Virus record (IMG/VR): IMGVR_UViG_3300033146_001182
Coordinates: 1 to 64,000 of that record
Length of the DNA: 64,000 nucleotides
DNA from: a virus
Reading direction: 5' to 3' (one strand)
Shown: in pieces, positions 1 through 64,000 of the stretch
Position numbering within the stretch: position 1 is the first letter of the stretch
Layout of the letters: every line of letters begins with the position of its first letter
Notes under the pieces: generated by a model
What the model was told of the DNA's origin: nothing
The model's input: only the letters and a program-made list of their open reading frames with translations
The model's database searches: none
Program-made: the position numbers and the translations under genes

Positions 1-1368
1 GGTATTAAAAATATAAAAGCATGGGCTAAAGAATATAAAACGGCAGAAGGTTATTTCCATATGGATACGGATGGTGTAACTAGTGCTATCGGTATGAAGG
101 CATATTTGGAGGGTTATGGTATAAAAACTGTGGCTGTTCATAAGATAAATTATGGGTCTAATGAGTTTTCTGCTGTAAAGGCAAAGAAGGGTAATTTGGC
201 ATGGATGGTTGACTTTGCTCATGGTAAACCATTCCTTCATATACATACTGATCACCATGAAGGTCAAACAGGTACAAGTAATCAAACATCTACTGCATTT
301 GAAAAAGCACCTTCTAATGTTGAGGCAATAAGTATGAAAATAAGTCCAAGAAATCTATTTTCTGCTGAGGACATTAAAGTTATATCAACTATTGATAGTG
401 CTGATTTTTCTAAGAATAATATTTCACCAGATCAGGTTATGAACGCAGCATTTGGATTTGATGATTCATTGGATGTTAAACGAAATCATATGATGATGGG
501 TCTTGTCGTTAATAAATTATTATTGGCATATAAGAATAAAAAAGGATTCCTTGAAGAATTGGTGATGAGATCAAAACCTTCTTTGGTGAGTATGTATGTA
601 ACAATCGTTGATATTGCCAAACGAGAAGGATATAAGACACCACTTGAAGTTGGTGCTGGTGTTCAAAATTATGCTTCTGCTCAAGCAGGAAAGATACAAA
701 AACCTAATACCAATCCAAAGAAATTAAAGAGTGGTGAATCCACTATGTGGGGAACAACTTTGGTTCAGTATGGTGGTGGGGGTATGTCAAATGGTTATGA
801 TAGATATACACCATTTAAGAATTGTCCTGATGCTGAGTATTTAATTATTGGGTGGCCGATGGGTTTGGTTCAATTAACTAAAAATCCATTTAAGTCAGAA
901 AAAAATCAATATCATCTAGGTGATGTTGCTCTTAAAACTGTACTTAGTGGTAGTAAATGGAAGGGTAAATTATCTAAAAAAAGAGTATCATTGGCTGAAA
1001 TAAAAAGAATATTTGAGATGGATATCAAACCACAAGATAGAGATGCAATGGGATTTAATTGGGATGATTTTGCTGGTTTGGTGACTAAAGAACAAGTTCG
1101 TGGTTTGGATTTGGATAGTGAGGGTGGTTATACATCATTTATTAAATCAATTTCCAATGTTAAGTTTAATAAATTATCATATAAACAAAAACAAAATCTT
1201 GAAAAAATAACAGTATCAGTATATGATATTATGATGGCACAATCTGGTGGTCATAGAGAAATTACCAATGTTCAAGGTTTCAATTTCTTAGGAAAAGGTT
1301 ACACTGATGACATGAAAGATTTTATGCTAGATTTGGCAAAAGAAATGAAGGATAAAAGGTTACAGTAA
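1..1368 (+). CDS. DHH-superfamily phosphoesterase-like protein, 5'-truncated by window edge
   Basis: Frame open from base 1; motifs FHMDTDG, VDF, TDHH and C-terminal SGGH. Confidence 0.6.
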   Translation, partial: GIKNIKAWAKEYKTAEGYFHMDTDGVTSAIGMKAYLEGYGIKTVAVHKINYGSNEFSAVKAKKGNLAWMVDFAHGKPFLHIHTDHHEGQTGTSNQTSTAFEKAPSNVEAISMKISPRNLFSAEDIKVISTIDSADFSKNNISPDQVMNAAFGFDDSLDVKRNHMMMGLVVNKLLLAYKNKKGFLEELVMRSKPSLVSMYVTIVDIAKREGYKTPLEVGAGVQNYASAQAGKIQKPNTNPKKLKSGESTMWGTTLVQYGGGGMSNGYDRYTPFKNCPDAEYLIIGWPMGLVQLTKNPFKSEKNQYHLGDVALKTVLSGSKWKGKLSKKRVSLAEIKRIFEMDIKPQDRDAMGFNWDDFAGLVTKEQVRGLDLDSEGGYTSFIKSISNVKFNKLSYKQKQNLEKITVSVYDIMMAQSGGHREITNVQGFNFLGKGYTDDMKDFMLDLAKEMKDKRLQ

Positions 1369-1872
1369 ATGAAACTTAATAAGTATCTTAAAGAAGAAGC
1401 CAATAAGTATACTATATATGTTGATATGGATGGTGTGTTATCTGATTTTGTTAGACAAACTGAAGAGACATTTGGTGTTAAGTTTGATACACTATTGAAT
1501 GATGATAGTTTATTTTGGCAATTAATTAGAAAAGCGGGTGAACCATATTGGTCTGAAATGCCAATAATGAAAGATGCTAAGAAACTAATGAATTATATCA
1601 AAGATGAGAATGTAGTTATATTATCATCAGCAGGTTCACCAAGAAATGAATATAAAGATACAATAAGTGGGAAGAAGAAATGGATGAAAAAACATTTCCC
1701 TAATGTTCCTGTTATTATTGAATATAAAAAATATAAGTATGCAAATGATCATTCTATATTGATTGATGATTTGAAGAAAAATATAGATCCTTGGGTTAAA
1801 CATGGTGGAATTGGTATATTACATACTGATGCTGATTCAACTATTAAAAAATTAAAGTCATATGGGATATAA
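1369..1872 (+). CDS. HAD-family 5'(3')-deoxyribonucleotidase
   Basis: YVDMDGVLSDF motif I, ILSS motif II, ILIDD motif IV. Confidence 0.8.
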   Translation: MKLNKYLKEEANKYTIYVDMDGVLSDFVRQTEETFGVKFDTLLNDDSLFWQLIRKAGEPYWSEMPIMKDAKKLMNYIKDENVVILSSAGSPRNEYKDTISGKKKWMKKHFPNVPVIIEYKKYKYANDHSILIDDLKKNIDPWVKHGGIGILHTDADSTIKKLKSYGI

Positions 1873-1874
1873 TA

Positions 1875-2108
1875 ATGAGTAAAATTAAACAAGTGTTAGA
1901 ATCAGAAGCAACAAGATTAAGAAAAGAAGATGATACAAATGAAATCATTAAAGAAATTAATGGACAATTTGAAGATATTACATTTTATCTTGAAGTGATT
2001 AGTGAATCAAAACTGGTTTCTGATAATATTACTAGGAAACTATTGAAAGTAAGACGAGATATATTAAAAATACAATCAGATATAATTAAAGAGAATACAA
2101 GGAGTTAA
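1875..2108 (+). CDS. small hypothetical protein (possible internal head protein)
   Basis: Tightly packed ORF; N-terminus MSKIKQVLESE. Confidence 0.55.
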   Translation: MSKIKQVLESEATRLRKEDDTNEIIKEINGQFEDITFYLEVISESKLVSDNITRKLLKVRRDILKIQSDIIKENTRS

Positions 2109-2110
2109 GA

Positions 2111-2344
2111 ATGAGTAAATTAAAAGAAAAATTATTAATTGAAAGTAATCTTAGAGATGAAATCAAAGAAATAGATAATGTTAATGATTTGAAGGATCAT
2201 TATTATAATGCAGCAGAAGGTGTTTGGGGAACATATGAGTTCTTAAAGGATGTTAAGAATAATCCATCATTAGGTAAAGAATATAAATTATGGGAAAAAA
2301 TTAAACAATTAGTAGATAAATCTGAATTAGGAAAATATCTTTAA
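2111..2344 (+). CDS. small hypothetical protein (possible internal head protein)
   Basis: SD AGGAG; N-terminus MSKLKEKLLIES. Confidence 0.6.
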   Translation: MSKLKEKLLIESNLRDEIKEIDNVNDLKDHYYNAAEGVWGTYEFLKDVKNNPSLGKEYKLWEKIKQLVDKSELGKYL

Positions 2345-2356
2345 TAGGAATATAAT

Positions 2357-3868
2357 ATGTCACTTAAAGACGAGTTTGAAAAATTGAAATTAAAATACCT
2401 TGAAGAAGCAGAAGGTATTGATTCTGACCCTGAAAAAGAGGATACACCAGAATATGAAGAAGTGGAAGGATTTAATATTCTCATACTTACATCATCAACT
2501 GATTCTAAGAACAGACGAACTAAAAAGAATCCGACTGTTACTAAGATAGAAAAATGGTGTAAATCTCATGATGTCAAATATTATACAGCATTTGTTGATA
2601 CTGCATATCTTAAAAAAGATGATGATATAATTAAAATGTATAATGTTGATGATAAAGAAGGTTATGAAATTGATAGAGATAAAACCTTTATTATTGCTAG
2701 AAGAGGTGTAGTATTTCATAGATATTCTCTTAATATTATGACCCGTCTTGAAAGATATCGTTTCTGTTTCTTGAATGAAAGAAATGCCATTGAAACATGT
2801 GAAGACAAATATATGACAACATTAAGATTAGAAGAGGCAAAAATACCAACACCAGAAACATCATTAGTTCCAACTGAGGAAATGATTGATTTGGCACATG
2901 AACAAGTAGGTGGTAAGTTTCCTGTTGTTGTTAAAACATTAAATGGAACACAAGGTAAAGGTGTTTTTATTGTTAATGAATATAAGGCATTGAAATCAAC
3001 ATTACAAGCTATTTGGTCAGTTGGTGATGGTGTTGAAATGATGTTACAAAAATATATCAAATCAGAGTATGATGTTCGTATTCATGTTTTAGGTGATAAA
3101 GTTATTGCCTCAATGAGAAGAGATGTTGTTGATAATGATTTTAGAAGTAATGTTCATTTAGGCGGACAAACAAAGAAATATAAACCCAACAAAGAAATTC
3201 AAGAATTGGCAGTTAGAGCAGCAAAAGCCGTTAAATGTAAATGGGCTGGTGTTGATATTATGTTTGATTCAAAAGGTAATCCATATGTATTAGAAGTAAA
3301 TGCTTCCCCAGGTACAGATGGTATTGAAGAATTAACAAATGAAGATATTGTCGGTAAAGTAATGGAGTTTTCAAAAAATACTATCAATTGGAATAGACCT
3401 TCACAAGAAATTGGTGTTGTTGAAACTATAGAAATTGATGGCATTGGTCAATTACATGCTAGATTTGATACAGGAAATAGTTCTGATAGTTCCTCATTGG
3501 ACGCACAGGACATTAAAATAGATAAAGACAGTATATCATGGGTTACAAACGGTAAACGCCTAACCAGTAAGAAGGTGAAGGATGTTAGAATGAAAAGTAA
3601 TACATCTTCTGATGATAATACTGATGAAAATAGAAGACCAGTTGTTTCATTAAATATTTCATTTGAAGGTGTTTCTTACGAAGATGTTTTATTTAATCTC
3701 AATGATAGAAGTCATAAAACTACACCAGTATTAATTAATAAAGATTTTATGATTCGTTCTGGTAGTGTCATCAATCCAGCAAAGGTTTATAGTGTTACAT
3801 CAAAACCCGATTATCTTAAAAAGAAAAAGAAAAAGAAATTTGAAAAAGAAGAACGGGAAGAAAATTAA
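2357..3868 (+). CDS. RimK-family ATP-grasp ligase fused to C-terminal RimK-associated aspartyl-protease-like domain
   Basis: DKY, PVVVK..GTQGKGV, QKYI..DVRIHV, FRSNVHLGG, GVD, LEVNASPG; C-terminal ARFDTG and PVLIN motifs. Confidence 0.85.
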   Translation: MSLKDEFEKLKLKYLEEAEGIDSDPEKEDTPEYEEVEGFNILILTSSTDSKNRRTKKNPTVTKIEKWCKSHDVKYYTAFVDTAYLKKDDDIIKMYNVDDKEGYEIDRDKTFIIARRGVVFHRYSLNIMTRLERYRFCFLNERNAIETCEDKYMTTLRLEEAKIPTPETSLVPTEEMIDLAHEQVGGKFPVVVKTLNGTQGKGVFIVNEYKALKSTLQAIWSVGDGVEMMLQKYIKSEYDVRIHVLGDKVIASMRRDVVDNDFRSNVHLGGQTKKYKPNKEIQELAVRAAKAVKCKWAGVDIMFDSKGNPYVLEVNASPGTDGIEELTNEDIVGKVMEFSKNTINWNRPSQEIGVVETIEIDGIGQLHARFDTGNSSDSSSLDAQDIKIDKDSISWVTNGKRLTSKKVKDVRMKSNTSSDDNTDENRRPVVSLNISFEGVSYEDVLFNLNDRSHKTTPVLINKDFMIRSGSVINPAKVYSVTSKPDYLKKKKKKKFEKEEREEN

Positions 3869-4455
3869 TGAAACTTAAAATATATTTAACTGAATCTAAA
3901 GAATATTTAGATTGGAAGGAAATTAAACAAGTTATAAAATTAGACTGTCAACCATTCCTCAAAGAAAAAGTTATTTTGTATAGAGGTGGGGGTTATTTTG
4001 GTGATGGTATGATATATAAGAAATTAAGAACAGACAGAATACCTACTGATTTACCGAGGAAACTTCATGATGCTTTTGATAATGTAACAAATAAAAAATA
4101 TGGATTTAAGGCAAGAAGTGAATCTGTATTTGCAACACCAAATATTGTTACTGCTAATAGATATGACAAACCAAATTTAATATTCCCTAAAGGTGATTTT
4201 AAGTATATATGGAGTCCAGATATTAAAGATTTATTTTATAGTTGGTTACATAGTTTTAAGAAAGATGTTAAATTTTTACATGATAAAGAACTTGATGAAT
4301 ATTTTGAAGATTTTATTGATATGTTTTATCAACCATATGGATTAAAAGATATAAAAAAATATGATGTAGAGGTTATGATACATTGCCCAATGGGATATTA
4401 TTTAGTGAATACTGATTATGAACAACAGATAAGAAAGGAATTTAATATTAAGTGA
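3868..4455 (+). CDS. hypothetical protein, possibly ADP-ribosyltransferase-like fold
   Basis: LYRG...SVFAT...EVMI pattern; N-terminus MKLKIYLTES. Confidence 0.45.
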   Translation: MKLKIYLTESKEYLDWKEIKQVIKLDCQPFLKEKVILYRGGGYFGDGMIYKKLRTDRIPTDLPRKLHDAFDNVTNKKYGFKARSESVFATPNIVTANRYDKPNLIFPKGDFKYIWSPDIKDLFYSWLHSFKKDVKFLHDKELDEYFEDFIDMFYQPYGLKDIKKYDVEVMIHCPMGYYLVNTDYEQQIRKEFNIK

Positions 4456-5243
4456 ATAAAATATATATTGATGGGATTGGTCTTCACAGTGGTAAAACTG
4501 TTGGGGTTACTCTTATACCAAATTCAAACCACGGTATAAGATTTTTCAAAAATTCAATACCCGTCACTAAAAATGTGAATAGTACAGAATTATCAACTTC
4601 TATTGGAACAGATAATAAAATATCAACAATTGAACATTTCATGTCATTACTATACGCATTAGAAATGTTTAATGTTGATATTGATGTGGTTGGTAATGAG
4701 ATGCCAATATTAGATGGCAGTTCAATTGAAATATATAATAAAATGTTAGAACAAGATTTTATAGTTGATTGTTCTAATAATCCACCCCCAATTGTAATCA
4801 CTCAAGATTTGAAAGTTACAAAAGGTAATTCATATATAAAAATATCCCCATGTGAGAGGACAGAAATTGATTTTATTATTGATTTTGATCATCCATTGAT
4901 CGGTGAACAGAAATATAACTTTGTATTGACACCAGAGACATATATAAATGAAATTGCACCAGCAAGAACATTTGGTTTCTATAGAGAATATGAATATCTT
5001 AAATCAATAGGTTATGTTAAAGGTGGTTCATTGTCTAATGTCGTTGTCTTAACAGATGATGGAATAATGAATGTTAATGGTTTAAGATTTCCTGATGAGT
5101 TTGTAAGACATAAGATATTAGATTTGATTGGTGATTTTAGTTTATTAGAACGTCCATTTATAGGTAAAATTGAAGCATATAAGTCAGGACATACACTCAA
5201 TAATGAAATGGTAGAATTGATTAAAATGACATTATGCAATTAA
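4452..5243 (+). CDS. lpxC: UDP-3-O-acyl-N-acetylglucosamine deacetylase
   Basis: GIGLHSG, TIEH, EMPILDGS, EIAPARTFGF, RHKILDLIGD (HKxxD Zn motif), KSGHTLN. Confidence 0.93.
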   Translation: MNKIYIDGIGLHSGKTVGVTLIPNSNHGIRFFKNSIPVTKNVNSTELSTSIGTDNKISTIEHFMSLLYALEMFNVDIDVVGNEMPILDGSSIEIYNKMLEQDFIVDCSNNPPPIVITQDLKVTKGNSYIKISPCERTEIDFIIDFDHPLIGEQKYNFVLTPETYINEIAPARTFGFYREYEYLKSIGYVKGGSLSNVVVLTDDGIMNVNGLRFPDEFVRHKILDLIGDFSLLERPFIGKIEAYKSGHTLNNEMVELIKMTLCN

Positions 5244-5285
5244 ACATAATATCATTTATGGTGTTATAGAAGTGATAAAAATTAA

Positions 5286-5507
5286 TTATTTTTTATTTCT
5301 CTTTCTGAATTTCTTTCTGTTTCTAGCAGCGTAAGCTTTCCCCCTGCGGTTTACACATTCTTCAAATCTACCAGTAATTTCATTGAATCTACCAGTTGGA
5401 ATATCCCCATAATCTTTAGTGAAGTCACGATGAACAATTCCGTCAATTTTATGAATATGCCAACATTTATGTTCAATTATTACATCTACAGTTTTATAAA
5501 AAGTCAT
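5286..5507 (-). CDS. small basic early protein
   Basis: ATG at 5507 after SD GGAGA and consensus promoter (start revised from ORF track). Confidence 0.65.
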   Translation of the reverse strand: MTFYKTVDVIIEHKCWHIHKIDGIVHRDFTKDYGDIPTGRFNEITGRFEECVNRRGKAYAARNRKKFRKRNKK

Positions 5508-5527
5508 ATCAATTCTCCCAAAAGAAA

Positions 5528-5580
5528 GGGTTATCACCAACTCACAAACTTAGTATAACCTTTCTTGATTATAAAGTCAA
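5528..5580 (-). promoter_or_regulatory. sigma70-type early promoter plus conserved leader (copy 1)
   Basis: TTGACT-17-TATACT then TTGTGAGTTGGTGATAACCC. Confidence 0.85.
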
Positions 5581-5744
5581 GAATTAAAAATTAACTCTCA
5601 ACCCAAATATTTATATTATCCCACACCCTTTCATTGATAATATCATCTTGTAAATCAACCCTCGTTCTATTGAACCACCCTGTATGTTGGGTTTACGTTC
5701 TTCAACCAACAACCATCGGGTTTAGTGTTCAACAGCAAAACGAT

Positions 5745-5915
5745 TTACAAATTTTTCAAATATTTGTCCACAATTTCTTCAAGATCAGACCACAGTAATC
5801 CATCACCTTGTGCAACAGAATTCCGAACGGCTAACATGAAGTCCATATAGTCTTGAGTATTTCTTGTGGAATTTTCAAATTTCTTAAATGCGGATTCAAA
5901 AGCTAATTTTTTCAT
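5745..5915 (-). CDS. small hypothetical protein (56 aa)
   Basis: MKKLAFESAF...KYLKNL, translated by hand; purine-rich SD upstream. Confidence 0.5.
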   Translation of the reverse strand: MKKLAFESAFKKFENSTRNTQDYMDFMLAVRNSVAQGDGLLWSDLEEIVDKYLKNL

Positions 5916-5966
5916 AGTTTCTATTCCCCTACTAATTTATTAGTTAATTCCCACCCAAATATTAGA

Positions 5967-6119
5967 TTAAAATGACACATCTTTTTTGATGATAAATGGT
6001 GTTCCAATATTATTAATAGACCATAACATATTACATTCAATACATTTTTTACAATGTTTTGATACTTTAGGCATTCGTTTTTGTTTGTTTTCCTTTGCAC
6101 CACAATTTGGACAATTCAT
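5967..6119 (-). CDS. small Zn-ribbon protein (50 aa)
   Basis: MNCPNCG...CKKCIEC; SD GGAGG; replaces shadow ORF 5921..6103. Confidence 0.65.
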   Translation of the reverse strand: MNCPNCGAKENKQKRMPKVSKHCKKCIECNMLWSINNIGTPFIIKKDVSF

Positions 6120-6146
6120 TAGTTAATCCTCCACTCAAATATTACC

Positions 6147-6374
6147 TTATGCCATACAATCATAACCATCATGGTAGACAGAACAATTATTTTCTTTACA
6201 GTATTTCCGCCAGATATCTCGTTCTTTAGCTTCTTCCATCAAATCCTCATAACGGTCAATTAAAGAATATCTACGGTCATCTGAAGCATTGTAGGCATTA
6301 CCTAATGATTTAGCAGTTTTCTTCAACCATTTCAATAATTGAACATCTGACATTTCTTTTGGATTTTTCATCAT
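6147..6374 (-). CDS. hypothetical early protein
   Basis: SD AGGAG; TTGACA-17-TATTAT at 6392-6420. Confidence 0.65.
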   Translation of the reverse strand: MMKNPKEMSDVQLLKWLKKTAKSLGNAYNASDDRRYSLIDRYEDLMEEAKERDIWRKYCKENNCSVYHDGYDCMA

Positions 6375-6428
6375 TTATCTCCTAAAAGAAAATAATAACC
6401 CATTTGATGAATAATGTCAAGAAAATTA

Positions 6429-6818
6429 TTAACCTTCATATACATATGGTTTGTTCCACTTACCAATATTGATTTCAGTATAAAATCCAACGTCAAAGTA
6501 ATCAGTCATTCTATCCGAATTGTCATAATTACCAATATTCATAGCTTCATTTACTTCACTAAGAAATGCGGCTGCCTTAGGATTATCTTTATAATGATCT
6601 TGGGGATTATCTTTATAATGATCTTGGATATGATATTGATTAACTTGTTCGTAACCACGTTCTGAACCCTTCAAAAAGTCAATTTTACCTTTACGAATAT
6701 TTAACACCAATACTTGATAATGATGAACAGCCAGAGTGGCACTGATTCCATATTGTTTACAGATTTCTTTGATTTTAGGGGCGAGTTCTTTTTTCATTTC
6801 TTGAGACATATAAGCCAT
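6429..6818 (-). CDS. hypothetical early phage protein
   Basis: Own promoter and SD; contains exact 24-bp duplication. Confidence 0.75.
   Translation of the reverse strand: MAYMSQEMKKELAPKIKEICKQYGISATLAVHHYQVLVLNIRKGKIDFLKGSERGYEQVNQYHIQDHYKDNPQDHYKDNPKAAAFLSEVNEAMNIGNYDNSDRMTDYFDVGFYTEINIGKWNKPYVYEG
6580..6627. repeat. exact 24-bp tandem duplication (QDHYKDNP x2)
   Basis: GGATTATCTTTATAATGATCTTGG twice. Confidence 0.9.
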
Positions 6819-6837
6819 AATTTTCTCCCAAAAGAAA

Positions 6838-6890
6838 GGGTTATCACCAACTCACAAACCAATTATACAGGAATGGTGTGATAAGGTCAA
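6838..6890 (-). promoter_or_regulatory. sigma70-type early promoter plus conserved leader (copy 2)
   Basis: TTGACC-17-TATAAT then TTGTGAGTTGGTGATAACCC. Confidence 0.85.
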
Positions 6891-6896
6891 GATATT

Positions 6897-7295
6897 TTAT
6901 TCATGAATTTCCCTTACAACTTCAGCATCTTCAGCGTTATTAATAATGTGATATGCGGCATCAATTTTAATATCAAAGTGAACATATTTGTCGCCTTGCA
7001 TACCTTGCTCAGAGTAACCCATTTCATCTACCAGACCATACTCATCGTCAAGATAGTTAATAACATCTTCTTCAAAAACACGGTCAGTGTAAATAAGACC
7101 GTCTTTACGGACATCCCAATCATTCTCATCAAAATGAACCTCAAGAAATGCCCAACGACCATACATGACATCATCAACGATTTCAATTTTAATTTCTTTG
7201 ATACGAACTTTACGGGCAGGAACATTACTCCACAGAGATTTTGCACCGAAGTTGAACCATACATCTTCTGTTGGGATGGTGTATACTTTATTCAT
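6897..7295 (-). CDS. hypothetical early protein
   Basis: Start revised to MNKVYT after SD AGGAG. Confidence 0.7.
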   Translation of the reverse strand: MNKVYTIPTEDVWFNFGAKSLWSNVPARKVRIKEIKIEIVDDVMYGRWAFLEVHFDENDWDVRKDGLIYTDRVFEEDVINYLDDEYGLVDEMGYSEQGMQGDKYVHFDIKIDAAYHIINNAEDAEVVREIHE

Positions 7296-7318
7296 ATCAA
7301 ATCTCCTAAAAAGAAAAA

Positions 7319-7371
7319 GGATTATTACCAACTCACAAGAAGATAATAACCCATATTTGAAATGGAGTCAA
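7319..7371 (-). promoter_or_regulatory. sigma70-type early promoter plus leader variant (copy 3)
   Basis: TTGACT-17-TATTAT then TTGTGAGTTGGTAATAATCC. Confidence 0.8.
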
Positions 7372-7374
7372 GAG

Positions 7375-7719
7375 TTAATTTGGTGCTGCCTCCAAACATT
7401 CCGTCATTTGTTTTGCAGCAAAATCATCAATCACTTGTTGACGATATTTTTCTTTAACCCTTTTTACTTTATATGCATCTATGATTATTAGAGTAACTAA
7501 TTCATCAATTGTATCATATTGACTATTATGTTTCTTGGCATATTCTTGTTGTTTTTTAATCATATCTTTCATTGGTGTTCCATTTTGTCTATGTATCATA
7601 ATGTTTTCTGATACAGTGTAAAATATTGAACATACTTGTCTATCTTCTGCGGTAATTTGTCCAAATGCCGAACCACTCATAATAATAATTAATAGACATA
7701 CTAATATAATATTTTTCAT
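7375..7719 (-). CDS. secreted hypothetical protein
   Basis: Start revised to MKNIILVCLLIII (signal peptide). Confidence 0.6.
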   Translation of the reverse strand: MKNIILVCLLIIIMSGSAFGQITAEDRQVCSIFYTVSENIMIHRQNGTPMKDMIKKQQEYAKKHNSQYDTIDELVTLIIIDAYKVKRVKEKYRQQVIDDFAAKQMTECLEAAPN

Positions 7720-7720
7720 A

Positions 7721-8611
7721 TTAACTCTCCCTTTTGAATGGTAACTCAAATGGAAGGATTGATTGTTGAAAACCAGATGCACCCATGTGTCCACCACCCC
7801 CATATTTTTTTGCAATACTTCCAACATCTACATTTTTCTTATCGGTATACATTGATATGGTCCATTTACCGTTTGTAAAGCCAAAGGTTAATACGGCATC
7901 ATAATCCCTATGATTGAACTTAGAATCAAACAGTTGTGAATTGATATTCATTGCATTTGCTGCCAAAAACCTATGATTTTCAAAATACAAATCAAATGAA
8001 TGTGATTTACAATATGATTCATTCAATTGTGTCTGGTAATCATAACAAATATCCCCAATTCTTATAATTTCATCATATAAATCTTCATCTTCTTCAATAA
8101 TTTTTTTCCAGAATAACCTATCATCAGCATTAGGGTCTTTGAATCTAATACCTGTCTGATAAATTAATACATCTTCATGGAAATCCAAATCCCATACATC
8201 ATATCTACCAATCAATTGAATTCCTCTTGGATAGATTTTATCAGCTGTAAACCACTCCCATGTTAATTCACATCCAGCATCACCAACTCGTTGAATTCCT
8301 TGAAATGATTGTCCTGATTTTTTCATATCTTCAATTGCTGTTTTATGATGATCTATCCAAATAAAATTATCTTCACCGACAATTTCTTTGAGTTTAATCA
8401 TATCGGAAAATGGTTGAAGACCAAAATCAACCATATATACTTTCTGTGCTCGCTTAATAAGATTCCAAGGAACATCATATCCATAGTTCATTTTATACAT
8501 CTGACATTCTTTACCAAGATTTTCTTCAAAGTATCCTACAATTGCTCCTGCACTAATTCCATCTGCGTCATTATGATGAATTACTAGATTTTCAATATCT
8601 TTTTGTTTCAT
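7721..8611 (-). CDS. DHH/DHHA1 phosphoesterase
   Basis: HHNDADG, MVDF, IDHH, GGGGHMGASGF. Confidence 0.9.
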   Translation of the reverse strand: MKQKDIENLVIHHNDADGISAGAIVGYFEENLGKECQMYKMNYGYDVPWNLIKRAQKVYMVDFGLQPFSDMIKLKEIVGEDNFIWIDHHKTAIEDMKKSGQSFQGIQRVGDAGCELTWEWFTADKIYPRGIQLIGRYDVWDLDFHEDVLIYQTGIRFKDPNADDRLFWKKIIEEDEDLYDEIIRIGDICYDYQTQLNESYCKSHSFDLYFENHRFLAANAMNINSQLFDSKFNHRDYDAVLTFGFTNGKWTISMYTDKKNVDVGSIAKKYGGGGHMGASGFQQSILPFELPFKRES

Positions 8612-9390
8612 TGTGTTAATCCCTTCTTATATGTAATGTATTTTTTATAATTTATTTCTTCATCAATTGTAAAATAATCATATTCACATTCAACATTAAT
8701 AAAATGTCTTTGTATGTATTGTGACCATTCAGTTTTTTTGGGTAATGTTGGGTATATATTCTCATCTAATGATATATTAATATGATATATGATGTCATCT
8801 AACATTTCTTTTATATGAGATTTTACTAAGTCACCTCTATCATTTAATGTAAGTGATATTTTATTACCTTTATTATCAATCATATAACCATTTTTGAAGG
8901 TAACATCTTTAGCATCATCAAAAAATGGAATAATGAACTTCTTCCCTTTATATTCACTATAATATTCATCACGATCTATATCAACAAAGACTTTTCTGAC
9001 AAATTCTTTGTGGTAATTCCCCGTATTTGATTTTTGCCAATACTCAAATATAGGTAAACCCTTTTGTTCAATGTGTCCATATATAAATGATTCTTGATTA
9101 TATTCCAATGAAAATTGTGTAAGGTCTTTTATAGTAATGTTGGGGATAAAAAATGAATGTTCTTTCCCACCAAAATGTCCATCAATTACCCTATAACCAT
9201 ATCGTTTAGTAGATAGATGTTCTTTGAATTCATCTACCAATAATTTATTCTCTTTTGGTGATATCAATTCCCCCATCGGATTTTCAGGTGTCATGATCCC
9301 AAAAGTTTTAATTGTTGGTTTATATCCCGCTAATGCCAATTTTAATTGAGAAGATGTAGATTCATTTATATATTTTGACAACTTACTCAT
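8608..9390 (-). CDS. hypothetical protein (DUF3293-like)
   Basis: IMTPENP...EHSFFI...YNQESFIY; N-terminus MSKLSKYINES. Confidence 0.55.
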   Translation of the reverse strand: MSKLSKYINESTSSQLKLALAGYKPTIKTFGIMTPENPMGELISPKENKLLVDEFKEHLSTKRYGYRVIDGHFGGKEHSFFIPNITIKDLTQFSLEYNQESFIYGHIEQKGLPIFEYWQKSNTGNYHKEFVRKVFVDIDRDEYYSEYKGKKFIIPFFDDAKDVTFKNGYMIDNKGNKISLTLNDRGDLVKSHIKEMLDDIIYHINISLDENIYPTLPKKTEWSQYIQRHFINVECEYDYFTIDEEINYKKYITYKKGLTQ

Positions 9391-10007
9391 TTAATTAACC
9401 TTTCTTTTATTTGATAATCTCCTTTTAGGAATGGTAAGATAATTGTTTTTCTCCACTTTTTCACCATATAAACATAATTATTGATATCTTTTGGATTTCT
9501 TCCCATACCACGATTATATGATAATATTGCCTTTTCCCAATTACCTTTCCTGTATGATAACATAGATATAAAATAATGTGAACCAACCTCAATATTAAAT
9601 TTGTTATCAATTAATAAATCAATAATTAATTCCTCATCTAATGGCATCCTATCACCATATTTCTTTTTGAATATATAAGGGAACTTCTTATTTACCCATT
9701 TAGCTGTTGGAACTTGGACTTGCATTATCCCCAATGATCGTGGTACACCTTTAGAGTTTATATCACCAACCACCACGCCATGTCGTCTCCAATGTGAACC
9801 ATTACACCATGATTCTTGATATGCAATAGAAGCAATTGTTTCCCCCCATGTATCACCATATATCTCAATTTTATTACTAATATCATATACCATTTGAATA
9901 CATTTAACTTGTTCCTCTTCTAAAGTCACTATATTTTTAGCATATGATGTAGTATTTGTTACCAAAAAAAAGACTGCCATTATGACAGTCATAATTATTT
10001 TATACAT
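9387..10007 (-). CDS. lytic transglycosylase (SLT family) with signal peptide; endolysin candidate
   Basis: IAYQES catalytic Glu, GIMQV, SYNRG motifs. Confidence 0.8.
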   Translation of the reverse strand: MYKIIMTVIMAVFFLVTNTTSYAKNIVTLEEEQVKCIQMVYDISNKIEIYGDTWGETIASIAYQESWCNGSHWRRHGVVVGDINSKGVPRSLGIMQVQVPTAKWVNKKFPYIFKKKYGDRMPLDEELIIDLLIDNKFNIEVGSHYFISMLSYRKGNWEKAILSYNRGMGRNPKDINNYVYMVKKWRKTIILPFLKGDYQIKERLIK

Positions 10008-10018
10008 AATTAAGTATC

Positions 10019-10408
10019 CTATTTGTTCTCTAAATCTTTTATTCGGGCTTCTAAATCTTTTATTTTTAATTCTAACATCATTGTATCACCTTCAATAGTT
10101 GGGAATCTTTCTTTATTTTTCTCCCCTTCATCTATCAAACCACCACTAGCATATAATGAATTATTTATTGATATTAAATCATTTTCTAATCTAATTAATA
10201 ATTCATCCATCCGATCAAGTCTATTTGTTATATTTTCTAATTCATAACTTTGATTGGCACCGACATAACTATTAGAATTTACATCATAAGATAAAGTAAC
10301 TCCATCAATTATACCACCACTAATTACAGTTTGTCCACTTATTTCATTTGGGATATTATCTGATATACCTAAACGATATAGTGCGTCCTCACTTAATTCT
10401 TCTTCCAT
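10019..10408 (-). CDS. hypothetical coiled-coil protein
   Basis: ORF in tightly packed operon. Confidence 0.6.
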   Translation of the reverse strand: MEEELSEDALYRLGISDNIPNEISGQTVISGGIIDGVTLSYDVNSNSYVGANQSYELENITNRLDRMDELLIRLENDLISINNSLYASGGLIDEGEKNKERFPTIEGDTMMLELKIKDLEARIKDLENK

Positions 10409-10980
10409 TATTTTACAACCTTATATACTGATTTATTTAATAATTCCATATAATCTTTTCTCCACTCATCAATTTCCGTTTGAAGGTTTTTTACTAATTT
10501 CTCTGATTCACTTTTACCAGAATTATAACCACTTTCATATCCATATTCATAACCTTGATCATATTCAGCGAATGGTCCATCATAGGCATCTTCATTTTGT
10601 TCTTTCATCCCATCTTCAAATCCAGCCTCATAACCTCTAGTATAATCTTGAGTATTTCTAACTACATATTGTTCTTGATCATAATCCCCATCTTCATCAT
10701 CGTCTTCCCAAATATCATCCTCTTCATGCCAATCAACTTCATCACCAATACCAATACGAGATAATGCTGTATCACTTAAAGAAGAAAAGTTATCATCTTC
10801 TACAATTTCATCATCTTCATGTTCAGAGAAAGTTGAGTTTTCAAACATTGTTGGTTCATCTGGATTATTGAGTTCGTTAATGAATCTATCAAGAAACTTA
10901 TCATTTGAAATATATTCTTTAATGTATTCATCATAATTAAATTTCTGATAATAATTCTTGAAATCATCTTCATCATTCAT
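10408..10980 (-). CDS. acidic hypothetical protein with GYxxG repeats
   Basis: GYEAGFEDG, GYEYGYESGYNSG. Confidence 0.6.
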   Translation of the reverse strand: MNDEDDFKNYYQKFNYDEYIKEYISNDKFLDRFINELNNPDEPTMFENSTFSEHEDDEIVEDDNFSSLSDTALSRIGIGDEVDWHEEDDIWEDDDEDGDYDQEQYVVRNTQDYTRGYEAGFEDGMKEQNEDAYDGPFAEYDQGYEYGYESGYNSGKSESEKLVKNLQTEIDEWRKDYMELLNKSVYKVVK

Positions 10981-12041
10981 TATGTATTCCTTCCATATAA
11001 TGTCATCAATAATTCTGTTCGTTTACCTTTGTTAAATTGATTTGGAATATTACTTTCTTTTTCCAATCTTTTTAATATAATTTCTGTTTGTGTATAATAT
11101 GATGTAAACTCTTCCATTGATATTCCACCATATTTAATTTGTTTAAGTATATTGGCACTTTCTAACGGGTATGTAACATATCCTTTTGATAATAATTCTA
11201 ATGCTTCAACCAATGTCCTCAATGAATGAGATAGTGCTTTCCAATCAACATCATTTCTATTTTCTTTTGCTCTTAATCCATATCTTTGTATATTTCGTTC
11301 CATTCTATCAATAAATTCAGATAATGGAATAGTAATTTGATATTTTTTGTTGAGAATATTCAAATACATATTTCCTTTATCATCACTATCAATAAAAATA
11401 TCATCATTATTAAGTGAATAAATCAATTCTTCAAGGTCAAGATCTCCTAATTTTAGATATTCATCTCCTAATGTTAATGTTGAAATGTATTCTAAGATTT
11501 GTTCCAATAATTGTAATCTATTACCTTTTTGACTATATTTGATTACTTGACTTTTTGAAAAACCTGTGTAACTTTTAATGTTTTTAGGGTTAAATAAATA
11601 GTATCCATTTGTCATCACTGGTATTATTTCATTATTAACATATAAAATCATATCAGCGTTTAGACTAGAAAATAAAATTGATAAGGCATTTGAATCACCT
11701 TTTTCTAGTAATCTAAACCATTTCTGGATTGACCATAAGTTAATATCAATATCATCTTTTGAATTTTTATCTTTATCATTAGATGTATATTTTAGGTCAT
11801 CAACTATATTCCCACATAATGCACTTTCTTCTGTTGGTAGAAATATACCTCTTACGTCAATATCAGATGTTTTACCGTCTGTTCCATGTAATTTAGAACC
11901 AGAATAACATAAAAACAATAATTTATGTGGTAATGTTAATGACGAAGCATATGATAAAATACGACTTTTATCCCACATATTATATTGTTCCTTTTCTTCT
12001 GTTATTTCGGGTCTTTTTCCAAAATCAATAGAACTTCCCAT
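10980..12041 (-). CDS. Pol-beta superfamily nucleotidyltransferase (T4 NrdC.11-like)
   Basis: GSKLHGT...SDIDVRGIF; DWKALSHSLR. Confidence 0.8.
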   Translation of the reverse strand: MGSSIDFGKRPEITEEKEQYNMWDKSRILSYASSLTLPHKLLFLCYSGSKLHGTDGKTSDIDVRGIFLPTEESALCGNIVDDLKYTSNDKDKNSKDDIDINLWSIQKWFRLLEKGDSNALSILFSSLNADMILYVNNEIIPVMTNGYYLFNPKNIKSYTGFSKSQVIKYSQKGNRLQLLEQILEYISTLTLGDEYLKLGDLDLEELIYSLNNDDIFIDSDDKGNMYLNILNKKYQITIPLSEFIDRMERNIQRYGLRAKENRNDVDWKALSHSLRTLVEALELLSKGYVTYPLESANILKQIKYGGISMEEFTSYYTQTEIILKRLEKESNIPNQFNKGKRTELLMTLYGRNT

Positions 12042-12313
12042 TGTAAATCCTCATCATCTTCATCAACATCAAAAGAACCCACACTGAGTTCATAAATAAC
12101 ACCTCTAGCACCATCATAAGTAGCAATATGCCCAACTGTATGTGCATATTGTTCATATAAATCAAATGGTTCAATATCATCACCATCTTCACAGAAAGTT
12201 GGGTCCATTAACATAACTTCACCTTCTGCTGTTGCCGTTTCTCTGTAATATACTTGAAATACTTCCAAAGCAGTATCTAAGTTTTCTTCAATATAAATTA
12301 GAAATTCTTCCAT
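12002..12313 (-). CDS. acidic hypothetical protein
   Basis: ORF coupled to neighbours. Confidence 0.55.
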   Translation of the reverse strand: MEEFLIYIEENLDTALEVFQVYYRETATAEGEVMLMDPTFCEDGDDIEPFDLYEQYAHTVGHIATYDGARGVIYELSVGSFDVDEDDEDLQWEVLLILEKDPK

Positions 12314-13017
12314 TATGCCACCTTCAAATCACTCATTTTTTGAGTATATTTTTTATTTGTAAGTATATCAATACATGTAAGATTGTATCCGAAAACACAA
12401 GCACTGTCAAGATTGATACGGTCTTTATATTTTTTATTATATTCATCTAACTTATCGGGCTCCATTGGTGTATGACCATGAACTACAGTCTTACCTCCTG
12501 CAACCTCTCCATCATAAAACAAAAAGTCTTGTCTTATCCATAACATATCTTCTTCTGTTTGATTTTCTAATGGATAATTAGGGTCAACTCCTGCATGAAC
12601 AAAAACATAATCATTTTCTGTATGTATGATATTTAGATTATTAAAAAAATCTTGATGTGATTGAGGAAACATTTCAAATGAGAATGTTTGTTGACGGTTA
12701 GTGATACCTAGATGTTTACGGTATGAATCTAATGTTGAACCACCACCATTCAAGACAAATATTCTTGCCATTTCTCTTTCACCATCACGAAATCCTCTCA
12801 ACATCATATCTTCGTGATTACCTTTCAGGAATACACAATCAAAATTATTTGATAATTCTATAAGGAAATCAACAACTTCAAATACATTTTGACCACGATC
12901 AATATAGTCTCCTAAAAAGATCAATTTGTCATCTTTGGTTAATTTTATTTTATCTATGAGTTTTTTAAGTGTATCGGCACATCCATGAATGTCACCAAAT
13001 ACTAGTAGTCGTTGCAT
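12313..13017 (-). CDS. Ser/Thr protein phosphatase (PPP/lambda-phosphatase family)
   Basis: GDIHG, GDYIDRG, GNHE, HAG, HGHTP. Confidence 0.9.
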   Translation of the reverse strand: MQRLLVFGDIHGCADTLKKLIDKIKLTKDDKLIFLGDYIDRGQNVFEVVDFLIELSNNFDCVFLKGNHEDMMLRGFRDGEREMARIFVLNGGGSTLDSYRKHLGITNRQQTFSFEMFPQSHQDFFNNLNIIHTENDYVFVHAGVDPNYPLENQTEEDMLWIRQDFLFYDGEVAGGKTVVHGHTPMEPDKLDEYNKKYKDRINLDSACVFGYNLTCIDILTNKKYTQKMSDLKVA

Positions 13018-13020
13018 ATC

Positions 13021-13071
13021 ATTCTCCTAATTCTATAATTATTTTTTATCATAACATAGAATTAGGAGAAT
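13021..13071 (-). promoter_or_regulatory. 15-bp inverted repeat pairing with the phosphatase SD, overlapping a promoter
   Basis: ATTCTCCTAATTCTA...TAGAATTAGGAGAAT; TTGACT-18-TATGAT overlaps it. Confidence 0.7.
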
Positions 13072-13078
13072 AGTCAAC

Positions 13079-13531
13079 TTATGAAAGGAATTTTTCTGAT
13101 AATTTGGTCTTTTTCTTGACTTTCATTACTTTTTTGGGTTTAGTTGATTCTTTTACGGTTTTATTTTTAGGTTTAACTACTTCAACCTTTGCTTCAACTT
13201 TTGTTTCTTCTTTAATTGGTTCAGACATTAAACTTGTTGCAACAACTTTGGTTGGTTGTTCTATTGTAATTTCATCTTCCCAAGGTACAAATATATTTTC
13301 ACCAACAATGACTTCAAGTTTACCATCAAAATTAATAGAATCAGTTAATGTTAATAATTCTGAAATATCAACAGTAACCTCATTGTCATCTAATTTTCCT
13401 TCAAATACTAAACTTATACCATTTTCTGATATAGGTATAATCAATCTTGGATTAGGTATATCAGAAGAACCAACAACATTAACTTGAAACTTTAATTCAG
13501 TTGATTCATCTGGATTTATTTTAATAGACAT
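13079..13531 (-). CDS. hypothetical protein
   Basis: End of structural cluster; basic C-terminus. Confidence 0.65.
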   Translation of the reverse strand: MSIKINPDESTELKFQVNVVGSSDIPNPRLIIPISENGISLVFEGKLDDNEVTVDISELLTLTDSINFDGKLEVIVGENIFVPWEDEITIEQPTKVVATSLMSEPIKEETKVEAKVEVVKPKNKTVKESTKPKKVMKVKKKTKLSEKFLS

Positions 13532-13715
13532 TATAATTTCCTCATATTTAAGTATTTCGCAGTAACACGAATATTGTTCTTCTTCTTATTTATCTTAATT
13601 GATGCAGTAACAACAATTTGTTTCCTTGGAAGAATACCCCCTCCACCAAATCCACCCCCATTTGGCACATCTATATATTCAATTTTAGGACAACGTTTTA
13701 ACCAATTTGGAAAAA

Positions 13716-14153
13716 TCATGGTACAGGAATCCTAATACGACAATCACCTTGAATTTGGAACTCTTTCAACGGTGTTATGCCATCATCGTCATAAATTGTT
13801 GTATGTGTATCATCGGGTGTAACAACAGCTTTATTTGTTTCAATTTTTCTTAATAATTCCATTGTTTCTCTTGATGTTATTCCACCTTCAAACATTTGAC
13901 CCCAAGCATCATTACTACCCGAACCCATATATCTATCAGCATCAGACAAAGTAGGACCGCCATCACATCTAATCACATAATTTATCTTTGCATCATATCC
14001 AACAAAATCATAACGATACCATCCATCACCAATTTCATCCATACTCTCATCAGTGACCATTAATTGACCATCACTTACTCTTCTTACTCTAATAGTAGGT
14101 GTTAATCCTGTTGCTGGTATATCTCTATCTGTAAAAAATGCTGTTATATACAT
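13716..14153 (-). CDS. putative virion structural protein
   Basis: Beta-rich; lies in tail-fibre cluster. Confidence 0.55.
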   Translation of the reverse strand: MYITAFFTDRDIPATGLTPTIRVRRVSDGQLMVTDESMDEIGDGWYRYDFVGYDAKINYVIRCDGGPTLSDADRYMGSGSNDAWGQMFEGGITSRETMELLRKIETNKAVVTPDDTHTTIYDDDGITPLKEFQIQGDCRIRIPVP

Positions 14154-14161
14154 AATTATCC

Positions 14162-15067
14162 TTAATATGTTAATAAGTATATTAAATAATCTTTAAGTGT
14201 TGTTCCTTCTTGATCTATTACATAACCCATAAATGTATATTCAGTTGTATCTAAATCCATAGCTTGAATATCATCTCTCCATAAGGTTAACCCAACTTCA
14301 AGAAACTTAATTCTGTTATATTCACAATAATCCCAATAAGGCATTAACATATTAACCACCTCATCATGAGTTTTATCAGGATTATATTGTTTCATAACTC
14401 CAATTGTGAATATTTGAATATAACCAATAATATATTCACGAGCTTTAACTCGTTCTTCTACCATCATTGCCATGTCAGTAGGATTACTTTGATCGTATGT
14501 TTTATCTTTTATAAGAATATCCATACTTTTTGAACCATCTGTTTTGATATAATTCAATATTTCTCTTCTTCTAGTGATTATATTATTTTCATCAGCATCA
14601 AATATAAATGTAATTATTGCCATCAATTCATTATTATAAAAATATTCACTTTTTGTTGGTCTACCATCAATACCACGAGTTACCTTTTTTTCAAGATATA
14701 TTTCTGGTTTTAAGTCTCTCTTAAAATCAATATAATTAATTTTAGAATCACTAAAAGGTTTATCAATGTATGGAGCAATACGATATTCGGATGTATCGTC
14801 AATATTTAATACATCTTTAAGATCTTCAAACTTATAAGGTATTAATCCAACACTATCAAAATTGATTACTGGTTCTAATCCATCTTCAATCTGTTGTTTA
14901 GTATCAAAATAATATTTAGATACTTCATTTAACCATGACTTGATTGCCATTGCTTTTGGGTTATTTTTTGATATTTCATAATTTAATAATATTACTTCAT
15001 CAGCAGTAAAACTAATTAATTCTTTGTACGAAACATTTAATATATCTAATAATTGTCTTTTTGTCAT
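14162..15067 (-). CDS. hypothetical protein (possible fibre-associated/chaperone)
   Basis: Long ORF in tail-fibre cluster. Confidence 0.55.
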   Translation of the reverse strand: MTKRQLLDILNVSYKELISFTADEVILLNYEISKNNPKAMAIKSWLNEVSKYYFDTKQQIEDGLEPVINFDSVGLIPYKFEDLKDVLNIDDTSEYRIAPYIDKPFSDSKINYIDFKRDLKPEIYLEKKVTRGIDGRPTKSEYFYNNELMAIITFIFDADENNIITRRREILNYIKTDGSKSMDILIKDKTYDQSNPTDMAMMVEERVKAREYIIGYIQIFTIGVMKQYNPDKTHDEVVNMLMPYWDYCEYNRIKFLEVGLTLWRDDIQAMDLDTTEYTFMGYVIDQEGTTLKDYLIYLLTY

Positions 15068-15068
15068 A

Positions 15069-16154
15069 TTATATACTCACAAACTTAATTTTGTCAATTG
15101 CAATATCGCCGTCATAATAGCCACCATCTTCAAATACAAATCGTAACATTACAGCATCCCAACTGGAAGCATCTATTGTTCCTGTATATAAAAACGGGTC
15201 ACTTTGATTTGATTGTTGTTCACCATCTCTTCGCCATCTTTCTGTCCATATACCATCACTATCTTTTGATTGTAATACTAAAGCTCCTATACCATCACCA
15301 AACATATGATAATAAAATGATACTTCTGTTAATATTCTAAAATAACTTGTACTCATTTGACCATAATTTCCAGTACCATAGTTTGGATTAGATTTTTCAC
15401 CAAATAAATAATATCCATCCACACCAGAATTAGGTCCTGTTCCATTAGAAGGTGTTCCAGCATCACTTGTCATAAAGAAATCATCAACACTATTAATATC
15501 ACCAAATACTTCTAATGTCCAATTACCATCAAATGCTCCTAAACCACTTCCACCATTAAATCCCCATTCGTATGTTCCTTGAGGACCTGTTCCCATAGCA
15601 CTGTCTATAACTTTAATTGTTGGAACATTACCAAAACTTTGTGTACTACCCTTCGTCATAACAATATCAGTTTCTATTTGGTTTGATGAACCTGCTGTAA
15701 TATTAACTACCATTTGATTATCTGTTATAGAATCAAACCCATTTACTGTAATTTGAGGTCCAAAGTTTAATGTAACATCAGGGTCAAAATTACCGCCATT
15801 AATTATTATGGATTTATTTTCATTTTGTCTTAATACAATACTTTCAGATGTTGATATATAAGGTCTTGTAGTTGAAGCATCTTCTTCTACAATTTCTGGT
15901 ATTGTTGTTATATCATTACCATATACATAAGTTAATGAAGATATACCCTTAAATGTCATATATTCATCAAATGATCTTGAATCAACACCAAAATCCAATA
16001 CTCCAACGAATCTAATTGGTGTTAAGTTTTCACATATAAATCCGACTATTACACCATTATCAACAATTTTAGTAGTTACATCACTAAGATATATTAAATT
16101 AGCTGAATTGAGGTTTGTTTCTGTCTGTGCTGATATTGATGATAAAAAATCCAT
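15069..16154 (-). CDS. virion adhesin-like protein with Ig-like domain and C-terminal MAM domain
   Basis: TPSNGTGP..GYYLFGE, FYYHMFG..IGAL, LRFVFE...GDIAIDKI. Confidence 0.65.
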   Translation of the reverse strand: MDFLSSISAQTETNLNSANLIYLSDVTTKIVDNGVIVGFICENLTPIRFVGVLDFGVDSRSFDEYMTFKGISSLTYVYGNDITTIPEIVEEDASTTRPYISTSESIVLRQNENKSIIINGGNFDPDVTLNFGPQITVNGFDSITDNQMVVNITAGSSNQIETDIVMTKGSTQSFGNVPTIKVIDSAMGTGPQGTYEWGFNGGSGLGAFDGNWTLEVFGDINSVDDFFMTSDAGTPSNGTGPNSGVDGYYLFGEKSNPNYGTGNYGQMSTSYFRILTEVSFYYHMFGDGIGALVLQSKDSDGIWTERWRRDGEQQSNQSDPFLYTGTIDASSWDAVMLRFVFEDGGYYDGDIAIDKIKFVSI

Positions 16155-16155
16155 T

Positions 16156-17547
16156 TTAATTCTCCGTATACTTTAACCAAGCTGTTACAACATTTGGACT
16201 TTCACTGTTAGCAGCGGCTGTTGTTCTAAAGTTTATATAATCTCCATTAGATATAGAAACTGGTGTAAAACTATCATTAGTTGCACCTTGACCAGTAGAT
16301 ACTGTAACATCACAGTTAGATCCTTGTAATGTTCCATTATGTACCAATTCAACTGTAGCTGTACCAGCACCAACCCTTAACGACATTGCAACAACTGTAC
16401 ATGAATATCCAGATGGAACATATATAGTAACACCACCATCATTAGGGGTATTTGCACCATTACCATAAGCCCATTCATATGTTCCCGCTGCAATTGTTTG
16501 ATTTTCTTCTGCCCAAACAGGTATCATATAAGTATTTTTTGGTCTGGTATAATTTACTGTAGCACTACCACTTCCGCCATCAGTTGCAGTTAAATCACCT
16601 GTAAAATTAATGGTTGTATGTGGTGTATTAGGTATTGATGTACCTGAATCAGCAACAATTATTGAAGTACCTGAACCATCAGTTCCAGCTTTTGCAACTA
16701 AATCCCATCCAGTATTTGGTGAAGCAGGTGTACCAGGATTAGTTGTTGTTCCTGTTACAGTACATACAAAACAAGAACCATTATATTCAACGGTATCATT
16801 TTCATTATATGCTTGTGAAGACCATGTTCCTTGCCATTCCAAATCACCAGAAGGACCTGTTGCTCCTGGAGCACCATCATCTCCTTTTATACCTTTAGAA
16901 CCTTTTGTATTAAAAATTGTAATATTACATCCTTCTGGTATAGTTTTCATTGATCTATTACCAGAATATCTTACTGTTTGTACTCTAATTTTATCATCTT
17001 TACTGATATCTAATGGTACTGTAATAGAACAGGATTCTTGTGCTGGATCTGAACTATAATTAAATGTTGATATTTTAAGATTAGGTACATCAGAAAAACC
17101 CGAACCAGTATCTAATTGTATAAAAGCATTTGCTCCAGTTCTTCTATTACCATCTCTGTCTATTGATACTGTTATACTAACAATATACTTTCCATCTTCG
17201 TTAAATGTTACTTCACCACTTGATAATGAAAAATAAGGATTGGATAGTCTAACAGTATTGAAATTGATTGTTATTCTTGTGTTAGTAAATGATTGTGAAC
17301 TTGTAGGATAACAAGAGAACATTGCACTTGCACTTTGTTCCCAATCAGAAGATACATCAGGTGCATTTGATAAATCACCTTCTGTTGTTGCTGTTACAGC
17401 AGAAACACATTTATATTCTGTACCTTGCCAAAATACAGTATCACCAACAGAATAGGAATTCATTTCACTGTATATCCCTATTCCATCAACTAGTGATGCA
17501 CCTGTTAAGTTTTGATTTTTTAATTGATTTCTATTGATTTGTGTCAC
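16156..17547 (-). CDS. tail fibre-like protein with CBM-like repeats, C1q/BclA-like domain and short collagen stretch
   Basis: YSVGDTVFWQGTEYKC and YNENDTVEYNGSCFVC repeats; GSKGIKGDDGAPGATGPSG. Confidence 0.7.
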   Translation of the reverse strand: MTQINRNQLKNQNLTGASLVDGIGIYSEMNSYSVGDTVFWQGTEYKCVSAVTATTEGDLSNAPDVSSDWEQSASAMFSCYPTSSQSFTNTRITINFNTVRLSNPYFSLSSGEVTFNEDGKYIVSITVSIDRDGNRRTGANAFIQLDTGSGFSDVPNLKISTFNYSSDPAQESCSITVPLDISKDDKIRVQTVRYSGNRSMKTIPEGCNITIFNTKGSKGIKGDDGAPGATGPSGDLEWQGTWSSQAYNENDTVEYNGSCFVCTVTGTTTNPGTPASPNTGWDLVAKAGTDGSGTSIIVADSGTSIPNTPHTTINFTGDLTATDGGSGSATVNYTRPKNTYMIPVWAEENQTIAAGTYEWAYGNGANTPNDGGVTIYVPSGYSCTVVAMSLRVGAGTATVELVHNGTLQGSNCDVTVSTGQGATNDSFTPVSISNGDYINFRTTAAANSESPNVVTAWLKYTEN

Positions 17548-17563
17548 AATATTATCCTATATG

Positions 17564-17588
17564 AAGGGGCTGAATTAACAGCCCCTTT
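17564..17588. terminator. GC-rich hairpin between tail genes
   Basis: AAGGGGCTG-aattaa-CAGCCCCTT. Confidence 0.55.
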
Positions 17589-17601
17589 ATTGTATTACTA
17601 A

Positions 17602-19119
17602 TTATTCGTCTGTATAATCCATAATAATAACATCACCAGTAGTGATTGTTTGTGCTGCGGTAAATGTAACTTCACCAGTTGTTGTATTTGTAACAGTATA
17701 ATCAGTTGTTAAAATCTGACGAACACCATTCAAATATACAACACCATTAGCAAAACCAGTAGAAGGTGCTGTTGTTAATGTTGCCTTCTGTCCAGCTACA
17801 TCAAGAGTTGCAGGATTATTATATTTTCTTGCTGATGTTTTTGAATTAACATACTCAACAGTAGCAATAGCAAGATTAACAGTACCATCTGGTGTATGAC
17901 CAATACGATAACTATTAACTGTATTTCCAAGATCAAAGTTAGTTGCATTTACAAGGAAATTACGAGAAATATTTGCATTGAAATCTTGATTCGCTCTAAT
18001 ATTGAAATTAGAAATCTCAGTACCAGCAGCATTACCAAAATAAATATTCTCTGCATAGTTTGTTGTATCATTATTACCAACAACCGAAAACTCAAATAAT
18101 TTCATGTCGATTGAAGTGGTTTTTGTTAAATCTCCACCTAACTCAACATAACTTGAGTTCATTGTTAAACCATTTCGTGCTTGTGCTGTACTTGTTGCAA
18201 TGTTAGCTTTTAATTCTACCAATGCGTTGATAATAGCTTCATCAGTAAAATCAGCTCTAAATTGGTCAATAACATCACCAACAGCAGTACCGTTACCATT
18301 ACCATAGTTAGTAGTAGCTTGAACTGCCAATGGAATAGCAGCTGAACTAGTAGCATTTGTTACTTCATTATCTTTGAAAGTAATATCATCTCCACCCAAT
18401 ACAAATTCAGTATTAGTTGATGTGAAAGTTCTACTACCTGTAATTGATGATGCTAATTCAAGACCTGTTGCTGAAACTTCAAGACTTGTTCCATTAGTAT
18501 TACCAATTCTAACTTGCATGTTGTTTGCATTAACAGTTAATGAATTATCTGCTGATACAACATCAAAATCAGTACCATTTTTAACTAAACCAGCACCAGC
18601 AGTAATATTTCCACTTACATAGGTTGCTAATTTTAATGGTGTAACAAAATCAGTATCATTTGTACCAGTATTTGTAATTGCCTGAGTTGCAATCTTTGCC
18701 ACACCCAATGTTGATTCTGTTGCTTGGGTACGGTTTGATTCAGCAACCATCCAATCTGAATCTGTTGTTGCACTTGGATTGTCAACCAAAGCAATAAGTA
18801 AGTCCTCAACATTAACATCACGAGAACCACCACCAATACCATTTTGTGCTGCGGTGATACGGAATGAATCACCTGCTTGGATTGCTACCCCACCATAAGT
18901 TGTTGGATAGTTTCCTGTTGTAGTTGGATCATAAGCCTCTGGTGTTTTAAGACTACCATCTACTAATTGGTCTACATACGATTTTACCGCATCGGCTCTA
19001 ACAAGTTCATCACTTCCAGCTGATACAGTCAAATCTGTTGTATACGCATTTGTTGTACTTAACTGTTCAAAATCTATAGAACCGTCAAGTATCTGTGTAT
19101 TACCTCTAATTTGTGCCAT
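17602..19119 (-). CDS. tail fibre/virion structural protein
   Basis: T/G/N-rich; ATESTLGVAKIATQ...FVTPLKL fibre repeat; VYLNGVRQ...DYTV C-terminal module. Confidence 0.7.
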   Translation of the reverse strand: MAQIRGNTQILDGSIDFEQLSTTNAYTTDLTVSAGSDELVRADAVKSYVDQLVDGSLKTPEAYDPTTTGNYPTTYGGVAIQAGDSFRITAAQNGIGGGSRDVNVEDLLIALVDNPSATTDSDWMVAESNRTQATESTLGVAKIATQAITNTGTNDTDFVTPLKLATYVSGNITAGAGLVKNGTDFDVVSADNSLTVNANNMQVRIGNTNGTSLEVSATGLELASSITGSRTFTSTNTEFVLGGDDITFKDNEVTNATSSAAIPLAVQATTNYGNGNGTAVGDVIDQFRADFTDEAIINALVELKANIATSTAQARNGLTMNSSYVELGGDLTKTTSIDMKLFEFSVVGNNDTTNYAENIYFGNAAGTEISNFNIRANQDFNANISRNFLVNATNFDLGNTVNSYRIGHTPDGTVNLAIATVEYVNSKTSARKYNNPATLDVAGQKATLTTAPSTGFANGVVYLNGVRQILTTDYTVTNTTTGEVTFTAAQTITTGDVIIMDYTDE

Positions 19120-19181
19120 ATTATTTTTTCTCCTATTTTATATTTTATTTAATTAAAATTACATATTATATTACATCTTAA

Positions 19182-19598
19182 TTATTTATACATATAAGTT
19201 ACTTGTATTTTATCTCCAATTGTTAAAAGAGATAATTGTGTATTTGTAAAAACTATTCTATTTGTTGATGCATCTATTGTAAAATCTTCATTTAATCCTT
19301 CAAATAATATCAACCCATTCATATTAACCAAATGTGGTTCATCTTCTTCTATATCTTCTACTAAAGGTAAATAACCATTTGATATTATTGTTGAATCTAT
19401 TATAAATGTCTCTATTTGTTGTGAAAATAAGTTGCCGCCTGATTCAAAATATGCTAAGTTATTCCAATCAGTTACACCATCACCAAACTTAATTTTAATA
19501 GTATCTTTTTCAATACATAATTCGCCTTCAGCAGGGGTAGGATTGTTTGCCGTCCAATTCGCCGCAGTATCTCTTCTTAGTTGTATCTGAACAGCCAT
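19182..19598 (-). CDS. Mtd N-terminal-like fibre protein
   Basis: IQLRRDTAANW...NP..AEGE...KFGDGVTDWNNLAY. Confidence 0.75.
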   Translation of the reverse strand: MAVQIQLRRDTAANWTANNPTPAEGELCIEKDTIKIKFGDGVTDWNNLAYFESGGNLFSQQIETFIIDSTIISNGYLPLVEDIEEDEPHLVNMNGLILFEGLNEDFTIDASTNRIVFTNTQLSLLTIGDKIQVTYMYK

Positions 19599-19939
19599 TA
19601 ACTAGATCCTCCATCTATTGGTGATATTGCCACATTATCATAAATTGTATTGGCACAGCCACCTTCTATATTTATCATATCTCCACCTTCTCTTACCCAT
19701 AATCCACCAGCATCATCAGATACTTTTTTCCATATTGTGAAGGGAGTTGTATTCTTTTGTGTATATCGTGTTCCACTCGGACAATGATATAATAAAAACT
19801 CACCATCTGAATTCAATGGTACAGCAAGATTAGGATCACCATCATATCCTAATTGTGTTCCATCAGGCATTGATGTATCTTTATGGAATAATATTGATCG
19901 TCTTTCTACTTCAAATAATAAATCATCAATCAATGCCAT
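19598..19939 (-). CDS. putative virion protein
   Basis: In fibre cluster; IDGG-type motifs. Confidence 0.55.
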   Translation of the reverse strand: MALIDDLLFEVERRSILFHKDTSMPDGTQLGYDGDPNLAVPLNSDGEFLLYHCPSGTRYTQKNTTPFTIWKKVSDDAGGLWVREGGDMINIEGGCANTIYDNVAISPIDGGSS

Positions 19940-21528
19940 TAGATTATTTCCTCAATTGTTATTGTTGATTCCTGTGAACTTGAATTAGCAGCACTGGTAT
20001 CAAGAATCTCCACTTCTGTTGGGTTTATATTAGTATTATTTATCGTCCATCCATTAACGACAGGTGGAGTTGTTCCTATTGGATAAAATACCATATTAGG
20101 TTTGAAACTCCATGTCATTCTTAATTTAGATGTATCAGTAACATATGTATCAAGATTAGTTGTTGTTGCAAATGCTGCCAATGGAAGATCTCTTGAAATA
20201 AATCCACCAACAACCTCATCACCAGTAATATTTGCACTTAATCCAGCATTGTTAGTAGGAACAGTTATAAATGTCCATGCACCAGTTCCACCTATATCAC
20301 CATCAGTTAATATAATTCGTCTTGTCCATATTTTAGGTCCACCAGTAAATCCAGTTCCATCCCACGTTCCTGATACTGGAATATCTATATCTGGCGCTGA
20401 TGAAAGATTTTGATCACTAGTGGCAGTTATAGTATAATATATACCATTAGGAGAAGTTCTCATTCTTGTTACAGGTTGACTAACAGTAATTGTTGGTGAT
20501 ACATTAGCTACTTCTATAACTTTATTAAAATATGATGTTGCTCCATTAGCTGTTCTTGTAGCTCTTATTCTAAAATTAGTTACACTATCATTGTAATGAG
20601 AAACATTATTAAATACTATAACTTTATATTCACTGTAACTTGTTTCATCATCTGGAAAAAAGAAATCATTATTTGGACTTGTATATAATATTGTGTCAAA
20701 ATCATTTACAATTGTATATTGTCCACCTTCTTCATGATTCTTAAATGCTGTTTGTCCTGTTGGATATCTTGTTCCATTATCAACAAAAGAAGGATATAAA
20801 TCATTACATAACACCGTATTAATTCCATCTACAGAACCATTATCATTAGTATTAACAATATTACCTCTTGTATGGTTATTATTATATGAAGTTAATCTAG
20901 CATATTGAGTAGATTGAGTTGTTCCTGTGTGTCTTATTGTTGTAGTTATTGTTGCGTGATGAACAGTTCCCCAATTTAATTCAGTTGTAGATAAATCAAT
21001 GTAATTATATTGACATGCACCATAATCATATACTTCCAAATGAGTTGGTTCTGCTTCATTAGGATCAAAATTAACAATAATATCAAAATGATCACCATAT
21101 TTAACTTCTGTTTGACCAGAAGGATAACCACCTGTAAATACTGTATCTAATATCACAGGAATAGGATCAGGACCAACAATTATAGTATGATATGCTCCAT
21201 CTTCATGTTTAGCAGTTATTGTACCAGTATTCATCGTTAATGTAGCTGTTCCATAATATGATGTAGGATTTTGGTTTGCATTAGTTGACCATGTTACATC
21301 AATTCCATTTACTTTAACATTAGGACGCACATGTGTATGTCCAGTATAAGCAAATACACCAACAGTGATTTCAGTTACATCTGGACTTGCAACAGCAGAA
21401 GCAACTGCTGTATTGTTTTCCGCCATTGTTGTTGTGATATTACCAGTATTTGGAGTTAAAGAATAAATGAATACAGAACCATTTATACTTGCCCCACCAG
21501 AACCTTGTTTTGTTACAATAATCTGCAT
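19939..21528 (-). CDS. putative virion structural protein (beta-rich)
   Basis: T/N/G-rich; first gene after late promoter. Confidence 0.6.
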   Translation of the reverse strand: MQIIVTKQGSGGASINGSVFIYSLTPNTGNITTTMAENNTAVASAVASPDVTEITVGVFAYTGHTHVRPNVKVNGIDVTWSTNANQNPTSYYGTATLTMNTGTITAKHEDGAYHTIIVGPDPIPVILDTVFTGGYPSGQTEVKYGDHFDIIVNFDPNEAEPTHLEVYDYGACQYNYIDLSTTELNWGTVHHATITTTIRHTGTTQSTQYARLTSYNNNHTRGNIVNTNDNGSVDGINTVLCNDLYPSFVDNGTRYPTGQTAFKNHEEGGQYTIVNDFDTILYTSPNNDFFFPDDETSYSEYKVIVFNNVSHYNDSVTNFRIRATRTANGATSYFNKVIEVANVSPTITVSQPVTRMRTSPNGIYYTITATSDQNLSSAPDIDIPVSGTWDGTGFTGGPKIWTRRIILTDGDIGGTGAWTFITVPTNNAGLSANITGDEVVGGFISRDLPLAAFATTTNLDTYVTDTSKLRMTWSFKPNMVFYPIGTTPPVVNGWTINNTNINPTEVEILDTSAANSSSQESTITIEEII

Positions 21529-21572
21529 TAAATATTAACCTTATTAGAATATATTTTCTTTAATTATAATAG

Positions 21573-21580
21573 TATTTATA
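21573..21580 (-). promoter_or_regulatory. T4-type late promoter TATAAATA
   Basis: Exact TATAAATA in intergenic gap upstream of structural cluster. Confidence 0.75.
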
Positions 21581-21601
21581 TCCTAACATCTACCGAATTA
21601 T

Positions 21602-22159
21602 CTATTTTAGATTTTTTAATAAACCATCAGCAAAACCCATCTCAATTGCTTCTTTTGCATCAAGATATGCGTTTCTACTAATAAGATTCATTATTTCATC
21701 ATTATTTAATTTTGACCCTTCACATATTTTATCAACAAATAAAGAACGACATCTTTGTAATTCTTCAATCTCAATTTCAATATCGGGAACAGAACCTTCC
21801 ATACCTGCTGATGGATTATGTAACATCAATCTGGCATGTTTACTCATAAATCTCTTTCCTTTAGTTCCTGATGAAAAAATCAATTGTCCTGCACTCATTG
21901 CCTTTCCAATACAAATAGTTTGAATATCACAAGTTAACATATCCATCATATCCACAATTGAAAATGCTGCAAATAAATCTCCACCATAACTATCTATAAT
22001 TAAAGTGATATCTTGTAATGGATCATCTCGTTGTAAACTTATCATTCCAATATTAATATCTTGTGCTGTCATTTCATTTACTTCACCTGCAAGATAAAGT
22101 ATTCTTCCGTGATACCTTGTTGATTTCTTTTCATCATCTCTCGTCATATTATTTTTCAA
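21602..22159 (-). CDS. clpP: ClpP-like protease
   Basis: IDSYGGD, AMSAG (Ser), LMLHNP (His), YLDAKEAIEMGFAD. Confidence 0.85.
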   Translation of the reverse strand: MKNNMTRDDEKKSTRYHGRILYLAGEVNEMTAQDINIGMISLQRDDPLQDITLIIDSYGGDLFAAFSIVDMMDMLTCDIQTICIGKAMSAGQLIFSSGTKGKRFMSKHARLMLHNPSAGMEGSVPDIEIEIEELQRCRSLFVDKICEGSKLNNDEIMNLISRNAYLDAKEAIEMGFADGLLKNLK

Positions 22160-22400
22160 TCTCCGATTTCTTAAATAGTATTGTTTGTAACCATAGTAAT
22201 GTTGATATTGGTGTTAATAATATACTCATTATAAACAACATTCTTAATTCTTTCTTGGTGTAATCATGAACGACTAAAAGAAAGTTTATATTTTTCCTCA
22301 TAGTTATTATGGTTATAAGTGTTTGTATCAATAACATTATAAAATATATTGATAATCCAATTATATATGGATTTGTCATGAATTGTATAAATTGTTCCAT
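22149..22400 (-). CDS. two-TM membrane protein
   Basis: Start revised to MEQFIQ after SD AAGGA; promoter TTGACT-17-TATAAT upstream. Confidence 0.6.
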   Translation of the reverse strand: MEQFIQFMTNPYIIGLSIYFIMLLIQTLITIITMRKNINFLLVVHDYTKKELRMLFIMSILLTPISTLLWLQTILFKKSEIEK

Positions 22401-22503
22401 TATTATTCCTTTTGATAAAAAAATAGGGTTATTAAAATCTAATAACCCCATTATATACCATATATGATATTTAGTCAATCTTTGTCATACAAAAATGTTC
22501 TAA

Positions 22504-22734
22504 TTATTCGCTCGCCAATGTATTTTTGCATCTTACAAGATCATCCTTTGTAGTTAATCTCATTTTCTTTAATTTTTTCAATAACATAGTATCTTCATAA
22601 GACAGATACCCTCTTCTTTCCTGTAATTCGTCAATCTGTTTGTCTATAAGAGTGTATTCTTCCATATATCGTCTGAATACTGGATTCTCTCTTAATGGAG
22701 AACTCTCATCACCGAAAAAACTCTTACCTAACAT
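22504..22734 (-). CDS. DUF465/YdcH-like coiled-coil protein
   Basis: IDKQIDELQ...LKKLKKMRLTTKD. Confidence 0.55.
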   Translation of the reverse strand: MLGKSFFGDESSPLRENPVFRRYMEEYTLIDKQIDELQERRGYLSYEDTMLLKKLKKMRLTTKDDLVRCKNTLASE

Positions 22735-22766
22735 TTAATCTTACCTCCGAATAGTTTTGTTTTCAT

Positions 22767-25559
22767 TTAACCACCAAAAAATGCGTTAAATGATTGATTT
22801 TGTTCTAATATGTGTTCCTTTTTTGCTGGTTCTAAGAATGATAATAGTTTCTGTGTTAAAAACTTATCAATCATCTTATCTTTATCTGGCATTATACCGA
22901 TTTTCTCAAACTCTTTTACCCACCTGTCATACATGATACATTGTATTCCATATGGATTTGGTTTGATATACACAAGTTTGTTTTTTGATTCATCTTCAAT
23001 TTCAGGATATATATTATCAACTTTTAATTCTTTGATTAAATTATTATATGCTGCGGCAGCTTTAACATGATATGGTGTTCCTTTAATACATTCACCATTT
23101 ACAACATATTTCTCCAATCCTTTGATACCTTTATTTTCTGATATTTCTTCTGTATATGCTGTTTTTGCTATCTTTTTATATTTGTTATAAGATTCATAAA
23201 TAATATCATCTTCTTCATTTCTAAGAATCATTCCTAACATATCTTTCAATGCTTCACGAAATACAGATGGGGTTTCTGATCTAATAATCTCCAATCCAGT
23301 AACATCAATGTCATCACAAGGAACTCCTTCATTATTAACAACATGATATCCATATTTCTTTTTTTGAATGAATAATGCTGATTTACATACAATCTCTTGT
23401 TTGAATACAATTGAAAATATATCTTTGGTCATTTTTGAAGCATATTCACCTTGTTGTGTTTCTACATAAGCACATTCATTAACATAATTTTCTATAATTT
23501 TAGATATATTAAGTATAACTTCAGTTATTAGTTCATCATCTAATTCTTTTTTCCATTCAGTTCCCATAATTTGATCTATAAAATGTCCTAATTTAATGAA
23601 AACAGAATCAGTATCAATATATGCAACTAAATCACCTTCAATTTTTATATTAGTATCCACCTTACCTAACCGTGACAATTCATCTAAGACATTTTGATCT
23701 TTCCAATGATCTTCTCTAAACCATCTATTAACATATTTTTGTCCATCAATAATTGCTCGTCTACCACAAGAAGCAATTGCCTCTGATATATGAATATTAA
23801 AATATCTTGAATAAGGAACACCAGTAACACCATAAGCAGAGTTTAATACAATTTTAATCGCCCATTGTAGTGCAAAAAGGTTATTTGCTTTTGCCTCATG
23901 CTCTTTTTTCTTTTCTGGATTTCTTGCCCTATTAACTTTAAGTTTTGCCTCTTTCATTAAACCTTTAACAATTGATCGTTTTCTATATGTTTCTAATTCA
24001 ACTTGAGAGAAATGTCCTTGTTTATGTTGAAAAAATATTGACCCACAAGGAGCAATAGTTAATAACCCTTTTTTCAGAGCATTATTAAACTTTTCTAACT
24101 TCTCACCCTCTATTGTTGATACTGTTTGTTGCCCAACTGAATCAGATAAATCAGGTTCTTTTAATAATTTGAATGGTGGAAACTTTCTATTAAATGTAAA
24201 CTCAGTAATGGGAGTTTCACCTTGTGCAACTTCTTCAATATTTAATTCATCTCTTCCATTAAATATATCAATCTCTCTGCCAGTATGTTCATCAATATAT
24301 GAAATAATTCGTCCATAATATGTCTCTGGTGACATGTTTAATGTAATTATGGCTGTAGGGTAGGAAGAAGCAATATCAAGGTCTACAATCCAATCATATT
24401 GTCCTCTTGACGGTTCTTTAACAAAAGCAGCAGGAAACCATGCTTGATGTCCACCTTTCAATCTAGGAGCACATAAATCATTTCTTCTGTAATGAGTTAA
24501 CATTAATCCTTCAATCAATGCAACAGATGAATTGTAATTTTCCATTTGACAATGACACAATAATGAAAGGTTTTGTGCAAGTCTAATGTAACCTAATTTC
24601 TCTTCTAATTGATCAACCCTCATAGTATCAACAGCATTATAATCAACATATAAATTGAAATCTTCATTATAAAGATTTGATAAGTTTTCATATTGTGAAT
24701 AATCTAACTTACCTTCTTCCAATTCTAACATTGCAATTGTATCAAGTTTATAATTTTCGGGATTTTTTGGAGTATACCATTTATATAAGGCTAGATAATC
24801 AATTACAGATACACCAGCAATATTAATACTCATTGCATTTGTATCCTTATCATCCCAACATCTTACTACATTAATAGGAGATAATTGATGCCAAATTGTG
24901 GTCTTTTCACCAAAGAGATTTTTTGAACGATTGATGAGATAAGGAAAGTCAAATCCACCTCTTCTGTTCATTTTGTTATCAGCAACAATATTCCACCCTG
25001 TAACAACATCAGGAGAATGTTTTTGCCACCAAGAAAAGAACTTATCTAATAAATCTCGTTCATCTCTACATTGATAATATTCTATACCATATTTGTTATC
25101 ACCTGTATATTCTTTAAGACCCCAAGTAACATTACATACTCCACCCATACCTCTTACATTTATCAATACAACAGGAAATTTGGCTTCTTGTGCCTTTGGA
25201 AATCCTTCTTCTGAATGGACTTCAATATCAATAGAATAGATTTTTAATTTAGGAACTTCAATATCATCATCAGGAATGTGGTGATATTTTTCACATAGAA
25301 ATTGAATATCAAAAGGAACTTCATTCTCAAACACTGTATTTTTATGAAGTTTTTGATAATCTTTGTAATCTTTTATCGCAGCAAATGTTCGTTTATTGAC
25401 AGGAATACCATCAATAGTTTTAATATTAGATGATTTTGATTCATCTGCCTCATACACATATGGGACCCAATTCACGATATTAAATTCATCGTTACCTTTT
25501 GATTGTTCCCACAGATACATACGACTTCTTTTTGTGTCATAATAACAATTCTTATACAG
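22767..25559 (-). CDS. 43: family B DNA polymerase (T4 gp43-like); probable CTG start at 25559
   Basis: DIE ExoI, GWNI..FDFPYL, DLDIASSYP, KIVLNSAYG, YIDTDS, KKKYG. Confidence 0.95.
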   Translation of the reverse strand: MYKNCYYDTKRSRMYLWEQSKGNDEFNIVNWVPYVYEADESKSSNIKTIDGIPVNKRTFAAIKDYKDYQKLHKNTVFENEVPFDIQFLCEKYHHIPDDDIEVPKLKIYSIDIEVHSEEGFPKAQEAKFPVVLINVRGMGGVCNVTWGLKEYTGDNKYGIEYYQCRDERDLLDKFFSWWQKHSPDVVTGWNIVADNKMNRRGGFDFPYLINRSKNLFGEKTTIWHQLSPINVVRCWDDKDTNAMSINIAGVSVIDYLALYKWYTPKNPENYKLDTIAMLELEEGKLDYSQYENLSNLYNEDFNLYVDYNAVDTMRVDQLEEKLGYIRLAQNLSLLCHCQMENYNSSVALIEGLMLTHYRRNDLCAPRLKGGHQAWFPAAFVKEPSRGQYDWIVDLDIASSYPTAIITLNMSPETYYGRIISYIDEHTGREIDIFNGRDELNIEEVAQGETPITEFTFNRKFPPFKLLKEPDLSDSVGQQTVSTIEGEKLEKFNNALKKGLLTIAPCGSIFFQHKQGHFSQVELETYRKRSIVKGLMKEAKLKVNRARNPEKKKEHEAKANNLFALQWAIKIVLNSAYGVTGVPYSRYFNIHISEAIASCGRRAIIDGQKYVNRWFREDHWKDQNVLDELSRLGKVDTNIKIEGDLVAYIDTDSVFIKLGHFIDQIMGTEWKKELDDELITEVILNISKIIENYVNECAYVETQQGEYASKMTKDIFSIVFKQEIVCKSALFIQKKKYGYHVVNNEGVPCDDIDVTGLEIIRSETPSVFREALKDMLGMILRNEEDDIIYESYNKYKKIAKTAYTEEISENKGIKGLEKYVVNGECIKGTPYHVKAAAAYNNLIKELKVDNIYPEIEDESKNKLVYIKPNPYGIQCIMYDRWVKEFEKIGIMPDKDKMIDKFLTQKLLSFLEPAKKEHILEQNQSFNAFFGG

Positions 25560-25645
25560 ATTACACCTACCTTTTGGATCAAATCCAGTGATATTTTTGT
25601 ATCTATAATGACATATTCAAACTTATATGTAAATGTTAGAAAATA

Positions 25646-25801
25646 TTATTTTGGTGCTTCTTCTTCACTGTCTTTGTTGGTTGGTTTTTTAGGTTTACCT
25701 TTTTTGGCAAATAATCCTGATACCTTTTTATCAGCAGCAGCAATTTTAGCATTATCATTTTCTTCTTTGAGATGTTTTTCTATAATTTCTTCAATATTCA
25801 T
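25646..25801 (-). CDS. small protein (51 aa), possible internal head protein
   Basis: MNIEEIIEKHLKEE...EEEAPK; SD GGAG; absent from ORF track. Confidence 0.65.
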   Translation of the reverse strand: MNIEEIIEKHLKEENDNAKIAAADKKVSGLFAKKGKPKKPTNKDSEEEAPK

Positions 25802-25812
25802 GTTGTTCTCCG

Positions 25813-27120
25813 TTATTTAAGTAAATAATTTACCATACCCTGTGAACCTGTAATATCATTCATTGATGCTTTAGAACCAATAATTGTTAATGACATTGAA
25901 TCACTCTTACTTATTTTAAATGATACAATACCTTTTTGCCAATCTTTAATATTTAAATTTGCTTGCCAAAAATCTTTTACACCTAAAACTGTTAATAATT
26001 CATCAATTGCTTGACGATCAGTATTAATCATATAAGATAATCTTCTGGAAAAAAATGATGTTAATGAATTTGGTAACATTGATTTTATTCTACTTAAATT
26101 ACCTTCTATTTTCCAATTACCATTCATGATCATATTAATTACTTTTTTTACTTCTGGTGTATCATTACCTTTTCTTATATTAACATATACTTCCATTGGA
26201 TTCATTTTACCCAATCCCAATATTTCATCAAATCCGAATTTATATAGTATATCTTTACCTTGACGATTTGGATTCAAACTACCTTTTTCTGTGATATCAA
26301 TAAGTTGTTTTAATATTTTACTTCTTACATTTTGTTTATTTTTTATCAAAACAGGTAATAAATTGGAGAAAAATGATGCCTTTGCTCCAACTCCAAATTT
26401 AGAAGAAATTGCTATTACAGTTCCATCAGCTTTTTTTATAAACATTGAATCAACCCCAGAAAATGATGGGTCATCTGGAACTACAAATGATACTTTATCT
26501 TTAGATGATAATGCACCTGGTATTACCAATTCACCATTTAATGCAAGTAAACCAATAATTAATTCACCTAAATATTTCCCTAATTCATTTATTTGATCAT
26601 TTGTTATACTACCATCCCATTCAATATTCTTAAATGATGTTTGATTTAGATACTTAGATAAAATTGATTTAATATTATCAGGTATTAATTTATTGCCACC
26701 TATAGAAGAATTAATAATTGAACTTAATTCTTCTACAGATGTGAATATTTTTGCTTCAAAGGTCTTATTTGCTAAGGTTACTGTTTCAGTTTTAGCTCCT
26801 CTGGTCATATTTGTAGCATTTATTCTTAATTTCTCAGTTGCACCTTTAGTTATTGGTTTTGAAATTGTATTAAAAGGAATTTTTACTATGGAAGTATTAA
26901 ATTTAATATTTGATAATAAAGTATTTTTTATTTTTTGTAATGGTAAATCTAATACTGTAATTGTACTTCCAATAGGAATGATAGTATCAGTTTTGTTACC
27001 ATCATTGTCATATACGATTGCATCTTTATTTAATGTAGTTTTAACTTCTTGATCTTTGAAATATTTCTTCCAAGAAGAAAAACCTGTCGTTGCTTCTGTT
27101 AGATATCGTTCCAATCTCAT
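25813..27120 (-). CDS. late hypothetical protein, possible PD-(D/E)xK nuclease fold
   Basis: YLGE...GVDS...ISSK; N-terminus MRLERYLTEA; late promoter upstream. Confidence 0.55.
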   Translation of the reverse strand: MRLERYLTEATTGFSSWKKYFKDQEVKTTLNKDAIVYDNDGNKTDTIIPIGSTITVLDLPLQKIKNTLLSNIKFNTSIVKIPFNTISKPITKGATEKLRINATNMTRGAKTETVTLANKTFEAKIFTSVEELSSIINSSIGGNKLIPDNIKSILSKYLNQTSFKNIEWDGSITNDQINELGKYLGELIIGLLALNGELVIPGALSSKDKVSFVVPDDPSFSGVDSMFIKKADGTVIAISSKFGVGAKASFFSNLLPVLIKNKQNVRSKILKQLIDITEKGSLNPNRQGKDILYKFGFDEILGLGKMNPMEVYVNIRKGNDTPEVKKVINMIMNGNWKIEGNLSRIKSMLPNSLTSFFSRRLSYMINTDRQAIDELLTVLGVKDFWQANLNIKDWQKGIVSFKISKSDSMSLTIIGSKASMNDITGSQGMVNYLLK

Positions 27121-27124
27121 AAAA

Positions 27125-27159
27125 AAATACTCCCTTGATTTCTCTCAGGAGTATTTATA
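27125..27159 (-). promoter_or_regulatory. late promoter TATAAATA overlapping an RBS-sequestering hairpin
   Basis: TAT-AAATACTCC-14nt-GGAGTATTT-TTTT-ATG. Confidence 0.75.
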
Positions 27160-27162
27160 TTA

Positions 27163-28377
27163 TTATCGACCAACATCAGTCAAATATTTCTTTTTAGTTT
27201 CTTCACCTTCCAATTCATCATAAAAAAGAATGTCGTTAGTTACATTATCCTTTTCAATTAATTTTGTAATTCTTTTTGAAGCATACTTTTCTTTCCATAA
27301 TTTAGACAATGTTTCTACACTGTTATCAAACTTTTTTTCACCATGATTATCAGATTCTTGTCTCAAATATTCATTGGTCTTTGTATATAATGGCGCCCAA
27401 TAAACACCACGAGGTGCATTATTCTTAGGTGGTTTAATATTTAATTCTTTGAACACCTTACTCATTATTTTAGTTTTAGGATGAGAAGGTATTGAACATC
27501 CATCTCCATCATTTTTTGGTCTTACAAATGAAGCATAATCATCTGGATAATAATCTTTACAATAATTTTTAATTAACTCATATGTCTCATTTGAGGGCTC
27601 CATTGCAATTTCACCTGTGGATGATTTACATTTTTTCCAATATTTAAGATTATTGTATTGTGAGAATCCACCATATAAAGATGTTGTAGTTACACCCAAT
27701 AATTTTTCATTATATGATTCATTCCAAGCATTTTCTATGACATCACTCAATACCATTAAACTAATTAATTTACCACCCAAATAATTATAGCCTAATGGTT
27801 GAGTTGGAACAATACTTGAACCCATAGCAGTATGTTTTAACATCCCACCTTTCATTTTATTTTCCATTGTCCAATTAATAGCTTTATCTCTACCACCAAT
27901 TGATATAAAATCTGAACCAAGAGAAATAACACCTAAATACTTGTGATTTGTAACCTTATTACCAAATAAATCAACATTTTCTTCTTCATGGACAACATAA
28001 AATCTTAGATTTCTTCCTGGATTCTGATTCCATGCAGCAGAGGAAATATATAATCTTAAAATCCTCCAAATCAATAGAGTTTCTTTGTCATTTGCCCAAA
28101 TTACTTTAATGTTAAGATCTTTATAATCATCAATAGATTTTGGTTGCCAAATATTCTTTTTTATATGTTTAACTTTATTGTAATCAGAATCAGACCAATT
28201 AAGACTGTTTATTTCTAACCACTTTCTATACAATGTGTATTCTGGTATACTCATTGTTGATAGATATTCAAAGTTTTCTTTAATTGTTTTTTTTATTTCA
28301 TCTTGTTTATTGATATTTTCTGTGACAGATTTTTCATCTTCACCTAAAAATGCAATATCAAATAAAGGGTTATTCAT
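27163..28377 (-). CDS. DUF4338/DruA-like protein
   Basis: PGRNLRF, GVISLGSD...RD, PTQPLGYNYLGGKL, TTSLYG..SQYN. Confidence 0.7.
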   Translation of the reverse strand: MNNPLFDIAFLGEDEKSVTENINKQDEIKKTIKENFEYLSTMSIPEYTLYRKWLEINSLNWSDSDYNKVKHIKKNIWQPKSIDDYKDLNIKVIWANDKETLLIWRILRLYISSAAWNQNPGRNLRFYVVHEEENVDLFGNKVTNHKYLGVISLGSDFISIGGRDKAINWTMENKMKGGMLKHTAMGSSIVPTQPLGYNYLGGKLISLMVLSDVIENAWNESYNEKLLGVTTTSLYGGFSQYNNLKYWKKCKSSTGEIAMEPSNETYELIKNYCKDYYPDDYASFVRPKNDGDGCSIPSHPKTKIMSKVFKELNIKPPKNNAPRGVYWAPLYTKTNEYLRQESDNHGEKKFDNSVETLSKLWKEKYASKRITKLIEKDNVTNDILFYDELEGEETKKKYLTDVGR

Positions 28378-28555
28378 ACATTATCCCACCTTGCCTGTTT
28401 ATTGAATTCTTCTCTAGTTATTTCAATTACTTCTATAACTAGTTTGTTACCTTTTTCCATATAATCAGTAAAGGTAATAATTTCATTATATAACCCTTGA
28501 TCTGTTTCTCTTAATATAATTGTATTTGTATTTGGGTCAGTTATTTTATATACTA

Positions 28556-29089
28556 TCATACAATATCAAAAAGAACATTATGTGTTTCCCATAAAGTTTT
28601 CTTCATTTCTTGTTCTTTTTTGCCATTCATGGAATTTTTCAATCTATCATCATCAGATGTATCAACAAACAAATAAACAACAAAATCATAATGAGTATTA
28701 TAGACAAGTGATTGTCCAATACCTTCTCTAATAGATTTACCAGATGAACCTTTTTTAATTTCAACAGCAATTTTAATATCATCAAAATCAATTGTAAAAT
28801 CAGGACGATGTTGAACTCCCATAAACATAAAATTATTTACGGTGGTATTTGGATCTTCTTCACTTGCCAATTTCATTCGGGCTAATTTCTTTGCTGTTTC
28901 TGGTACATATCCTTTGAATTCTTCATATAATGAAATTACTTCTCGATGAAGTGGTGTCGCCATTCTATTTTGAAGTTCTGATTCAGTTTTTTGTTTATAC
29001 TTTACTCTATCAAAAACCTCATCATTCTTTAGAGCATTCATAATACGATTCAAAATTTTAGACCTACGTTCACTTTTTTTAGTACACAT
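28556..29089 (-). CDS. PD-(D/E)xK nuclease
   Basis: RPDF...AVEIK...GIGQSLVY. Confidence 0.7.
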   Translation of the reverse strand: MCTKKSERRSKILNRIMNALKNDEVFDRVKYKQKTESELQNRMATPLHREVISLYEEFKGYVPETAKKLARMKLASEEDPNTTVNNFMFMGVQHRPDFTIDFDDIKIAVEIKKGSSGKSIREGIGQSLVYNTHYDFVVYLFVDTSDDDRLKNSMNGKKEQEMKKTLWETHNVLFDIV

Positions 29090-29129
29090 TTCAATTTCCT
29101 TTCATTTTTAAGTTGTTATAATTACTTTA

Positions 29130-29885
29130 TCATAATTCAATTACTTTGTCAGGTTCAAATCTTTTATTTTCAAGATCATCAATAATATATCCCTGTGGAT
29201 TACATACAATTCTAGTTTTACCTACATTATAATCAAAAGATGTATGAGTATGTCCATGTATCCAACAATCAGGTTGATAATCTTCAATTAAATATTCCCA
29301 TTTGTTACCAAAACATGTATTTAATTCACTTGATTTATATTGTGTGTCAAGTGACTTATAATGTGGGTAATGATGGGTTATAACACATACTTTATCATAA
29401 CTATTTTCTAATTCTTCTTTTAGAAAACTTTTAGATTGTTTACCCCATGTGATACCTTTATCATTACCTTCATTCATGATATCAAAAATACGATAAAAAT
29501 CATTAAGACATCTAATAACAGAAGGAGTTAATGGTCCATTAGAACCATCCCACCATCCAGTAGTTCCAATAAAATGAATGTTTTCAAAATCAATAGTATC
29601 TTCCATTAAAATATGAATATTTGATTGAGATTTATTAAATTCAATTAATTCACGATCAAATCTATCTTTACGAACCCCATAATATTCATGATTACCAGGA
29701 ACAAAGATAATATCTTTATCAGCATCTTCTTGTATAGAAATAAGACTATTAAAAAGTGAAGAATTAACATTTATATCACCAGCTAATACTAATAAATCAG
29801 CTTTTGTGTTAATCATTCTTTCATAATAGTCTTTATATGTATTACCAAACTCCAAATGGAGATCACTAATTATTTGAACTTTCAT
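29130..29885 (-). CDS. calcineurin-like metallophosphoesterase
   Basis: SDLHLE, LAGDI, GNHEYY, THH, HGHTH, NPQGY. Confidence 0.9.
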   Translation of the reverse strand: MKVQIISDLHLEFGNTYKDYYERMINTKADLLVLAGDINVNSSLFNSLISIQEDADKDIIFVPGNHEYYGVRKDRFDRELIEFNKSQSNIHILMEDTIDFENIHFIGTTGWWDGSNGPLTPSVIRCLNDFYRIFDIMNEGNDKGITWGKQSKSFLKEELENSYDKVCVITHHYPHYKSLDTQYKSSELNTCFGNKWEYLIEDYQPDCWIHGHTHTSFDYNVGKTRIVCNPQGYIIDDLENKRFEPDKVIEL

Positions 29886-30189
29886 CTTGTCTTCCTTTTA
29901 ACAACATAAAGTATAAATCTTTAATTGTTTTTAATGGAATATTATTTCCATCTTTATCTTGAACTCTACCTTCGGCATCATTACCAAATTCACATTCCCA
30001 ACACCAATATTGAATCCACTCATCAGCATCATCCATTACAATTTCAAGTAATTCGATAATTCTGTCAATTAATTCACCTGAATACACAATAAATCCTTCA
30101 ACTTCTAGTATTTCTGAAAGTGCATCATCTTTTTTATAATATTTTATAATGGTGTCCATATGTTTTTCAAAATCATTAAATGATAACAT
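29866..30189 (-). CDS. hypothetical protein
   Basis: WIQYWCWECEFG...IKDLY; SD GAGG. Confidence 0.6.
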   Translation of the reverse strand: MLSFNDFEKHMDTIIKYYKKDDALSEILEVEGFIVYSGELIDRIIELLEIVMDDADEWIQYWCWECEFGNDAEGRVQDKDGNNIPLKTIKDLYFMLLKGRQDESSNN

Positions 30190-30276
30190 TATTTTTCCTC
30201 TCTTTTATGTTCTTCAATTGCTCTTTTCCAACACATTTCACCAGAAAATACACTGGCATCAACCAATTCAATCATT

Positions 30277-30816
30277 TTATATTTCCTTGAATTTTATGAG
30301 TGTTTGTTTCATAAGATTTATACTATCATGTTGTCTTAAAATACTTGGCGGTAGAGACAAGACTGTTGGAATCACCACTTGATTTAATTTTGGTTTGATA
30401 ACTGTGCCATGTAGTTCAGTGATACCATTAAAATTACCTGTCAAATACTCCAAAGGGATGTTACCAAAAGCAATCATTTTTTTGGGTTTGACTATTTTTA
30501 AGTATTCATTGAACCAAATGTTACAAGTTGCCCTGTGTAATTGTGATGGTCTGTTATAACGCTTTGTTCTTTTGTTTATATCAGGAGAACATTGGACTAC
30601 ACTAATTTGTAGGAAATGTTCCTCCAACAATCCAAATCTCCCCGCCAATTTCCAAAACTCTTTCATAAAATCTGGTGTTTGTTTATATGGATATTCTGTT
30701 AACATAACATACTTTGTCATGCCACTCCATTTAGGACATATAACACCGTTTTTACTGATGTAACAAGTATTACATTTTTTCAATCGTTTGTCAATCTCTT
30801 CTAACTCTTCAATCAT
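30277..30816 (-). CDS. family-4 uracil-DNA glycosylase-like protein (degenerate motifs)
   Basis: CxxC, VVQCSP...C, IVKPKKMIAFGN, ITELHG. Confidence 0.7.
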   Translation of the reverse strand: MIEELEEIDKRLKKCNTCYISKNGVICPKWSGMTKYVMLTEYPYKQTPDFMKEFWKLAGRFGLLEEHFLQISVVQCSPDINKRTKRYNRPSQLHRATCNIWFNEYLKIVKPKKMIAFGNIPLEYLTGNFNGITELHGTVIKPKLNQVVIPTVLSLPPSILRQHDSINLMKQTLIKFKEI

Positions 30817-31012
30817 TTTTAATCTCTATAACTATCAACATAGTATTTTTCACCGTAATGATGTTTACCGTTATACAATTGAACTTTTCTACATAATGGG
30901 TTTGATAATCCCCCCATTGTACAGAAATGAAGATATGTTGTGGGAACATTTGATATTAATATTTCCCTTGTGATTGGTTTTATATGATTTTCACATGGAT
31001 TATTATACATTT

Positions 31013-31624
31013 TTAATCCCACCAAGAATAAAGATATTTATTGATGATATCGGTTAAATATTTAAGATCTTGTTTTTTAAGATATTCAGAATGTTTTGAC
31101 CATCGTAAGAATTCTTTACGCTCTTGTTCTTCAGTTTCTTCAGTTACATTAGGGCGATCAAATTTAGCTTCTTTGTAACCATCATTGTCAGAATCAATCC
31201 AATCAATACTCAATTCACCCCATTTTTTATCATGTGAACGAAAAGCCAATTCATGATAATCATCTTTTAAGATTCGATCTATAATCATCACGGCTTTATG
31301 AATTCTGTCGGCATCTTTTTCAGCATACAAATGAATGCCGTGATTACGAATAAATTTTTCCATCCGAGATAATTTTAGACGATTCATTTTTAACCAATAA
31401 TGATAATCCCAATCACGATCATTCCAAATAATTTTGAAATAAACAATTAGATTTTCAATTCCATATTTAAGATCATAAAATGGATAAGACCATTTCCGCA
31501 TATGATATTTCATTGATAAATAATATGTCCTTATATAATCTTTAATCGAATAACATACCTTGACTAGAGTTTTCATTATCAACCACCTCTTTTTCCAACA
31601 AAATTTGATATTGAGTAAATCCAA
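31013..31624 (-). CDS. hypothetical phage protein
   Basis: IIWNDRDWDY...WWD; start uncertain. Confidence 0.6.
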   Translation of the reverse strand: MDLLNIKFCWKKRWLIMKTLVKVCYSIKDYIRTYYLSMKYHMRKWSYPFYDLKYGIENLIVYFKIIWNDRDWDYHYWLKMNRLKLSRMEKFIRNHGIHLYAEKDADRIHKAVMIIDRILKDDYHELAFRSHDKKWGELSIDWIDSDNDGYKEAKFDRPNVTEETEEQERKEFLRWSKHSEYLKKQDLKYLTDIINKYLYSWWD

Positions 31625-31724
31625 TTACTCGCCAACCATCTTTTGATAGAACAAATAATTCCGTTTCTGTATCATATTTATTTTGTCGATTGTCCATAAT
31701 TTTATATTCATATTTCTTCATATC

Positions 31725-32954
31725 TTACCTCATTTCTTTAATTTTACAACGGGTCATAACCGTTTGTTTTACATCATTATATTCATTATGTTCTTTGATA
31801 GTTCCAGTTAACAGAAGTTGTTCCCCTTTATCAAACTCTCTGGCACTACTAGTTTTCCAAATTACGATGTTACCTTTACAAGTAACAAACTTGAGATAAC
31901 TAACATAACCATAAGAAGAATTGAAACCCCATTCATTGAGGAAAGTTACTGGAATATCTTTTACTCGTTCTTTAACTTCACCAAACCATTCCGATTTTTT
32001 TTCATCATTAACTTCACGATCTTTTTCTAATTTTTTCCGATAAGTTGAAATGAGTGAACACACCAAACCAAACTCTTTTTCTTCAATGTATTCACGATTA
32101 ACACAAACGGCACAATTGAAGAGATATTCATTCAGTTTTGGGTCATTCATATCTAAAGATTTCACCCAATCAATTACCTCTTTTGCGAACTCTTTATTTT
32201 TATCAGTAATATTTTTTGAAATTACATACAAATCAGGATGATAGTGGTTTAATTCATTATCAACAATGATTCTACTAACTTGAGTTGCCGTGTCAATTTC
32301 ACCACTATCACGAGCAACACTCCGACTAACCCAACCCAATTCATTAATAACAGCATCAGTAATTGCTAATACATCTTCAACTTTATATTCTGGTTTGAAC
32401 TCAACACCAATACCACCAAATCCACCAATCATTTCTTCTATATATTCAATGTATTTGGCGGAATTGACAATATAACTTGGGTCATTCTCACCTAAGAAAT
32501 CTTTAATACAAGTAGAACCGACCTGACGATATTCATCAGTATCGGGATTATGAAGAGTATATGTATTTTTACGAAATCTTTTAGTGTTACAATGTTCACA
32601 AACAGAAGGAATATCAACCAATTTTACACGGTCAATTTTTTCCTCATAATTTGGAAGAACCCGAACCTTATTACCTTTTTTCTCAACATCAACTCGTGAA
32701 TGTTCAACAACAGCAGCCAAGTTCCAACCTTTAACAATTGGAAACTCACCACTATAAGTAACAGGAACGAAAACTACATCCATTTCCTCAGTATGGTCAT
32801 AAAATGGAACTTCAACCTTTTTAATAACAATTTCATTCTTAAAGACCAAAAGTTCAGGAGCTTCCAAACCAAGTTTTTCAGCTTTTTTGACAGCCCTTTG
32901 AAACTTTTTCTTCAATTTTTCAAGGTTTTGACGAGGAATTAAAATCTTTTCCAT
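31725..32954 (-). CDS. early protein with Zn-binding motif and C-terminal OB-fold
   Basis: CEHC..RFRK...VGSTC; GTIKEHNEYNDVKQT. Confidence 0.7.
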   Translation of the reverse strand: MEKILIPRQNLEKLKKKFQRAVKKAEKLGLEAPELLVFKNEIVIKKVEVPFYDHTEEMDVVFVPVTYSGEFPIVKGWNLAAVVEHSRVDVEKKGNKVRVLPNYEEKIDRVKLVDIPSVCEHCNTKRFRKNTYTLHNPDTDEYRQVGSTCIKDFLGENDPSYIVNSAKYIEYIEEMIGGFGGIGVEFKPEYKVEDVLAITDAVINELGWVSRSVARDSGEIDTATQVSRIIVDNELNHYHPDLYVISKNITDKNKEFAKEVIDWVKSLDMNDPKLNEYLFNCAVCVNREYIEEKEFGLVCSLISTYRKKLEKDREVNDEKKSEWFGEVKERVKDIPVTFLNEWGFNSSYGYVSYLKFVTCKGNIVIWKTSSAREFDKGEQLLLTGTIKEHNEYNDVKQTVMTRCKIKEMR

Positions 32955-32973
32955 GATAAATCTCCGAAAAAAA

Positions 32974-33026
32974 GGGTTATCACCAACTCACAAATCTATT
33001 ATAAAACAATTACCAAATAAAGTCAA
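32974..33026 (-). promoter_or_regulatory. sigma70-type early promoter plus conserved leader (copy 4)
   Basis: TTGACT-17-TATAAT then TTGTGAGTTGGTGATAACCC. Confidence 0.85.
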
Positions 33027-33030
33027 TCTT

Positions 33031-33378
33031 TTATTCAGTTCTTTCATATTTTATCTTTAATGTTTCTTTTAATAGATTTTCGTGGACTGATTCTCTAGTC
33101 GCACCATATTGAGTGAAAACTAAAATCCCATATATAAAGAATAATGTTGTTGGATATCTATCAATATTAAATTCTTTTTTGAACTTTTTATTTTTATCAC
33201 CATCTATTTCATAATACTTTACTTTTTCGCCATTGTAAAGATTGAATTTTTTTTCCCATTTTTTATATCGTGGCTTCAATAACTTACAAGGTCCACACCA
33301 TTTCGCATGAACTTTTACTATTGCAATTCTATCATTATCAATTGTTTTATATGTTGAATCTGTCAATACTTTTACCAT
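33031..33378 (-). CDS. thioredoxin
   Basis: WCGPC; YPT cis-Pro motif. Confidence 0.9.
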   Translation of the reverse strand: MVKVLTDSTYKTIDNDRIAIVKVHAKWCGPCKLLKPRYKKWEKKFNLYNGEKVKYYEIDGDKNKKFKKEFNIDRYPTTLFFIYGILVFTQYGATRESVHENLLKETLKIKYERTE

Positions 33379-34751
33379 TATTCCCCACTTTGAACATGTA
33401 ATTCTCGTTCATCCCCTGAACTTTCAATATCACTCATCCACAAATCCATTTCAGATGAACAATACATTTTCATTGATCTACCATCATAAAAGAACTTATC
33501 CATTTCTCCTACTCTACCTCCAAAACGATTTTTTACAATTTTCCAATGAACCTCATTTTTATAAATCATATGTTCATCATCAGCACCCATAATCATCATA
33601 AAATCTGCTGTTGCAGGAACACCCATTGATTCAGCAATACTATTAAAATCAACATCACCAAATGACATAAAAGTTCCTGATCTATTCAACTGTGATACAG
33701 ATACCATTGGAATATCAAATTCAAATCCCATTGCTCGTGTTTCTTCTGCAATTGATTTTACTGTTCCATATGAATTATCACTACCTTTATTATCTTCTGC
33801 TGACATTAAGTTAAGATAATCAAAAAAGAAAATATCAATATCAATTCCTCTTAACTTTAATTCTCTTACCCAAGCTCTAAAATCTTTAACAGAGGCTTTA
33901 CCTGTAGGAAAGGATTTAATATATAATTGTCCTCTACCTTCTGTTGCTTTAGTTTCTCTTAATTTTTGTGTTAATTGTTGTTGTAATCTTTGATTGAAAT
34001 AAAATCTATTAATATCCAATTTTGAATAGATACCATCAAATCGTTGAGCAAACATATCTTCACTCATTTCCAATGATGCTAATGCTACATTTTTTCCATT
34101 TAATACTTGTCTGGCAATCATATTTGCCATAACATTGGACTTAAAACCATGAACTTTTGCAACGAACACACTTAATGTTTTTGGTGGGAAACCTCCATTA
34201 ATATATTCATCAAACACTGGAAAATATGTTGGTACTCGTTGGGTATCATCAGTAAACATTCTGTGTAATCTTGGACCCAAATCACCGAAATAATTCAACC
34301 CTAAATCTACATCTAATGTTCTACATAATGCTTCTTCAACAAGATTTCTAATTTCATGTGTATTATCACCATCCTCAATAACATCAACAGATCGTCTGAT
34401 TGCATCTTTAATGGCTTTATCACGCAGATACAAATCAGTTTGTTCCATCAACCAATCACGATGTTGTGTTATATTGATATCCATATTGTCAATTTCAGAA
34501 AGATAACTTCTCATATCTTCCCTAATATCAGCTGGAACATTATTAATCATTAAATCTTTAGATGGGATGGTTTTATGTTGTTCAAAATATTGTTTTACGA
34601 ATGTAAATATTTCTCTAACAACAGGGGAATCAAAGTAATCTTCTTCAAATACTCTAATTACAGTTACAATAAAATCTTTATCTTCTAATAAGGCTTTTGC
34701 AACAACTTGTTCTAAATACTCAATGTTATCGGTTAATGTGGCTTCTGTCAA
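33378..34751 (-). CDS. 41: replicative helicase (T4 gp41-like, DnaB family)
   Basis: Variant Walker A AKVHGFKS, SLEM, DYLNL, SQLNRSG, KNRFG. Confidence 0.9.
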   Translation of the reverse strand: MTEATLTDNIEYLEQVVAKALLEDKDFIVTVIRVFEEDYFDSPVVREIFTFVKQYFEQHKTIPSKDLMINNVPADIREDMRSYLSEIDNMDINITQHRDWLMEQTDLYLRDKAIKDAIRRSVDVIEDGDNTHEIRNLVEEALCRTLDVDLGLNYFGDLGPRLHRMFTDDTQRVPTYFPVFDEYINGGFPPKTLSVFVAKVHGFKSNVMANMIARQVLNGKNVALASLEMSEDMFAQRFDGIYSKLDINRFYFNQRLQQQLTQKLRETKATEGRGQLYIKSFPTGKASVKDFRAWVRELKLRGIDIDIFFFDYLNLMSAEDNKGSDNSYGTVKSIAEETRAMGFEFDIPMVSVSQLNRSGTFMSFGDVDFNSIAESMGVPATADFMMIMGADDEHMIYKNEVHWKIVKNRFGGRVGEMDKFFYDGRSMKMYCSSEMDLWMSDIESSGDERELHVQSGE

Positions 34752-34819
34752 ATCTCATTTCTCCTAATTTATTATTGAGATAGAATACCAGATATTATAT
34801 CAAATGTCAATATGGGTGA

Positions 34820-35116
34820 ATGTTTACATATAAGGTATTTTGTGATAATATTTCTGTTATGAATAATAAACAAAAATTAAAACAATTATTTGATGAATAT
34901 TGTAAAACTAATAATCCTAAAACTCTTGATATGATTAAGATTTTATGTGATATACCTTTATCTATCAAGATTCCTATTAAAATTGTAATGGAAACAGCAG
35001 TAAGAAAAATGAATACAGATGAAATGGACATACCAGAAGATCGTATAGAAAAAAATGATATTGAAGATATTAAAGATATTCTTGGTATTGATTTAAAGGA
35101 TTTATTCAAAATATGA
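34820..35116 (+). CDS. hypothetical protein
   Basis: Overlaps next gene (ATGA); start may be MNNKQK. Confidence 0.55.
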   Translation: MFTYKVFCDNISVMNNKQKLKQLFDEYCKTNNPKTLDMIKILCDIPLSIKIPIKIVMETAVRKMNTDEMDIPEDRIEKNDIEDIKDILGIDLKDLFKI

Positions 35117-35604
35117 GTGACGAAAAAGATTATTCGGAATTATTAAGAGGTTATAATACAGAAACAAAATCAGTCATTGAAAAAATTAGAGATGAATTGA
35201 ATGAAGATGTATTATTTGGAAAATTAGAAGAACAATATAATGTTTATGATATTTTGATGTTCAATGAATTCACTATAAAAGAACGGTTAGAACGAAATGC
35301 CTTTCATTATAAAGATTTTCGACTAAAATATCTACAAGAAATGGCTAAATACGAACAGGTAAAAGAACATCTTGAAAAGAAAATTGGTGAAAAATATCAA
35401 ATACTTAAAGAAGGTTCTGTTAAATTAACAAAAACTGAAATTGAGAAATATTATTTACCAAAAGATGAAGAATTACTTAAATTAAAGTCATTGGTCAGAA
35501 AACAAGAAATCAGAGCAAATTACTTTCAAGCTGTTTGTGATGCCTTTGATAAACAAGGATGGGCAATGAAAAACTTTATAGAAAATCAAAAAGGTGGTTT
35601 CTGA
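35113..35604 (+). CDS. uvsY: recombination mediator UvsY-like
   Basis: Helical; KQGWAMKNFIE C-terminus; directly upstream of uvsW. Confidence 0.7.
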   Translation: MSDEKDYSELLRGYNTETKSVIEKIRDELNEDVLFGKLEEQYNVYDILMFNEFTIKERLERNAFHYKDFRLKYLQEMAKYEQVKEHLEKKIGEKYQILKEGSVKLTKTEIEKYYLPKDEELLKLKSLVRKQEIRANYFQAVCDAFDKQGWAMKNFIENQKGGF

Positions 35605-35609
35605 TATAA

Positions 35610-37055
35610 ATGATTAACTTTGTATTACATGATTCTTTACATATTAAAATTGATACTGAAAATTGGGATTACTATAGAGCAGTAAAAGATTACTTTAGTT
35701 ATTATAAACCTAATTATAAGTTTATGCCAAGATATAAAGCAGGTCTATGGGATGGTAAAATATCATTGTTTAATGGTTATAATCAAACTATTCCATATGG
35801 ATTGATGTTAGACTTATTGAAATATCATAAAAAAGAATGGTCAGATGTTCCATATTCTTTATCTGATGAAGTAAAACAACTATTTAATGGGATACCACCT
35901 GTATATAAAAAAGATTTATTATTTGAACCATATGATTATCAAGATGATTGTATTTCTGCTTGTCTAAAAACATCAAAAGGTATCATTAGGTCTGCAACAG
36001 CATCAGGTAAAAGTATTATGATCTCATATGTATTAAGAACATTATGGGAATCAGGTCAAATTGAAAATGCTATTATTATTGTGCCTTCAATTGGATTGGT
36101 TACTCAGTTTTATACAGATATGGAAGATTATGGTATTGATATGAAATTAATAGGTAGAGTTGGTGATGATTGGAGAGAATGGGAAAAACCAATTGTCATA
36201 TCAACATGGCAATCATTACAAAATGTTCCTGAACAAATGAATAGAATGGATGTTGTTGTGGTTGATGAAGTTCATGGTGCAAAAGCTGATGTTTTATCTG
36301 GATTATTACAACAAGCAACTAGAGCAAGATTTAGATATGGATTTACTGGAACAATGCCTAGTTCACCATTAGAACAAAATCAAATTAAATCTTATTTAGG
36401 TCCTGTATTGAGAGAATATGGTAGTGTAGAATTAGCTAAACTTGGTTATGTTGCAAAATGTATTATTAATATGGTTTATATTAATTATGATGAAAAACCT
36501 AAAGGTAATTATAATGAAGTTAAAGATCAATGTTTTAATAATATTTTTAGATTAGGTATTATTAAAAATATTATTCTTAAAACAGATGATAACATATTAT
36601 TATTAGTAGGAAAAGTAGAAGATGAAGGTGAAATGTTAAAAGAATTGTTGATTGATGATCCTTTGTTTGAAAAATATGAAATTGAATTTTTATCAGGTAA
36701 AGATGATGGAACTGAAAGAGAAAAATGGCGTAAATATATGGATACAAGTAATAATACTATTCTTATCGCTACTTATGGTATTTTTCAACAAGGTATTAAC
36801 ATTAAGTCTTTATCTAATTTAATACTTGCATCACCATTCAAAAGTAAAGTTAGAGTTTTACAATCCATTGGTAGAACATTAAGATTACATGCAGATAAAA
36901 AGAATGGTGCTGTTATATGGGATATTTGTGATAGAGTTAAATATCTTGATAAACATGCTGATACAAGAATGAAACATTATTCTATTGAAGGGTTTGAAGT
37001 AGTAGACCATGAATTAGTAGAAGGGAATATATACGAAAACACCCTATTTGACTAG
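35610..37055 (+). CDS. uvsW: SF2 DNA helicase UvsW
   Basis: WDGKISLF, ATASGKS, DEVH, TGT, QSIGRTLR. Confidence 0.92.
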   Translation: MINFVLHDSLHIKIDTENWDYYRAVKDYFSYYKPNYKFMPRYKAGLWDGKISLFNGYNQTIPYGLMLDLLKYHKKEWSDVPYSLSDEVKQLFNGIPPVYKKDLLFEPYDYQDDCISACLKTSKGIIRSATASGKSIMISYVLRTLWESGQIENAIIIVPSIGLVTQFYTDMEDYGIDMKLIGRVGDDWREWEKPIVISTWQSLQNVPEQMNRMDVVVVDEVHGAKADVLSGLLQQATRARFRYGFTGTMPSSPLEQNQIKSYLGPVLREYGSVELAKLGYVAKCIINMVYINYDEKPKGNYNEVKDQCFNNIFRLGIIKNIILKTDDNILLLVGKVEDEGEMLKELLIDDPLFEKYEIEFLSGKDDGTEREKWRKYMDTSNNTILIATYGIFQQGINIKSLSNLILASPFKSKVRVLQSIGRTLRLHADKKNGAVIWDICDRVKYLDKHADTRMKHYSIEGFEVVDHELVEGNIYENTLFD

Positions 37056-37062
37056 GGTGTTT
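37037..37062. terminator. hairpin between convergent genes
   Basis: AAACACCCTA...TAGGGTGTTT. Confidence 0.65.
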
Positions 37063-37071
37063 AGTAATTCA

Positions 37072-39282
37072 TTAATTTTGACCAACATAAGGTCCTTTAT
37101 GTAATTTCAAATATTTTTCTCGTCCAATAGCATCAACAACTTCAGCATCTTTGGATGATCTTAATTGTTTCAAAACACCATTTGCAGTTTTCCTTGAAAC
37201 AACCGTACTTCTTGGTGTGTCAAATGGGGAATAAATCCACTCGTATTGATTTTTTTGTCCTTTTATTTTATGTAATACCTTTCCATCAGGTTGAACAAGT
37301 AACCATACATTAGCAGTAGATTCATTCAACATCACATCAATCCTTTCTAATATATCCATTTAATGTTTCCATCCTCCCGCATTTTTAGCAAATTGAGCCA
37401 TTTTTCTTACATGTGGATCATCACTATTAAGACCCTTTTGAATATCAGCATCAGTAATAGGTTCATCTTCATCTTTACCTAACCATTGATGAAATGCACC
37501 TTTTTTTAATTTTAATTTCATTTTTTCTAAAATATATTTTTCTACTACTTCATCAATACTCATAATTTCAATCCTTTTAGTGGTTTTACCCAACCTTCAC
37601 CACTCTTTTGATCTGAAAACCCTGTAAATTCTGTTTTTCCTGCTTCTGGAAAATAATTCGGATTGTTTGGCATTTCAACACTCGAATCTTTTTCAAGCCA
37701 ATGATACGCTCCTTCGGGTGTTTTCCCTAAATATTTCGCCCATTTTGGGGCATCTTTTAGAATTGGTTTGCCTACAGTAACCTTAACTTTTAATTTTCTA
37801 CCTAATTTGTTTAATATTGTACCCTCACTAATATATTTTCCTACTACTTCATCAATATTCATAGTATACCTCAACTAATATACATGTTCAATTCAAAACG
37901 ACCTTCATCACCATAAATCTGAACATGTAACATCTTTTTTTGTTCTTTGTTATTTTTATATAACTTCAAATCAAATTTATTAGTTTTTCCATTTGTCGGT
38001 TTCTTTGGACCTCGTCCAATTTCATCAAACATTTGTGAACCAATATTTTCTTTATCGGATTCATCATCTAATGTATATCCATTTTTCTTTACAAACTTCT
38101 CAATCTCTGATACAGCATCAGAATATGATTTGTGATAAATCTCATAATCTTTTTTACCTTCATTTAGATATTTTTCTAATTTCATGATGATCTCCTAATA
38201 TTTATTCCTTAATAATTTCTTTTCCCAAGGTCCATATGTCTTGAATTCAGTAACTTTTCTACTCATTTCTTCATATGTATAACAGTATACATTTTTTTTA
38301 TCAATTTGTCCAATTTCATAATACATCTTTTTTGGAAGTTTAATTGGTATTGTTTCATCTATAACAATTTGATTATCCTCCACCCAAGCATGAGTATAAA
38401 CGATACCTTCTATATTTCCTTGTCCTGTTACCAATCCATGACACAATTTTAATCTTTTACTTTTGTGTGACATCATATAATTCAATGCAACTTGAAAACA
38501 ATCTCCACCTTGATTTGCATCAGGAATATCATCATGATAACCAAAGCCTTCAAATAATCTAAGAAATCTTGAATATCTCATTACTTTTCCACCACAAAAG
38601 CTGTTTTCTTTCCATCTTTTTTCTTGGAAAACTCCATCCCCAAAGAATCAGCAATATCAATCAATGACAATGTGAGATCATCATTTGGTAAATATGTCAA
38701 GACAACCTCATCATCATAATTAGTTATATTAACATCAGCTTTAATACTTTTTAATTTTAACTGTTTATTTTTTGCCATCAATATTGACTTTGATAACATT
38801 TTACGATCATTTGATGATAATACTTCTTCATTGATGATTTCTGTATCTCCAATCCATGATGTAATTTTTTCAGTAATATCCATAGTTTCCTCTTTATCAT
38901 TACTTAATTTTTCTTCTTGATCAACTTCACCATCCTTAAAAGCGTCTTCTTTATCAGGGGATAATTCATGTCTTTTACCAGAAGTATGTTTCCATAATCT
39001 ATCACCTAAAATACTTTTAAGACTATCTAATGTATCTGAATATGAATCATCAGAACCCATACCTATAGAATGTTCAAATTCATCGTAATTCCAATTTTCA
39101 TCTTTATCAGCGGCAGGAACATACTTTATGGTTGAACCTGTCAATCTATTTGTTACCAATTCTGGAACATATTTATCACCAAATACTGTTGTTCCTGTTG
39201 GCAAATCATCATCGGAAGCAGGTCCTGTTGAACCATCATCTGGATATCCACCTGTTACAGTAGTCTCAAATATATTCTTCAT
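37072..39282 (-). other. run of six small late hypothetical CDSs (37072-37359, 37360-37563, 37560-37862, 37871-38185, 38195-38581, 38581-39282), probable internal head proteins
   Basis: Tightly coupled ORFs, each with an N-terminal [LI]xE signature. Confidence 0.65.
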
Positions 39283-40013
39283 TAATAACTATACCATCCT
39301 TTTACTTTTTGTTTGATATTTTCTTTACTAATATCATTTGTATTTTCAAGATACTTTCCATTATTATTTATAAGTTCTTGAATAATATCTTGCCCATATA
39401 AGTTTTTTATTGGAGCAGAAAAGAAAGTATTTGTTTTTGAATATAATTTAGATACAACTTTATCAGTTAATTCACCATCATTGTTGTTAACTTCTAAAAA
39501 CCAATCAAATTCACTTTTGTAATAAGGTTTTAATCTATTAATTTTTTCCCATGTTTCAACAATAAAATCAACAGGAACATGTCTACCAATTCGTTTTTCT
39601 CTTTCTTCAGCACGAGCAATTGCTGCATCTAAATCAGTATTTACCCATAACATACCAGTATCATAACCATATGCCTCTAATATACCTTGTCTTGATTTGA
39701 CATCACTTGTCTTTGACGATGTTCCATCAATCCATAAAGGTAATAAACTATTAATATATAATGTTAACTGATTGGCAGATATTCTTTTAATATCATCTTT
39801 GAAAAAATCCCATTGTCCTTTTGCACCTGCACCTAGAAACTCCACCCAAGTATCAGTGTTTACAACTCTTGGTTCAACACCACCACTTAATTTCTTTCTA
39901 ACAAATGACTTACCAGCACCTGGAGTTCCTGCTAAAAATATCGCTTTTAATATACCCTTATCGTTAATACTTTCTGTTAACATATAATTTTCAAATTTCA
40001 TCATGTTCCCCAT
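39282..40013 (-). CDS. P-loop kinase (zeta-toxin/AAA_33-like)
   Basis: LAGTPGAGKS, VNTD, WIDGT, AIARAEER. Confidence 0.75.
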   Translation of the reverse strand: MGNMMKFENYMLTESINDKGILKAIFLAGTPGAGKSFVRKKLSGGVEPRVVNTDTWVEFLGAGAKGQWDFFKDDIKRISANQLTLYINSLLPLWIDGTSSKTSDVKSRQGILEAYGYDTGMLWVNTDLDAAIARAEEREKRIGRHVPVDFIVETWEKINRLKPYYKSEFDWFLEVNNNDGELTDKVVSKLYSKTNTFFSAPIKNLYGQDIIQELINNNGKYLENTNDISKENIKQKVKGWYSY

Positions 40014-40335
40014 TTAATTTGTTCGGATATCTTATATCACCCATTTGCCATCTTCCTAATGGTATGAACTTAATTATTCCTTCTGAATTTCTTATAAAAA
40101 TCCCCATTAGTGATATTTCTTCTATTACACCTTCAAATCCATCATATATTATTAATGTTCTTTTTGAAAATAAATCAGAAAACCTTAACCTTACATATAT
40201 TGCAATATTTTTAGTAATATTAACAATCATATTCATAATTATTAATAATATTATACCTTTAAGAAATATACTATATAATTCTGGAGCAATTTCATTTAAC
40301 AATTGCATTATTTGATCGGCTAATTGTGTTTCCAT
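39991..40335 (-). CDS. MscS-like small membrane protein
   Basis: TM helix then EGVIEEISL...IKFIP beta domain. Confidence 0.55.
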   Translation of the reverse strand: METQLADQIMQLLNEIAPELYSIFLKGIILLIIMNMIVNITKNIAIYVRLRFSDLFSKRTLIIYDGFEGVIEEISLMGIFIRNSEGIIKFIPLGRWQMGDIRYPNKLNGEHDEI

Positions 40336-40755
40336 TTAATCAATCTCAATAATTTTTATTTGTTTTCCTTCAACAACAACATGTTCTGTTCCTGTTTTTG
40401 GTATATGTTTACCTTTCGGCAAAAATGTTATTAATTTAATATTACCTTGTGGGTCAATTGTACTTACAAATCCTTGTTTAAGACTTCTTGACCAAAATAA
40501 AATCTCTTCACCAGTATGAACACCCAATTCAATAGCTTTTTCAATAGCTTCTTTGAATAATCTTTTCAAATCTTCAACCGATAATTTATTTCGTTGAATT
40601 ATTCTCTCCAACCCATGTGCAGTATTAATAATCCATTTATTTTTCCAAAAATATAAAAACTTACTACCCATACTTAATACATTATCAAGAACACCTTCTG
40701 ATATATGCTTCTGAGAAACCTTTTCAGTTAATATAAATTCAATAAATGATTTCAT
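40336..40755 (-). CDS. hypothetical protein, possible RelE/BECR-like RNase
   Basis: TAHGLERIIQR...LITF; N-terminus MKSFIEFILTEK. Confidence 0.45.
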   Translation of the reverse strand: MKSFIEFILTEKVSQKHISEGVLDNVLSMGSKFLYFWKNKWIINTAHGLERIIQRNKLSVEDLKRLFKEAIEKAIELGVHTGEEILFWSRSLKQGFVSTIDPQGNIKLITFLPKGKHIPKTGTEHVVVEGKQIKIIEID

Positions 40756-41048
40756 AAAATTAATCCTACATCACGTTTTGATAATTCAATCTTATACTTC
40801 TTTTTCATGAAATCTCGAAGTTCTTTTCGAATTTTATCAACTTCTTTCATGAATTTAATTTTTTGACCTGGAGCCATACCTTTTGAATGCTTATCATAAT
40901 AATTTTTAATCAACTTCGCACAAGATTTTGCTTGTTCTTTAGTTTTACAACTCTTTATAGATTTTTGAACTTTTTCTAAATCCTGTTCACGATTTTTATC
41001 TTCACCTTCGTTAATTTCAATATATTTTTCAACAATATCTTCAATCAT
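40752..41048 (-). CDS. hypothetical basic protein
   Basis: N-terminus MIEDIVEKYIEINEG. Confidence 0.6.
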   Translation of the reverse strand: MIEDIVEKYIEINEGEDKNREQDLEKVQKSIKSCKTKEQAKSCAKLIKNYYDKHSKGMAPGQKIKFMKEVDKIRKELRDFMKKKYKIELSKRDVGLIL

Positions 41049-41350
41049 TTGTTCTTCTCCTCGTGACGTTTTGTTTGTTTTTCATAACATAAAATAGCAT
41101 CAGATAACCCATTATTATATGTTTTCATTTTTTGTGCATTACCTATCAATATATTTATGTTATATGCACTACCTAAATGACTGTTTGGGTCAAGTTCTAC
41201 ATAATTAGGTTTATTAGGAACAGTACAAGGATTATATACATATACTGTTTTTATGATCACCTTTGGTTCAGGTGGAATCGGTTTAGGACATCCACTAATT
41301 ATTAAAGATATCATTAAGACGATTAACAGCATCAATACTCTTTTCATCAT
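41045..41350 (-). CDS. o-spanin (outer membrane lipoprotein)
   Basis: Signal peptide with lipobox IISGC, Pro-rich linker, overlaps i-spanin 3' end. Confidence 0.75.
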   Translation of the reverse strand: MMKRVLMLLIVLMISLIISGCPKPIPPEPKVIIKTVYVYNPCTVPNKPNYVELDPNSHLGSAYNINILIGNAQKMKTYNNGLSDAILCYEKQTKRHEEKNK

Positions 41351-41720
41351 TCACCACCTTATTTGATGATGGAACTACAGGAGTTTCATCATCATTATTA
41401 TAACACACTTTATTATCATATAATTCTTGCCAATGTTCTACTTGTTTGTAAGCAGCTTCTAATTGTTCTTTTATTGCATTATTAGATTTCATCCATTCAT
41501 CTGCTTGATTGTTACATGTACTAATTGCATCTAATAAATCACTTTCATTACTCTTACAAGTATTGAAATTATTTTCCATTAGAACTATTGATGCTTTAAG
41601 TTTTTCTATTTTTGCATCTTGTATTTTATTATTAGTATATAATGTTCCACATATTAACACTAATACAATAATTGCTAATATTGCTGGTTTCTTTATAAAA
41701 TTTAATACCATCATCCACAT
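41295..41720 (-). CDS. i-spanin
   Basis: N-terminal TM helix followed by coiled coil. Confidence 0.7.
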   Translation of the reverse strand: MWMMVLNFIKKPAILAIIVLVLICGTLYTNNKIQDAKIEKLKASIVLMENNFNTCKSNESDLLDAISTCNNQADEWMKSNNAIKEQLEAAYKQVEHWQELYDNKVCYNNDDETPVVPSSNKVVNDEKSIDAVNRLNDIFNN

Positions 41721-41741
41721 TTTTTATATTCCTATGATTCT

Positions 41742-41981
41742 TTATTTTGGTTTGGTTGAATTGAATAATACAGTCTTTTTAAGGATATTATAAGTTGCTG
41801 TAATATACAACATTTGTGTATGTGCTGCTGTGATATCTGTAGTTGTGAATGCCCATTTCCACATAGCAAGTCCAAATGTCATCCAAAAAGCAACTCTACC
41901 AACAGACATATTTGTATATTCACCTTCTGGATTTCTTTCTGATATCAATGAAATAAAGAAGTTTGATTTTTTCTTTTCCAT
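41742..41981 (-). CDS. putative holin
   Basis: 79 aa, basic termini, SVGRVAFW hydrophobic segment, upstream of spanins. Confidence 0.5.
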   Translation of the reverse strand: MEKKKSNFFISLISERNPEGEYTNMSVGRVAFWMTFGLAMWKWAFTTTDITAAHTQMLYITATYNILKKTVLFNSTKPK

Positions 41982-42013
41982 AATTCCCCCAATACACTTA
42001 TTTATATTATAGG

Positions 42014-42021
42014 TATTTATA
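42014..42021 (-). promoter_or_regulatory. T4-type late promoter TATAAATA
   Basis: Exact motif immediately after terminator, upstream of lysis/internal-protein run. Confidence 0.75.
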
Positions 42022-42057
42022 TAAAAAAATAGGGTGATACCCGAAAGGCATCACCCC
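42022..42057 (-). terminator. rho-independent terminator closing the Ubl cassette
   Basis: GGGTGATGCC-TTTCG-GGTATCACCC then T-run. Confidence 0.85.
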
Positions 42058-42084
42058 AATTTCATAGGAGGAAATTAATTTTTA

Positions 42085-43194
42085 CTAATGAATAATTCTT
42101 ATATTAACAGGTTCTTCTTCAACAATTTCTTCCTCTGTCAAATCACAGATTGAATCATCGTTGTCATCGGTATCAATTTTAATATCAATACCATATGATA
42201 CTTGGTGATAACCTGTTTGTCCACCAGTACCACTTTCTTCATCTTCGGTTGTCCAATTTTCAACTTCATTTTTTGTTGTATCTTCAATGGACTCCCATTC
42301 TTCCTCTTCCCATTCCTCATCAGTCATGACCATAGTTTGTTCTTCTTCCATTTGTTGAAGAAGATGAAGTTCTTGGTCAGCAGTTCCATCTTCAATCAAT
42401 TCAGTAATATCATCATCTGAATAATATTTACTTAATGATGTACGAAGTTCTTTTTCCATTTTAGGAGTGTAATACAAACCTGTTACTGGATGAAGATGTC
42501 GTGTTACAACATCTTTTGAAATTGAAGAATCAATATCACTAAAATGATTAACATAAACAGGACGATTGGAATTGATTTTAGAAGTAAACTCTTTTTCAAA
42601 AGCATCTTCATCAAGAACTTTCTTATGTTTTACTGAAAAAGTCAAATCTTCAGCAAGAATATAAGAACCACAAAGGGTCTTCATTCTTACTTGTCCTTTA
42701 ATTGGTGAAGAAGGGTTAGTTGAAACTACAATTGAAACATCATGGTTTTGATTAATATAAGCATCATCAGTTCCACTAAAAAATGCTCCCATTGTATGGT
42801 GTGAATGGATAACACCAATGATTTTACGACCATCACTCCAACCATATTCAACATTATAAACATTAACTCCTGTTACTTCTTGACTATCAGGAATAATAAT
42901 ATCAGTTACCAGAACATGTTTTTGTTCATGATTAACTTCACCTTCCAGATAAGCCAACCATTCCAAAGTTGGGTAATAATCTTGAAGTTTTTTGATTTTC
43001 TCATCAGCCAAAACTTCAAATTCAACCTTATATTTAGGAACGGTCATATGACCACATGTTTTGATGATTTTAATACCAGCATCCCAACAAGTATTTGCTG
43101 CGGCAATTTGTTTGGCAAATGCCCCACCCTTATTATGTTTTTTAATAAGTGCGTCCATTTCCTCATTGGTCATTGGTTTCAAATGATTTTTCAT
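42085..43194 (-). CDS. JAB/JAMM (MPN+) metalloprotease with acidic C-terminal tail
   Basis: EW...IHSHHTMGAFFSGTD = E..HxH-x7-S-x2-D. Confidence 0.88.
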   Translation of the reverse strand: MKNHLKPMTNEEMDALIKKHNKGGAFAKQIAAANTCWDAGIKIIKTCGHMTVPKYKVEFEVLADEKIKKLQDYYPTLEWLAYLEGEVNHEQKHVLVTDIIIPDSQEVTGVNVYNVEYGWSDGRKIIGVIHSHHTMGAFFSGTDDAYINQNHDVSIVVSTNPSSPIKGQVRMKTLCGSYILAEDLTFSVKHKKVLDEDAFEKEFTSKINSNRPVYVNHFSDIDSSISKDVVTRHLHPVTGLYYTPKMEKELRTSLSKYYSDDDITELIEDGTADQELHLLQQMEEEQTMVMTDEEWEEEEWESIEDTTKNEVENWTTEDEESGTGGQTGYHQVSYGIDIKIDTDDNDDSICDLTEEEIVEEEPVNIRIIH

Positions 43195-43216
43195 ATTAAA
43201 TCCTTATAGTTTATTT

Positions 43217-43261
43217 GTTATCAGATGGGGCTAGTATAACCTAACCCCATGATTCTGTCAA
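43217..43261 (-). promoter_or_regulatory. sigma70 promoter + ATCTGATAAC leader (JAB gene)
   Basis: TTGACA-17-TATACT. Confidence 0.8.
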
Positions 43262-43263
43262 GA

Positions 43264-43857
43264 TTAAACAGAATAGAAATCTTTCAAATGACAACCCATT
43301 TCACCACCTGAATATTTCATTACTTTTCCAACAACCAGTGCGGCAGCCATAATGGCAGGAACAGCCCAAGATGGGGTAACACGATAACCATCTTGTGTAT
43401 CACCAACATCCCAAGAAGCAACACGGTCATTGATAGACATACGTTCACCATCATAACCTGATTTTACATACTTAGCACCATTCTCATCTGCCATTCGTTG
43501 ATTTTCAAGTTGTGATTTATGGTTATCAGTACAATCAATAACCCAATCAACATTTTTTGGATAAGTATGGTCTTTCAGTGGAAATGGAAATGCCTTCACT
43601 TTTGTATCAGGACGAAGTTGTTTAATAACAGTTTTGACAATATCAGCTTTATTTTTACCGATAAAATCAGCTGTTACATCCAACCGATTAAGATTAGATT
43701 CTTCCAAAGTATCAGGGTCAAAAACATACAGTTCTTTGATACCAGACATTGCCAAAAGTTTAGCAACATGAAAACCAATTCCGCCAGCACCAACTACTAA
43801 TACTTTCAAATCAGTATTAATTCCTTCAATCAATTCTTGCCGATTGTAAATGGACAT
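43264..43857 (-). CDS. ThiF/MoeB/E1-like adenylyltransferase
   Basis: YNRQ, VVGAGGIG, DPDTLEESNLNR, GKNKA, IDCTDN. Confidence 0.92.
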   Translation of the reverse strand: MSIYNRQELIEGINTDLKVLVVGAGGIGFHVAKLLAMSGIKELYVFDPDTLEESNLNRLDVTADFIGKNKADIVKTVIKQLRPDTKVKAFPFPLKDHTYPKNVDWVIDCTDNHKSQLENQRMADENGAKYVKSGYDGERMSINDRVASWDVGDTQDGYRVTPSWAVPAIMAAALVVGKVMKYSGGEMGCHLKDFYSV

Positions 43858-43878
43858 AATTTTTTCCTTTCAAATAAT

Positions 43879-43924
43879 CGTTATCAGATAGATATATAAT
43901 ACGAAATTAAGTTTGATTTGTCAA
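43879..43924 (-). promoter_or_regulatory. sigma70 promoter + ATCTGATAACG leader (E1 gene)
   Basis: TTGACA-17-TATTAT. Confidence 0.8.
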
Positions 43925-43966
43925 GAAAAGATTGGGCGAAATAAATCACCCAATCTTTCCTCATTA

Positions 43967-44827
43967 TCAGGTTGACCAGACAGAACCAACATTATCTGAT
44001 ACATCTTGTGTGATACCAGACCGTTCATCTGCCCTTGAGACAGAATACTGGACATCTTCACCACGATTAAGAAGATGTTGTTGGAGGGTTGAAAGTCTAG
44101 GCAATCCTGTTGGTGTGGTAGTTCCTGGTGATGCTGAATTGACATTTTCCAAAACAACCAAGGCTTCACGACCAATTGCCAAAATATCATCAGGTGAAGA
44201 CCAAGTTTGTGGATGTCGCCAATCACCCCAACAATCAGAAGAACGACCCATTGCGTGATAATGTGAAAACTTATCTAATCCAATGGTTTTACGGACGATA
44301 ACTTCATTTACACGGTCATCTTCTGTTTTAATTTCAATAGTAACAGGTGAAATAAGACGTTTGGAGTATTTTGGTTCAATTGGACGACCATCAACATATT
44401 TTGGCCAGTATACACCTTGATACAACCAAACCATACGACCATTACCATTTGAAACAACAGACAAACCAGCTTTTGCGTGTTCACGAGTAATATTTGGCAT
44501 AATATTACTTGAGTTCAATCGTTCCTGTAATTCACGTTCTTTTTCTTCATAATCCATACGGTTTTGTTCAACCATATAAGACATTTCTGACATTTTTTCA
44601 TTCAGAACTGATTTGATTTGTTGAAGTTTTTCGGTAAGTTTAGCAGAATATTCTGCCCGAATATCGTCTTCTGGTAGAGAAAATTCCTCAGTAATTTCAA
44701 GTTTCACCACCCGTCCACCGATACGAACAGTCATTCCCTCAGATTTTACGTCATCAATTGAAACACTATCAAGAGTGTTATCAATAGAATCTTTAATATC
44801 TTCAACAACAGATGTATCCCAAGCCAT
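43967..44827 (-). CDS. coiled-coil + E2/UBC-like conjugating enzyme
   Basis: Sole Cys in HYH-x7-CWG (E2 HPN-x7-C spacing), followed by WSS...LENVNSASP; flanked by Ubl and E1. Confidence 0.65.
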   Translation of the reverse strand: MAWDTSVVEDIKDSIDNTLDSVSIDDVKSEGMTVRIGGRVVKLEITEEFSLPEDDIRAEYSAKLTEKLQQIKSVLNEKMSEMSYMVEQNRMDYEEKERELQERLNSSNIMPNITREHAKAGLSVVSNGNGRMVWLYQGVYWPKYVDGRPIEPKYSKRLISPVTIEIKTEDDRVNEVIVRKTIGLDKFSHYHAMGRSSDCWGDWRHPQTWSSPDDILAIGREALVVLENVNSASPGTTTPTGLPRLSTLQQHLLNRGEDVQYSVSRADERSGITQDVSDNVGSVWST

Positions 44828-44846
44828 AATGTTTTCCTTTCTTTTT

Positions 44847-44892
44847 CGTTATCAGATGAATATATAATACTATTCTTTTCAGGTGGTGTCAA
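44847..44892 (-). promoter_or_regulatory. sigma70 promoter + ATCTGATAACG leader (E2 gene)
   Basis: TTGACA-17-TATTAT. Confidence 0.8.
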
Positions 44893-44897
44893 GAGGA

Positions 44898-44938
44898 AAA
44901 AATACAGGATTGAGGTTTTAATTCAATCCTGTATTTTT
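44898..44938 (-). terminator. terminator after Ubl gene
   Basis: 16-bp inverted repeat AAAAATACAGGATTGA/TCAATCCTGTATTTTT. Confidence 0.8.
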
Positions 44939-44957
44939 AATTGAAGTTACGTTATTT

Positions 44958-45170
44958 CTAACCAGCCACTTCATAAGGCTTAATTTCCAGTGCCATGCCA
45001 CTTTCCATATTAGCTGGAGCAGTAGCAGGGTCAATTTCCGAACCATTCAGAATAACACGGAATTTCCCAAGTCCAGCATCTTTTGCGGCACTAATTACGG
45101 TATCTTTGAAGGAAGTTCCCTCAGTGATGGTAGAAGTAGAACCATTGATAGTCAGAGTTGCGTTTGCCAT
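44958..45170 (-). CDS. ubiquitin-like (beta-grasp) protein ending in Gly
   Basis: 70 aa; FRVILNG..I...MESGMALEIKPYEVAG-COOH; SD AGGAG. Confidence 0.75.
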   Translation of the reverse strand: MANATLTINGSTSTITEGTSFKDTVISAAKDAGLGKFRVILNGSEIDPATAPANMESGMALEIKPYEVAG

Positions 45171-45218
45171 AATATTTCTCCTATTTAAGTTGTGGGATAT
45201 TTCCCGTTGATGATTAGT

Positions 45219-45314
45219 ATAATAACCAATCTAAAATCATTTGTCAATACTTTTTTATTTTTTATTTTTCCCGAAGACAAGTAAGATAATAACAAAATCA
45301 TCTTACTCTGTCAA
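45219..45314 (-). promoter_or_regulatory. two tandem sigma70 promoters upstream of Ubl
   Basis: TTGACA-17-TATTAT at 45219-45247 and 45286-45314. Confidence 0.8.
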
Positions 45315-45320
45315 CGATTT

Positions 45321-45776
45321 TTATTCAACATTCCATGATTTATTTTCTTCAATTTTGTTAAGATCCCCTAATGGAAGACCACAACTTTTTCTAAGAAAAT
45401 TCCAACCATAGATACGACCATTTGTATCAAAATCTGGTTTTTCAATCAATTTAATGTCATCAGTTGACCACATATTTTGATTTTTTTGTACCATTTCAAT
45501 CCATTGAACATATTGAGTATGATAATCGTAATATCTATCAATATCAGCTTGTGTTGGATTGATAGTAAGGTCTTCATTTAGAATGATTTTTAATTGTTCA
45601 TCAACATATTCTTGTGCTTTAACAACATCATAAACATTTTTTAATAATTTAACATCTTCTTCTGTTAGTTGAACTGGTTGATTTTGTTGAACTTTTTCTT
45701 GTTCATTAATTTTTTTAATTTCGTCAGATAATAACCACCGTTCTATTTTACCACTTAGATTTTTGAAAAATCCCAT
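45321..45776 (-). CDS. hypothetical protein
   Basis: ORF with SD-like GAAAGG. Confidence 0.6.
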   Translation of the reverse strand: MGFFKNLSGKIERWLLSDEIKKINEQEKVQQNQPVQLTEEDVKLLKNVYDVVKAQEYVDEQLKIILNEDLTINPTQADIDRYYDYHTQYVQWIEMVQKNQNMWSTDDIKLIEKPDFDTNGRIYGWNFLRKSCGLPLGDLNKIEENKSWNVE

Positions 45777-45791
45777 AACTAACCCTTTCCG

Positions 45792-46529
45792 TTATTCTTC
45801 TAATTTAGATAATAGGTAATACTTTTCACTACTGTCATTATTTTCAAATAATACCATACCAGCACCTTGTGCGTCAACCCAAGTAAACTTTGCAGTAAAA
45901 TTATTTAGGTTTTCATTGATACATTGTAATACAGCATTAAAGTTCTTAAAATCAAAACAAATATCAATATCATCATGATCAATTTCACCCAATTCAAAAT
46001 TGATTCCATTGGCAAACCGATTGGTTCTATCAGTTGTTTCCACACTAAACTTTTTATCTTTTACTGTAAAATAAACTTTTTCAAACTTACCAGCAACTTT
46101 ACGGATTTTATCAAAATATTCACCAACTTCTGGTGTCAATTCAAGTTCATAAAATGCAGGAATATTTGGTTCTTGTCCAGTGAATGTAGTGACAAATGAA
46201 GACATACAAAAATGAAGATTTGTTCTATGCCTACCATCCTTCAATGTTAATTTATCATCTGTTACTATAGCATTTACTGTTTCACTATCAATGAGATTAA
46301 GATACGGTTTAACCTTCATATTAGGTTCATCAAAATTAAGTTCAATTTCACCTTGAATTTCATTGATGGCTTCGTTTTTTAAGTCAAGATAAACAACAAC
46401 TGTATTATTGGCACTCCTCATTTTTGTTGTAATTTTCTCATTATCAGCTTTTAACTGAACAGATGGAATTACATAATTAAGAGTTGCTTTCTTAATAACT
46501 TCCTGTAATTGTTCTACATTTATAATCAT
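45792..46529 (-). CDS. 45: sliding clamp (T4 gp45-like)
   Basis: 245 aa, clamp-like alpha/beta pattern, near clamp loader genes. Confidence 0.7.
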   Translation of the reverse strand: MIINVEQLQEVIKKATLNYVIPSVQLKADNEKITTKMRSANNTVVVYLDLKNEAINEIQGEIELNFDEPNMKVKPYLNLIDSETVNAIVTDDKLTLKDGRHRTNLHFCMSSFVTTFTGQEPNIPAFYELELTPEVGEYFDKIRKVAGKFEKVYFTVKDKKFSVETTDRTNRFANGINFELGEIDHDDIDICFDFKNFNAVLQCINENLNNFTAKFTWVDAQGAGMVLFENNDSSEKYYLLSKLEE

Positions 46530-46593
46530 TTATACTAATTCTCCTTAGATTTTTTTATAAGAGAATTGTATCATATCATTACATATATGTAAA

Positions 46594-46872
46594 TCAACTA
46601 TTTTTTGTAGTCCAAACTTTTTCAGATTTTCGTTTTTTTAATTCACCAAGATAGGAATGAAGAAGGAATTGTTGTTTTACTGTAGGTTTGAACTTCTTCA
46701 ACATTAAACCAGCACAAAAAGCATTAATAATTGTCCAAGTATTGAATTCAAAATCAATTACACAAGCAATATTCATGGCAAATATAATAGCACATAAAAA
46801 ACTCCATAGTTCTTCTTTGTAAATCAATTTTGTAATACCTTTAATTTCTTCATCTAAGTTCAACTTGTCCAT
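46594..46872 (-). CDS. membrane protein
   Basis: Two hydrophobic segments. Confidence 0.55.
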   Translation of the reverse strand: MDKLNLDEEIKGITKLIYKEELWSFLCAIIFAMNIACVIDFEFNTWTIINAFCAGLMLKKFKPTVKQQFLLHSYLGELKKRKSEKVWTTKNS

Positions 46873-47375
46873 AATTCCACCTTTCTGTTTGGGTTCAATG
46901 TAATTAACTTACCTTTTAAGCCACTTGTTTTAACTGATTTAATATTATTTTCACCATATACAACTAAACAACTTGGTGCATTTGCCGTATTAGTAATCTT
47001 ACCAGAAATATGATGAAACTTCAACCTTCCTTTGAAAAAAAATATCGCATCTGCCTTATTCCATATTTGTTCATGAAATCCAATAGTTTCAGTTCTAGCA
47101 AATATTAAACCAATACCATTACCGTGTTTATGTAATTTTTCCATCCATTTGAAAGTTTCTCTCCCATAAGGTGGATTACACCATACTCTACCATACCATT
47201 CTTGTCGTAAACCATTATCTAATGTTGAATAATGATTTTTTGCTGTATCCCAAGGTCTTACATCAGGAAGTGGTGAACATGGGTCTAAATCAAACTCACC
47301 TAATGATTCAATAATATATGGTGGAGTTAACCATTCTTCTTTATTGTGTGTATTTGTATTAAAATCTTTAGACAT
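46860..47375 (-). CDS. phage DNA N6-adenine methyltransferase
   Basis: EWLTP, FDLDPC, WCNPPYG, ARTET, GRLKF. Confidence 0.88.
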   Translation of the reverse strand: MSKDFNTNTHNKEEWLTPPYIIESLGEFDLDPCSPLPDVRPWDTAKNHYSTLDNGLRQEWYGRVWCNPPYGRETFKWMEKLHKHGNGIGLIFARTETIGFHEQIWNKADAIFFFKGRLKFHHISGKITNTANAPSCLVVYGENNIKSVKTSGLKGKLITLNPNRKVELWTS

Positions 47376-47753
47376 TTATTTCTCCGTTAAGGATAATGCT
47401 GCTTCTCGTTTAGAAATACCATACATTTCAACTAACTCATTGATTAGTTTTTCTTTATCTTTTGCTACTTTTGTTTTTTTAGTGAACTTTAAGTATCTTT
47501 TACCTTTTGGGATGATGTTTACATAATACTTGAAAATTAATTCATCTGGCAAGGAAAATTGATATTTATTTATTTCATTAACATATTTTATAATATTAGG
47601 ATCTTCACTAAGAAACAATGATAATACAAAAGCTGAAAACTCTTTTGGTTCATATTCACAAGGTTGTTTTAGTGTTATAGCATTAAGAACTTCTGTTAGG
47701 TGATTTTTCTTTTTTGGATTTTTTGTTTTTGTTTTTGCCATTTCTTCCCTCAT
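47376..47753 (-). CDS. 62: clamp loader small subunit (T4 gp62-like)
   Basis: IPKGKRYLKF...YGISKREA. Confidence 0.7.
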   Translation of the reverse strand: MREEMAKTKTKNPKKKNHLTEVLNAITLKQPCEYEPKEFSAFVLSLFLSEDPNIIKYVNEINKYQFSLPDELIFKYYVNIIPKGKRYLKFTKKTKVAKDKEKLINELVEMYGISKREAALSLTEK

Positions 47754-47847
47754 GTTTATGATTTTTCATACAATCATTCATAGAATCCTGTAGATTTTTA
47801 ATAATATCAGGATTTAATTTTGCTGGTTTTTTCTTATTTTTACCCAT

Positions 47848-48147
47848 TTATTCTATCTCCATAATGTTTTCAAATATATGCCAAATTAAAGAATTACTAT
47901 TCATTGACACTGTTCCAATAAATCTTAATGTATGTTCATAATTCATAGGATTACCAGTTCCAAATACTCTAATTCGTCTTGGAACTAAAGGATTCTCATC
48001 ATTCAATTTTACCCACATATATAATGAATCAATCATTTCTCCATATGTTGGTGGTTGAGACATTACACTAAGGATTTCTGCATCTTTCGGTAGGTTAATT
48101 ATTTGAAAATCAGTTACTTCCAGTTTATATTTATATATTTTTTCCAT
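47848..48147 (-). CDS. hypothetical phage protein
   Basis: IYKY...GTG...FIGTV...WHIFE pattern. Confidence 0.65.
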   Translation of the reverse strand: MEKIYKYKLEVTDFQIINLPKDAEILSVMSQPPTYGEMIDSLYMWVKLNDENPLVPRRIRVFGTGNPMNYEHTLRFIGTVSMNSNSLIWHIFENIMEIE

Positions 48148-49061
48148 TATACTACACCTTTCATTATCATATTAAAATACATTGTCATAAAATTAATTTC
48201 TCTATTTCCAACAATATTATCTCTATAATCATGTTCACCCAATAGTAAGATTGCCTCACCATCTTTTTTGAATACTGAATCTTCTGCCATAAGAGTTGTA
48301 TAGATATGTGAATATAATCCAGCATAATCAATTTGATGTGATTTAAGAATTGTTCTTACTGCTTCAGGATCACCATTTTTCATGGCTTCTAAAATCTCAC
48401 CATAAGTCTCATCATATGCAGTAATTTTAATATTATTAACCAATTCTCCATTAATAACATTCTCTTTTAATACTACCAATGTCTTTCTAATATCAGGTTT
48501 TTGTTTCCAGATTGACTTAACTAAATCAATTACAACTTTTTTGTCATATTTAACACCCTCTTTATCAAGAATATACCAACATTTCTTGACAACATCAATT
48601 GCAGGTGGATTAGATAGTTCAATAACTCTACATCTTGACATTAATTCTGGAATAATTTTATGTACATAGTTACAACAAAAAATAAATCTTGTTACACTTT
48701 GAACTGATTCCATTAAATCACGAAGCATTGCCTGTGCATTGGTAGATAGATAATCAGCCTCATTAAGATAAACAATTTTAATTCCACCAAAACCAGCACT
48801 TGTGGCAAAGGATTTAACTTTATCTCTGATTGCATCAATACCTGTTTCATCTGAACAGTTCAATTTCAAAATATCAGGATTTTTTGTGTGTTTCAAAATG
48901 TCAACAAATGTTCCTTTACCAGTACCAGAAGGACCGTATAGGATAATATTTGGTAATTCTTCTAATGCTGCTTGTAATTTTGGTTTAACTTCATCATCAA
49001 GAATCATTTCATCAAAAGTTTTAGGACTATACTTAAACTCATATAAGTCATTCAAATTCAT
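48147..49061 (-). CDS. 44: clamp loader large subunit (T4 gp44-like AAA+)
   Basis: KYSPKTF, GPSGTGKG, NEADYLS, SRC. Confidence 0.9.
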   Translation of the reverse strand: MNLNDLYEFKYSPKTFDEMILDDEVKPKLQAALEELPNIILYGPSGTGKGTFVDILKHTKNPDILKLNCSDETGIDAIRDKVKSFATSAGFGGIKIVYLNEADYLSTNAQAMLRDLMESVQSVTRFIFCCNYVHKIIPELMSRCRVIELSNPPAIDVVKKCWYILDKEGVKYDKKVVIDLVKSIWKQKPDIRKTLVVLKENVINGELVNNIKITAYDETYGEILEAMKNGDPEAVRTILKSHQIDYAGLYSHIYTTLMAEDSVFKKDGEAILLLGEHDYRDNIVGNREINFMTMYFNMIMKGVV

Positions 49062-49076
49062 ATATTATTTCTCCAA

Positions 49077-49364
49077 TTATTTTACTGCTCGTTTCAAATT
49101 ATCTGATGGTTTGAAAGTAGGAACTTGTTTAGATGGAATATGTACAATAGTTCCTGTTTTCGGATTTCTTCCTTTTCGGGGATTTCGTTGTTTTACAATA
49201 AAATTACCAAATCCTACAATTGTAACCTTTCCTTCTTTTCTCATACCATATTCAATACCTTCAAAGGTTTTTTCAACAATAATACGAACATCTTTTTTAT
49301 ACATCCCCAATTCTTGGGCAACATATTCAATTAATTCTGCTTTGTTCATTATGTTATTCTCCAC
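49077..49364 (-). CDS. HU/IHF-family DNA-binding protein
   Basis: MNKAELI, GFGNF, RKGRNPKTG, FKPS. Confidence 0.92.
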   Translation of the reverse strand: MENNIMNKAELIEYVAQELGMYKKDVRIIVEKTFEGIEYGMRKEGKVTIVGFGNFIVKQRNPRKGRNPKTGTIVHIPSKQVPTFKPSDNLKRAVK

Positions 49365-49408
49365 TTGTTTTTCTAATGACTATATCAGAAAATAACATTT
49401 ATGTAAAC

Positions 49409-49534
49409 TTATTCTTCTGGTATTTTTTCTTTATGTTTAACCTTTCTGGTATATTTTGAATTATCTTTATGTAATTTGGATGGGGGTGCGGTAGGTTTAC
49501 GGATAATATCAACAATCTTTTTTTCTTTTTTCAT
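49409..49534 (-). CDS. 41-aa basic peptide
   Basis: MKKEKKIVDIIRKPTAPPSKLHKDNSKYTRKVKHKEKIPEE; absent from ORF track. Confidence 0.55.
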   Translation of the reverse strand: MKKEKKIVDIIRKPTAPPSKLHKDNSKYTRKVKHKEKIPEE

Positions 49535-49787
49535 GAGAATATTCCTTATATTTTTCTAATTCTTTATTAAGATATTTTTCTAATATGTTGAGATTTTTTT
49601 CATCATCTTTGAAATGTTCATATACTTTAATTATATTTAATTTATTTGAATGAAATAAACTTTTAATGGTATGTTTAGCTGTTTGTTTATCCATTCCTAA
49701 TTTAATCAAATCATTTTCAAAATCAAGTGGAAATAAACATCTATCAACCCATGAATAAAATCTTAATGTCTCTGTTAATGTATGCAT
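49509..49787 (-). CDS. hypothetical protein
   Basis: Start revised to MHTL after SD GGAGG. Confidence 0.6.
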   Translation of the reverse strand: MHTLTETLRFYSWVDRCLFPLDFENDLIKLGMDKQTAKHTIKSLFHSNKLNIIKVYEHFKDDEKNLNILEKYLNKELEKYKEYSHEKRKKDC

Positions 49788-49839
49788 AATTTCCTCCATT
49801 TCTATAAATAATATAATATATTTTATTATTTTAGTCAAT

Positions 49840-50095
49840 AAAAAAGGGAAGAGCATATATATTCCTCTTCCCTTTTCTCATTTTACATTCTTTTAGTTAT
49901 TCTTCTTAATATAATATTTAGTCTAATATTTAGTAATCTCTTATTACTAATAATTTATAGGTAAGAATTTTTTAACCTTGAAAATCTCCTAACCTTAGTT
50001 TACGAACAAGGGTTCTTATGTATTTTGTTTTTGGCCAAAACAGGAAAACTTCTTAACTATCAGCGCTAATATTTAAGTCGTTCACCTCTTAATGA
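49840..50095 (-). ncRNA. candidate ORF-less transcript
   Basis: Promoter at 50101-50129, terminator at 49842-49876, no convincing ORF between. Confidence 0.3.
49842..49876 (-). terminator. rho-independent terminator
   Basis: AAAAGGGAAGAG...CTCTTCCCTTTT. Confidence 0.8.
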
Positions 50096-50128
50096 CATAC
50101 ACTATACCATTATATATAGTGTATGTCA
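50093..50128. repeat. perfect 14-bp inverted repeat coinciding with a sigma70 promoter
   Basis: TGACATACACTATA-8nt-TATAGTGTATGTCA. Confidence 0.85.
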
Positions 50129-50131
50129 ACT

Positions 50132-50398
50132 TTATTTCGGTCTTGTTTTTACAACATCCGAAAATTCATCTTTATTTAGATACCAAAATGGTTTTGTTCC
50201 ATCTTTGTATTGCATTTCCCCAAAATCACCTGGATGGGTAGCAATATGAGCCACCAATCTGATAATATTTGTCATATTAGAATTATCCCAATGATCATCT
50301 TTTCTGGCTCTAAGGAATAATACCAGTGGAAAACAAATCATACCTAAAATGAACATTGCTAAACCAAACAATATAAAACATATATAGATACTAATCAT
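50132..50398 (-). CDS. membrane-anchored hypothetical protein
   Basis: N-terminal TM; ATGA overlap with upstream ORF. Confidence 0.6.
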   Translation of the reverse strand: MISIYICFILFGLAMFILGMICFPLVLFLRARKDDHWDNSNMTNIIRLVAHIATHPGDFGEMQYKDGTKPFWYLNKDEFSDVVKTRPK

Positions 50399-50526
50399 CG
50401 TCTCCCCCTTCTACCTTGTCCTTGTCCTCTACCTTGTCCTTGTCTTTGTCCACTGTTACAATTACCAGCACCTCTACCAGTTTTTGCACCCTGTCCTTGA
50501 GGACCTGTTCCATCTTTTCTTGGCAT
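50395..50526 (-). CDS. DUF5320-like Gly/Arg-rich small protein (43 aa)
   Basis: MPRKDGTGPQGQGAKTGRGAGNC...GRRGRR; SD AAGGAGGTGA. Confidence 0.7.
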   Translation of the reverse strand: MPRKDGTGPQGQGAKTGRGAGNCNSGQRQGQGRGQGQGRRGRR

Positions 50527-50919
50527 AATCATTCACCTCCTTTAAGGATTGCCTTCTCAATCTTAATGCGTTTAATCTCATCATCTTTCATGTAAAATGC
50601 CATTTTGTTTGATGTTTTTAACAATGGATATTCTTTGCCATCAACAATAATAAATAATCCATCTTTTGTGTAATTTTTGTTAGATTTCATCATCATCTAC
50701 CCAAATATAATATCCTTCACTTCTTTTATCCAAATCAAACTTTTTATTTTTATATTTAACATAATGTTTATTTGTTTTGGAATTGAAAGTTGGTTTTCTT
50801 TCAATTTTATCAATAACATCATGATAATATGGTCTTACACAAACCGAAATATTAACTTTATCCATAACATACCTCCTTTTGAGAGATAGTATCACATTAA
50901 GATTTATATGTAAACAAAC

Positions 50920-51294
50920 TCAATAATCAACATATGTTGCATTACCAGATTCAACTAATCTATCGTTGACACAAACCCAAACTTCACCATAATTTACTAA
51001 TACATCGGCAACATATCTACCATATTTTCCATGATTTTTATATGTTTTTAATCTTACTTCCCCACCTGCAAAAATTATGTTTTCTAAAAATTGTTTTGCA
51101 TTATAACCTTTTCGTTTTTCATCTAAATCTTTTGTTCTAGTTTCAGGACAATTAATTCTCGCAAATCTAACATGTTCATTATGAATCCATGTATCAAATC
51201 CCAAATCAATATCACAAACAATTGTATCACCATCAATAACACGAACTACCTTACATTTATACAAATAATCAATCTGCGTCTGCTGGTTTAACAT
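50920..51294 (-). CDS. thermonuclease (SNase family)
   Basis: VIDGDT, VRFARINCPE, GKYGRYVA; start revised to MLNQQ. Confidence 0.85.
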   Translation of the reverse strand: MLNQQTQIDYLYKCKVVRVIDGDTIVCDIDLGFDTWIHNEHVRFARINCPETRTKDLDEKRKGYNAKQFLENIIFAGGEVRLKTYKNHGKYGRYVADVLVNYGEVWVCVNDRLVESGNATYVDY

Positions 51295-51529
51295 CTTCAC
51301 CTCTCGCTTTTGCTTCTTTATAGGCTTTCCAATATTGTGATGTTTCACCTGTCCAATCACACATATCAGTTTTATTATTATATTTTAATTCAAATGACCC
51401 AAATGACACCTTTTTTGTCATAGGTTTACCACATTCAGGACATAATTCTGTTGGTTGTTCACCATATTTAAGATTTACATCTTCTTTAATTATTTTACAA
51501 TCATGACAAATAATATCACACCACGGCAT
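51269..51529 (-). CDS. FmdB-like Zn-ribbon protein
   Basis: MP...CHDC...CPECG...FELK. Confidence 0.7.
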   Translation of the reverse strand: MPWCDIICHDCKIIKEDVNLKYGEQPTELCPECGKPMTKKVSFGSFELKYNNKTDMCDWTGETSQYWKAYKEAKARGEDVKPADAD

Positions 51530-51764
51530 ATACTTGTTCTCCTTTTAATCTACAATTTTGGCATATAAATTCACCATTCTCAGAATCAAGAATAAAATCA
51601 GTATTTTCTTCAATATACTTTATTTGTTCATCTGCTGTTAAATGTGATTTATATATAAACACTGATGATTCTTGTCCACAATCATTACATTTAATTACAG
51701 CAAAATCCCACTCTTCTTTATATTTATGTTGATTTGGTGTATCCAGATGCATACCATCCCCCAC
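51516..51764 (-). CDS. Zn-ribbon protein
   Basis: CNDC...CQNC. Confidence 0.6.
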   Translation of the reverse strand: MGDGMHLDTPNQHKYKEEWDFAVIKCNDCGQESSVFIYKSHLTADEQIKYIEENTDFILDSENGEFICQNCRLKGEQVYAVV

Positions 51765-51912
51765 CTTTCAACTCAAATGATGACCTACTAGGTATCTTTA
51801 TCATCATTCTTCCACATTCTTCACATGTTAATTGTTTCAATTTTGAATCTTCCATTTTTAATAGTCGTTCCTTTACACCACATGCAGGACAACAAAATTC
51901 ATAAAGAGGCAT
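51724..51912 (-). CDS. FmdB-family Zn-ribbon protein
   Basis: MPLYEFCCPACG...CEECG...FELKGGGWYASGY. Confidence 0.8.
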   Translation of the reverse strand: MPLYEFCCPACGVKERLLKMEDSKLKQLTCEECGRMMIKIPSRSSFELKGGGWYASGYTKST

Positions 51913-52740
51913 TTAATCTATCTCCTGTAAATACTTATCTATTTGTTTCAATAAATTTCTAATATTCCCATCATTATTATGATATATAATTTTTGCTTTA
52001 TTATTATTAAAATTGTATATACCATCTGTTCTATATTGACCTACATTTTCACCCCAAGATAATACAGGAACATTTTGTAAATTAGCTATAACTGTCCAAT
52101 GGGAACATGGAGTTATCACTGCCTTTGCATTAGTAATAGCTGTAATTGTCTTCTGATACCCTGTTTGTATGTAATCTATATCTTGTAAAATCTCATTACT
52201 TTCAGGTAAATGACATTTCATATCACCAACAACAGCAAACTTACATGAACTATTAAGATAATCAAATATTAATAAAGCATCATCCTCTGTCATTGAAATA
52301 TCAGGTATGAATACAACATATCCTCTTCTCTTTGAAATCGGAACTTTTATTGGTTCAAATACTTTATGATAAATTGAAATTGGTGATATATATTTTACAT
52401 ATGGTAATGATTGTTGATCTATATTCTTTTTGATACAATTCATCTGTAATGCTATCGTATCTTTATACTTTCTAACGATACCCATAAAATCATGTTGATC
52501 TACATCTTTATGACTGTATCCTGATTGGTGAATCTCCTGACGAGTTAATTGTTTATAGACGGGCTTATATCTTCTATTTGATACTTGAGGATACAAAAAC
52601 TTCCTATTGAAATGAGATGAATAAAATACATGTTTAGTATCAGTATTTAATTCAATCCAACGCATATATGGTCGGAAGGTCAATATTTCTTGTTCAAATG
52701 ATCCTATAAAAGGACCTAATGCCAATACATTTTTACTCAC
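51913..52740 (-). CDS. hypothetical protein, possible GT-B glycosyltransferase-like
   Basis: GPFIGSF N-terminus; AKAVITPCSHWTVIANLQNVPVLSW resembles GT9 C-terminal motif. Confidence 0.45.
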   Translation of the reverse strand: MSKNVLALGPFIGSFEQEILTFRPYMRWIELNTDTKHVFYSSHFNRKFLYPQVSNRRYKPVYKQLTRQEIHQSGYSHKDVDQHDFMGIVRKYKDTIALQMNCIKKNIDQQSLPYVKYISPISIYHKVFEPIKVPISKRRGYVVFIPDISMTEDDALLIFDYLNSSCKFAVVGDMKCHLPESNEILQDIDYIQTGYQKTITAITNAKAVITPCSHWTVIANLQNVPVLSWGENVGQYRTDGIYNFNNNKAKIIYHNNDGNIRNLLKQIDKYLQEID

Positions 52741-52753
52741 AGATTATTTCCTA

Positions 52754-53221
52754 TTATACAAGTATTAAATTTCCTGACCATTTATTAAAAGGTTCAGGAT
52801 TTTCTTTATAATGTTTCTCTCCAACTATCATTACTTCGGTATTATATAATACATCTTCTAATGCAACTGAAAAAACAAACGCCTTTTCTAATGGATTTAA
52901 TACTGTAGTATCCAACAATACTTTATTATTTCTCTTAAAGAATGTTATCAATCTATCATCTACTGTATTTGATATATAATATTTTTTATTTGTATTCCTT
53001 AAAATACTGTTATAAAATCTTATGTTATTATCTATTACAAATCTATTAGTAAGATTAAATGTTTTCAATACATATTCTACTTTTTCTACTGTAGGTTCTT
53101 TGAAATCTAATTTTATTATATGTATTCTTGGGATTGATGTAATTAATTCATTCGCCATATTTGACTCTGTAATACATACATAATCAATTCCCATTTTAGT
53201 AATTTTCATTTTTTCCTCCAT
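52754..53221 (-). CDS. hypothetical protein
   Basis: ORF with SD GGAGG. Confidence 0.6.
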   Translation of the reverse strand: MEEKMKITKMGIDYVCITESNMANELITSIPRIHIIKLDFKEPTVEKVEYVLKTFNLTNRFVIDNNIRFYNSILRNTNKKYYISNTVDDRLITFFKRNNKVLLDTTVLNPLEKAFVFSVALEDVLYNTEVMIVGEKHYKENPEPFNKWSGNLILV

Positions 53222-53243
53222 AACAAAACATCATATTATAGTA

Positions 53244-54275
53244 TTATTTATACTTTTTATAATGATTTTTTATCGTTATGGATGCCTTAAAGTGTTTTAA
53301 CGAATTATCTACTATATAATCATATATATTAAGTTGTTTATTATTTACTTTTAATTCATTCAAATCTTTAATATTCTCTCTAGGCATAAAAAAATACTTT
53401 AATGTTTTGGCATACTTTGATTCTTCTATAATTTTTATGTAATTTTCACACCCTGATTTATCATATGATGGATTATCCAATGCAATTATTATCTTCCTAG
53501 AAAAACATAGTATTTTTTCTAGGAAATCATCTGATATAGAAGCACCTAAACATGTTGTGCCTTGGTTGTTTTCTACCATAAAAGCATCAATTAACCCTTC
53601 GGTGATTATAATATATTTTTCAGGATCAAAATACTCTTTATTTAATATAATACTTTCTTTTTGGACTACTGGATTAAGATATTTTGGTTCAATATAATCA
53701 TTCATTGACCTACCTTGGAAATATACCATTATACCATTCTCATATACTGGTATAATAAATCTATTTTTATATTTTCCTGAATGACATACCATAATATTTC
53801 TTCTTAATGGTATTTGTCTATCAATATAAAATTTTTTCAAAGACTGGTGATATCTTCCCTGAATTTTTCCATCTGGTTTTTGGTCTAATGTTAAACAATC
53901 AGATAAATCAAGATCTAATACACCTTGTTCATCTTCTTCATCTTTATATTCTTTCTTCTTGTCAAGTCGTTCTTTTAATTTATCTTTATCATATTTTGTT
54001 TCATTAAGTGCTTTATTTGCCTCTTTCCATGAAACACCCATAACATGAGAATATAATGATTGTATGTTACCTGATGGAGCAGGACAACCACCATTATAAC
54101 AAGTATATATCCATTCATCATATTTTGGATAATAATCAACATGACATCTTCTTTTATTAGGATTTTTTTTAGAATCACCGCAGACAGGACAACGTAATAT
54201 ATAACCATCACCACTACGTTTTACTTTATTACAATTTGAATATAAAAATTCTTCTATTAAGTATCGTTCTGACAT
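53244..54275 (-). CDS. 61: DNA primase (T4 gp61-like)
   Basis: CPVCGDS Zn finger, FQGR, TEGLIDA, ALDN, KDLNE. Confidence 0.9.
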   Translation of the reverse strand: MSERYLIEEFLYSNCNKVKRSGDGYILRCPVCGDSKKNPNKRRCHVDYYPKYDEWIYTCYNGGCPAPSGNIQSLYSHVMGVSWKEANKALNETKYDKDKLKERLDKKKEYKDEEDEQGVLDLDLSDCLTLDQKPDGKIQGRYHQSLKKFYIDRQIPLRRNIMVCHSGKYKNRFIIPVYENGIMVYFQGRSMNDYIEPKYLNPVVQKESIILNKEYFDPEKYIIITEGLIDAFMVENNQGTTCLGASISDDFLEKILCFSRKIIIALDNPSYDKSGCENYIKIIEESKYAKTLKYFFMPRENIKDLNELKVNNKQLNIYDYIVDNSLKHFKASITIKNHYKKYK

Positions 54276-54571
54276 AATTTATCTGAGTAATAAGCTAAAA
54301 TATCCCCATGACATGGATTTGGTTTACAAAAACATACCAATATTTTATCATTCAATTCCTTTAATTTTTGTCTATATTCTTCATCAGTTTCTATACGTTC
54401 AACAACATAACTTCGGAATAATTCTAAGGTAGAACCTCTTTTTTTACCATTCAATTTAATAGGATTACCCCAATATCCATCAAATCCTCTACCAGCCCGA
54501 CCAATATAAACATATTTAGGATTATCTTCCCATCCAATTGGAGCATTTCTTATGTTTATAACTTCTGCCAT
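54257..54571 (-). CDS. DUF4326 family protein
   Basis: YIGR...WGNP...LVCFCKPNPCHGDIL. Confidence 0.8.
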   Translation of the reverse strand: MAEVINIRNAPIGWEDNPKYVYIGRAGRGFDGYWGNPIKLNGKKRGSTLELFRSYVVERIETDEEYRQKLKELNDKILVCFCKPNPCHGDILAYYSDKLCQNDT

Positions 54572-54948
54572 TATTCAAGATATCCTTCTTCTGTTATATC
54601 TGTATCAATTATAGTAACATCATCGTAATCAAATGTAAATAACAAGTGGGGAACATTATCATTTGCTTTGTTCATTTCATTTTCCCATTCTTTTGCCATT
54701 TTTGTTGCATCAGATAAAGATAAAGCCACGAAACTTCGTAGCCATATCTGTTGATTCTTTATTTTATTTTTGAATTGATATATTTTCATCTTTTAATAAA
54801 TTCTACACAATCAAACTCTATTGATGTATATAACCTTGACTTCTTTACATCAACAGGACTGAACTTGTCATTTTCACATTCTCTTATATTATTATGAACT
54901 ATACAATAAACACAATCTTTACATAAATTAGTTGTGTTTAATTTACAA

Positions 54949-55227
54949 TTATCTAATTGGATAAATTCTTGTATCATTCTTTAATTCATCCTTAATTCTT
55001 TTTGGAAATAAATCATAAAACTGTTGAATATCTTCATCTTCCACTACGCCAAACCAATCTCTCATAAACAAAACTACCTCCGTGGGGGATACGTCTTCTT
55101 CCATTAACCCATCATAAATTTTAATAATTGCTCTTTTTAATGATTGTGACACAGCTTGTCGGGAAATATTTAGTTCTCGTGCAATTTCAGAACCCGTCTT
55201 GGCTTGAACATATTCAACATTTTTCAT
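54949..55227 (-). CDS. helix-turn-helix DNA-binding protein
   Basis: GSEIARELNISRQAVSQSLKRA. Confidence 0.75.
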   Translation of the reverse strand: MKNVEYVQAKTGSEIARELNISRQAVSQSLKRAIIKIYDGLMEEDVSPTEVVLFMRDWFGVVEDEDIQQFYDLFPKRIKDELKNDTRIYPIR

Positions 55228-55294
55228 ACATTTCTCCTTTGGTTAGATGTTTTTGTTAATATATCACAATATAATTTCATTGTCAAATCTTTTT

Positions 55295-57925
55295 TTAACA
55301 TTCAGAATAATCACACTCAGAACATTTTATACATCCTTCAATAAAAATCATCTTCTCATTACAAATTGGACATTTCTTACCATTTTCCATTGTATCTATA
55401 TATTCCATCAATAGTTTCTTTAATCTATATACTAATGATGAAATAGGCAATTCTAAAATATCCAATGTCTTAACAATTTTTTCAATTTGAACATTATGTC
55501 TCAATAATAAACTTATAGTACGAGCAATTTTATTAACATTATTTTGTCCTGTACATTTTTTGGCATTATCTTCAATATGTTCTAAAGCAATACCTTCAAC
55601 CTCTGCCAACTCATTAAGTGCTTCAATAGTTCCAAATGTAGTAATTTCTGGTTCACGATGATTAGTAGAAACAAATAACGCAAATGGACGAGTCATTTGT
55701 TTATCCTTATACGACATAGATACATACCATTTTTTACCCTCAGATGCAATTTTACGACCTTTCATTGGGTATTCTGATGGTAGATCTACTTGATGTGGAA
55801 TAACCTCACCCTTTTCATGTTCCTTCCATTCATTGAAAAACTCTTTTTGTTCTTTCTTGGCAGTTTTCTTAATATCTTTCTTTTCCTTATTTGTTTCTAA
55901 TACTGCCATCATTGTGCCTTCACGATATGTCGTTACGCCACGACCACCTTCACGCCACAATTTACGATATAATTGATCAAAATCTTCTACAGGATAATCA
56001 GCAGGTAGATTGATAGTTTTACTAATACTATTATCCACATACTTACTCAACAAAATAAATGTATCTAAATGTTCTTGAGCACTCAAATCATTAGCACATG
56101 AAAATACTCCTCTCTCTTTATAATCATAATATACCTCTTCGGATAAATTATCAATGATTACTTTATAAGCATAATCATAAACTTGTATTTTTTCTGTAAG
56201 TCCACGATTTTTATCAATCATGATCTTTCCACACTTAGAAACTAATACCTGATCGTCACCTCTCATTTGAAACTTGAAATCATCTGTCTCATACCATTCA
56301 CCACGTTCCCATTCTGGATAATCCATAGTTTTAAGTATTCCTTTAGAACGATGATTAGCAATAACCCAACGGAAATAATCAGTTTCATATACTGGTTCAA
56401 TACCACCTGAAATACATCCAGCATAAATTGAAAGATTACCTGTCGGAGCAACTGTTAAGATTTGTGAGTTTCTTAATCCATTTTTCTTAATCATTTCTAA
56501 TGTTTCTTGTGTCAAAATACCAGAGTTTTTAATAAAACCTTGATTGAGACACTTTTCTTCATCATATAACATGAATGAACCTTTTTGAGCTGCCAATAAA
56601 GATGATTGTTGATATGCAATATTAGCGAAAATACTCATCAATCGTTCAGTAAACTTTAATGCTTCTGGTGAACCATATTTCATCCCCATCATCATTAATG
56701 TTGAACCATATCCAAAAATACCAGCACCAATTTTACGTCTTAATTTTGCGGCTGTCTCAAGTTCATCAAATGGATAACCTGAAATATCAATAAGATTATC
56801 AAGTCCAATTACCAATAATTTAACATCATCAATAAATCTATCCCAATCAAACCCTTTATTATAGAGTTCACTTTCATTTTCAAGATTATTAAAAACTTCA
56901 ATATTAACATACATACAAAGATTCAATGATCCTAAATTACAAATATCACCTAAATGTTTGTAAAGAATACCATCTTTCTCAAATACCCCAGCATCAGCAA
57001 GCATAGAAATTTCACCACAAGGATTAGTTCCTGTTACTTTTTGGTAATGAATAACATTATTATAACGATTAGCATTATCAATAAAATAAATACCAGGTTC
57101 ATTTCGTTTGTGCATTGTTTCAATCAAGAAATCCCAAATCTCTTGAGCGGGTTTTGTATCATATACTACTTTAGGATAACCTTTTGATTCCCATTCTTCA
57201 AAATCACCATTCCATTCATCATCATATTTTTCAAAATGGATATCAGGAAACCAAAAATCCCAATCTCCACCAGCTTCCAATGTTTCCATGAACACATCTG
57301 GTACAATAACAGACATATTAAACTTTGTTAACATATTAGGAACTGATTTTGCTTTAATGTAATTTATAATCTCAGGATGGTAGATACTCAACATTGCCAT
57401 TTGAGCACCTTTACGAATTTTCTTTTTGGTCTTCATCTTTTTACGTTGTTTAACATCTTCTGATGAACCACGAGTAATAATCTCGGCAGATTTATCATAG
57501 ATTTCCATAAATGCTACAACACCAGGAGTTCCAACACCAACACCTTTAATCAATGTACCTTTAGGACGGATATGATTAAAATTATAACCAATACCACCCT
57601 CTGTCTTTAAGATTTCAGCAGCATTATGTAAGTCTGTGAAAATATTTTTAATTGAATCAACTGGCTTTGTAGCACGTTGAGCGCCATAACAGTTAAAAGA
57701 ATGAACATTTTTAATTCCTGTACCTGTATTAGCAGTAACCCGACCACCAAAAAACAATCTTCTACTCAATAATGACTTAAACGCTTTAACTTTAATTTCT
57801 GTTGGTTCATCTTGGTATATTGTACCACTTAACCTTTCTTGGGTATGTTCGATAGTTTCATTATTATTCTCATAATTATCCTCCCATACCATTTTTTGAA
57901 AATCATTTACAAAAAAATCTACCAT
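55295..57925 (-). CDS. nrdJ: class II (adenosylcobalamin-dependent) ribonucleotide reductase
   Basis: NCY, TNPCGEI, CNLGSLN, VAPTG, SISKTIN; C-terminal Zn ribbon; no nrdB adjacent. Confidence 0.85.
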   Translation of the reverse strand: MVDFFVNDFQKMVWEDNYENNNETIEHTQERLSGTIYQDEPTEIKVKAFKSLLSRRLFFGGRVTANTGTGIKNVHSFNCYGAQRATKPVDSIKNIFTDLHNAAEILKTEGGIGYNFNHIRPKGTLIKGVGVGTPGVVAFMEIYDKSAEIITRGSSEDVKQRKKMKTKKKIRKGAQMAMLSIYHPEIINYIKAKSVPNMLTKFNMSVIVPDVFMETLEAGGDWDFWFPDIHFEKYDDEWNGDFEEWESKGYPKVVYDTKPAQEIWDFLIETMHKRNEPGIYFIDNANRYNNVIHYQKVTGTNPCGEISMLADAGVFEKDGILYKHLGDICNLGSLNLCMYVNIEVFNNLENESELYNKGFDWDRFIDDVKLLVIGLDNLIDISGYPFDELETAAKLRRKIGAGIFGYGSTLMMMGMKYGSPEALKFTERLMSIFANIAYQQSSLLAAQKGSFMLYDEEKCLNQGFIKNSGILTQETLEMIKKNGLRNSQILTVAPTGNLSIYAGCISGGIEPVYETDYFRWVIANHRSKGILKTMDYPEWERGEWYETDDFKFQMRGDDQVLVSKCGKIMIDKNRGLTEKIQVYDYAYKVIIDNLSEEVYYDYKERGVFSCANDLSAQEHLDTFILLSKYVDNSISKTINLPADYPVEDFDQLYRKLWREGGRGVTTYREGTMMAVLETNKEKKDIKKTAKKEQKEFFNEWKEHEKGEVIPHQVDLPSEYPMKGRKIASEGKKWYVSMSYKDKQMTRPFALFVSTNHREPEITTFGTIEALNELAEVEGIALEHIEDNAKKCTGQNNVNKIARTISLLLRHNVQIEKIVKTLDILELPISSLVYRLKKLLMEYIDTMENGKKCPICNEKMIFIEGCIKCSECDYSEC

Positions 57926-57941
57926 TTACTTTTCCTCCGAA

Positions 57942-58481
57942 TTATCTTGTTCCTGTTGAATTATATGCACCTTCACCACGTTCAGTTTTATCAAGTTCAT
58001 TTACTTCAACAAAATTAGCTTTTAATACTGGACAAATCACTCCTTGAGCAATTCTTTCTCCACATTCAATTTCAATTACTTCATTTGATATATTTTGACA
58101 AATTACTCCAACAACACCACGATATCCACTATCAACTGTTCCTGGGGAATTCGCAACAACAAATCCTCTTTTCAATGGTGAACCTGATCTTGTTCGTACT
58201 TGTAATTCTGTTCCTTCTGGTACGGCAACTTTAATGCCACATGGGATAACAATAGTTTCTCCGATTCTAATTTGATAACCACCTCTATCATTCGTTTCAG
58301 CCCTCAAATCAAACCCTGAATCACCTTGTTTTTCATAGGTAAGTTTCTTATTTTCTTCTCCACCACAATAATTCTCTGTATATACAATTTCTACAGGTAT
58401 TTGTTCATTTTCATTATTAAATAAATCCCATATTTGACCTGCAATATCAGAAAACATATTAACATAACTTTCTTTATTCAT
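57942..58481 (-). CDS. dut: dUTPase
   Basis: SGFDL, RSG, GTVDSGYRG, RIAQ, RGEGAYNSTG. Confidence 0.93.
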   Translation of the reverse strand: MNKESYVNMFSDIAGQIWDLFNNENEQIPVEIVYTENYCGGEENKKLTYEKQGDSGFDLRAETNDRGGYQIRIGETIVIPCGIKVAVPEGTELQVRTRSGSPLKRGFVVANSPGTVDSGYRGVVGVICQNISNEVIEIECGERIAQGVICPVLKANFVEVNELDKTERGEGAYNSTGTR

Positions 58482-58527
58482 AACACTTTACTCCTTTTAA
58501 TAACATATTTGGTATAGATAATACAAA

Positions 58528-58557
58528 AATAAAGGGTGCTATTACACACCCTTTATT
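58528..58557 (-). terminator. rho-independent terminator
   Basis: AATAAAGGGTG...CACCCTTTATT. Confidence 0.7.
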
Positions 58558-58852
58558 TCTTTTTGTGGGTAATTCTATTTATCCAAAATATACATTACTC
58601 ACAAAATTCTCGTAATCTGGTTGCCAGACTACATCTACAGTGTCACCAATCATTTGTTCAATACTTGCTGTGGTATCCCACTTTTGTTGAGCATTGAATG
58701 CTTCTTGGAATGTTTCAAAGAGTTGTGGAAGTGATTGATTCCATTCTTTGTGAACGACTTTATAGACACCTTCATAGTTTTTCATTTTTTTTCCTTTTAC
58801 GTTAGGGGTTAAAAGATACATACATATTAACCTATTAAGATTGATATGTAAA

Positions 58853-59749
58853 CTAGTATAATTCTAAAAGTTTATTTTCCACATTTGTAAAATTTTCCAT
58901 ATACTCTGGCCATTTATATTTGTTAATAAACTTATAAATGTTATCTGGTGAAGGATAAACATAATTATCATATTCACGATTAATTCTTCGTTTAATTTCT
59001 TCTGGTATACGACCCAAATCCATTAAATTACGATTAAACTCATATCGTTCTCGTAAATTATTTTCATCCAACCATTTATCCAAACCAGTGGCAATAACTT
59101 TTTCATATGCCTTCTCACCAAATCCTGGTTTCTTCTTTCCATCAGGAAAATCTAAAGGTGTTTTAATATTGTAAATATTGTCTTTAGTTTGACCCCGTAA
59201 TGTTTGTTCAACTATAAACAATTCAGGATTAGGATGTTCTACTTCTGTTTTTTTCAAAGGATTATAAATTTTCACTCTTGGTGAACATAATTGTAAAAAA
59301 TCCTTATCTGTTGAAATGATATAAAAATCTTGTGGTTTTGTCAAGGCTAATACACCAATAATGTCATCACCCTCAGCATCTTCAACTTTGATTACCTTAA
59401 AAGGAAGGTTTTCTTTTAATTCTAACATAAAAGAATCATAAACATCAAAATACTCATCCCAATCTAAATCAATCTTTTCTCTACTAGATTTACGATTAGC
59501 TTTATATTTTGTCCAATATAATTTTCGCCATGAACGTCTTGAGTCCATAGCGAGAATTATTTCACCGACTTCACCTTGTTTATGTTTGAATAGAGATTTA
59601 TAGATAGAATCAAATATTCTATATTTCATAATCTCGTAGTTTTTTTCTATAACATGTGTTTTATCTTTTGGGTCCATTATCAAGATATCAGGACCGAAAA
59701 GATTTCTGATTGCTAGGTTATTAGCATCAAAACAAATTGTTTTTTTCAT
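58853..59749 (-). CDS. rnh: RNase H / 5'-3' exonuclease (T4 rnh-like)
   Basis: SWRK..YKANR, EGDDII, STDKDFLQL, DNI. Confidence 0.9.
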   Translation of the reverse strand: MKKTICFDANNLAIRNLFGPDILIMDPKDKTHVIEKNYEIMKYRIFDSIYKSLFKHKQGEVGEIILAMDSRRSWRKLYWTKYKANRKSSREKIDLDWDEYFDVYDSFMLELKENLPFKVIKVEDAEGDDIIGVLALTKPQDFYIISTDKDFLQLCSPRVKIYNPLKKTEVEHPNPELFIVEQTLRGQTKDNIYNIKTPLDFPDGKKKPGFGEKAYEKVIATGLDKWLDENNLRERYEFNRNLMDLGRIPEEIKRRINREYDNYVYPSPDNIYKFINKYKWPEYMENFTNVENKLLELY

Positions 59750-59810
59750 GTAAATTCTCCAAAATTAGATTTATGGAAAATTATACAATATACTACCCTA
59801 TATGTAAACT

Positions 59811-60155
59811 CTATTTAACTCGTCTAATATATTTTTTACCATCATCATCAGTATGTCTAATGAAAAATGGTCTGTTATATTTTGTTTTTGACATATACTG
59901 TTGTGCATTTGAACCTGACTTAAAACGTAAACGTCTCCGTCCATCTTGCATATTCTGATAGAACTCACCTTGATCTACATCAAAACAAGGAAACTCATCT
60001 TTGCCCTGTTTGATTACATCATCCGCACGAACATCAGCAACATCTGTTTCAAATCCTGATTGTGAGTTATCTCCACCATCAGCAACATCACTTGATCCCA
60101 TTGTCACATTTTCAGGGGTATGTGTATCACCTGACCCTGTTAAAAATTCACCCAT
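59811..60155 (-). CDS. hypothetical protein
   Basis: SD GGAGG-like; coupled ORF. Confidence 0.6.
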   Translation of the reverse strand: MGEFLTGSGDTHTPENVTMGSSDVADGGDNSQSGFETDVADVRADDVIKQGKDEFPCFDVDQGEFYQNMQDGRRRLRFKSGSNAQQYMSKTKYNRPFFIRHTDDDGKKYIRRVK

Positions 60156-60699
60156 TATTTCTTTCCTCCTTTTCTCTTATGCAATAATCTATTATTTTGT
60201 CTAACCGTTCTTCCGTGATAGGCATAGATGTTTTATATCTAACCTCTTTTACTTTTCTAAATATTCTTTTACATAAATCTCTATCAAAATCTGATTGTAT
60301 TTCTTCACCTTCTTTAATACCAACCGTTCTTTTTGCAGCTTTACCTAACGATTTCAATGTTTTATCTAATACAGTATTTCTTTCTTTCTTACCAATACGT
60401 TTCGTTGTCTTTTTTCCTGTATCAACATTTTTAGTAGTAACCGACCCTGTAATTTCAATACGAGCAGAAGGTCCGTCCTCAAATACCTTTTTAATCCGTT
60501 TATATTTAATTCTTGTAGTGGAATCCATTTCCATATACGTCTTAAATAGTTGTGATTTGAACCCACCACCTTTTTCCAATTTTGTTATGAATTCATCAAA
60601 TCTTTTATTGTCAGTTAAAAGGTCTTCCCTCATAGCTTCCAATAAAAAAATCATAACAATATCAGCATATTCTTCTGGATCAACAAGTATTTGACTCAT
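60148..60699 (-). CDS. hypothetical protein
   Basis: Coupled ORF. Confidence 0.6.
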   Translation of the reverse strand: MSQILVDPEEYADIVMIFLLEAMREDLLTDNKRFDEFITKLEKGGGFKSQLFKTYMEMDSTTRIKYKRIKKVFEDGPSARIEITGSVTTKNVDTGKKTTKRIGKKERNTVLDKTLKSLGKAAKRTVGIKEGEEIQSDFDRDLCKRIFRKVKEVRYKTSMPITEERLDKIIDYCIREKEERNNG

Positions 60700-60962
60700 A
60701 TAATCAGTCTCACAGTATCATGTTTTTTTAATTGTTTATTCATTCTCTTAAATGATAATTTAGTTTTTGCTGGTTCTCTATAATAAACTGTTCTAAGATC
60801 ACCCAAAGGTCTTTTTGCTATATGTCTAAGAAAATCATCAAACTCTTCTGTATATATAACCTCTTTATCTTCCAATAATAATGCTTTATTTTCCTGTGTA
60901 ATTTTAATCAAATACAACATTATTGTTTCGTGAAATTCGTCTCTTGTTAAATTAAGATTCAT
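60696..60962 (-). CDS. hypothetical protein
   Basis: Coupled ORF (ATGA overlaps). Confidence 0.55.
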   Translation of the reverse strand: MNLNLTRDEFHETIMLYLIKITQENKALLLEDKEVIYTEEFDDFLRHIAKRPLGDLRTVYYREPAKTKLSFKRMNKQLKKHDTVRLII

Positions 60963-61486
60963 AAACTTTTAATATCCTCTGGTGAGATTGTATTCAAAAA
61001 CTCTTCCATATCAAATAAATGACATATAGGTAATTCATATTGATTACCCCATGACATAGTAATTGATGGTATATGTTGTAATTTTTGTTTTAATACACCT
61101 TTTAGTTCAGAAATACCAATAAGTGCATTATATTGTTTTTTCTTATATATTAACATAGGCAACTTATCTGCCCTATTTGCATCATTTACACATTGTTCCC
61201 AAAATAGTCTTATCTCGTCATTCTTTACACCTTTTAAGTGTTTATGAAAATTACTATTTGGATAACCATTCTTTGCTTCTATACTAAACTTATCTGTTAA
61301 AAATGCACCTTCTGGTCTAAATGCCATAATATCACCAGAAAGTTCTTTATTTTCTTCTGATATAGTAGCAATTGCTCCACTCCCAGGCATTCTCCACCAA
61401 ACATAAGGTTTTTCTTTACCTGTCAACCATTTTGTAAGTGTTTTGGCAATTTCTCGTTCCCAATTACTTCCTTTCCCTGACTTCAT
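60959..61486 (-). CDS. Holliday junction resolvase-like PD-(D/E)xK nuclease
   Basis: KGSNWEREIA...SGA...GDI...SIEAK; start revised to MKSGKG. Confidence 0.8.
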   Translation of the reverse strand: MKSGKGSNWEREIAKTLTKWLTGKEKPYVWWRMPGSGAIATISEENKELSGDIMAFRPEGAFLTDKFSIEAKNGYPNSNFHKHLKGVKNDEIRLFWEQCVNDANRADKLPMLIYKKKQYNALIGISELKGVLKQKLQHIPSITMSWGNQYELPICHLFDMEEFLNTISPEDIKSL

Positions 61487-61620
61487 TATCATCATCCACA
61501 ATAAACAAATTCTTTTCTTCTTCAAAAAAGTCTACTGATTTATTTTTTTCCTTCACGGATTTAGTTTCCCATTCATATGTTCCTTGATATGTTCCTTGAT
61601 TATTGGTTGTCCACCACATA

Positions 61621-62151
61621 TCACCGTTCAATTACACCTTCCACTGATTCCAAAATTATGATGGCATTTTCTTCATCAAAACTTTCACCAGATTCATATA
61701 AAATATCATTTGCAATATCTTGTATTGTATAATTCTTATTAAAATGATCCTTAAATCCTTGAATGTTAACAGGAATATATTTATCCTTTTCCTTTAATCC
61801 TCTTATACCTGTATTTAGAAGTTTATATGCCCAATCAAAAAGAATATCTTTAACTTTTTTAGTCATCTGTTTAATATTAACAGAATAACCTTTATTGTCA
61901 TATCGTCTAACTCTAATCCACCCTTTATTTACAACATCTTTTATGATCTCTTCACGAGCTTTACCTTCAATACCAAGTGGTTCATTATACTTATCATAAA
62001 TCTCTTTAATTTTATCTTCTGTATATCCAAACTTTTTGGGATTACTAATGATTAATTGAATATGATTAGTTCCTACCTCAACAACTTCACCATATGGAGA
62101 AATCCAATATGCCTGTGAATTAGCTTCTTGTAGATATGTTTGATATTTCAT
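61621..62151 (-). CDS. late hypothetical protein (possible internal head protein)
   Basis: MKYQTYLQEA; YWISPYG...H...GWIRVR. Confidence 0.65.
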   Translation of the reverse strand: MKYQTYLQEANSQAYWISPYGEVVEVGTNHIQLIISNPKKFGYTEDKIKEIYDKYNEPLGIEGKAREEIIKDVVNKGWIRVRRYDNKGYSVNIKQMTKKVKDILFDWAYKLLNTGIRGLKEKDKYIPVNIQGFKDHFNKNYTIQDIANDILYESGESFDEENAIIILESVEGVIER

Positions 62152-62218
62152 CTGTTCTCCTTATAGTAATAGGGTTTAACTAATATAATACATTATTAAT
62201 ATTGAAATGTAAATAAAA

Positions 62219-62256
62219 AATAAGGTTCATCAGTATTTATACCAATGAACCTTATT
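62219..62256 (-). terminator. terminator after gene 32 with late promoter TATAAATA (62234-62241) in its loop
   Basis: AATAAGGTTCAT...ATGAACCTTATT. Confidence 0.75.
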
Positions 62257-62281
62257 AATTTATCTATCTAAAAGAAGACTA

Positions 62282-63253
62282 TTACAAGTCTTGAAGTTCA
62301 GCCAACAAAGCATCAGTATTATCTTCACTTTCCTCAGTTTGTAATACTGTTTGAGTTGGTTCATTTGTTGCATCCTCAGATGGTTGTACAACAGTAGTAT
62401 TTTCCTGAACTGGTTCGGATTGTTGAGTTGTTGGTGCTGGTGTTGACCCACCAGAACGCCATACTTTTTCAAATTGATGTCCAACATCATCCCACATCAT
62501 TTCAGTTTTAAGAAGTTTTTCATGTTCATCAACAGACAATTTCAAACTCTTAATATATTCATCAAGATTATATCGTTCAGACATGATTTTTTCAATCTCT
62601 TCTTCGGTATCAGCCAATGGTGATGAACGTCTTGAAAACATTGTATCCCCATAATCTGGCCATACTTTACCATTTTTATCTTGTGGTTTAGCTTTAATTT
62701 TAAGAATGAAATCATATCCATCTTCTGGATCAAAAATTGCCATACCGTAACCTTGTTCGGTATCAGTAATCTCATTTTTGATTTTTGATTCTACTGTGGC
62801 AGGAAACTCATACAATCTAACTTTACCAGTTACTTTGTATTTGTCATCTTTAATTTCGGCATCACGAGGATCTTCAACAATATAAACATTTGAAACATAG
62901 CGTTCTTTACGTTTATATTCACCAGCCTTACGTTTGTCTGATTCATTACCTTGATACAACATTTTGGTTGCTTCACACCAAGGACAGAATTTATCCATAC
63001 CATGAGTTTTTTCACACAAGAAATACTTAAAAGTTTCTCCTGATTTGAAACCATGATACATATACTTTTTATAGAAACCATTTTCAATATCAGGCAACAA
63101 ACGAACTTTATATTCTTTTGCCTTATCTACTGTTCCCATTTTAGGGTTTTTCCATTTATTATAAAAACCCCCAACTTCTTGTTCCTGTTCTGCTTCTTTG
63201 GTCTTTTCATTCGCAAACATCTCATACGAATCTTTCTTTAGCCATTTTGACAT
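62282..63253 (-). CDS. 32: single-stranded DNA-binding protein (T4 gp32-like)
   Basis: VRLLP, HGF...C...CPWC, KRKERYVSNVYIVEDP, FDP..GYDF, acidic tail. Confidence 0.9.
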   Translation of the reverse strand: MSKWLKKDSYEMFANEKTKEAEQEQEVGGFYNKWKNPKMGTVDKAKEYKVRLLPDIENGFYKKYMYHGFKSGETFKYFLCEKTHGMDKFCPWCEATKMLYQGNESDKRKAGEYKRKERYVSNVYIVEDPRDAEIKDDKYKVTGKVRLYEFPATVESKIKNEITDTEQGYGMAIFDPEDGYDFILKIKAKPQDKNGKVWPDYGDTMFSRRSSPLADTEEEIEKIMSERYNLDEYIKSLKLSVDEHEKLLKTEMMWDDVGHQFEKVWRSGGSTPAPTTQQSEPVQENTTVVQPSEDATNEPTQTVLQTEESEDNTDALLAELQDL

Positions 63254-63376
63254 AATTTACTTCTCCCTTTACTGTTATTTGATTTTATTACTGTGATCAA
63301 ACTCTCTACTGAATTCACTGTAATACTGTTATTATACTGTATTTTATCTTAAATGTAAATCTATGTTATATATTTT

Positions 63377-63754
63377 TTAGTGTAATATTTCCCATTGAAA
63401 TTGTAAATCCAACTCTGGTAATGAACTAATTTTATCACTTTTAACTATATTAGAATATGTTGATTCATGTCCTTCTCCATCACTTGCAGTCACAGCAAAC
63501 CAATGTTCTTCATCATCAGGTAAATTGGCAATCTCAAAATTAAGAACATTCCCTGCAACAACGCTATTTTTGAATGGTGGAGTGGGTTGATTATCCCAAT
63601 ATAAAGTATATGACACCACACTAGAAGTAGGACTAGGGTCCCAACTTAATTTAACATCTTTGGCATTTACTGCCGTAACCATTAAAATAACTAATAGAAA
63701 CGGCAGTAATCTTTTCACCCAACTCTTGATCTTGAACCTTAAATTGTTGACCAA
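63377..63754 (-). CDS. fibronectin type III domain protein with signal peptide
   Basis: LSWDPS...YTLYW...WFAVTASD..GHES..SN. Confidence 0.7.
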   Translation of the reverse strand: MVNNLRFKIKSWVKRLLPFLLVILMVTAVNAKDVKLSWDPSPTSSVVSYTLYWDNQPTPPFKNSVVAGNVLNFEIANLPDDEEHWFAVTASDGEGHESTYSNIVKSDKISSLPELDLQFQWEILH

Positions 63755-63924
63755 GTAATTGTAAAATCGAGAGCGGGTGCGGTAAAATTTTCCTCTAAAA
63801 TAAAAAAACGACCCGATTCAATATCCAAATTATCATCTTTATAATAAGTCAATTCTAATTTATGTAATCCACCATACAACTCATCTGTCAAATAATTGAA
63901 ATCTGGTTGATCAATATCAGTCAT
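63739..63924 (-). CDS. hypothetical protein; may extend beyond window
   Basis: ORF near window edge. Confidence 0.4.
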   Translation of the reverse strand: MTDIDQPDFNYLTDELYGGLHKLELTYYKDDNLDIESGRFFILEENFTAPALDFTITWSTI

Positions 63925-64000
63925 TACCTTTACATCATTATCATAAAGGTTAAACTTGATGTCTGTTAAATCATCTGAAGTATTAATTAAAACTCGTATT

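What the first reader, a model, noticed from the sequence alone, without database searches (positions are those of the whole stretch)
42085..45170. Phage-encoded ubiquitin-like conjugation cassette: Ubl - E2 - E1 - JAB
Seen: four co-oriented adjacent genes. (1) A 70-aa beta-grasp-like protein ending ...PYEVAG. (2) A 286-aa protein whose only Cys sits in HYH-x7-CWG, followed by WSS...LENVNSASP. (3) A ThiF/E1 (GAGGIG, SNLNR, DCTD). (4) A JAMM protease (E...HSH-x7-S-x2-D). Established: this HxH/N-x7-C spacing and the downstream W and PN..P pattern mirror UBC/E2 enzymes (HPN-x7-C). Ubl+E1+E2+JAB is the part list of bacterial ubiquitination systems such as the Bil anti-phage operons, whereas ThiS/MoaD sulfur-carrier operons lack an E2 and sit beside thiamine or Moco enzymes, which are not present here. 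Inference: a lytic T4-like phage carries its own protein-conjugation and deconjugation system. It could modify host proteins, compete with host Ubl/CBASS-type conjugation defences, or remove host-added Ubl from virion proteins. Novelty cannot be confirmed without a database search.
Basis: partly seen in the sequence, partly recalled or inferred. Interest (0 to 1): 0.95.

Follow-up and report, generated by a model that had tools for sequence, protein, structure and literature searches.

The report
Phage-encoded ubiquitin-like tagging cassette
An uncultured T4-like phage carries four early-expressed genes that look like a complete kit for attaching and removing a small ubiquitin-like protein tag, built around a previously unnamed, virus-specific E2-like enzyme; no tagging has been shown yet.

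Summary
Pfam places two of them: a 197-aa ThiF-type E1 and a JAMM/JAB peptidase. The 70-aa protein and the 286-aa protein match no Pfam, PHROGs or PADLOC family.

The 286-aa protein (E2L) founds a family of 112 clusters at 50% identity. HYH-x7-C is kept in every full-length member. Its C-terminal domain finds E2 enzymes almost exclusively, though at modest scores (Z 5.1-6.1).

The order clamp-Ubl-E2L-E1-JAB recurs in 17 of 17 related viral loci. The four genes recur in a second, unrelated phage group.

Each gene has its own near-consensus sigma-70 promoter.

The E1 has no conserved catalytic cysteine, only an invariant loop tyrosine.

Best reading (about 0.6): a phage protein-conjugation system that is neither Bil nor Bub. 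The main rival is a sulfur carrier.

Earlier notes of this scan list other phage Ubl cassettes on other DNA; none resembles this E2L in sequence. Five literature searches found no description. Complex prediction never ran.

The parts
44958..45170 (-). Ubl candidate, 70 aa, ends ...PYEVAG (G70)
   Evidence: ORF. 37 homologues. PYE-x-AG is invariant in 21 aligned relatives, and 15 of 21 carry 1-6 residues after the Gly. The terminal Gly is kept in the distant cassettes, with hhalign probability 98%. Leads only: Atlas neighbours named 'ThiS' score 0.92-0.94, and 3 of 8 weak PDB profile hits are SUMO/ubiquitin. No Pfam ThiS hit in 0 of 16 members. The fold was not modelled.
43967..44827 (-). E2-like protein (E2L), 286 aa. 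N-terminal hairpin plus a long helix (residues 52-107); C-terminal UBC-like domain (about 105-255) with H189-Y-H191-x7-C199-W-G
   Evidence: ORF. Models. Fold searches return E2/UEV/RWD matches only (Z up to 6.7/6.1). C199 is present in 181 of 191 aligned rows, and the other 10 are fragments. No Pfam, PHROGs or PADLOC family.
43264..43857 (-). Minimal E1 (ThiF-type adenylation domain), 197 aa
   Evidence: Pfam ThiF 1.2e-27. PADLOC CBASS 'E1-E2' models match over their E1 part only, 1.5e-18. PDB relatives are Uba1, MccB, NAE, SAE2, ThiF, Cap2, UBA5 and MoeB at E 5e-13 to 1e-8. Invariant residues include R6, Q7, GxGGxG, D47, D49, N55, R58, K70, C109-T-D111 and Y158. C189 is not conserved.
42085..43194 (-). 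JAMM/JAB metallopeptidase, 369 aa, with an acidic C-terminal tail
   Evidence: Pfam Prok-JAB 1.4e-8. E78...H130-S-H132-x7-S140-x2-D143 is kept in all 16 aligned sequences. The last 139 residues are 30% Asp+Glu.
45286..45314 (-). Sigma-70-like promoter, first of two upstream of the Ubl gene (TTGACA-17-TATTAT)
45219..45247 (-). Sigma-70-like promoter, second upstream of the Ubl gene
44898..44938 (-). Hairpin plus U-run after the Ubl gene (terminator-like)
   Evidence: Fold -18.7 kcal/mol, z -8.7. The consensus scan did not list it.
44864..44892 (-). Sigma-70-like promoter upstream of E2L
43923..43962 (-). Hairpin plus U-run after E2L (terminator-like); it overlaps the -35 of the next promoter
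   Evidence: Fold -25.5 kcal/mol, z -8.3.
43896..43924 (-). Sigma-70-like promoter upstream of E1
43233..43261 (-). Sigma-70-like promoter upstream of JAB (TTGACA-17-TATACT)
42030..42058 (-). Intrinsic terminator after JAB
   Evidence: 13-bp stem plus T-run. Fold -20.8 kcal/mol, z -6.2.

Best explanation
The four genes form a self-contained, phage-encoded system for conjugating a ubiquitin-like protein.

Proposed steps (all inferred, none shown):
1. The 70-aa Ubl exposes a C-terminal Gly. In this phage it already ends at G70. In most relatives the JAB peptidase would first have to remove 1-6 extra residues.
2. The minimal, probably homodimeric E1 adenylates Gly70 with ATP.
3. The E1 has no conserved catalytic cysteine. 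The activated Ubl would therefore pass to Cys199 of the E2-like protein either directly or through the invariant loop tyrosine Y158 (compare Bub E1 Y370). The HYH motif would sit where E2 enzymes have HPN.
4. E2L hands the Ubl to a lysine of a target. No E3 is present, so the variable N-terminal part of E2L would choose the target.
5. The JAB peptidase reverses the mark.

Each gene is driven by a near-consensus host-type promoter. The system is therefore probably made early and acts on host or early phage proteins, as a takeover or counter-defence function. The target is unknown.
For: Shown:
- E1 and JAB family membership, with intact catalytic motifs.
- E2L is a large virus-borne family: 82 clusters at 90% identity and 112 representatives at 50% identity, 71 of them at E<=1e-30.
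- H189, Y190, H191, C199 and G201 are kept in all full-length members. C199 is present in 181 of 191 rows, and the 10 exceptions are fragments of 84-250 aa.
- Secondary structure of the domain runs helix, four strands, loop carrying HYH...C, then a long helix.
- Fold search of the domain model against 48,161 chains gave 13 chains at Z>=5. Ranks 1-12 are all E2 enzymes (Z 5.1-6.1, 114-125 residues aligned), rank 13 is an RWD domain, and the Bil E2 8tyz_C scores Z 4.5.
- A second look gave 30 of 998 chains at Z>=5. All listed are E2 or RWD domains.
- The whole-protein model has UbcH10 as its best hit, Z 6.7 over residues 109-252.
- Synteny: clamp-Ubl-E2L-E1-JAB appears in 17 of 17 IMG/VR loci, with E2L identity from 69% down to 36%. 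All four genes are present in 16 of the 17; L014's contig ends inside E2L.
- E2L homologues of a distant branch of the family (24-30% identical to the window's protein), in non-T4-like phages, again sit in Ubl-E2L-ThiF-JAB order. This is seen in L020 and L021. L022 ends inside E2L. The Ubl of these cassettes is homologous.
- Ubl tails after the invariant AG occur in 15 of 21 relatives, which is the pattern of a processed precursor.
- dN/dS is 0.07-0.37.
- TTGACA-N17-TATWMT occurs 7 times in the 64 kb against 0.30 expected. Five of the seven lie in front of these genes.
- No rhodanese, cysteine desulfurase or PP-loop thiolase was found in the 88.8-kb record.

Inferred or recalled: the spacing H-x-H-x7-C equals the E2 motif HPN-x7-C. 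E2 residue numbers are recalled, not taken from a call.
Against: - No sequence or profile method links E2L to E2 or the 70-aa protein to Ubl or ThiS. This covers Pfam (0 of 33 and 0 of 16 members at E<=1), own-genome HMM searches with UQ_con, Prok-E2_D, Prok-E2_B and ThiS, and PDB profile searches.
- Foldseek gave nothing at E<=0.001.
- The VIA Z scores stay below 8, at rmsd 4.0-5.0 A. The tool itself warns that such scores may mean only a common arrangement.
- The loop carrying HYH and Cys is modelled with only moderate confidence (pLDDT blocks 57 and 70). I could not see a residue-level superposition.
- The E1 lacks the catalytic cysteine that the Bub preprint (PMC11601596, section 7) states all known E1 proteins have.
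- The Ubl's nearest Atlas clusters are named ThiS.
- The same phage record encodes an IscU/NifU-like protein and at least five radical-SAM enzymes, so sulfur or Fe-S chemistry matters to it.
- No target, E3 or expression data were found.
- The Ubl fold was not modelled.
Confidence: 0.6

Rival explanations
1. Sulfur-carrier pathway. The E1 adenylates the small protein, which is then thiocarboxylated and donates sulfur to a cofactor, nucleoside or metabolite, as ThiS/ThiF, MoaD/MoeB, TtuB/TtuC and CysO/Mec+ do. E2L Cys199 would carry a persulfide or be the acceptor enzyme. JAB would trim the carrier.
For: - The E1 is a minimal ThiF/MoeB-like domain without a conserved catalytic Cys.
- Atlas neighbours of the small protein are named ThiS (0.92-0.94).
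- Operons combining ThiS/MoaD-like proteins, a JAB and an E1 in sulfur assimilation are described in PMC1779556 (passages read).
- The phage record encodes a NifU/IscU-like protein and several radical-SAM enzymes.
Against: - Neither the flanks of any cassette locus inspected nor the rest of the 88.8-kb record, which is only 35% complete, encodes a sulfur donor (rhodanese, cysteine desulfurase) or a known acceptor enzyme.
- E2L matches only UBC/UEV/RWD folds, not rhodanese, ThiG, MoaE or PP-loop folds.
- The tail is AG, not GG.
- The Pfam ThiS model does not match.
- ThiG and MoaE were not searched for.
Confidence: 0.13
2. The Ubl is activated, but E2L is not a general protein ligase. It could be the main or only acceptor (auto-modification as a switch). 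It could be a UEV/RWD-like adaptor. It could transfer the Ubl to a non-protein acceptor such as a lipid, as Atg3 does with Atg8.
For: - The UBC-like fold also covers non-catalytic UEV and RWD domains, which appear in the same hit lists.
- In vitro, Bub forms mainly a BubA-BubB product (PMC11601596, section 9, read).
- No E3 or target is encoded nearby.
Against: An invariant Cys with invariant flanking His residues across 181 full-length homologues points to catalysis, not a passive adaptor. Nothing in the locus suggests a lipid link.
Confidence: 0.12
3. Peptide natural-product (RiPP-like) pathway. The E1-like enzyme modifies the C-terminus of the small protein as MccB or PaaA do, and JAB and E2L tailor or release the product.
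For: MccB and PaaA are among the E1's PDB relatives (E 2.2e-12 and 2e-7).
Against: - The 70-aa protein is conserved along its whole length as a folded domain, not a leader plus core.
- It ends in Gly; MccB needs a C-terminal Asn (recalled).
- No exporter or immunity gene is seen.
Confidence: 0.03

Closest known systems
Bil (BilABCD) bacterial ISG15-like anti-phage operons (PMC10557695; 10.1101/2023.09.04.556158, abstract seen in a search listing only)
   Same: Same four parts: a Ubl with a C-terminal Gly that may need trimming, a stand-alone E2 with a catalytic Cys, a JAB peptidase and an E1. No E3, so the E2 is thought to pick targets.
   Different: [quoted passage not shown] Here the E1 is a single 197-aa domain without a conserved Cys.
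- BilB has a CEHH motif with the His residues after the Cys. Here HYH lies 8-10 residues before it.
- The Bil E2 structure 8tyz_C scores only Z 4.5, lower than eukaryotic E2s.
- Bil is bacterial and acts against phages. This cassette is carried by phages.
Bub (6E/DUF6527) operons (PMC11601596)
   Same: The E1 has no crossover-loop cysteine but has an invariant tyrosine (Bub Y370; here Y158). A JAB peptidase matures the Ubl. The E1 is a minimal homodimer type.
   Different: - Bub E2 uses Ser/His and oxyester chemistry. Here an invariant Cys is present.
- Bub proteins are fused (Ubl-E2, JAB-E1 or E2-E1), and a DUF6527 serine protease is present. Here there are four separate genes and no DUF6527.
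CBASS type II Cap2/Cap3
   Same: The E1 domain matches PADLOC Cap2 'E1-E2' models (1.5e-18). Cap2 structures appear among weak Foldseek rows for E2L. A JAB partner is present.
   Different: Cap2 is an E2-E1 fusion that conjugates the CD-NTase itself and has no separate Ubl. I did not search for a cyclase here.
Eukaryotic/archaeal UBC E2 enzymes (UQ_con)
   Same: Best structural matches (UbcH10, Ube2K, UbcH8, Ubc13, Pex4p). The motif spacing H-x-(N/H)-x7-C is the same, followed by W and a long helix.
   Different: No detectable sequence similarity. HYH replaces HPN. There is an extra 104-residue N-terminal hairpin plus long helix, and an insert between strands 2 and 3.
ThiS/MoaD-ThiF/MoeB and TtuB/SAMP sulfur-carrier or dual-function systems
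   Same: A small protein ending in Gly plus a minimal Cys-less E1. JAB partners occur (PMC1779556).
   Different: An E2-like protein is always present here. No sulfur donor or acceptor genes were found. The tail is AG. The Pfam ThiS model does not match.
Lambda/T1 tail assembly proteins I and K (Ubl + JAB/NlpC) (PMC1779556)
   Same: A phage-encoded Ubl with a C-terminal Gly next to a JAB peptidase.
   Different: Those lie in tail modules and have no E1 or E2. This cassette lies in the replication/early region and has both.

Membership tests
E1 superfamily (Pfam ThiF PF00899) | Match to the family model above cut-off, with nucleotide-binding and adenylation residues | tested here: met
   97.1 bits against a cut-off of 28.1. 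GxGGxG, R6/Q7, D47, D49, N55, R58, K70 and D108-C-T-D111 are invariant or nearly so in 16 sequences.
Canonical conjugating E1 | Conserved catalytic cysteine in or inserted into the crossover loop | tested here: not met
   The only Cys residues are C109 (DCTD) and C189. C189 is replaced in 8 of the 16 aligned E1 sequences: L009-L013, L017, L020 and L021.
JAMM/MPN+ peptidases (Pfam Prok-JAB PF14464) | Model match and the E...HxH...S..D motif | tested here: met
   35 bits against a cut-off of 25. The motif is kept in all 16 aligned sequences.
UBC/E2 superfamily | UBC alpha/beta fold | tested here: met
   Ranks 1-12 of 48,161 chains are E2 enzymes, at Z 5.1-6.1, rmsd 4.3-5.0 A, 114-125 residues aligned. 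30 of 998 chains reach Z>=5, all listed being E2 or RWD. The scores are modest and the model's pLDDT is 77.
UBC/E2 superfamily | Catalytic Cys 8-10 residues after an HPN-type motif, conserved across the family | tested here: inconclusive
   HYH-x7-C is invariant in full-length members and has the same spacing as HPN-x7-C (recalled). I could not see a residue-level superposition on an E2 active site.
UBC/E2 superfamily (Pfam UQ_con, Prok-E2_B, Prok-E2_D) | Match to a family model | tested here: not met
   None of the 25 most-matched Pfam families listed for the 33 members (68 families matched in all) is one of these. The own-genome searches found nothing on the gene. Prok-E2_A, C and E were covered only by the general Pfam scans.
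Bil (BilABCD) | E1 with IAD-AAD-CYS architecture; E2 with a Cys followed by conserved His (CEHH) | tested here: not met
   The E1 is a single 197-aa domain. E2L has HYH before the Cys. Bil features are taken from PMC10557695 and PMC11601596.
Bub (6E) | Ser/His catalytic E2; DUF6527 protease; fused Ubl-E2, JAB-E1 or E2-E1 | tested here: not met
   An invariant Cys rather than Ser. Four separate genes. No DUF6527 among the cassette genes or neighbours.
Bub (6E) | Cys-less E1 with an invariant crossover-loop tyrosine | tested here: inconclusive
   Y158 is invariant in 16 sequences, including the distant cassettes. That it lies in the crossover loop is inferred from sequence position only.
ThiS/MoaD sulfur carriers | Match to Pfam ThiS; C-terminal GG; neighbouring sulfur donor or acceptor genes | tested here: not met
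   0 of 16 members match. No hit in the own record. The tail is AG. No rhodanese, Aminotran_5 or PP-loop protein in the 88.8-kb record. ThiG and MoaE were not searched for.
Ubiquitin-like beta-grasp fold | Beta-grasp structure of the 70-aa protein | not tested
Only leads exist: Atlas 'ThiS' clusters and weak SUMO/ubiquitin profile hits at E 0.17-0.39.
CBASS type II (Cap2/Cap3) | E2-E1 fusion beside a CD-NTase | tested here: not met
   E2L and E1 are separate genes. Among 112 representatives, homologues are at most 479 aa, so no E1 fusion exists. I did not search for a cyclase.

The most novel reading that the evidence does not exclude
This is the first complete ubiquitination-type pathway that belongs to bacteriophages rather than to their hosts. 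It would be built on a virus-specific E2 family (HYH-x7-C) and on an E1 that forms no thioester, passing the Ubl to the E2 cysteine directly from the adenylate or via Tyr158. That would make it a chemical hybrid between the thioester (Bil, eukaryotic) and oxyester (Bub) systems. Made from early promoters, it would tag host or phage proteins as a takeover or counter-defence tool, much as T4 uses ADP-ribosylation. One candidate target is the sliding clamp, whose gene always lies just upstream in the T4-like clade.
Probability: 0.35. Interest if true: 0.88.

Novelty: new variant of a known kind. Interest (0 to 1): 0.72.

Why it matters
Prokaryotic ubiquitin-like conjugation has been characterised as a bacterial weapon against phages (Bil, CBASS Cap2) or is suspected to be one (Bub). 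A conserved phage-owned version would show that viruses of bacteria, like viruses of eukaryotes, use this chemistry themselves.

It also offers a compact four-protein system (70 + 286 + 197 + 369 aa) for asking how an E1 without a catalytic cysteine loads an E2 cysteine, and how an E2 chooses targets without an E3.

The E2L family has 112 clusters at 50% identity and no Pfam, PHROGs or PADLOC model. It is a gap in current annotation of viral metagenomes.

Tried and rejected
- **Complex prediction never ran.** The job was two copies of E1, plus Ubl, plus E2L as the partner. It was not forwarded. The machine gave no usable answer. Nothing can be said about binding.
- **Cultured phages.** DNA and E2L protein found no match in the collection of 50,697 phage records. 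The E1 found only distant ThiF/MoeB-like hits.
- **Foldseek.** No match at E<=0.001 against PDB or BFVD.
- **PDB sequence and profile searches.** Nothing significant for E2L, the Ubl or JAB.
- **Pfam/HMM searches** with E2 and ThiS models found nothing. The one Prok-E2_B row lies in another frame of the DNA polymerase gene and contains a stop, so I dismissed it.
- **ESM Atlas** gave only leads for E2L: Prok-E2_D in 39% of one cluster at score 0.84, and a Prok-E2_B cluster at TM 0.47.
- **T4 late-promoter motif** TATAAATA is not enriched: 11 found against 18.5 expected.
- **Sequencing runs.** No RNA holder is listed, so no reads were laid.
- **Locus searches** with the broad distant alignments A4 and A6 failed for lack of a conserved stretch. 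The smaller A5 worked.
- **Genome collection.** The single genome-collection hit is a phage contig binned in a MAG. I did not treat it as a host assignment.
- **Fused Ubl forms.** Only one was found, P0228.
- **The careful tree** did not finish.

Full report
**1. Observation**

The region 42085-45170 holds four co-oriented minus-strand ORFs:
- a 70-aa protein at 44958-45170, ending PYEVAG;
- a 286-aa protein at 43967-44827;
- a 197-aa protein at 43264-43857;
- a 369-aa protein at 42085-43194.

The 286-aa protein has one cysteine, C199. HYH sits at 189-191, so the pattern is HYH-x7-C-W-G, and TWSSPDD...VLENVNSASP follows. The 197-aa protein has GAGGIG, SNLNR and DCTD. The 369-aa protein has E78 and H130-S-H132-x7-S140-x2-D143.

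These are real, selected genes. Pairwise dN/dS against three related loci is 0.07-0.37 for all four. The neighbouring clamp gene gives 0.09-0.23.

**2. What the window is**

PHROGs annotation shows a T4-type replication and structural set:
- family-B DNA polymerase;
- sliding clamp (45792-46529) and clamp loader (48147-49061);
- gp41-like helicase, primase and gp32-like SSB;
- ribonucleotide reductase;
- tail sheath and tail fibres.

The record is an IMG/VR virus record of 88,775 bases, estimated 35% complete. Its DNA polymerase is only about 30% identical to those of cultured T4-like cyanophages, which are the best rows among 2,411 records. Neither the cassette DNA nor E2L has a match in the collection of 50,697 cultured or deposited phage records. 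This is therefore a deep, uncultured T4-like lineage.

**3. The two assignable proteins**

The 197-aa protein is an E1-superfamily adenylation domain. Pfam ThiF scores 97.1 bits against a cut-off of 28.1. PADLOC CBASS 'E1-E2' models match only over their E1 part. PDB relatives at E 5e-13 to 1e-8 include Uba1, MccB, NAE, SAE2, ThiF, Cap2, UBA5, MoeB and Uba4.

I aligned it with 15 relatives, including two from very distant cassettes. The nucleotide-binding and adenylation residues are invariant or nearly so: R6, Q7, GxGGxG, D47, D49, N55, R58, K70 and D108-C-T-D111.

It has only two cysteines, C109 in DCTD and C189. C189 is not conserved. No catalytic cysteine is therefore conserved.

In the stretch where E1 enzymes have their crossover loop, W149, Y158, S163, W164 and P167 are invariant. 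The Bub preprint reports a Cys-less E1 whose only invariant crossover-loop residue is a tyrosine, Y370, needed for conjugation (PMC11601596, sections 7 and 9, read). That Y158 is its counterpart is an inference from sequence position only.

The 369-aa protein is a JAMM/JAB peptidase (Prok-JAB, 35 bits against a cut-off of 25). Its full metal and catalytic motif is kept in all 16 aligned sequences. Its tail is variable and acidic, 30% Asp+Glu over the last 139 residues.

**4. The 286-aa protein (E2L)**

It matches no Pfam, PHROGs or PADLOC family. It is not an orphan, however:
- 82 clusters at 90% identity among 849 candidates;
- 112 representatives at 50% identity with E<=1e-3 in 1.84 billion proteins, 71 of them at E<=1e-30.

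I aligned 191 rows: the window protein, all 82 hits and the other 108 representatives (four of the 112 are also among the 82). The C199 column holds Cys in 181 rows. The other ten rows are fragments of 84-250 aa, nine showing a gap and one a misaligned Ser. H189 is kept in 179 rows, Y190 in 181, H191 in 182, G201 in 182 and W284 in 176. Members at 24-30% identity still show F-x-HYH...DC(W/L/T/S)G...(I/V)N..S...P..G(L/M)P.

Structure models:
- Whole protein: pLDDT 78. It shows an N-terminal hairpin, one long helix (residues 52-107) and a C-terminal alpha/beta domain.
- Residues 105-262 alone: pLDDT 77, pTM 0.75. The order is helix, four strands with a small insert, the loop carrying HYH and Cys, then a long helix. 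This is the order of elements of a UBC fold.

Fold searches:
- Foldseek found nothing at E<=0.001. Its weak rows are rich in E2, UEV, UFC1 and Cap2.
- The exhaustive VIA search of the domain against 48,161 chains gave 13 chains at Z>=5. Ranks 1-12 are all E2 enzymes (Z 5.1-6.1, rmsd 4.3-5.0 A, 114-125 residues aligned). Rank 13 is an RWD domain. Further rows are UEV, RWD or E2, including the Bil E2 8tyz_C at Z 4.5.
- The second look gave 30 of 998 chains at Z>=5, again E2 or RWD.
- The whole-protein model has UbcH10 as its top hit: Z 6.7, model residues 109-252.

The tool warns that Z below 8 can be a common arrangement, and the active-site loop has only moderate confidence (pLDDT blocks 57 and 70). 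What makes the assignment credible is the exclusivity of the hits together with the motif register. H189 to C199 is ten residues and H191 to C199 is eight, as from the H and the N of HPN to the catalytic Cys of E2s. That spacing, and the following W...P and L..(P)N..P pattern, are recalled and come from no call.

Sequence-profile evidence is absent. None of the 25 most-matched Pfam families listed for the 33 members (68 matched in all) is UQ_con or a Prok-E2 family. The own-genome HMM searches were negative. Atlas gave only weak Prok-E2_D and Prok-E2_B leads.

**5. The 70-aa protein**

It has 37 homologues. PYE-x-AG is invariant in 21 aligned sequences. Fifteen of the 21 carry 1-6 further residues after the Gly; six, including the window's own, end at the Gly. 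That is the pattern of a ubiquitin-like precursor that a peptidase must trim. BilA carries one extra residue removed by its DUB (PMC10557695, passages read).

The terminal Gly is the last residue or the processing point in all cassettes seen. One relative, P0228, continues after AG into a 173-aa cysteine-rich extension.

Fold evidence is indirect. Atlas neighbours named 'ThiS' score 0.92-0.94. Three of eight sub-significant PDB profile hits are SUMO or ubiquitin proteins (E 0.17-0.39), aligned over the FRV.LNG.EI...AP stretch. The Pfam ThiS model does not match (0 of 16 members).

**6. Context and co-occurrence**

A scan of IMG/VR with the E2L alignment gave 17 loci. All 17 show the sliding-clamp gene followed by Ubl and E2L in the same order. 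Sixteen of the 17 also have E1 and JAB; L014's contig ends inside E2L. L002, L004, L005 and L006 are near-identical, so about 14 loci are independent. E2L identity across these loci runs from 69% down to 36%, and clamp identity from 81% down to 30%.

A distant E2L subfamily (alignment A5) was found in three other viral contigs without a T4-like clamp nearby. L020 and L021 again carry these genes in order:
- a Ubl ending YDKVG (hhalign probability 98%, E 1.6e-13 against the window's Ubl family);
- E2L;
- a ThiF-type E1 (E 5e-24 and 8e-25);
- a Prok-JAB, a little further on.

L022 ends inside E2L.

The scan of 185,579 species genomes, which used one peptide pattern, found a single locus. It is a 27,887-base contig of a 'Candidatus Izimaplasma bacterium HR2' MAG, of the same length as, and overlapping in range with, IMG/VR locus L008. 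It is very probably a binned phage contig. As far as these searches reach, the E2L family is therefore virus-borne and always travels with Ubl, E1 and JAB.

The neighbours of the cassette give no E3, no target and no sulfur enzyme.

**7. Expression signals**

The pattern TTGACA-N17-TATWMT occurs 7 times in the 64 kb. Shuffles expect 0.30, with at most 2 in any of 100. Five of the seven lie on the minus strand in the cassette's intergenic gaps: two in front of the Ubl gene and one each in front of E2L, E1 and JAB.

Strong hairpins with U-runs follow three genes:
- the Ubl gene (-18.7 kcal/mol, z -8.7);
- E2L (-25.5 kcal/mol, z -8.3);
- JAB (-20.8 kcal/mol, z -6.2).

The T4 late motif TATAAATA is not enriched.

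The promoter-per-gene layout recurs in the closer relatives L001, L002, L003, L007 and L008. It is absent in L009-L015 and L017, where the genes are tightly packed; L016 has such promoters upstream of its Ubl gene only, and L014 was not scanned.

Consensus matches are not proof. They do suggest transcription by unmodified host RNA polymerase, that is, early in infection. No RNA data set was available.

**8. Mechanism**

Shown:
- the parts and their conserved residues;
- their co-inheritance;
- purifying selection.

Inferred:
- JAB trims the tailed Ubl precursors. This is not needed for this phage's own Ubl.
- The E1 adenylates Gly70.
- Lacking a catalytic Cys, the E1 hands the Ubl to E2L C199, either directly from the adenylate or via Y158.
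- E2L transfers the Ubl to a target lysine, using its variable N-terminal part for recognition. N-termini differ widely among homologues, which are 283-479 aa long and include SH3-like or Cys/His-rich additions.
- JAB reverses the mark.

I give this reading about 0.6.

Rivals:
- **Sulfur carrier (0.13).** It fits the Cys-less E1, the 'ThiS' leads and the phage's IscU-like and radical-SAM genes elsewhere in the record. It lacks any donor or acceptor gene and does not explain a UBC-like partner.
- **Restricted, auto-modifying or non-protein transfer role for E2L (0.12).**
- **RiPP-like pathway (0.03).**

**9. Comparison with known systems**

By parts it resembles Bil, but it fails two of Bil's defining features: the IAD-AAD-CYS E1 and the CEHH E2.

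It shares the Cys-less, tyrosine-bearing E1 with Bub, but it has a cysteine E2, no gene fusions and no DUF6527.

It is not a Cap2 fusion. It is not detectably a member of UQ_con, Prok-E2 or ThiS.

I therefore file it as a new variant of the known kind 'prokaryotic Ubl conjugation operon'. It is carried by phages and has a new E2-like family.

**10. Novelty and literature**

Five full-text searches found no description of a Ubl-E2-E1-JAB cassette in T4-like or other tailed phages. The phrases 'phage-encoded ubiquitin', 'phage ubiquitin-like', 'phage-encoded E1', 'phage-encoded E2' and 'phages encode ubiquitin' occur in none of the papers listed for (20 of 45 hits, every one through 'viral bil...').

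What I read:
- PMC11601596: outline and sections 5, 7 and 9.
- PMC10557695, PMC1779556, 10.1101/2021.07.29.454249 and 10.1101/2024.10.26.620412: passages only.

PMC1779556 describes phage Ubl plus JAB only in lambda and T1 tail modules. The Asgard-virus preprint reports viral E1-like genes only. Subscription journals and supplementary tables were not searched.

Earlier AI notes of this scan report other phage-borne Ubl cassettes on other DNA: e1-6104650, e1-5483636 and e1-5712586. The last carries a later note that part of it fell. A sequence look-up found no look-alike of this E2L among earlier windows. The kind has thus been met before in this scan, but this family has not.

**11. Limits**

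- Complex prediction never ran.
- The Ubl was not modelled.
- No residue-level superposition was available.
- No expression or host data exist.
- The record is about a third of a genome.

Noticed in passing
window 43217-43227, 43880-43890, 44848-44858 (minus strand): An 11-base box, (C/T)ATCTGATAAC, lies 5-6 bases after the -10 hexamer of the E2L, E1 and JAB promoters. It occurs nowhere else on that strand. It also follows the E2L promoter of L001. It may be a shared operator or leader element.
   Followed up: partly
L003:5900-8390: In this relative, about 0.8 kb is inserted between E2L and E1, and about 1 kb between E1 and JAB. The second insert holds a second, partial E1 copy (residues 130-196, 79% identical) at 7995-8192. 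This may be a mobile-element insertion with duplication.
   Followed up: no
L006, about 5430: One of four near-identical contigs has an in-frame stop inside E2L (GVY*PK) where the others read W. It is either a sequencing error or a broken copy.
   Followed up: no
P0228 (955-base contig): A Ubl homologue (69% identical) continues after PYEVAG into a 173-aa cysteine-rich extension. It is the only longer form found.
   Followed up: partly
L023:3654-4028 and L023:16855-19570, L024:173-2102 (own record, beyond the window): The same phage record encodes a NifU/IscU-like Fe-S scaffold protein (E 2.7e-49) and five radical-SAM genes in a row. It also holds a sugar-modification cluster (epimerase, DegT-type aminotransferase, PIG-L deacetylase, glycosyltransferase), two SAM-lyase-like genes and a small multihaem-cytochrome-like protein.
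   Followed up: no
window 2357-3868: A 503-aa protein matches the PHROG annotated as ribosomal protein S6 glutaminyl transferase (RimK-like), E 7e-29. This is another candidate protein-modifying enzyme of the phage.
   Followed up: no
window 39282-40013: A 243-aa P-loop kinase-like protein matches Zeta_toxin and AAA_33 in Pfam, and polynucleotide kinase/ATPase PHROGs.
   Followed up: no
L019 = L008 (27,887-base contig): A contig filed under the MAG 'Candidatus Izimaplasma bacterium HR2' has the same length as an IMG/VR viral contig and overlaps it in range. It carries the whole cassette. It is probably a phage contig binned by composition and, at best, a weak host hint.
   Followed up: partly
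window 45321-45776: A 151-aa gene of no known family lies between the clamp gene and the Ubl gene. It is kept in the closer relatives L001-L008 (27-48% identity) and absent in L009-L017.
   Followed up: no

Follow-up and report, generated by a model that had tools for sequence, protein, structure and literature searches.

The window, a stretch of 64,000 nucleotides of viral DNA from a large uncultured phage, carries on its minus strand a cassette of four genes, coding for a ubiquitin-like protein (Ubl), an E2-like protein, a minimal E1 and a JAB/JAMM peptidase (Table 1). The analysis was computational throughout. The cassette is flanked by genes for a clamp and a clamp loader and by small ORFs, and of 51 related viral loci, 44 have kept both the order Ubl, E2-like protein, E1, JAB and the common strand. 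Three loci (L018, L019 and L030) have the E1 and JAB genes without adjoining Ubl and E2-like genes; one of these records has the Ubl and E2-like pair at a distance of about 19 kb, and the remaining two are probably fragments. A megablast comparison of the cassette with GenBank phages gave no match, and tblastn of the E1 against phages found only 11 distant matches below 38% identity, several of them in bacterial records filed as phage. In a search of sequencing runs, no DNA run matched more than 0.46 of the words sampled, and no RNA run was among those listed.

Table 1. Coordinates of the cassette genes and of the E1 and E2-like motifs discussed in the text
Feature	Position	Strand	Remarks
Ubl, 70 aa, C-terminus ...YEVAG-stop	44958-45170	-	Open reading frame
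E2-like protein, 286 aa	43967-44827	-	Long N-terminal helix and UBC-like domain (109-252)
H189-Y-H191-x7-C199-W-G of E2-like protein	44225-44263	-	Invariant residues, 72/72 rows
Minimal E1, ThiF-type adenylation domain only	43264-43857	-	ATG start, 197 aa
E1 R6-Q7	43837-43842	-	Both invariant, 62/62 rows; aligned to MoeB motif
E1 GAGGIG nucleotide-binding loop, G23-G28	43774-43791	-	G23, G25, G26 and G28 invariant, 62/62 rows
E1 NLNR motif, N55-R58, adenylation residues	43684-43695	-	N55, N57 and R58 invariant, 62/62 rows; MoeB motif counterparts aligned
E1 K70	43648-43650	-	Invariant, 62/62 rows; aligned to MoeB motif
E1 DCTD motif, D108-D111, with C109	43525-43536	-	Mg/ATP-site strand, not a thioester site
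E1 crossover loop, residues 144-164, DRVASWDVGDTQDGYRVTPSW	43366-43428	-	Cys-free, no CxxC
E1 Tyr158 codon, proposed Ubl acceptor in place of a catalytic Cys	43384-43386	-	Tyr in 120/120 close homologues
E1 C189 codon (MGCHL)	43291-43293	-	Cys in 52/120 homologues, not conserved
JAB/JAMM peptidase, 369 aa	42085-43194	-	Pfam Prok-JAB 1.4e-8; H130-S-H-x7-S-x2-D; acidic tail

With regard to the partner proteins, the homologues of the Ubl end in AG or in AG followed by 1-8 extra residues, and in a few cases in AA. The E2-like protein retains F187, H189, Y190, H191, C199, W200 and G201 in all 72 rows of its family alignment; the canonical active-site spacing of E2 enzymes is HPN-x7-C. In the structural comparison (VIA-wide), E2 enzymes occupy the top rows (UbcH10 Z 6.4, Pex4p Z 6.4, 1yrv Z 6.3), tied with coiled-coil rows, and the overlap with E2 enzymes extends over 118-124 aa (118 aa for UbcH10). 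Foldseek gave E values of 0.2-0.8 only, the Atlas provided leads only (Prok-E2_D and Prok-E2_B), no Pfam family matched the protein, and no Pfam E2 family was found in the 72 family members. The identification of the 286-aa protein as an E2 is only moderately supported. The JAB protein had 0 matches to PDB sequences at E <= 10, and its match to PRTRC_A (25 bits) is below the cut-off of 101.8. Neither PADLOC nor NCBIfam assigned the E1, the E2-like protein or the Ubl to a specific family. Going by these predicted functions, the four genes on balance probably form a phage-encoded ubiquitin-like conjugation system.

The E1 belongs to the ThiF/E1 superfamily (Pfam ThiF PF00899, E 1.2e-27; score 97.1 bits, cut-off 28.1). 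Both the sequence and the AF2 model (pLDDT 91.7, pTM 0.89) consist of a single domain of 197 aa with no inserted domain. In VIA-align, Z values of 22-23 were obtained over some 190 residues with the SUMO E1 subunit SAE2 (Z 22.8), ThiF (1zud, Z 22.6), MoeB (1jwa, Z 22.6) and UBA5 (6h78, Z 22.1). Foldseek gave E values of about 1e-12, with UBA5 as the best match (TMq 0.81-0.82). The adenylation machinery is intact: the Rossmann GxGxxG, the Arg, Asn and Lys ligands of the ATP phosphates and the Mg-site Asp residues of DxTD are all present and align to the MoeB motifs, and in addition to the invariant residues listed in Table 1, D47, D49, D108, T110 and D111 are kept in 62 of 62 rows. No ThiF/MoeB model of NCBIfam was reached at its cut-off, the best score being 64.9 bits against 159 and that of TIGR02356 64.4 against 275. 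The close homologues among the matches listed are 177-220 aa long, in a search restricted to 108-345 aa; the 120 homologues compared below have 49-90% identity, and all of them passed a length filter of 170-225 aa. The wider E1 family comprises 195 clusters at 50% identity, each with E <= 1e-30.

This E1 had been predicted to possess only two Cys residues, no crossover-loop Cys and no Zn sites, and all three points are borne out. The two residues are C109 in DCTD and C189 in MGCHL. C109 is the only Cys conserved among the close homologues (118/120), and no Cys occurs in columns 134-164 in any of the 120, so that the absence of a loop Cys is not peculiar to the copy in the window; column 165 is Cys in 10 of 120. 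The E1 accordingly has no conserved catalytic Cys of the kind found in thioester-forming E1s of the UBA5/ATG7/UBA1 type. The sequence contains no CxxC pair either. In the hhalign alignment with Acinetobacter MoeB, the first CxxC (C178/C181) falls on S148-V151 of the phage E1 and the second (C252/C255) lies past its C-terminal end, so the two Zn-binding pairs typical of MoeB/ThiF are both missing. The DCTD of the E1 aligns with an identical motif of Salmonella ThiF, the Cys of which is C125, and Acinetobacter MoeB has D-G-C-D at this position, with its Cys on T110. Judged by its sequence, the protein consists of nothing but a ThiF-type adenylation domain, from which the crossover-loop Cys and the two Zn-binding CxxC pairs have been lost. 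As there is neither a canonical crossover-loop Cys nor a Zn site, its mechanism must be non-canonical, as had been anticipated.

The most conspicuous feature of the crossover loop is Tyr158. Like G157, S163, W149 and P167, it does not vary among the 120 close homologues, and it is encoded by TAT in 35 and by TAC in 14 of 49 distinct gene copies. It lies in the only stretch of the AF2 model with pLDDT <50 (residues 150-159, with D156-G157-Y158), as expected if the crossover loop is mobile. The family alignment comprises 151 rows, namely 150 cluster representatives at 50% identity and the window E1; five rows without the loop were dropped. Tyr occupies the Y158 column in 137 of the remaining 146 rows, and the other nine have a Cys, either one residue before this column (seven rows, xCGVTIPSW) or inserted just after it (two rows). 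Tyr or Cys is therefore found at this spot in 146/146 rows. In other phage JAB-E1 pairs (L058-L075), a PC[TS] motif stands one column after the Tyr column, and C195 of MoeB is aligned two residues after Y158 by hhalign.

The nine Cys-form E1s constitute a single clade (SH-like support 0.865) and require one change in a parsimony tree of the 147 family rows with <30% gaps, so the exchange between Tyr and Cys was a single evolutionary event and not a repeated one. These sister-clade proteins (for example L158, L159, L161-L164, P0314 and P0335) are about 200 aa long, have no CxxC pairs and are 30-36% identical to the window E1; their loop reads xCGVTIPSW, whereas that of the window-type E1s reads DGYxxxPSW. 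E1s with CGVTIPSW are encoded in six metagenome loci, where the E1 gene is adjoined by homologues of the Ubl and E2-like genes, and the E2-like proteins retain [HQ]YH...C[WY]G. A JAB gene is present in four of the six (L158, L159, L161 and L163), the other two being contigs of about 2 kb. Members of this clade were found on metagenome contigs only, and none in IMG/VR viral contigs. In a rooted tree, the Cys clade seems to arise from within the Tyr lineages (0.87 and 0.93 at the nearest nodes). MoeB was the sole outgroup left, since ThiF, BubCD and L061, L068, L070 and L074 were dropped for >35% gaps. Because the basal nodes have a support of 0.0-0.18, we make no claim as to the direction of the switch.

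E1s with a Cys-free crossover loop have been described in bacteria. According to a 2024 preprint (Ye, Gong, Chambers and Corbett, 10.1101/2024.11.21.623953), the E1s of the Bub operons, formerly 6E/DUF6527 operons, namely BubCD (Type I) and BubBD (Type II), lack a crossover Cys, and conjugate formation is abolished by Y370F in BubCD and Y342F in BubBD. We compared the phage E1 with a BubCD orthologue encoded beside a DUF6527 gene in an Enterobacteriaceae genome, in which E28, H91, H93, D104, R227 and Y370 are numbered exactly as in the preprint. In both global and local modes, hhalign placed Y370 on Y158, with G369 on G157 and the downstream P-S on P162-S163; posterior digits of about 6 at G-Y are moderate. 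The crossover Tyr of a BubBD-like protein likewise lands on Y158. The phage E1 thus shares with Bub E1s a Cys-free loop and an invariant Tyr equivalent to Y370/Y342, at moderate alignment confidence. As the BubCD loop contains four Tyr residues, a Tyr-on-Tyr match alone is not very improbable. In addition, BubCD, with 25% identity and E 5.6e-11, is no closer to the phage E1 in sequence than MoeB is (29%, E 1.6e-18), so that convergence may account for the Tyr. The lack of a loop Cys, a Tyr that is always conserved there and the Bub reports suggest that the E1 probably holds its tag on Tyr. The mechanism had been expected to be unusual: non-canonical it is, but its singularity is weakened by these bacterial precedents.

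As described in the preprint, the Bub systems share with the phage cassette a homodimer-type ThiF adenylation domain with a disordered, mobile loop, and a partner Ubl, E2 or E2-like protein and JAB. In contrast, the phage E1 is phage-encoded and stand-alone (197 aa), whereas Bub E1s belong to bacterial defence islands and are fused to JAB (Type I) or to E2 (Type II). The phage E2-like partner has the invariant C199 with H189/H191, whereas Bub E2s have a catalytic Ser (with His/Asp or Lys/His). No match to DUF6527/BubE (PF20137) was obtained at E <= 1 in the 88,775-bp record, which is an estimated 35% complete, nor among the cassette genes. Given that the E1 is stand-alone, that the Cys is in the E2-like protein and that no DUF6527 gene was found, we do not consider the phage system a member of Bub, as far as its sequences indicate.

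The mechanism that we favour, at somewhat better than even confidence, would consist of adenylation of the Ubl, formation of a Ubl~Tyr158 ester and transfer to Cys199 of the E2-like protein. We infer the individual chemical steps, as well as the homodimeric state of the E1 and the charging of the E2-like protein, from the features described above. The E1 would bind ATP-Mg and the Ubl, and the C-terminal Gly of the latter would be adenylated. The flexible crossover loop could then bring the hydroxyl of Tyr158 to the acyl-adenylate, giving a Ubl~Tyr aryl ester, a chemistry proposed for the bacterial Bub E1s in the preprint (10.1101/2024.11.21.623953). The loop would subsequently pass the Ubl to Cys199 as a thioester, from which it would be transferred onward to a target amine. 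The JAB peptidase may trim the C-terminally extended Ubl precursors found in relatives, remove conjugates, or do both. Complex prediction for two E1, two Ubl and two ATP with residues 105-262 of the E2-like protein as partner gave a score of 0.00 and no interface, which weighs neither way.

The original prediction had offered direct passage of Ubl-AMP to the E2 Cys. The E1 would then be limited to adenylation, Cys199 of the E2-like protein would attack Ubl-AMP, and Tyr158 would dock or gate the E2-like protein or order the loop. We retain this possibility, although we consider it unlikely. It is consistent with the lack of a conserved loop Cys and with the presence of MccB, PaaA and TcdA, ThiF-family adenylases that function without an enzyme-bound acyl intermediate, among the structural matches of the E1. 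According to the Bub preprint (10.1101/2024.11.21.623953), moreover, no Ubl~Tyr adduct was trapped for the Bub E1s, and an ATP-dependent BubA-BubCD band, regarded by its authors as off-pathway, is still present with Y370F; the Tyr could thus act non-covalently. However, every row of the family alignment has either the Tyr or an adjacent Cys, and there is no reason to expect that a residue used for docking would swap specifically with Cys, the canonical nucleophile. A Tyr158 ester is better supported than direct transfer, owing to the invariance of the Tyr, the sister-clade Cys at the same spot and the alignment with the required Y370 of BubCD.

It is improbable that the cassette is a MoeB/ThiF-like sulfur-carrier system, in which the adenylated Ubl would give rise to a thiocarboxylate that serves some thio-modification specific to the phage, and in which the 286-aa protein would not be an E2. 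The best NCBIfam and sequence affinities of the E1 are indeed with ThiF/MoeB, and the loop Cys of MoeB is dispensable. Operons combining JAB with ThiS/MoaD for sulfur transfer are also described (Iyer et al. 2006, PMC1779556). Nevertheless, the NCBIfam scores of the phage E1 stay below the ThiF/MoeB cut-offs (64.9 bits against 159 for the best), its Zn sites are missing, and a scan of the genes adjoining the cassette, to which the family search was limited, found neither a rhodanese nor a desulfurase. A sulfur carrier would moreover leave the invariant loop Tyr/Cys without a role, and the E1 gene always has next to it that of an invariant-Cys protein with E2-like fold matches.

Even less probable is Ser163 as the acyl acceptor instead of Tyr158. 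This residue belongs to the P-S-W motif that directly precedes the helix, near the position of UBA5 Cys250; it is invariant in the close homologues, is among the last residues of the crossover loop and has the P-S of BubCD aligned to it. However, V, T, A, Q, M or I takes its place in 26 of the 146 family rows, L053-L055 have A or N there and keep the Tyr, and it lies in a well-ordered part of the AF2 model. An E1 thioester on C189, which the original prediction had suggested, or on C109 is hardly credible although these are the sole thiols of the protein, given that C189 was rejected as a catalytic site for its poor conservation (Table 1) and that C109 lies in the DxTD strand, in a motif shared with Salmonella ThiF, and is T, A, S, F, I or V in 21 of 146 family rows.

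Among other known systems, UBA5, a homodimeric non-canonical E1, is like the phage E1 a minimal E1 with a single adenylation domain (VIA Z 22.0-22.1 over 190-195 residues for 6h78/6h77). UBA5 has C-terminal extensions that bind the Ubl and the E2, which the phage E1 does not possess. The nucleophile of UBA5 is on the crossover loop itself, as proposed for the phage E1; according to 10.1101/2024.11.21.623953, it is Cys250, where the loop ends. ThiF and MoeB share with the phage E1 the fold, the ATP motifs and a Ubl ending in Gly. They differ from it in the loop, where ThiF has C184 and MoeB C187/C195 and the phage E1 a nearby Tyr instead, in their CxxC Zn pairs, in the NCBIfam cut-offs that the phage E1 does not reach, and in its E2-like partner. 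The anti-phage system Bil (BilABCD) comprises the same four parts as the phage cassette, namely Ubl, E2, JAB and E1. BilD, however, is described in 10.1101/2024.11.21.623953 as an E1 of several domains (IAD-AAD-CYS), one of which carries the catalytic Cys, whereas the phage E1 is a single domain without a catalytic Cys and is not of the Bil type. The E1-E2 profiles of PADLOC (426-778 positions) match only residues 3-122, the Rossmann part; Cap2 of CBASS is an E2-E1 fusion, whereas the phage E1 is unfused and is not a Cap2. In the main texts of the literature searched, we found no description of a phage-encoded Tyr-type E1; the nearest mention concerns a virus of Asgard archaea with ThiF/E1-like genes (10.1101/2021.07.29.454249).

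Oxyester-based E1 chemistry has so far been reported for bacterial Bub operons alone, in a single 2024 preprint; if Tyr158 serves as acyl acceptor, it would also occur in viruses and in a cascade that proceeds through a Cys E2. With 195 clusters at 50% identity, this chemistry would be common and not exceptional, and the Cys-loop sister clade would be a natural counterpart for a Tyr/Cys swap. A Tyr ester might, for example, protect the E1 from oxidation or from host attack on thiols, or differ in its leaving-group reactivity. At 197 aa and with no Zn, the phage E1 is also the smallest E1 scaffold for mechanistic and structural work, and the cassette raises the question of which targets phages tag with their own Ubl. 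Tentatively, and with a confidence that falls slightly short of even, we propose that large T4-like phages of a widespread lineage use a hybrid cascade, in which a tyrosyl-ester E1 would hand over to a Cys E2, and that the E1 nucleophile has been swapped between Tyr and Cys within one cassette family. E1 chemistry based on Tyr would in that case be no oddity of Bub, but a recurring solution that viruses use for tagging and that may have evolved independently.

We found that the E1, a 197-residue ThiF protein, has exactly two cysteines, C109 (DCTD) and C189 (MGCHL), and that its crossover loop (residues 144-164, DRVASWDVGDTQDGYRVTPSW) contains neither a cysteine nor a CxxC pair, in agreement with the original prediction. 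The zinc CxxC pairs are likewise absent: upon hhalign alignment with Acinetobacter MoeB, the first falls on S148-V151 of the E1 and the second past its C-terminus. This pattern proved to be family-wide, no cysteine being found at any of columns 134-164 in 120 homologues (49-90% identity), among which C109 is the sole conserved cysteine (118/120).

The adenylation domain is otherwise intact. R6, Q7, the GxGGxG loop, D47, D49, N55, N57, R58, K70 and D108-x-T110-D111 are invariant in all 62 aligned homologues and match the ATP-site motifs of MoeB in the alignment. The AF2 model of the E1 (pLDDT 91.7, pTM 0.89), in which the exception is a low-confidence segment at residues 150-159 (pLDDT <50), superposes over approximately 190 residues on the SUMO E1 SAE2 (Z 22.8), ThiF (22.6), MoeB (22.6) and UBA5 (22.1), the last of which is also the top Foldseek match (TMq 0.81). 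None of the curated NCBIfam models matched the E1 at its cut-off, and the PADLOC E1-E2 (Cap2) models cover only its Rossmann part.

With regard to the loop, all 120 close homologues share G157 and Y158, and 93% of them share D156, this D-G-Y motif being located in the low-pLDDT, predicted disordered loop. The family profile, run against 1.84 billion cluster representatives, matched 195 clusters at E <=1e-30; the best 150 of these and the window E1 were aligned to the profile, and the loop was covered in 146 of the 151 rows. The Y158 column is a tyrosine in 137 of these rows, seven have a cysteine one residue ahead of it (xCGVTIPSW) and two have a cysteine inserted directly after it, such that all 146 exhibit Tyr or Cys at this spot. 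The loop cysteine of MoeB aligns two residues past Y158, and the PC[TS] of another group of phage JAB-E1 pairs (L058-L075) one column past it. Of 49 distinct gene copies, 35 encode Y158 with TAT and 14 with TAC. In a highly diverged form of the cassette (L054:3808-6273), the E1 is 27% identical, retains the tyrosine and has lost P-S-W (QAGYRTSSANA); the Ubl ends in ...DQASSFKA, and a JAB and a 282-aa protein with F-H-x6-C-T-G-G are also encoded.

The published precedent for this chemistry, in a 2024 preprint (10.1101/2024.11.21.623953), is Bub, a group of bacterial Ubl operons. As described there, the BubCD (Type I) and BubBD (Type II) E1s lack a crossover-loop cysteine, their sole invariant loop residue is a tyrosine (Y370/Y342), and Y370F and Y342F abolish conjugate formation (bioRxiv 10.1101/2024.11.21.623953). 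The authors also describe E2 catalysis via serine and a DUF6527 protease (BubE) encoded in all Bub operons, and report no direct trapping of the Ubl~Tyr adduct (10.1101/2024.11.21.623953). Seven of 401 Enterobacteriaceae genomes searched for DUF6527 had a match, and six regions were examined, one of which encodes a 456-aa JAB-E1 protein with E28, H91, H93, D104, R227 and Y370, numbered identically to the preprint. The phage E1 profile aligned with the E1 domain of the BubCD orthologue (hhalign Prob 97%, E 5.6e-11, 25% identity), and in both global and local modes Y370 fell on Y158, G369 on G157 and the downstream P-S on P162-S163, with moderate posterior; the loop tyrosine of a BubBD-like protein likewise aligned on Y158. 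Nevertheless, BubCD is not a nearer match to the phage E1 than MoeB is (E 1.6e-18 for MoeB), the phage E1 is a stand-alone protein, its partner is a Cys E2-like protein whereas the Bub E2 uses Ser, and no DUF6527 match was found in the 88,775-bp phage record. Given these differences, our best reading is that the phage E1 would work like a Bub E1 from outside the Bub family, and its tyrosine may be convergent with that of Bub. In the literature searched, we did not find in print the phage setting, a minimal stand-alone E1, a Cys E2 partner or a natural Tyr/Cys pair. Among the Enterobacteriaceae regions, a BubCD-like ORF beside a DUF6527 match (L328:7801-8775, genome G036) is 325 aa long, breaks off midway through the E1 domain and may mark a broken Bub operon. 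DUF6527 also scored above its cut-off in the control genome of Caulobacter vibrioides, so this model organism may carry a Bub-type operon.

The window, part of this 88,775-bp virus record, contains T4-like replication genes and four co-oriented cassette genes.

Cassette and replication features in the window
Feature	Position	Strand	Characteristics
JAB peptidase, 369 aa	42085-43194	minus	Prok-JAB 1.4e-8; HSH-x7-S-x2-D
E1, 197 aa	43264-43857	minus	Pfam ThiF 1.2e-27
E2-like protein, 286 aa	43967-44827	minus	no Pfam family
Ubl, 70 aa	44958-45170	minus	C-terminus ...YEVAG-stop
Sliding clamp	45792-46529		PHROG 223
304-aa ORF	48147-49061		RFC/clamp-loader-like by reading of sequence alone (GPSGTGKG)

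Of 51 related viral loci, 44 show the same-strand order Ubl, E2-like, E1, JAB; four others are truncated at their 5' side, and the last three have mobile-element genes upstream. In one of these three records, that of L018, the Ubl and E2-like pair lies approximately 19 kb away. In the related locus L019 (1369-3340), two ORFs that by sequence alone read as serine-recombinase-like and TnpB/IS605-OrfB-like, together with an HNH-like ORF, lie directly upstream of E1-JAB, in the place that the Ubl and E2-like genes occupy in relatives. The cassette seems to have been split by mobile elements in these relatives. The JAB carries a strongly acidic, low-complexity C-terminal tail of approximately 130 residues (EEWEEEEWE..., DDNDD...), whose length differs greatly among relatives (JAB ORFs of approximately 230-650 aa). 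The cassette of L058-L075, exemplified by L061:2500-5627, is different: a Ubl-like ORF of 69 aa is followed by a protein of 466 aa carrying the E2-like motif HPH-x6-C, then by the JAB and last by a 236-aa E1 with a canonical loop cysteine (APCT), so that the gene order differs in placing the JAB upstream of the E1.

The E2-like protein exhibits F187, H189, Y190, H191, C199, W200 and G201 in all 72 family members. Its model (pLDDT 79) comprises a long helix (53-107) and an alpha/beta domain, whose best VIA-wide matches, the E2 enzymes UbcH10 (Z 6.4, 118 aa), Pex4p (Z 6.4) and 1yrv (Z 6.3), are tied with coiled-coil rows. Foldseek matches to E2/UEV proteins were weak (E 0.2-0.8), Pfam E2 families matched none of the 72 members, and Prok-E2_D and Prok-E2_B from the Atlas are leads only. 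We regard this protein as a putative, probable E2. One 250-aa protein from a 948-bp contig (P0202) shares 84% identity with one quarter of it and also contains a radical-SAM Pfam domain, which could stem from gene fusion, from a neighbouring gene or from an artefact of assembly. The Ubl homologues terminate in AG or, in many cases, in AG followed by 1-8 residues (e.g. AGNVNP, AGRANR, AGAIILCQ in L002-L051), and a few terminate in AA. Such termini fit processing by the JAB. Most homologues in L002-L051 also begin with an acidic extension of 15-30 residues, absent from the 70-aa Ubl of the window.

We consider it somewhat probable that these proteins form a cascade through a Tyr158 ester. Gly70 of the Ubl would be adenylated, Tyr158 of the mobile loop would attack to form an aryl ester, and the Ubl would move from there onto C199 in the E2-like partner and finally onto a target, with the JAB trimming and/or deconjugating it. 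In general chemistry, an ester of the phenyl type donates its acyl group more readily than a Ser ester does, which makes handover to a thiol plausible. Alternatively, C199 could attack the adenylate directly, as originally suggested, and the tyrosine would in that case act non-covalently; we regard this as possible but doubtful, and a sulfur-carrier role for the E1 as improbable. Ser163 makes a very poor candidate acceptor: it is invariant in close homologues, yet V/T/A/Q/M/I replace it in 26 of 146 family rows, and in viral relatives further removed (L053-L055) P-S-W is lost and G-Y retained. The suggested C-terminal cysteine, or C109, can practically be set aside, as C189 is a cysteine in 52 of 120 homologues and C109, whose DCTD is shared with Salmonella ThiF, is replaced (T/A/S/F/I/V) in 21 of 146 rows.

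Beside the Tyr158 forms, the nine Cys-form E1s constitute one clade (one parsimony change, support 0.865), which appears nested among Tyr lineages in a tree with basal supports of 0.0-0.18 and MoeB as the only surviving outgroup. None was found in IMG/VR; a metagenome scan yielded six loci with CGVTIPSW E1s (L158, L159, L161-L164, of which L162 and L164 are contigs of approximately 2 kb). The clade has its own invariant residues, absent from the Tyr clade, including a His in the T-N-H-I-T-V strand just ahead of the loop and H52 in E-x-H-N-L-N-R, which could be partners tuning the cysteine. All six loci carry homologous Ubl and E2-like genes and four carry a JAB, and their E2-like proteins retain [HQ]YH...C[WY]G and LENIN..S. 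Because the CGVTIPSW loci carry these homologous genes, a single cassette family occurs in both a Tyr-loop and a Cys-loop version.
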